Positions 1 through 5,159 of a stretch of 5,159 bases of DNA are shown piece after piece; positions within the stretch are counted from its first letter, which is position 1; each line of letters opens with the position of its first letter. The DNA is from a virus (taxonomy: Duplodnaviria > Heunggongvirae > Uroviricota > Caudoviricetes). The translations under genes and the position numbers were made by a program. A model generated the notes under the pieces. The model searched no databases. It saw only the letters and a program-made list of their open reading frames with translations, and had not been told where the DNA came from. The DNA lies in the IMG/VR virus record IMGVR_UViG_2671180637_000011; one strand, written 5' to 3'.

Positions 1-69
1 CATGTTGTTGGCGATCCGACGCATCTGCTCACGGTCAAAGTTAACCATCTGTGCGGCGATGTTTTTCAT
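1..69 (-). CDS. P: Replication protein P, N-terminal 23 codons only (gene continues beyond window start)
   Basis: Reverse complement of 1-69 translates MKNIAAQMVNFDREQMRRIANNM, which I recognise as the N-terminus of lambda P. Its ATG (69-67) overlaps the O stop codon (68-66) in an ATGA arrangement, as in lambda. Confidence 0.9.
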   Translation of the reverse strand, partial: MKNIAAQMVNFDREQMRRIANNM

Positions 70-1004
70 AGATCCACCCCGTAAATCCAGTCTGTGTTTG
101 TCAGGTCGAGTTTTGGTTTGCTGGCTGTCACGGCTGCCTGTTGCTTGTTACGGTTGATTTCGAGCTGGGTCCACTTGTCGCGGAGTTTGGCCGGACTCAG
201 CACGTTACCGGACCAGAAGTTGTCCTGGCAGGCCCAGCGGAAAAGCACACACATATCGCGGTGGTTACGTCCGTCACGTTCACGCATCAGGCGGATATCG
301 TTAGCCCACCCTGCAAAATTCGGTTTTCTGGCTGATGGCGCGATAGTCTTCACCATGTCAAACATCCACTCTGCGGCGGTCAGGTCTTCTGCTGTTCCCC
401 ACTTGCTGCCGCTCTGAATTGCAGCATCCGGTTTAACCACAGAAAGATCGTTTTCTGGCTGGTCAGAGGATTCGCCAGAATTCTCGGACGAATAATCTTT
501 TCTTTTTTCTTTTGTAATAGTGTCTTTTGTGTCCCCCTGTTTTGAGGGATAGCAATCCCCTAATTTGAGGGATGTTTTATCCCTCGTTTTAGGGGATTTT
601 CCCTCGTTTTGAGGGATGTCCCTCATTTTAGGGGAACCTCCCTCGTTTTGAGGGATGCACCATTCTGAGATGTTTTTATTTGGTCCAAACATGCCGCCTT
701 GCTGCTTGATAATATTCATTCTGACGAGTTCTAACTTGGCTTCATTGCACCGTTTGACAGGTAACTTTGTAATCTCGCTAAGTTGAGAATCGGTGATTCT
801 GTCCATTGGTTTATTCCACCCATAGGTTTTACGCAGAATGGCAAGCAGCACTTTAAACTGTCGCTTGGTCAGATCTGCGCCTGAATAAGCCTCAATCAGC
901 ATATTTGATAGTCTGGCGTAACCATCATCGAGATCTGCCACATTACGCTCCTGTTCGGCAAAGTTACCTCTGCCGAAGTTGAGTATTTTTGCTGTATTTG
1001 TCAT
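66..1004 (-). CDS. O: Replication initiator protein O (lambda O family, iteron-binding)
   Basis: 312-aa ORF from the track. The N-terminal ~110 aa (MTNTAKILNFGRGNFA...VRMNIIKQQGGMFGPNKNISEWCIPQNEG) read as lambda O from memory. The ori iterons lie inside the ORF and encode the repeated IPQNEG linker. It is immediately followed by P. Confidence 0.95.
   Translation of the reverse strand: MTNTAKILNFGRGNFAEQERNVADLDDGYARLSNMLIEAYSGADLTKRQFKVLLAILRKTYGWNKPMDRITDSQLSEITKLPVKRCNEAKLELVRMNIIKQQGGMFGPNKNISEWCIPQNEGGSPKMRDIPQNEGKSPKTRDKTSLKLGDCYPSKQGDTKDTITKEKRKDYSSENSGESSDQPENDLSVVKPDAAIQSGSKWGTAEDLTAAEWMFDMVKTIAPSARKPNFAGWANDIRLMRERDGRNHRDMCVLFRWACQDNFWSGNVLSPAKLRDKWTQLEINRNKQQAAVTASKPKLDLTNTDWIYGVDL
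481..656. repeat. ori-lambda-type replication origin: six direct iterons (532-656) plus adjacent A/T-rich unwinding tract (481-531), embedded in O
   Basis: Six copies of an 18-19 bp unit (plus-strand consensus tCCCTCgTTTTgAGGGAt, itself an inverted repeat) at 532-550, 555-573, 579-597, 599-617, 619-636 and 639-656. The flanking tract 481-531 (rc ACAAAAGACACTATTACAAAAGAAAAAAGAAAAGATTATTCG) matches the lambda ori A/T-rich region as I remember it. Confidence 0.9.
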
Positions 1005-1007
1005 AAT
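979..1007 (+). promoter_or_regulatory. p_o-like promoter for the oop antisense RNA
   Basis: -35 TTGAGT (979-984), 17-bp spacer, -10 CATAAT (1002-1007), on the plus strand at the O start codon. Predicted start near 1014-1016, matching the 5' end of the oop-like RNA. Confidence 0.45.
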
Positions 1008-1014
1008 GACTCCT

Positions 1015-1090
1015 GTGGATTGATCCAGTAATTCCCTCAGAATTGCATATCAATTTGCTTAGAGTCCCCGGCGGCCACCGGGGATTTTTT
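1015..1090 (+). ncRNA. oop: oop-like antisense RNA (~76 nt) overlapping the cII 3' end
   Basis: Plus-strand segment GATTGATCCAGTAATTCCCTCAGAATTGCATATCAATTTGCTTAGAGTCCCCGGCGGCCACCGGGGATTTTTT aligns by eye with lambda oop RNA (GUUGAUAGAUCCAGUAAUGACCUCAGAA...GCCGCCGGGCGUUUUUU, from memory). It has the same position (O/cII junction), the same antisense orientation to cII and the same terminal hairpin plus U-run. Confidence 0.7.
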
Positions 1091-1333
1091 CTTTGTGATT
1101 TCATCAAGCGCATACTTAAAAGCCCTGCTAATCGGACTGATGTCTGATGCCATTCCGAAAGCACACAAGACCGAAGCAATAAATCTCCAGTCCGTTCTGC
1201 TTATCTTCGATTCATGACAGCCAATCATCTTTGCCAGACCGCGCTGGGTAAGCGTTGACAGGTTGATAAGTAAATCTGTTTCTGCGCGATCAACATCACG
1301 CTGTGATAGTTTGCTGTAACTTGTTTGTTCCAT
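1037..1333 (-). CDS. cII: CII-family transcriptional activator (98 aa)
   Basis: ORF between cro and O on the same strand, as in lambda. It has a helix-turn-helix-like segment (LTQRGLAKMIGCHESKISR). Its 3' end is overlapped by the antisense oop-like RNA and its 5' end by a PRE-like TTGC-N6-TTGT motif. Size matches lambda CII (97 aa). Confidence 0.85.
   Translation of the reverse strand: MEQTSYSKLSQRDVDRAETDLLINLSTLTQRGLAKMIGCHESKISRTDWRFIASVLCAFGMASDISPISRAFKYALDEITKKKSPVAAGDSKQIDMQF
1065..1093 (+). terminator. Intrinsic terminator (t_o-like) ending the oop RNA
   Basis: Stem CCCCGG (1066-1071) / CCGGGG (1078-1083) with loop CGGCCA, followed by TTTTTT (1085-1090). The reverse strand has no U-run after the hairpin, so it works only for plus-strand transcripts. 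Confidence 0.75.
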
Positions 1334-1343
1334 TTCTTAAGAT
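1311..1343 (+). promoter_or_regulatory. PRE-like CII-activated promoter reading towards cI, antisense to cro
   Basis: TTGC (1311-1314) N6 TTGT (1321-1324) straddles a -35 position, which resembles the lambda CII site TTGC-N6-TTGC. A -10 candidate TAAGAT (1338-1343) lies 17 bp downstream. Located inside the first codons of cII, as in lambda. Confidence 0.45.
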
Positions 1344-1371
1344 TTCCAATAGTGAATAGCTAGTTGAAAGG

Positions 1372-1389
1372 TATGCGTGGAAACGCATA
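1372..1389 (-). terminator. Hairpin at the tR1 position between nutR and cII
   Basis: Near-perfect palindrome tATGCGT-GGAA-ACGCATa (1372-1389). On the minus strand it is followed only by CCTTTC, a weak U-tract. It may be a tR1-like pause/termination element or a protein-binding palindrome. Confidence 0.3.
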
Positions 1390-1418
1390 TGGCCTTAGTT
1401 GGTCAGATATCTTGGAAC

Positions 1419-1463
1419 TCGCTTTTCAGCGACGTAGGACGAATGTCCGTTGTTACAAAGAGC
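1419..1463 (-). promoter_or_regulatory. nutR (boxA + boxB) N-utilisation site
   Basis: Minus-strand boxA GCTCTTTGTAAC (rc of 1452-1463) matches the boxA consensus GCTCTTT(A). boxB hairpin TCGC-TGAAAA-GCGA (rc of 1419-1432) lies ~20 nt downstream. Position is between cro and cII, as in lambda, and it is nearly identical to the nutL copy at 3315-3360. Confidence 0.6.
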
Positions 1464-1471
1464 GGGGTTAC

Positions 1472-1705
1472 TTATGCTGCTGATGCTCTACGCGATACGA
1501 ACACCAGATTTTCCTTTTTCACAGGTTTATAACCCGTGAAATTACGAGTGGCTTCTTCGATTGCATTCGCTTTATCTGGGGAAGCTCTTCGAAACCCATA
1601 TGCAATCTGATCAAGATAGCCAACTGAAGTATTCGCTAATGCGGCGAGTCGCTTCCATTCCTCACTAGAAGCCTCTTTTCGCCAGCGTAGTAGTTCATTA
1701 CTCAT
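1472..1705 (-). CDS. cro: Cro-like repressor (77 aa, Cro/CI-type HTH)
   Basis: Small ORF divergent from cI with a strong SD (GGAGG, rc of 1711-1715) 5 nt before the ATG. It is the first gene of the rightward operon (cro-nutR-cII-O-P). Its sequence is not lambda Cro; it looks like the Cro type seen in other lambdoid prophages, but this is unverified. Confidence 0.8.
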   Translation of the reverse strand: MSNELLRWRKEASSEEWKRLAALANTSVGYLDQIAYGFRRASPDKANAIEEATRNFTGYKPVKKENLVFVSRRASAA

Positions 1706-1818
1706 TAGTGCCTCCGCTTATCACACAGAGCAACTTTACCATTTTGATAAATAAAACGCAATGAAGATTTATCAAAATGCATATTTATCCATTTGCTAAA
1801 TAGAGGGAGAATCGTGGG
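1706..1818. promoter_or_regulatory. OR-type operator region with divergent PR (minus) and PRM (plus) promoters
   Basis: PR on the minus strand: -35 TTGCGT (rc of 1756-1761), 17-bp spacer, -10 TAAAGT (rc of 1733-1738). Operator half-sites TTTATC/GATAAA at 1746-1751, 1768-1773 and 1784-1789. 17-bp imperfect palindromes TTTACCATTTTGATAAA (1735-1751, overlapping the PR -10) and TTTATCCATTTGCTAAA (1784-1800, next to the cI SD AGGGAGA at 1804-1810). Confidence 0.7.
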
Positions 1819-2523
1819 ATGGAAAACAAAGATATTCGCAAATCGAATCTGGCGTTTTTGCTAGATGAGCATAAAAAAATCGCGGGTAACACTAATGCAA
1901 GCTTTGCCGATAAGCTTGGAGTTAGCCCTTCTCAACTCACGCAAGTCTCCGGTGAAAAAAGCACTCGAAACATAGGGGATAAACTAGCAAGAAAATTCGA
2001 AGCCGCACTTGGGTTACCTAATGGGTGGCTTGATTTGGTACATGATGTAACACCAATTGCATCATGCTCAGATTCTTTAACTTTTGTCGGTCAGGTAAGA
2101 AAAGGGTTAGTGCGCGTGGTTGGTGAGGCAATTCTTGGTGTTGATGGTGCCATCGAGATGACCGAAGAGCGCGATGGGTGGCTCAATATTTATAGCGATG
2201 ATCCAGATGCCTTTGGTCTTCGTGTGAAAGGAGACAGCATGTGGCCCAGAATAAAATCAGGAGAATATGTACTCATTGAGCCTAACACCAAAGTATTCCC
2301 GGGGGATGAGGTGTTTGTCAGAACTGTTGAAGGACACAACATGATCAAAGTTCTTGGCTATGACAGAGATGGAGAATACCAATTTACAAGCATCAACCAG
2401 GACCACAGGCCAATAACGTTGCCTTATCATCAAGTAGCAAAGGTGGAGTATGTGGCTGGTATTCTGAAGCAATCTCGCCATCTGGATGACATCGAGGCAA
2501 GGGAGTGGCTGAAAAGTTCGTGA
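1819..2523 (+). CDS. cI: CI-type phage repressor (234 aa): N-terminal HTH, C-terminal LexA/S24-like self-cleaving domain
   Basis: The N-terminal region has an HTH-like segment (ASFADKLGVSPSQLTQVSG). The C-terminal domain carries the S24 peptidase signature GDSM with a downstream lysine (MIKVL). It is divergent from cro across the operator region and preceded by SD AGGGAGA. Confidence 0.9.
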   Translation: MENKDIRKSNLAFLLDEHKKIAGNTNASFADKLGVSPSQLTQVSGEKSTRNIGDKLARKFEAALGLPNGWLDLVHDVTPIASCSDSLTFVGQVRKGLVRVVGEAILGVDGAIEMTEERDGWLNIYSDDPDAFGLRVKGDSMWPRIKSGEYVLIEPNTKVFPGDEVFVRTVEGHNMIKVLGYDRDGEYQFTSINQDHRPITLPYHQVAKVEYVAGILKQSRHLDDIEAREWLKSS

Positions 2524-2749
2524 CTTCATCGTCACATAGCTGGTAACCAGTGGCCTGAAGAGACGTTTGGGTGATGTGATAGAGATCATTATTCAATTCG
2601 ATTGAGAAAAATCATCATAAGGTTTATATCCATTTATTAGATTTTATGTGTATAAATAGTTAAAAATGCACGATGTAGAGATATTTGTGCTTAACATCAA
2701 TTAATCATTGCTAAATCGTGCTTATTGTTCAGAAATCGCCCAAGTCATA

Positions 2750-2778
2750 TTGAAAATCTGTTGGCGAACACCTATATA
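2750..2778 (+). promoter_or_regulatory. Near-consensus sigma70 promoter inside the cI-OL accessory locus
   Basis: -35 TTGAAA (2750-2755), exactly 17-bp spacer, -10 TATATA (2773-2778). This is the strongest-looking promoter in the window. Predicted start ~2785, only ~7 nt before the GTG of the 36-codon ORF. Confidence 0.4.
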
Positions 2779-2791
2779 AGGAGTATAGTTA

Positions 2792-2902
2792 GTGACCCAA
2801 AACGTATTGCCAATCAACAAGAGCTTGCATGACCGAGCTGTTGATGAATTTAATCGTCTGCATGGAACAATGATTGGCGAGATTAGTGCAATGCTGAAGT
2901 AA
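2792..2902 (+). CDS. Hypothetical micro-protein, 36 aa (MTQNVLPINKSLHDRAVDEFNRLHGTMIGEISAMLK), GTG start
   Basis: Hand translation; below the ORF-track size cutoff. AAGGAG (2778-2783) lies 8 nt upstream of GTG 2792. It is the only ORF with a credible SD between cI and OL. The peptide is not hydrophobic. Coding status is uncertain: the SD overlaps the -10 of the promoter above, so the SD would only be used on cI read-through transcripts. Confidence 0.35.
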   Translation: MTQNVLPINKSLHDRAVDEFNRLHGTMIGEISAMLK

Positions 2903-3016
2903 GCTTTTGGCTGAAATGCGCGGATGTGTAGAGCGCGTTCAAAATCTACGCCGCGACTTTGAAGCTCACATCAATCATTCACAAAAAGCGGCTTGATACT
3001 TAAGTTAGATGACAGA

Positions 3017-3045
3017 ACCCGGCCTCAGCGCCGGGTTTTCTTTGC
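3017..3045 (+). terminator. Intrinsic terminator closing the cI / rex-position transcription unit, just upstream of OL
   Basis: Stem CCCGGC (3018-3023) / GCCGGG (3030-3035) with a 6-nt loop, followed by TTTTCTTT. There is no terminator between the cI stop (2523) and this element, so PRM/PRE transcripts should read through 2524-3016. Confidence 0.8.
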
Positions 3046-3224
3046 CTCACGATCCCCACACCTAATAACACCTTAACCAATTGTATTTATTGAAAAATTG
3101 ATAGATACAACTTTCTAAACCACGAAATTCTGATCCCCCTCAAGTCTCTTCATTCCTTCTGATAAATTCCCGCAATCAAATAAAAAACCATAATAATCAA
3201 CAGGATATTTGAAAACCCAAACAA

Positions 3225-3268
3225 TTTATCATTTTGCTATTGCCATCAGTTTATCATTTCGATAAAGT
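3225..3268 (+). promoter_or_regulatory. OL operators and PL promoter
   Basis: Two 17-bp operator-like sites with the same half-site as OR: TTTATCATTTTGCTATT (3225-3241) and the perfect palindrome TTTATC-ATTTC-GATAAA (3250-3266). PL: -35 TTGCCA (3240-3245), 17-bp spacer, -10 TAAAGT (3263-3268), the same -10 hexamer as PR. It reads into nutL and N. Confidence 0.6.
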
Positions 3269-3314
3269 CAACTCATCAGCAGGACGCTGTAAGCCCAACG
3301 GAGCAGACTGGCAG

Positions 3315-3360
3315 GCTCTTTAAACAACGTCGAACACTCGACTACGTGGCTGAAAAGCCA
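3315..3360 (+). promoter_or_regulatory. nutL (boxA + boxB)
   Basis: boxA GCTCTTTAA (3315-3323); boxB hairpin TGGC-TGAAAA-GCCA (3347-3360). It lies in the PL leader ~100 nt upstream of N. The CTACGTNGCTGAAAAGCNAG core is shared with nutR. Confidence 0.6.
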
Positions 3361-3458
3361 GATCACCCAACCACATAAGCTGTGGGATGCAATGCCGAAG
3401 TAACCGTCTCAGGAGGAGCTTCGAGATTGCATCGCCAAAGTTTATTCGGGAGGAATCT

Positions 3459-3731
3459 ATGTCCAGAAAAACAGAATTTAAAGGCACCGCAGCTTCTCGA
3501 CGTAGAGCTCGTCGCGCAAACCTGCAAAGTCAGGAGGCGATTAGCTCCGACAAGCTACACAGGCCAACCCCTTCACGAGTGGTCTTGCAATGCAAGCGCA
3601 AACCAGCAATGAGAGCAGAAGTTATAACTCTGACAACGTTGACCAGAAAATATGAAGGTTCAACTTGTCTTCCGAACGTAGCTCTTTACGCGGCAGGCTA
3701 CCGGAAATCAAAACAACTGACAGCGAGGTAA
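3459..3731 (+). CDS. N: N-type transcription antitermination protein (90 aa)
   Basis: Arginine-rich motif near the N-terminus (GTAASRRRARRANLQ), typical of boxB-binding N proteins. SD GGGAGG (3448-3453) 5 nt before ATG 3459. First gene after PL and nutL. The track ORF 3387-3731 is the same frame extended upstream to an ATG without an SD; I prefer the 3459 start. Confidence 0.8.
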   Translation: MSRKTEFKGTAASRRRARRANLQSQEAISSDKLHRPTPSRVVLQCKRKPAMRAEVITLTTLTRKYEGSTCLPNVALYAAGYRKSKQLTAR

Positions 3732-3789
3732 CCTGCACTGTTCGCCAGAAAATGAAATTAGGCAGCAAACCACTTATTTGAGGTGATAT

Positions 3790-4239
3790 ATGGAAGAACA
3801 GGCAAATAAGATTCTCATAGAACTATTGCAAAAAGCCAGTAATGGAATAGACGCGGCTGTCTCATTTAGCCAGGCACAGATTCCTGATGTTGTTCATCAG
3901 TTACTGCTATGGAATATGGTTGACAGTCTGATTAAAACATTAATAGCCATTTTAACAATCCCGCTGGTTTTCTGGTTTATGAAGAAACAGTGCCAAAAAG
4001 TTGAAATTGGTAAGTTCGATGATGAAGGATGGTCATGGGATAAGGGGAAGACTAAATACAAACCGACTATGATTTGGGAAAGTAACGGTGAGATTAGTTT
4101 TCTAATCTTACCATTAGCTGCAGTTTTTGTTCTGTGGGTAAGTTTTATTATTGCTGTAGTAACCAATATGACTTGGTTAAAAATTTGGCTGGCCCCAAAG
4201 CTTTACCTTATCGAATATGCAGCATCATTGGTTAAGTAA
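3790..4239 (+). CDS. Hypothetical small inner-membrane protein (149 aa, two predicted TM helices); candidate superinfection-exclusion or abortive-infection function
   Basis: SD GAGGTGA (3780-3786). Hydrophobic segments LIKTLIAILTIPLVFWFM (~aa 47-64) and ISFLILPLAAVFVLWVSFIIAVV (~aa 102-124) are separated by a charged loop (KKQCQKVEIGKFDDEGWSWDKGKTKYK). Immediately downstream of N and followed by its own terminator. No homolog recognised from memory. Confidence 0.75.
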   Translation: MEEQANKILIELLQKASNGIDAAVSFSQAQIPDVVHQLLLWNMVDSLIKTLIAILTIPLVFWFMKKQCQKVEIGKFDDEGWSWDKGKTKYKPTMIWESNGEISFLILPLAAVFVLWVSFIIAVVTNMTWLKIWLAPKLYLIEYAASLVK

Positions 4240-4243
4240 TTTT

Positions 4244-4269
4244 AGGCCGCATAGTCGGCCTTTATTTTT
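4244..4269 (+). terminator. Intrinsic terminator after the membrane-protein gene
   Basis: Stem AGGCCG (4244-4249) / CGGCCT (4256-4261) with loop CATAGT, followed by TTATTTTT. Confidence 0.7.
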
Positions 4270-4386
4270 GGCATAAACAACAGAATAAACACTGCACTGT
4301 GCATTCATTCCAACGAGTGAATACACGGAGAAATGTCGCTCATAATTAAACAGGAGCCGACTTGTTCTGATTATTGGAAATCTTCT

Positions 4387-4415
4387 TTGCCCTCCGATGT
4401 GAGGGCAATTTTTTA
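4387..4415 (+). terminator. Second intrinsic terminator, immediately upstream of the 122-aa gene
   Basis: Stem TTGCCCTC (4387-4394) / GAGGGCAA (4401-4408) with loop CGATGT, followed by TTTTTT (4409-4414). Confidence 0.7.
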
Positions 4416-4434
4416 TCTATGAGGATATGAATAG

Positions 4435-4803
4435 ATGTCAAACATCAAAAAATACATCATTGATTACGACTGGAAAGCATCAATAGAAATTGAAATCGAC
4501 CATGACGTAATGACAGAGGAAAAACTTCACCAGATTAATAATTTCTGGTCAGACTCTGAATACCGACTCAATAAACACGGCTCTGTATTAAATGCTGTAT
4601 TAATCATGCTGGCGCAACATGCTCTGCTTATAGCAATTTCAAGCGACTTAAATGCATATGGTGTTGTGTGTGAGTTCGACTGGAATGATGGAAATGGTCA
4701 GGAAGGATGGCCTCCAATGGATGGTAGCGAAGGAATAAGAATTACCGATATCGATACATCAGGAATATTTGATTCAGATGATATGACTATCAAAGCCGCC
4801 TGA
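4435..4803 (+). CDS. Hypothetical acidic protein (122 aa, about 22 Asp/Glu vs 8 Lys/Arg; Asp-rich C-terminus)
   Basis: ORF from the track with SD GAGGA (4421-4425) 9 nt before the ATG. Strongly acidic composition, especially DWNDGNGQEGWPPMDGSEGIRITDIDTSGIFDSDDM. Bracketed by terminator-like hairpins. No homolog recognised from memory. Confidence 0.7.
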   Translation: MSNIKKYIIDYDWKASIEIEIDHDVMTEEKLHQINNFWSDSEYRLNKHGSVLNAVLIMLAQHALLIAISSDLNAYGVVCEFDWNDGNGQEGWPPMDGSEGIRITDIDTSGIFDSDDMTIKAA

Positions 4804-4826
4804 GCGCGGCGTTACCGCATACCAAT

Positions 4827-4850
4827 AACGCTTCACTCGAGGCGTTTTTC
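4827..4850 (+). terminator. Terminator-like hairpin after the acidic-protein gene
   Basis: Stem AACGCTTC (4827-4834) / GAGGCGTT (4839-4846) with one G-U pair and loop ACTC, followed by TTTCG. Weaker than the other terminators. Confidence 0.45.
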
Positions 4851-4875
4851 GTTATGTATAAATAAGGAGCACACC

Positions 4876-5040
4876 ATGCAATATGCCATTGCAGGGTGGC
4901 CTGTTGCTGGCTGCCCTTCCGAATCTTTACTTGAACGAATCACCCGTAAATTACGTGACGGATGGAAACGCCTTATCGACATACTTAATCAGCCAGGAGT
5001 CCCAAAAAATGGATCAAACACTTATGGCTATCCAGACTAA
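4876..5040 (+). CDS. Small conserved prophage protein, 54 aa (MQYAIAGWPVAGCPSESLLERITRKLRDGWKRLIDILNQPGVPKNGSNTYGYPD); reminiscent of the YdfA-like family of the Qin prophage dicB operon (from memory, unverified)
   Basis: Hand translation; not in the ORF track. Strong SD AAGGAG (4864-4869) 6 nt before ATG 4876; stop TAA 5038-5040. Different frame from the track ORF 4883-5152. Confidence 0.6.
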   Translation: MQYAIAGWPVAGCPSESLLERITRKLRDGWKRLIDILNQPGVPKNGSNTYGYPD

Positions 5041-5152
5041 ATTCACTATCGCCACTTTTATTGGCGATGAAAAGATGTTTCGTGAGGCCGTCGACGCTTA
5101 TAAAAAATGGATATTAATACTGAAACTGAGATCAAGCAAAAGCATTCACTAA
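5009..5152 (+). CDS. Small prophage protein, 47 aa (MDQTLMAIQTKFTIATFIGDEKMFREAVDAYKKWILILKLRSSKSIH); reminiscent of YdfB-like proteins of the Qin prophage (from memory, unverified)
   Basis: Internal start of track ORF 4883-5152. SD AGGAG (4995-4999) 9 nt before ATG 5009. Overlaps the 3' end of the preceding 54-codon gene by 32 nt in another frame, which suggests translational coupling. The upstream part of the 89-aa track ORF has no SD and is out of frame with the better-supported 54-aa gene. Confidence 0.55.
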   Translation: MDQTLMAIQTKFTIATFIGDEKMFREAVDAYKKWILILKLRSSKSIH

Positions 5153-5159
5153 CCCCCTT

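Follow-up and report, generated by a model that had tools for sequence, protein, structure and literature searches.

Operators assigned to the H-19B immunity type in the early region of a lambdoid Escherichia coli prophage

The partly symmetric 17-bp sites found between cro and cI and upstream of N in the DNA analysed here (a window of 5,159 nucleotides) are, judged from sequence, very probably the repressor operators of a lambdoid Escherichia coli prophage with H-19B immunity. Their sequences, enrichment, conservation, overlap with promoters and identity to annotated H-19B-type sites are confirmed in this analysis. The switch is an already known regulatory system, and the model of it that had been drawn from the letters of the window alone (the original prediction) was right. 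Existing annotation is extended in three points only: the register proposed for OR2, a leaderless PRM candidate, and the finding that relatives using the half-site TTTAGC conserve the layout.

The window holds a lambdoid early region whose orientation is inverted relative to the usual lambda map (Table 1). After N follow an ORF of PHROG 3054, a DUF2528 gene, cIII with an Rfam thermoregulator, kil and the start of gam. The thermoregulator (Rfam Lambda_thermo, 4863-4921, 88.5 bits) lies 5' of a lambda-like cIII start and overlaps it. A strong plus-strand intrinsic terminator (1061-1088) is situated inside the 3' end of cII and antisense to it, where lambda has the terminator of its oop RNA; Rfam gave no match for this terminator region. 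Compared with near-identical E. coli prophages such as NZ_CP148507, 301 bp are absent from the window (2792-2996, junction 2898/2899). This deletion cuts a 120-aa ORF down to 36 codons and also takes the start of a 42-aa ORF at the 'rex position' between cI and OL, and a sigma-70-like promoter, TTGGCG-17-TATAGT (2761-2789), stands 5' of the truncated ORF remnant. The window as a whole matches, at 99.8%, prophages found in E. coli isolates from chicken and from humans.

Table 1. Genes, operators and promoters of the immunity region, in window coordinates.
Feature	Coordinates	Strand	Sequence	Remarks
O	66-1004	minus		gene
Iterons within O	534-656		CCCTCNTTTTGAGGGAT	six direct repeats of about 17-19 bp; lambda-type replication origin
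cII	1037-1333	minus		gene
cro	1472-1705	minus		77 aa; 75/77 identical to H-19B Cro; PHROG 35
cro-cI intergenic region	1706-1818			113 bp
OR0	1717-1733		CTTATCACACAGAGCAA	weak fourth right operator; GQ499358 'OR0 repressor binding site' TTTATCACACAGAACAA
PR	1733-1761	minus	TTGCGT (1761-1756)-17-TAAAGT (1738-1733)	exact pattern match; drives cro
OR1	1735-1751		TTTACCATTTTGATAAA	identical to GQ499358 OR1; 16.4 bits, third best in window
OR2, annotated register	1760-1776		AATGAAGATTTATCAAA	GQ499358 'OR2 repressor binding site' AATGTAAATTTATCATA
OR2, motif register (candidate)	1768-1784		TTTATCAAAATGCATAT	perfect left half, poor right half; one base in common with OR3
OR3	1784-1800		TTTATCCATTTGCTAAA	identical to GQ499358 OR3; 17-19 bits
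PRM (candidate)	1784-1812	plus	TTTATC (1784-1789)-17-GAGAAT (1807-1812)	simple sigma-70 matrix
cI	1819-2523	plus		repressor, 234 aa; H-19B cI identity; Peptidase_S24; PHROG 4
Accessory DNA				about 700 bp between cI and the second regulatory region near 3190-3270
OL3	3193-3209		ATAATCAACAGGATATT	weak; GQ499358 'OL3 repressor binding site' AGAATCAATACGATATT
OL2	3225-3241		TTTATCATTTTGCTATT	identical to annotated OL2; 2-bp overlap with PL -35
PL	3240-3268	plus	TTGCCA-17-TAAAGT	pattern match; drives N
OL1	3250-3266		TTTATCATTTCGATAAA	perfect palindrome; annotated OL1, one spacer base different
N	3459-3731	plus		90 aa; N_peptide family match

The closest annotated counterpart is GenBank GQ499358, the immunity region of phage ST2-8624, which is described there as 'similar to bacteriophage H19-B' and carries seven 'repressor binding sites', OR0 to OR3 and OL1 to OL3. 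The four full sites of the original prediction coincide, coordinate for coordinate, with OR1, OR3, OL2 and OL1 of this record, and every sequence quoted in it was found where it had been placed. Its operator set was incomplete, since OR0, OL3 and the full OR2 had been missed; a lone TTTATC half-site that had been pointed out at 1768-1773 is present and falls inside annotated OR2. When the window is compared with the H-19B type itself, OR1, OR3 and OL2 are identical, OL1 is identical apart from one spacer base, and both have four OR sites (OR0-OR3), three OL sites and TAAAGT as the -10 of PR as well as PL. OR0, OR2 and OL3 differ at two to four positions (three in OL3), with OR0 starting with C in the window and T in H-19B and its right half reading GAGCAA in the window and GAACAA in H-19B; the PR -35 is TTGCGT instead of TTGCGG; about eight substitutions separate the two in the OR1-OR3 interval; and the cI-OL interval holds other genes in the window than in H-19B.

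On a larger scale, identity to H-19B, BP-4795, ST2-8624 and many Stx1a phages is about 95% over the stretch that begins at O and ends about 20 bp beyond the PL -10. A mosaic junction lies at about 3287, where the similarity to H-19B stops (about 20 bp 3' of the PL -10), and for this reason N and nutL are assigned to a type other than that of H-19B. The N of the window (90 aa, against 127 aa in H-19B) and its leader differ in type from those of H-19B, although the two N proteins both match the N_peptide family or have a C-terminus in common, and a boxB-like hairpin, GGCTGAAAAGCC, is found near 3350-3361. The original claim of a distinct immunity group holds in that the specificity differs from that of lambda; the type itself is the known H-19B one, with cI identical at 233 of 234 residues and a single change, N123K, outside the N-terminal domain. 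This type was already described by Shi and Friedman (2001, Mol Microbiol 41:585), as cited in PMC8065619, and according to the same citation the OR of H-19B holds four operators. An H-19B-type OR together with the corresponding N-terminal domain occurs in 216 of 5426 complete E. coli genomes, and the immunity type is found in 35 phage records.

All sites proposed as 17-bp palindromes of the form TTTATC-N5-GATAAA are present, but an exact match exists only at 3250-3266; the site at 1735 has one mismatch, that at 1784 also one, and that at 3225 three, all in the right half. Nor is the half-site strictly TTTATC / GATAAA, since its position 5 takes T or G (TTTAKC / GMTAAA), so that GCTAAA in OR3 is a consensus half with no mismatch. 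Because relatives carry TTTAGC, the consensus becomes TTTA(T/G)C, and GCTAAA of OR3 and GCTATT of OL2 fit it better than had been assumed. With up to three mismatches allowed, TTTATC-N5-GATAAA gave ten matches in the window against 3.9 expected, a count reached in 2 of 200 shuffles. The pattern TTTAKC-N5-GMTAAA, the degeneracy of which was taken from the sites themselves, gave three matches with at most one mismatch where 0.08 were expected (0 of 300 shuffles), and all three lie within OR or OL, that is in the cro-cI and cI-N intergenic regions. A half-site weight matrix assigned 12-18 bits to the four full sites and at most 9 bits to the remainder of the window, with OL1 obtaining the best score of the window under the window-clade matrix. 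OR0, OR2 and OL3 scored no higher than the best background 17-mers (OR0 ranked 8 of 5143 by PWM), and support for these three comes from position, conservation and annotation. A similar density of the motif was not seen elsewhere in the window, where the sole comparable match outside OR and OL (4261-4277) has two mismatches and is located in the T-tract of a terminator.

OR and OL contain 29-35% G+C, the motif itself is AT-rich, and the TAAA of the half-site doubles as part of the PR and PL -10 hexamers, all of which would suit palindromes that arose by chance in AT-rich promoter DNA, or generic elements (UP, -10-like), rather than specific sites. Nevertheless, when only the AT-rich intergenic stretches were dinucleotide-shuffled, the observed counts were reached in 0-1 of 2000 trials. 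Natural variation speaks against a chance or generic origin as well, since the half-sites are invariant while adjacent AT-rich bases vary. A search of IMG/VR for the first 85 residues of cI yielded 55 loci. Among 21 distinct H-19B-clade variants of OR, 1 of 30 strong half-site positions (five half-sites) varies, compared with 21 of 83 other intergenic positions (p=0.007), and among 19 variants of OL the corresponding figures are 1 of 36 and 25 of 70 (p=9e-5), these Fisher p-values being indicative only because the variants are kin and the tests thus overstate independence. The operators of SfIV-type repressors (42% identity), which are unrelated and so mark the limit of the specificity group, and the covariation of the sites with the repressor N-terminal domain across clades (TTTATC to TTTAGC) also tell against the chance or generic reading, which is hardly credible.

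The pattern of variation also bears on the length and frame of the operator. The OR1 half-sites and the TTTATC at 1768-1773 are without change in the 21 OR variants, OR3 has a single base changed in one of the 21, OL2 is unchanged in all H-19B-clade variants, and the halves of OL1 are invariant. For OL3 the halves AATC and GATATT are conserved, and for OR0 the left half is TTTATC in 19 of the 21 variants, CTTATC (C1717) occurring only in the window and in locus L042. The central 5-bp spacers of OL1, OL3 and OR2, by comparison, vary freely, and invariant halves with free spacers are the pattern expected of a 6-5-6 operator. It is unlikely that the operator is instead longer than 17 bp, for instance a 19-bp ATTTATC-N5-GATAAAT, or shifted by 2 bp as in KU238070, where oR1-oR3 correspond to window positions 1737-1753, 1763-1779 and 1786-1802. 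It is true that the left flank is frequently A and the right flank T, but positions 1734, 1752 and 3249 vary among natural variants and the 6-bp halves do not, and the shifted frames have almost no dyad symmetry. The KU238070 frames, which were ruled out on this logic of symmetry and conservation, begin with TACC or TATC like lambda operators, suggesting annotation by analogy with lambda. The 17-bp site with two 6-bp halves is the preferred reading. Besides the seven sites, a third left operator had been considered at 3150-3166 (TCATTCCTTCTGATAAA); it was rejected, as H-19B has a different half-site there with an 11-bp offset and the L052 type has none.

The layout is preserved in diverged relatives that use a modified half-site. 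In four IMG/VR contigs (L053-L056) the repressor joins an N-terminal domain about 62% identical to that of the window to a C-terminal domain of the ordinary lambda-like kind, and the Cro of these contigs, about 80% identical, has an unchanged helix-turn-helix stretch; in Klebsiella phage KO-TP1 (PQ571297) the N-terminal domain is about 50% identical. In this group, at about 50-65% identity of the N-terminal domain, the half-site is mostly TTTAGC / GCTAAA, whereas site number, order and spacing and the promoters are kept, aside from OR0, which is absent from L053-L056 and KO-TP1. Their OR1 reads TTTAGCGTTATGCTAAA and is followed by a 16-nt gap with the PR -35, after which TTTAGC-N5-GCA(T/C)AT overlaps by one base with TTTATC-N5-GCTAAA. 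OR1, OR2 and OR3 are accordingly 33 and 16 bp apart, and OL3, OL2 and OL1 33 and 25 bp apart, the OL3 at 33 bp from OL2 being a better site than that of the window. PR takes the form TTGC..-17-TAAACT, and a candidate PRM is placed as in the window. In KO-TP1 the annotated start of the repressor (L059, PQ571297, 2426-3178; locus 2426) lies inside the phage's own OR1 and PR region, and homology points to the ATG at locus 2501 as the probable true start. An inverted-repeat search of KO-TP1 gave no match, as arms of 6 bp are shorter than the search threshold.

Both early promoters are as had been described, TTGCGT-17-TAAAGT for PR and TTGCCA-17-TAAAGT for PL, with an operator over each -10. OR1 covers the PR spacer and overlaps the -10 by four bases, OL1 covers most of the PL spacer and likewise overlaps the -10 by four bases, and OR0 overlaps the predicted PR start and adjoins the cro Shine-Dalgarno sequence. 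Among minus-strand sigma-70 candidates, PR ranks first in four of the five clade representatives; in H-19B it comes second. Its position does not change across the five, and that of PR and PL, each with an operator-overlapped -10, is kept in three diverged clades. The identity of the two -10 hexamers, which had been taken as support for the model, is real but is weaker evidence than implied; it is partly forced, because TAAA, four of the six bases, also ends the overlapping operator half GATAAA or GGTAAA.

Two registers come into question for OR2. GQ499358 places OR2 at 1760-1776, presumably from published H-19B footprints, and this position gives lambda-like spacings of about 25 and 24 bp, 25 bp being also the OL1-OL2 distance. 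That OR2 lies there, with the TTTATC at 1768-1773 not read as a canonical half-site, is plausible though somewhat short of probable. The annotated 17-mer is unlike the motif, however, scoring -10 to -20 bits with the half-site matrix (rank about 1900), and its left part (1760-1767) varies within the clade and bears no relation to the corresponding bases of L053-L056 and KO-TP1. TTTAKC at position 1768, by contrast, is kept in every one of them. By its orientation this conserved half-site sets the dyad at 1776 and hence a site at 1768-1784. The resulting arrangement, TTTAKC-N5-GCAYAT separated by 33 bp from OR1 and by 16 bp from OR3, recurs in L053-L056 and KO-TP1, and the 33-bp spacing recurs once more between OL3 and OL2 in these relatives. 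It is proposed with a little less than even confidence that the database OR2 is mis-registered and that the real OR2 would be 1768-1784, made up of TTTATC and a degenerate GCATAT half and three helical turns from OR1.

A promoter for cI may be placed in the same stretch. Of the plus-strand sigma-70 candidates, the proposed PRM scores highest in four of the five clade representatives, and it sits at one and the same place in each of the five. The end of its -10 lies 7 nt upstream of the A that opens the cI ATG (1819), for which reason a leaderless cI mRNA is predicted that would start at A1819. Two other PRM candidates, TAAATA (1797-1802) and CATATT (1780-1785), were discarded because the invariant T6 or A2 is missing or because they are not conserved in H-19B.

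The protein encoded by cI belongs to known repressor families, matching PHROG 4 'transcriptional repressor' (E=8e-38) and the repressor family PHROG 5736. Its C-terminal part is an S24 peptidase domain (PF00717 Peptidase_S24, E=3.8e-16) with Ser140 and Lys177 as Ser/Lys dyad, 37 residues apart, and the Ser/Lys spacing of LexA is likewise 37 residues. Gly106 stands 34 residues before Ser140, as in LexA, and self-cleavage is predicted at Leu105-Gly106 instead of the usual Ala-Gly. Residues 23-67 match HTH_3 with 17.3 bits (E=0.005), under the cut-off of 23. A PDB sequence search for a solved relative of cI returned only spurious pseudoazurin matches, and no Pfam match was obtained for Cro. The C-terminal domain of cI is 96-97% identical to 933W-type repressors and the N-terminal domain is limited to the 35 phage records, so cI is a domain mosaic. 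RecA-stimulated self-cleavage and operator binding are reported for H-19B and 933W in the literature cited in PMC8065619 and PMC3202840.

The window and 933W are thus alike in the C-terminal domain of the repressor, where a Leu-Gly cleavage context is predicted for both, and unlike in the N-terminal DNA-binding domain and the operators. PMC8065619 gives three sites for the OR of 933W but no more than two for its OL. The 933W repressor, which shares this C-terminal domain, is reported to bind non-cooperatively (review PMC3202840), and the possession of a 933W-type C-terminal domain is one point in which the window cI differs from that of lambda.

Several features are common to the window and lambda. 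Both have divergent cro and cI, operators over PR and PL, three OL sites in a second cluster 5' of N, 17-bp partly symmetric operators with one good and one poorer half, and a repressor with an S24 domain of the self-cleaving kind. The candidate PRM of the window would give a leaderless cI mRNA and have an operator centred near -42/-43, as in lambda. The half-site, in contrast, is TATCACCGC in lambda and TTTATC in the window, and the window phage and lambda are therefore heteroimmune. A fourth right site, OR0, downstream of the PR -10 is found in the window and not in lambda, and the centre-to-centre distances, which are 24 and 23 bp in lambda, amount to 18, 33 and 16 bp in OR (taking the motif register of OR2) and to 32 and 25 bp in OL.

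Taken together, a switch of the following kind is proposed. Dimers of the 234-aa cI, each subunit having a putative N-terminal helix-turn-helix domain and a C-terminal S24 domain predicted to be self-cleaving, would bind partly symmetric 17-bp sites with the consensus TTTA(T/G)C-N5-G(A/C)TAAA. Binding to OR1 (PR -10 and spacer) together with OR0 (PR start) would block transcription of cro, cII, O and P, and binding to OL1 (PL spacer and -10) together with OL2 (touching the PL -35) would block N, with OL3 as a weak upstream site; repression would presumably act by promoter occlusion. OR2 and OR3, between PR and cI, would control the promoter of cI itself, OR2 as an activator site centred at -43 of the leaderless PRM and OR3 as a site of repression that covers the PRM -35. 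By analogy, Cro may bind the same sites as cI, and the order in which the sites would be filled is likewise a matter of inference.

In the H-19B immunity type, this set of repressor and operators decides between prophage silence and induction. Among the Stx-converting members, for example H-19B, BP-4795 and many Stx1a phages, the release of toxin is coupled to induction, and for this reason the H-19B-type operators were reportedly characterised in a study of 2001. The analysis gives the immunity region of the window a sound annotation. If the proposed OR2 register is true, one 33-bp geometry would have been kept all the way from the Stx phages of E. coli to a phage of Klebsiella. OR2 would then sit at -43 relative to a leaderless PRM whose -35 is occupied directly by OR3, and the switch would reach lambda-like autoregulation with operators arranged differently from those of lambda and with a repressor domain that is reportedly non-cooperative.

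Follow-up and report, generated by a model that had tools for sequence, protein, structure and literature searches.

Organisation of the locus

The DNA analysed here (5,159 nucleotides, hereafter the window) is a lambdoid immunity region, described in the direction in which cI is read. Its principal features are as follows:

66-1004, minus strand: O replication gene, including the ori iterons
1037-1333, minus strand: cII
1472-1705, minus strand: cro-like gene
about 1717-1800: OR operators
1819-2523, plus strand: cI-type repressor gene (Pfam Peptidase_S24, phrog_4)
2578-3015, plus strand: remnant of a cargo ('moron') cassette filling the slot between cI and OL; positions 2578-2790 are its AT-rich leader
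3014-3044, plus strand: intrinsic terminator, a 10-bp GC-rich hairpin (3014-3039) with a U-tract to about 3044
3225-3268, plus strand: OL operators (pattern TTTATC-N5-GATAAA) and putative pL, forming the right edge of the cargo slot
3' of OL/pL: nutL-like boxA/boxB
3459-3731: N
3' of N: two small genes, then the cIII thermoregulator

The cI homologue is described as a LexA-family regulator in RefSeq annotation, and is the likely source of transcripts reading into the cassette. The OL sites carry annotation in the ST2-8624 record, and the putative pL (TTGCCA-17-TAAAGT) scores 12.2 bits in the weighted hexamer scan described below. An Rfam search of the window (E <= 1) gave the lambda cIII thermoregulator as its sole real match; the snoRNA 'matches' that it also returned correspond to the ori iterons and were discarded.

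The boundaries of the cargo slot follow from comparison with the Stx phages AU5Stx1 and ST2-8624 (H-19B), whose backbones match the window to about 2575 and again from 3016 but carry other cargo in between; the cassette thus splits a backbone that is continuous in related phages, as expected for a moron insertion. GC content is 30-35% across 2500-2800, compared with 44-47% in cI. The terminator that lies downstream, again as in morons, was correctly placed near 3045 by the original prediction; its hairpin has a calculated folding energy of -16.5 kcal/mol (z = -2.83). Since it is also present in cargo-less relatives it belongs to the backbone, in the manner of lambda T_IMM. Each homologous cassette has its own GC hairpin and T-run directly after its second gene, and across these cassettes five of the nine stem pairs are changed on both sides. 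The 3014-3044 terminator is predicted to end both cI read-through and cassette transcripts. No terminator-like site was found between cI and the cassette (2524-2790).

A deletion accounts for the short reading frame

A search of complete E. coli genomes with positions 2524-3200 returned matches that were 100% identical yet split in two, spanning 979 bp as against 677 bp in the query. Comparison with one of these, the prophage of E. coli O103 RM8385 (L001), by blastn and by direct inspection of the junction, identified 301 bp (L001 3376-3676) that are absent from the window. The interval between cI and the terminator accordingly contains:

2792-2902, plus strand: truncated gene 1, 36 codons and TAA, identical to residues 1-36 of WP_000193240.1
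2898-2899: junction of the 301-bp deletion, with 1-nt microhomology (blastn and direct comparison with L001)
2899-2996, plus strand: 3' remnant of gene 2, the last 32 of 42 codons and the stop codon (phrog_12503)

The intact cassette is 739 bp in length. In L001 the GTG equivalent to that at 2792 starts a 120-codon gene (gene 1, WP_000193240.1), which is followed by a 42-codon gene (gene 2, WP_000158654.1) and then by the same terminator. The deletion removed gene 1 codons 37-120, the spacer and, from gene 2, the Shine-Dalgarno sequence (SD) together with the initial 10 codons; being out of frame, it brought a TAA directly behind the 36 remaining codons of gene 1. The intact gene 1 product matches phrog_13858 over residues 2-120 (E = 5e-73), whereas the window ORF aligns over residues 1-36 only. 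The 36-codon ORF, which the original prediction had treated as a peptide gene, is thus the 5' stump of the 120-codon gene, i.e. a truncated pseudogene of phrog_13858. Although the 32 codons left of gene 2 are identical to the intact form, its ATG and GAGGGG SD are deleted, such that the window holds no complete ORF for phrog_12503 or WP_000158654.1, and a 29-codon ORF at 2907-2996 is simply the tail of this gene.

The deletion allele is rare. A 561-nt query for the intact form was unbroken in 90 E. coli records, and a query for the junction was split in two by the same 90; the intact form is therefore present in all of the matching E. coli records (89 of 5,426 genomes). The exact junction was found in one other IMG/VR contig only, L002, which shares 99.8% identity with the window; a search of 185,579 species-representative genomes did not recover it. 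The presence of the junction in two near-identical records argues against an assembly error, and conservation of the 120-codon form at the protein level across genera makes it unlikely that the longer form arose by insertion. Both the 36-codon ORF and the promoter-to-terminator distance of approximately 260 nt are consequences of this deletion. Positions 2750-3045 are thus almost certainly the promoter, two gene stumps and terminator of a decayed two-gene prophage cassette, and the feature in the window is itself ordinary gene decay. More generally, a promoter-to-terminator interval with a tiny ORF can mimic an sRNA gene where relatives reveal a recently deleted protein-coding cassette.

The intact gene pair

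Homologues of the cassette (39-99% identity) always comprise a gene of 120 codons, a short spacer that carries an SD (GAGGGG, GAGGAA or AGGAG, 6-8 nt before the ATG), a gene of 42-45 codons, and the GC hairpin with its T-run. Substitutions between homologues fall mainly at third codon positions, with counts at positions 1/2/3 of 13/7/45, 31/15/69 and 27/14/65 for gene 1 and 9/6/20 for gene 2, identifying both as real protein genes; the pair thus evolves under protein-level constraint. Searches of Pfam, NCBIfam and PADLOC gave no match for either protein, no toxin-antitoxin or defence model was matched by the pair, and a literature search found no paper naming either protein accession or PHROG. 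A structural model of the gene 1 product is an all-helical bundle (pLDDT 82) with generic fold matches only.

The pair occurs in E. coli, Citrobacter, Enterobacter, Serratia, Hafnia, Pantoea, Proteus phage Pm34 and Xenorhabdus, and is linked to cI-type repressors in at least nine genera, eight of them beyond E. coli. In most contigs with readable flanks it lies 200-300 bp 3' of a cI-type S24 repressor gene; these repressors vary in immunity type, while the pair moves as one unit, and one Pantoea copy (L026) has the cassette without a repressor gene upstream. In Shiga-toxin-producing E. coli serogroups, e.g. O26, O103 and O111, the pair occupies the slot held by Rex in lambda. Among isolated-phage records, searches at the DNA level matched the cassette flanks only, and searches at the protein level found the pair in Proteus phage Pm34 only.

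Promoter candidates at the start of gene 1

Two overlapping candidate promoters lie at the translation start of gene 1:

2750-2778, plus strand: P1, TTGAAA-17-TATATA (-35 at 2750-2755, -10 at 2773-2778), predicted start about 2785
2761-2789, plus strand: P2, TTGGCG-17-TATAGT, with its -10 between the SD and the GTG, predicted start about 2795-2797
2778-2783, plus strand: gene 1 SD, AAGGAG, 8 nt before the GTG

The P1 hexamers, the AAGGAG, the GTG at 2792 and the 36-codon ORF are all positioned as originally described. Candidates were ranked by a weighted hexamer scan of both strands, using approximate hexamer frequencies. P1, originally regarded as the best sigma-70 match in the window, scores 6.8 bits and ranks about 30th over both strands; its TATATA has no T at -7, and it was missed by the promoter scan of the analysis tool. 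The top site of the window on both strands is instead P2 (12.5 bits), which overlaps P1, lies 11 bp downstream of it and is the only promoter-like site that the tool lists in the intact cassette. Shuffling reproduces a score of 12.5 bits in 35% of cases for the whole window and in 2.7% for the local AT-rich stretch of 223 nt, and the window contains no excess of promoter-like sites (5, against 9.8 +/- 3.4 expected); on one sequence alone the P2 score is not beyond chance. Furthermore, both -10 candidates lie inside the translation start region, which is expected to be conserved and AU-rich in any case, and A2778 is common to the P1 -10 and the AAGGAG.

The evidence for a real promoter at this position lies in what diverged homologues have conserved. 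Six upstream regions were compared that share no more than 44-48% identity with E. coli in their far-upstream parts; P2 ranks first at the same alignment column in five of them and second by 0.05 bits in the sixth. In eight of nine lineages the best-scoring site leaves exactly 2 nt between its -10 and the start codon. The P2 hexamers themselves drift (TTGGCG, TTGGAG, TTGATC and TTGTCA at -35; TATAGT, TATGAT and TATAAT at -10) while the spacer is kept at 16-17, and in Xenorhabdus the site at this position, TTGTCA-16-TATAAT, is near consensus. The TTG of the P1 -35 is invariant in all nine aligned lineages; the P1 -10 is degraded to CATATA or CATGTA in Pantoea, and in Proteus phage Pm34 a usable -10 is present only for the upstream promoter (TTGAAA-17-TATAAC). 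Two further homologues (49% and 76% identity) have the same promoter layout, and the most distant (39% identity) has an ordinary promoter, upstream of the SD. The AAGGAG does not vary among the E. coli, Hafnia-like, Pantoea, Serratia and Enterobacter lineages, but is replaced by ATGGAG in Xenorhabdus and differs also in Pm34. Around the SD, a block of 30 nt is almost unchanged even where the homologues share only 49% identity, which could reflect recent recombination instead of promoter selection.

These comparisons lead us to predict that a sigma-70 promoter whose transcript excludes the gene 1 SD is conserved in the intact relatives. The exclusion, already part of the original prediction for P1, follows from the geometry of both candidates in nine lineages, the starts themselves being predicted only. 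P1 and P2 may be tandem promoters; we also considered that the second -10-like hexamer might pause sigma-70 complexes that have started at P1, as occurs at lambdoid late promoters. A candidate antisense promoter (TTGGCA-17-AACTAT, minus strand) was rejected because its -35 is not conserved. Direct repressor control of the embedded promoter was likewise discarded, since no cI operator of the form TTTATC-N5-GATAAA occurs within the cassette or in the stretch that separates it from cI.

Proposed expression of the intact cassette

In the mechanism that we propose for the intact cassette, cI read-through mRNA from the maintenance and establishment promoters would carry the gene 1 SD and so permit translation of both genes. 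That this SD can act on read-through mRNA, as the original prediction had it, follows from the lack of a terminator separating it from cI. RNA from the embedded promoter would be without the gene 1 SD and, if started at P2, also without the GTG, but would carry gene 2 with its own SD, so that only gene 2 would be translated; translation of gene 1 would then be confined to mRNA starting upstream of the embedded promoter. The translation signals proper to gene 2 are present in the intact homologues and deleted in the window. In-frame stops located 2 codons upstream of the gene 1 GTG close the frame on that side. A shorter gene 1 product made from the embedded promoter was rejected, since the TTG and ATG codons further into the gene vary between homologues (Met27, for instance, is Ile in four distant homologues).

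The explanation as a whole, a deletion remnant with an embedded promoter serving the distal gene only, is the one we favour, with reasonable though far from complete confidence. That the promoter is active in this 'distal gene only' capacity is, judged from the alignments, close to an even matter and perhaps slightly short of it. Its position is odd for gene 2 alone, because it lies about 390 nt before that gene and leaders that are long and untranslated are prone to termination by Rho. The promoter is intact in the window and probably continues to direct synthesis of a transcript of about 250 nt, with its 3' end at 3040-3044. As this transcript would contain no gene that can be translated, the best interpretation is a by-product of decay and not a selected sRNA.

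The earlier observation is thereby partly confirmed, and its interpretation partly supported. An SD-excluding promoter and two modes of expression come close to the reading suggested by the intact relatives, with the difference that the modes would be distinguished by which gene is translated; the sRNA and the peptide gene do not survive the comparison.

Alternative explanations

Positions 2785-3045 might instead encode an authentic regulatory sRNA, with a promoter and a terminator dedicated to it. In the window, 250-260 nt without a translatable ORF are indeed flanked by a promoter and a strong terminator, and the deletion allele exists in two near-identical records, but both the length and the non-coding state of the interval derive from the 301-bp deletion, which is carried by 0 of the 89 E. 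coli genomes with the cassette. Homologous sequence is constrained at the codon level, third-position substitutions dominating both genes, whereas an sRNA gene should be free of protein-coding constraint. Neither the predicted RNA (2785-3048; z = -0.89) nor the leader from cI to the SD (z = -0.12) folds unusually well compared with shuffled sequences, there is no Rfam match (E <= 1) within 2524-3100, and only the terminator hairpin is supported as stable structure; a weak hairpin (CUAUAU/GUAUAG) that would place the SD in its loop was dismissed, as by eye it is kept only partly in the alignment of homologues. Known sRNAs of such prophages, AgvB/AsxR and Pas, lie in another part of the phage map, the late region. 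Given its deletion origin, codon constraint, poor folding and want of an Rfam family, we reject a dedicated sRNA gene, including the ~260-nt species first proposed, as highly improbable. A different possibility is that gene 1 is translated in a leaderless-like manner from P1 mRNA, which would have only about 7 nt before the start codon and would lack the SD. The geometry of P1, with a start near 2785 and 7 nt before the GTG, the invariant -35 TTG, and the Pm34 promoter, which predicts a leader of about 8 nt, all speak for this, as does the classically leaderless nature of cI genes in lambdoid phages (lambda). Efficient leaderless initiation in E. coli, however, needs a 5'-terminal AUG, whereas the start here is GUG and is not 5'-terminal, the predicted transcription starts falling 7 nt before its first base for P1 and 3-5 nt after it for P2. 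An invariant, ideally spaced AAGGAG would moreover be purposeless, the P1 -10 lacks the T at -7 and is degenerate in Pantoea, and the product in the window would be a 36-residue stump anyway; we regard this explanation as quite improbable, if a little less so than an sRNA gene.

The more serious competitor holds that the hexamers are not a working promoter at all, but AU-rich sequence at a strong ribosome-binding site within a horizontally acquired AT-rich leader, and that the cassette is expressed by read-through only, like lambda rexA. It is favoured by a P2 score that is not beyond chance for a 5-kb window, by the occurrence of fewer promoter-like sites than in shuffles, by the overlap of the -10 candidates with the SD and with the SD-to-start spacer, both constrained by translation, by the uninterrupted path from cI into the cassette, and by the ordinary upstream promoter of the most distant homologue. 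Against it, both TTG motifs at -35 distance lie outside the start region and are conserved, unlike neighbouring bases; the spacer length is fixed at 16-17 despite sequence change; Xenorhabdus has its near-consensus site at the same place; and the L026 cassette of Pantoea stands without an upstream repressor gene from which it could be read. We therefore consider read-through alone rather unlikely, and retain the deletion remnant with an embedded promoter as the preferred explanation.

Comparison with known systems

In lambda, PRM directs cI-rexA-rexB transcription to T_IMM, and PLIT, inside rexA, directs expression of rexB only (bioRxiv 10.1101/2021.04.19.439022). Like rexA-rexB, the cassette lies directly 3' of cI, ends at the immunity terminator before OL/pL, and comprises two genes that would be read with cI plus a second, predicted internal promoter for the distal gene. 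Unlike them, it is related to RexA and RexB neither in sequence nor by family, its proteins are much smaller (120 and 42 aa), and both of its genes are destroyed in the window; the putative promoter, moreover, sits on the gene 1 ribosome-binding site, unlike PLIT, which is near the 3' end of its first gene. A further parallel in layout is hicAB, for which, as summarised in PMC7167474 (citing Turnbull & Gerdes 2017), the transcript of one promoter is cut off at the hicA ribosome-binding site and yields HicB only, whereas an upstream promoter gives the full message. The predicted geometry of the cassette is the same, with a downstream promoter that cuts off the ribosome-binding site of the proximal gene, but neither protein is homologous to HicA or HicB and the upstream promoters would be the phage's own cI promoters.

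By analogy, a sigma-70 promoter deliberately positioned on the gene 1 ribosome-binding site might make the intact cassette a hicAB-like switch, with both proteins made in the lysogen and the 42-aa protein alone made from a repressor-independent promoter, i.e. a new toxin/antidote-like or exclusion module; we think this unlikely, though worth stating. Were it correct, a repressor-linked pair would occupy the rex slot of many enterobacterial prophages, and the window would be a naturally disarmed copy. If the promoter is active, it would provide a third case, after lambda PLIT and hicAB, in which the ratio of partner proteins is set by the transcription start, and might indicate an exclusion or toxin/antidote-type role for the pair. 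For the window the outcome is mainly a correction, and the wider point is a modest one, concerning a small uncharacterised pair behind cI-type repressors; a promoter on the ribosome-binding site in the intact family would be a modestly interesting new instance of a known layout.

The prophage-encoded sRNAs known from pathogenic E. coli, namely the anti-sRNAs AgvB/AsxR and the sRNAs PasA-D (51-60 nt or similar), lie 3' of PR' and Q in the late region. They resemble the present interval in belonging to lambdoid prophages of comparable strains and in being bounded by a promoter and a terminator; they differ in that positions 2750-3045 have no sequence or Rfam match to them, and in that this locus is protein-coding when intact. 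Lambdoid morons are described as extra DNA between backbone genes that adjoin each other in related phages (Juhala et al. 2000, as cited in PMC4104026). The cassette resembles them in its AT-rich composition and intrinsic terminator behind, and would do so in its putative sigma-70-like promoter, although its promoter would overlap the start of the first gene instead of preceding it, its terminator is shared with the backbone, and the copy in the window is a deletion remnant.

Small RNA candidates and RNA elements

The window's genuine small RNA is probably a putative OOP-like antisense RNA, which overlaps cII, encoded on the opposite strand, at the 3′ end of that gene:

979-1092, + strand: putative OOP-like antisense RNA (predicted promoter, hairpins and terminator)

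The unit starts with a promoter at 979-1007 (TTGAGT-17-CATAAT, with TG in front), downstream of which an RNA of ~78 nt containing two hairpins is predicted, its 3′ end being formed by a terminator at 1061-1088 that is followed by a T-run (-31.2 kcal/mol, z = -3.97). Rfam returned no family match for this RNA at 979-1092. Elsewhere in the window, weak Rfam matches to the snoRNAs snR191 and TtnuHACA21 at 537-656 were rejected as artefacts: they stem from the TCCCTC...GAGGGA repeats inside the O gene, which are the iterons of the replication origin. At 4863-4921, where cIII begins, the lambda cIII thermoregulator RNA element (RF01804) is matched over its full length with 88.5 bits.

In the intact cassette of the E. 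coli O103 RM8385 prophage (L001), a weak hairpin followed by T4 is present within gene 1 at L001 3400-3420, ~130 nt 3′ of the embedded promoter and in the stretch that is deleted in the window. This hairpin is probably coincidental, since its position is that of the conserved DLRKKDP codons and homologues retain it poorly.

Cargo slot and flanking regulatory signals

Comparison of the window with the Stx phages AU5Stx1 and ST2-8624/H-19B (L023 and L024) identifies the interval between cI and OL (2578-3015) as a variable cargo slot. Its flanks are common to all three, at 85-98% identity (to the Stx phages, ~97% on the cI side and 85-86% on the OL side), and the slot itself is occupied in these phages by a 47-aa ORF or by ~1.5 kb of different DNA. 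Repressor operators of the form TTTATC-N5-GATAAA are found at OR (1717-1800) and OL (3225-3266), with none inside the cassette. The positions of pL and of the nutL-like signals are:

3240-3268: pL, TTGCCA-17-TAAAGT, overlapping OL1 and OL2
3315-3327: nutL-like boxA, GCTCTTTAAACAA, upstream of N
3329-3342: nutL-like boxB-type hairpin, GTCGAACACTCGAC, upstream of N

Beyond the Enterobacterales, the gene pair has homologues of 39-40% identity in a Saprospiraceae MAG whose contig is binned as Bacteroidota (L036) and in a metagenome contig of unassigned organism (L044); these occurrences could reflect either wrong binning or a wider family.

Downstream of N, the window (3732-4830) encodes a membrane protein of 149 aa (phrog_3054) together with a DUF2528 protein, whereas the corresponding region of the O103 prophage (L001 4509-6300) carries sieB and a TolA-like pseudogene, constituting another mosaic break.

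What the first reader, a model, noticed from the sequence alone, without database searches (positions are those of the whole stretch)
3790..4239. Two-helix membrane protein encoded immediately after N and closed by its own terminator: candidate exclusion or abortive-infection effector
Directly downstream of N, where lambdoid phages keep non-essential accessory genes, is a 149-aa protein with a ~45-aa cytoplasmic N-terminus, two strongly hydrophobic helices and a lysine-rich connecting loop. Small two-TM phage proteins at this position are typically membrane-depolarising or injection-blocking exclusion factors. I do not recognise it as any named protein.
Basis: partly seen in the sequence, partly recalled or inferred. 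Interest (0 to 1): 0.6.

Follow-up and report, generated by a model that had tools for sequence, protein, structure and literature searches.

The report
Uncharacterised early phage membrane protein
The ORF after N is a real, conserved two-helix inner-membrane protein from a very large phage family (Shigella phage Sf6 gene 34 type) whose function nobody has tested; its role in excluding other phages is plausible but unproven.

Summary
Window 3790-4239(+) encodes a 149-aa protein with two hydrophobic helices, directly after N and followed by a hairpin plus T-run.

It is a genuine gene: dN/dS is 0.10-0.31. It belongs to PHROG 3054 (Sf6 gene 34 protein, phi92 gp220). This family has about 1,900 clusters at 50% identity, has no Pfam, NCBIfam or PADLOC model, and has no structural relative.

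- **Conservation:** it sits in the N-terminal 45 residues and the C-terminal 21 residues. The helices and the loop (8-49 aa) vary.
- **Topology:** charge distribution favours a cytoplasmic loop and periplasmic termini.
- **Mobility:** the gene is a single-gene cassette of RBS, ORF and often a terminator. It occurs after N, ral or sieB, after the lysis genes, inside structural modules on the opposite strand, and in virulent N4-like and phi92-like phages.
- **Expression here:** I found no promoter of its own, and it lies between the cI-repressed pL/nutL/N and the first terminator. It should therefore be made immediately on infection or induction, not in the lysogen.

This disfavours a lysogen-expressed abortive-infection effector. 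My best guess (about 0.35) is an infection-phase envelope factor that works like T4 Imm. A factor aimed at a host membrane target is nearly as likely. No evidence here tests the function directly.

The parts
3222..3268 (+). OL operators (3222-3239, 3247-3264) overlapping the pL promoter-like site TTGCCA-17-TAAAGT (3240-3268)
   Evidence: An 18-nt TTTATCATTTTGATA-like motif is repeated in OR (1732-1749, 1781-1798) and here. The sequence was read.
3316..3342 (+). Putative nutL: boxA-like CTCTTTAA followed by a boxB-like hairpin GTCGAACACTCGAC
   Evidence: Read from the sequence. The hairpin at 3329-3342 was also picked up. Assignment rests on resemblance to the lambda nut layout, from my own knowledge; it was not tested.
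3459..3731 (+). Antiterminator N (90 aa)
   Evidence: Pfam N_peptide E=3.4e-32, full length. PHROG 271.
3732..3789 (+). N-to-target spacer with no terminator. It is a remnant of the 3' end of another N allele and carries the SD GAGGTGA (3780-3786).
   Evidence: No terminator-like site on the + strand. Folding is no better than shuffles, z=-0.17. In L027, L026 and HF4s the same sequence encodes the N C-terminus, and the N stop codon TGA lies inside the target's SD.
3790..4239 (+). Target gene: 149-aa two-TM protein, PHROG 3054 / Sf6 gene 34 family
   Evidence: ORF. phrog_3054 E=4e-61. Homologues. dN/dS 0.10-0.31. AlphaFold2 mean pLDDT 91.
3790..3924 (+). Residues 1-45: conserved acidic N-terminal helical segment (near-invariant L9, F26, P32, V34, Q37, L38, L39, W41)
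   Evidence: Alignment A1. dN/dS 0.03-0.07. Mean net charge -3.8.
3925..3981 (+). Residues 46-64: TM helix 1
   Evidence: Hydropathy peak 2.0. Part of the continuous helix 2-68 in the model.
3982..4092 (+). Residues 65-101: variable loop, basic at its start (KKQCQK) and acidic at its end. In the long-loop subfamily it carries a small beta element and a W..YKPT..D..GD motif.
   Evidence: Loop length 8-49 aa across the family. K/R cluster right after TM1. Strands 72-75 and 88-90.
4093..4173 (+). Residues 102-128: TM helix 2, the fastest-evolving part
   Evidence: Hydropathy peak 2.8. dN/dS 0.6-1.5 against HF4s and Oslo.
4174..4236 (+). Residues 129-149: conserved C-terminal tail WLKIWLAPKLYLIEYAASLVK (near-invariant I132, A135, P136, K137, L140, E142, Y143, L147)
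   Evidence: Alignment A1. dN/dS 0-0.08. Two short helices, 128-134 and 136-148.
4244..4270 (+). Hairpin AGGCCG-CATAGT-CGGCCT plus T-run: the first terminator-like site of the pL transcript
   Evidence: -9.6 kcal/mol. Conserved after the gene in HF4s, HK633 and Sf6. Different hairpins stand in the same place in Oslo, L013, K366, L108 and L119.
4243..4434 (+). Lambdoid boundary / tL2-type intergenic region, including the strong hairpin 4387-4408 plus T-run
   Evidence: About 94% identical to the lambda ral-ea10 intergenic region and found in 326 phage records. Sf6 annotates the second hairpin as tL2A. -13.2 kcal/mol, z=-4.1.

Best explanation
**What it is (well supported)**
- It is a real accessory gene for a small inner-membrane protein of the uncharacterised PHROG 3054 / Sf6 gene 34 family.
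- Two transmembrane helices form a hairpin. The conserved 45-residue N-terminal helix and the conserved 21-residue C-terminal tail lie on the same side of the membrane.
- The variable loop begins with a cluster of basic residues and lies on the other side.
- In this prophage the gene is co-transcribed with N from the cI-repressed pL promoter, ahead of the first terminator-like site. It should therefore be made within minutes of infection or induction, without needing N, and should be silent in the stable lysogen.

**How it most likely works (inferred, not shown)**
- The loop stays in the cytoplasm, and the acidic N-terminus and the C-tail face the periplasm.
- There they form a small juxtamembrane bundle with a protruding helix that probably oligomerises.
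- This module acts on its own, with no partner gene, at the envelope of the already infected cell.
- It would block a step that later-arriving phages need to deliver their DNA across the inner membrane. T4 Imm does this by binding the tape measure protein.
- Because the module is conserved across phages with unrelated tails, its target is more likely a conserved envelope component than a phage-specific ejection protein.
For: **Gene reality and family:**

**Membrane hairpin:** (hydropathy; pLDDT 91; helices 2-68, 106-125, 128-134, 136-148).

**Conservation pattern:**

**Topology:** K+R within 15 residues of the helices averages 4.7 in the loop and 2.1 in the N and C flanks. The N-terminal segment has a mean net charge of -3.8. 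Even 8-residue loops begin with K or R.

**Early, cI-repressed expression**
- Operators and pL lie at 3222-3268.
- There is no terminator between N and the gene.
- In some relatives the N stop codon lies inside the gene's SD.
- No conserved promoter lies upstream.

**Autonomous cassette with no conserved partner:** neighbours vary in 80 close loci and 24 diverse loci.

**Moron-like behaviour**
- Terminator enrichment: 13/30 against 51/421, p=5e-5.
- Opposite-strand insertions in structural modules. L013 has a promoter-like site of its own; in Vibrio phage K366 only the orientation and a terminator-like hairpin were seen.
- In K366 a neighbouring opposite-strand unit is annotated 'immunity to superinfection'.

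**Presence in virulent phages**, where only an infection-phase role makes sense.

**Functional precedent:** T4 Imm is a small, early inner-membrane protein with a periplasmic N-terminus that binds the tape measure protein (bioRxiv 10.64898/2026.03.06.709160). HK97 gp15 is cited there as a similar case.
Against: - No experiment or homology links the family to exclusion. Every database name is 'hypothetical'.
- There is no match to annotated exclusion PHROGs, Pfam families or PADLOC models.
- Known injection blockers (SieA, Imm, gp15) track one phage type. This family keeps the same N/C module in podo-, sipho- and myoviruses of Escherichia, Vibrio and Pseudomonas. That fits a conserved host target better than a phage target.
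- In several lineages the gene sits right after holin, endolysin and Rz, once with an ATGA overlap with Rz. This implies late expression there, which would be of little use for exclusion.
- The topology rests only on the positive-inside rule. Total K+R counts are nearly tied (loop 5.0 against N+C 4.9). No dedicated predictor could be run.
- The AlphaFold model is a monomer and says nothing about partners.
Confidence: 0.35

Rival explanations
1. It is a host-takeover or counter-defence factor. The conserved N/C module binds and inhibits, or redirects, a conserved host inner-membrane component such as a protease complex, a division or envelope-synthesis protein, or a membrane-bound defence effector. 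This would match the other pL-operon products, which each neutralise one host protein.
For: - The N/C module is conserved across phages of different genera and morphotypes.
- In the lambdoids it lies among ral, cIII, kil and gam. By established knowledge these target EcoKI, FtsH, FtsZ and RecBCD.
- In N4-like and phi92-like virulent phages it lies in early or middle regions.
- It has immediate-early timing.
Against: - No partner or target is identified.
- No similarity to any known inhibitor was found.
- Opposite-strand, terminator-bounded insertions inside structural modules are more typical of exclusion or conversion morons.
- The fast-evolving TM2 and loop are not explained.
Confidence: 0.27
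2. It is a prophage-expressed abortive-infection or exclusion effector. The lysogen would make it at a low level, and a superinfecting phage would trigger it to depolarise the membrane, like RexB or SieB.
For: - It is a small two-TM protein in the accessory region next to N, where lambda and P22 keep sieB.
- It behaves as a moron-like cassette with a terminator.
- It has a promoter-like site of its own in one non-lambdoid context.
Against: - It lies inside the cI-repressed pL transcript, and no promoter was found between pL and the gene.
- It is present in virulent phages.
- It co-occurs with SieB in Oslo and in at least 9 of 80 loci.
- It has no PADLOC, SieB or RexB similarity.
- The extramembrane module is under strong purifying selection, while the TM helices that a pore-former would rely on are not.
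Confidence: 0.08
3. It is a lysis-timing or envelope-stability regulator. The membrane protein would modulate a holin or spanin, or protect the envelope until programmed lysis.
For: - It is repeatedly placed directly after holin, endolysin and Rz in independent lineages: L119 with an ATGA overlap with Rz, L108, L106, and PhiR46_1-type phages (7 of 80 close loci).
- It is a membrane hairpin with a probable periplasmic module.
Against: - The region after Rz is a general moron hot-spot, from my own knowledge; the same region carries bor in lambda.
- About 90% of close copies are in the early-left operon.
- The phages carrying the family have unrelated lysis systems.
- No similarity to holin or antiholin PHROGs was found.
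Confidence: 0.1
4. It is a chance ORF or a decaying pseudogene with no function.
For: No functional annotation exists anywhere.
Against: - dN/dS is 0.10-0.31 overall and 0.03-0.08 in the termini.
- There are 1,866 clusters of full-length homologues.
- The RBS is conserved.
- The fold is predicted with high confidence.
Confidence: 0.01

Closest known systems
Sf6 gene 34 protein / PHROG 3054 / phi92 gp220 (uncharacterised phage membrane protein family)
   Same: - Full-length HMM match, E=4e-61.
- Same length class, two TM helices and the same conserved N- and C-terminal motifs.
- Sf6 gp34 also lies in the pL operon, in front of the same boundary/tL2A sequence.
   Different: Nothing essential. 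Sf6 gp34 follows ral rather than N, and it belongs to a variant with a different central TM1-loop-TM2 segment. No member has a known function.
T4 Imm (superinfection immunity protein)
   Same: It is a small inner-membrane protein made early in infection. It acts alone, and its N-terminus is periplasmic (bioRxiv 10.64898/2026.03.06.709160). The topology inferred here agrees with this.
   Different: - Imm is 83 aa with a compact helical core in the membrane.
- Imm is confined to T-even phages and binds their tape measure protein, whereas this family spans many phage types.
HK97 gp15 (moron-encoded superinfection exclusion protein)
   Same: It is a single small membrane protein. Family members here are likewise carried as insertions, in some phages on the opposite strand inside structural gene clusters. 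The moron concept is described in PMC3594210 (listed), and gp15 is cited.
   Different: - In this window the gene has no promoter of its own and is under pL control, whereas gp15 is expressed from the prophage.
- No hit to any annotated exclusion family was found. gp15 itself was not compared.
SieB of lambda and P22 (Pfam PF14163)
   Same: It is a membrane-associated accessory protein encoded next to N in lambdoid phages.
   Different: - No similarity: BLASTP E>2, and lambda SieB hits PF14163 while the target does not.
- sieB is on the opposite strand to N.
- Both genes occur together in Oslo and in other prophages.
P22 SieA
   Same: It is an inner-membrane protein of about 160 aa that blocks DNA injection (PMC10883804).
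   Different: SieA has three predicted TM helices and a cytoplasmic FxRYPxEAxxFNK motif, lies between genes 16 and 9, and is restricted to P22-like prophages. None of this applies here.

Membership tests
PHROG 3054 (Sf6 gene 34 protein family, function unknown) | Full-length match to the family profile | tested here: met
   phrog_3054 E=4.2e-61, residues 1-149 on profile positions 1-137 of 137. All 138 distant representatives also hit phrog_3054. Sf6 gp34 was recovered by tblastn.
PHROG 3054 (Sf6 gene 34 protein family, function unknown) | Architecture: conserved N-terminal ~45 aa, TM hairpin with a variable loop, conserved C-terminal APKLYLIEYAASL tail | tested here: met
   Alignments A1 and A5, hydropathy and the model.
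SieB (Pfam PF14163) | Match to the SieB profile or to lambda SieB | tested here: not met
   No Pfam hit at E<=1, while lambda SieB scores 1e-29 on PF14163. BLASTP against lambda SieB gives E=2.6.
SieB (Pfam PF14163) | Occupies the sieB slot as an alternative allele | tested here: not met
   It co-occurs with sieB in phage Oslo and in at least 9 of 80 close loci. sieB is on the opposite strand.
SieA (P22) | Three TM helices, FxRYPxEAxxFNK motif, location between genes 16 and 9 | tested here: not met
   The target has two hydrophobic segments only, the motif is absent from the sequence, and the gene lies in the early-left operon. Family features are from PMC10883804.
T4 Imm-type superinfection immunity | Sequence or fold similarity to Imm or to any annotated immunity/exclusion family | tested here: not met
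   Pfam at E<=1 gave no family. The only PHROG hit is the unannotated phrog_3054. PDB and BFVD fold searches returned nothing annotated.
T4 Imm-type superinfection immunity | Blocks genome entry of a superinfecting phage by binding its tape measure or ejection protein | not testable with these tools
   This needs plating, DNA-entry and binding assays.
Moron (independent transcription unit added to a phage genome) | Present or absent between otherwise closely related genomes, and found at different genome positions | tested here: met
   BP-4795 (97-98% identical flanks) carries an unrelated ORF in the same slot. An 88%-identical copy lies between Rz and Nu1 in PhiR46_1. Opposite-strand copies lie in structural modules.
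Moron (independent transcription unit added to a phage genome) | Own terminator | tested here: met
   Hairpin plus T-run at 4244-4270. Family-wide enrichment is 13/30 against 51/421, p=5e-5.
Moron (independent transcription unit added to a phage genome) | Own promoter, allowing expression from the repressed prophage | tested here: not met
   No promoter-like site lies between pL (3240-3268) and the ATG. The conserved upstream boundary is ~28 nt and holds only the RBS. A promoter-like site does exist in the non-lambdoid context L013. The scan is consensus-based, so a weak promoter cannot be excluded.
Known anti-phage defence systems (PADLOC-DB v2) | Match to any defence-protein model | tested here: not met
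   No family at E<=1.
Holins / antiholins | Match to a holin or antiholin family, and a location in the lysis cassette | tested here: not met
   No holin PHROG or Pfam hit. In this window the gene is in the immediate-early transcript, where a holin would be lethal (inference). Some relatives do lie just after Rz.

The most novel reading that the evidence does not exclude
PHROG 3054 is a widespread, unrecognised class of phage envelope factor. A TM hairpin presents a conserved periplasmic (or cytoplasmic) N/C-terminal module that targets one conserved inner-membrane or periplasmic component of Gammaproteobacteria. This would give phages of unrelated morphotypes a shared, generic way to close the infected cell to further infection or to disarm a membrane-based host response. 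Its swappable central TM1-loop-TM2 segment would tune specificity.
Probability: 0.25. Interest if true: 0.7.

Novelty: new member of a known kind. Interest (0 to 1): 0.4.

Why it matters
**The family**
- It is large: 1,866 clusters at 50% identity.
- It is under purifying selection.
- It is shared by temperate lambdoid and P22-like phages and by virulent N4-like and phi92-like phages.
- It occurs in about 2-4% of complete E. coli genomes, including Stx-converting phages.
- It has no Pfam or NCBIfam model, no structural relative and no tested function.

**Why this copy is useful**
- It sits in the immediate-early transcript of a lambdoid prophage, which makes it easy to handle genetically.
- A deletion or an inducible clone would quickly show whether it is an exclusion factor, a host-takeover factor or a lysis modulator.
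- Whatever the answer, it would annotate thousands of phage genes and would be relevant to phage-cocktail design.

As it stands, the finding is an ordinary member of an already catalogued 'hypothetical' family, not a new kind of system.

Tried and rejected
**Database searches that led nowhere**
- Pfam, NCBIfam and PADLOC scans of the protein gave nothing.
- Pfam scans of 138 distant members gave only scattered TM-segment noise.
- A profile search of PDB sequences gave only spurious GPCR TM matches with E>=0.09.
- Foldseek against PDB gave nothing with E<2.
- Foldseek against BFVD returned only uncharacterised family members such as Pseudomonas phage Bjorn.
- The AFDB50 library was unavailable.
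- A profile search of 5.8 billion proteins returned only 'hypothetical protein' names.

**Specific homology ideas rejected**
- Homology to lambda SieB.
- Homology to BP-4795 ORF18.
- P22 SieA, by comparing architecture and motif.

**Literature**
- Searches for the PHROG number, Sf6 gp34, lambdoid or N-adjacent membrane proteins, N4-like exclusion and P22-like early-left accessory genes found no paper on this family.

**Context analyses**
- A search for a conserved partner gene in 80 close and 24 diverse loci found none.
- A search for the gene's own promoter found none in the lambdoid contexts.
- I considered a holin and rejected it because of the gene's position in the immediate-early transcript and the absence of similarity.
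Full report
**The window.** The window is the immunity and early-left region of a lambdoid prophage, in the reverse of lambda map order.
- Genes in order: O (66-1004, -), cII (1037-1333, -), cro (1472-1705, -), cI (1819-2523, +), N (3459-3731, +), the target ORF (3790-4239, +), an ea10/DUF2528 gene (4435-4803, +), then cIII and kil.
- An 18-nt operator-like motif (TTTATCATTTTGATA type) occurs between cro and cI (1732-1749, 1781-1798) and again at 3222-3239 and 3247-3264.
- At the second site it overlaps the promoter-like TTGCCA-17-TAAAGT at 3240-3268. I take this to be OL/pL.
- A boxA-like CTCTTTAA and a boxB-like hairpin follow at 3316-3342.
- The window is identical in this gene to E. coli SLK172.
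- It matches phage BP-4795 at about 97-98% over ~75% of its length.

- The ORF, its coordinates and its length are as stated.
- A GAGGTGA Shine-Dalgarno sequence precedes the ATG.
- Hydropathy shows two segments, residues ~46-64 (peak 2.0) and ~102-128 (peak 2.8).
- The loop has 8 lysines in 37 residues.
- A hairpin at 4244-4261 with a T-run follows the stop codon. It folds at -9.6 kcal/mol, which is modest.

**The gene is real.**
- Against the copies in phages HF4s, Oslo and PhiR46_1, dN/dS is 0.10-0.31 overall.
- By region, dN/dS is 0.03-0.08 in the N-terminal 45 and C-terminal 21 residues, 0.25-0.4 in the loop, and 0.6-1.5 in TM2 (against HF4s and Oslo).

**Family.**
- The protein has no Pfam, NCBIfam or PADLOC match.
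- It matches PHROG 3054, 'unknown function', over its full length at E=4e-61.
- Sf6 'gene 34 protein' and phi92 gp220 are members.
- A word-indexed search found 520 homologues.
- An exhaustive phmmer scan of 1.84 billion representatives found 1,866 clusters at E<=1e-3 and 564 at E<=1e-10, mostly 120-165 aa.
- All source names are 'hypothetical'.
- In the phage collection, homologues occur in 181 records. These include lambdoid and Stx phages, P22-like phages, N4-like Schitoviridae of Salmonella and Vibrio, ~148-kb phi92-like myoviruses, and Vibrio, Klebsiella, Pseudomonas and Rheinheimera phages.
- DNA matches occur in 242 of 5,426 complete E. coli genomes.
- Protein matches occur on 23 plasmid records, mostly ~46-48 kb and non-mobilizable, which probably are phage-plasmids.

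**Anatomy of the protein.**
- In an alignment of 138 representatives, every near-invariant position lies in one of two places: residues 1-46 (L9, F26, P32, V34, Q37, L38, L39, W41) or residues 129-149 (I132, A135, P136, K137, L140, E142, Y143, L147).
- The helices vary, apart from small residues at fixed positions. The loop ranges from 8 to 49 residues.
- AlphaFold2 with this alignment gives a confident monomer (pLDDT 91, pTM 0.67). It has one long helix (2-68) running from the N-terminus through TM1, a small beta element in the loop, TM2 (106-125), and two short C-terminal helices.
- Nothing annotated resembles the model in PDB or BFVD.

**Topology.**
- Lysine and arginine cluster immediately after TM1 in essentially all members, including those with 8-residue loops.
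- Within 15 residues of the helices, the loop averages 4.7 K+R and the N and C flanks together average 2.1.
- The N-terminal segment has a mean net charge of -3.8.
- Total K+R counts are nearly tied, and I could not run a dedicated predictor. I put this topology at roughly 60-65%.

**The gene is a mobile single-gene cassette.**
- Homology between the window, HF4s, HK633, Oslo and many prophages starts about 10-28 nt before the ATG, at the RBS. It ends just after the stop codon or its hairpin.
- In the window, the 58-nt spacer after N is a remnant of the 3' end of a different N allele. In L027, L026 and HF4s that sequence is still coding, and the N stop codon lies inside the target's Shine-Dalgarno sequence.
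- Where the gene follows ral or an HK633_045-like gene, it is flanked on both sides by the lambdoid boundary sequence GGCCTTTATTTTTGGC.
- Of 80 close relatives in IMG/VR, about 72 lie in the early-left region.
  - Upstream neighbours vary: N, ral, opposite-strand sieB, Sf6 gp36-like, HK633_045-like.
  - Downstream neighbours vary: ea10, Sf6 gp33-like, BP-4795 ORF18-like, cIII.
  - Seven lie between the lysis genes and terminase, as in PhiR46_1.
- In more distant phages the gene occurs in several further settings:
  - on the opposite strand inside head or tail modules (L013 and Vibrio phage K366), with a promoter-like site of its own in L013 and a terminator-like hairpin in both;
  - directly after holin, endolysin and Rz, once with an ATGA overlap with Rz;
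  - in early or middle regions of virulent N4-like and phi92-like phages.
- No neighbour is conserved, so it should act alone.
- A terminator-like hairpin lies within 75 nt of the stop codon in 13 of 30 diverse contexts, against 51 of 421 for other ORFs in the same loci (Fisher p=5e-5).
- The 121-aa variant in HK633 and SPN9CC keeps both gene ends at ~92% DNA identity but has a different centre. The TM1-loop-TM2 segment is therefore itself exchangeable.

**The 'own terminator'.**
- The left arm of the hairpin belongs to the cassette.
- The right arm, the T-run and the next ~190 nt are ~94% identical to the lambda ral-ea10 intergenic region and occur in 326 phage records.
- The stronger hairpin at 4387-4408 (-13.2 kcal/mol, z=-4.1) corresponds to the one Sf6 annotates as tL2A.
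- No terminator lies between N and the gene.
- The gene therefore belongs to the same N-independent, immediate-early, cI-repressed transcript as N. This is an inference from sequence; no transcript data were available.

**What this means for function.**
- *A lysogen-expressed abortive-infection or exclusion effector is disfavoured.* No promoter was found, the gene is under OL/pL control, homologues occur in virulent phages, it co-occurs with sieB, it has no similarity to SieB, SieA or any PADLOC model, and selection acts on the extramembrane module rather than on the helices.
- *An infection-phase role is what the anatomy allows.* Small inner-membrane phage proteins that act alone are most often superinfection-exclusion factors. 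The closest functional precedent is T4 Imm: it is early, small, has a periplasmic N-terminus, and binds the tape measure protein to stop genome translocation.
- *My commitment.* I take an Imm-like, infection-phase envelope block as the single most likely mechanism, at about 0.35.
- *The main difficulty.* The conserved module is shared by phages with unrelated delivery machines. This argues for a conserved envelope or host target.
- *The main rival.* A host-directed takeover or counter-defence factor is therefore nearly as likely (about 0.27). It fits the company the gene keeps in the pL operon: ral, cIII, kil and gam.
- *A further rival.* The recurrent position after lysis genes keeps a lysis-related role alive (about 0.1), although that region is a general insertion hot-spot.

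**Novelty.** The gene is an ordinary member of an already catalogued but uncharacterised family. It is not a new kind of system and not a member of any named exclusion family. Its interest lies in the size and breadth of that family and in how easily this copy could be tested.

Noticed in passing
window 2761-3040: A small unit lies between cI and OL, in the slot where lambda has rexAB. It has a promoter-like TTGGCG-17-TATAGT (2761-2789), a GTG ORF of only 36 aa (2792-2903), and a strong hairpin CCCGGC..GCCGGG plus T-run near 3018-3040. Relative to L008, the window has a 301-bp deletion at ~2898 that truncates a 120-aa gene of phrog_13858, function unknown. L010 shares the deletion. BP-4795 carries a HigB-like toxin, an HTH regulator and ORF20 in this slot instead.
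   Followed up: partly
window 3790 compared with L003 (BP-4795) 5415-5885: BP-4795 ORF18 (156 aa, phrog_1636, function unknown) starts at exactly the position of the target's ATG, in flanks that are 91-98% identical. The two unrelated genes are therefore alternative cassettes in one slot. In other prophages an ORF18-like gene lies just downstream of the target, so the two also co-occur.
   Followed up: partly
window 3732-3789; L027, L026, L001: The N-to-target spacer is homologous to the coding 3' end of a different N allele. It marks a mosaic joint just after the window's own N stop codon. In the other allele the N stop codon TGA lies inside the target's Shine-Dalgarno sequence, which suggests translational coupling of N and the target in those phages.
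   Followed up: partly
L002 (HK633) 3001-3366; SPN9CC and about 19 other phage records: A 121-aa variant keeps the first ~90 nt and the last ~90 nt at ~92% DNA identity, but its TM1-loop-TM2 centre is unalignable. This is an intragenic mosaic. In HK633 the gene is annotated only as a 58-aa fragment (HK633_044), and its true start overlaps HK633_045. This is probably a mis-annotation.
   Followed up: partly
window 2887-2918 and 3346-3403: Short direct repeats (TGCAATGC[T/C]GAAGTAA and G/TTGGCTGAAAA/TG) link the end of the truncated 36-aa ORF region to the N leader and start region. They may be traces of the recombination that made the deletion, or they may be chance.
   Followed up: no
window 3387-3731 versus 3459-3731: The mechanical ORF list gives a 114-aa N starting at 3387. 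The Pfam N_peptide model covers the 90-aa version from the ATG at 3459 end to end, and gene callers on identical contigs use that start.
   Followed up: partly
L017 (Vibrio phage K366) 266-680 and 3001-3405: The tail gene cluster of this Vibrio phage carries two separate opposite-strand insertions. One is the PHROG 3054 gene. The other is a 64-aa gene annotated 'immunity to superinfection' together with a hypothetical gene.
   Followed up: no
window 4827-4846: A further terminator-like hairpin with a T-run lies just after the ea10/DUF2528 gene, immediately before cIII and kil.
   Followed up: no
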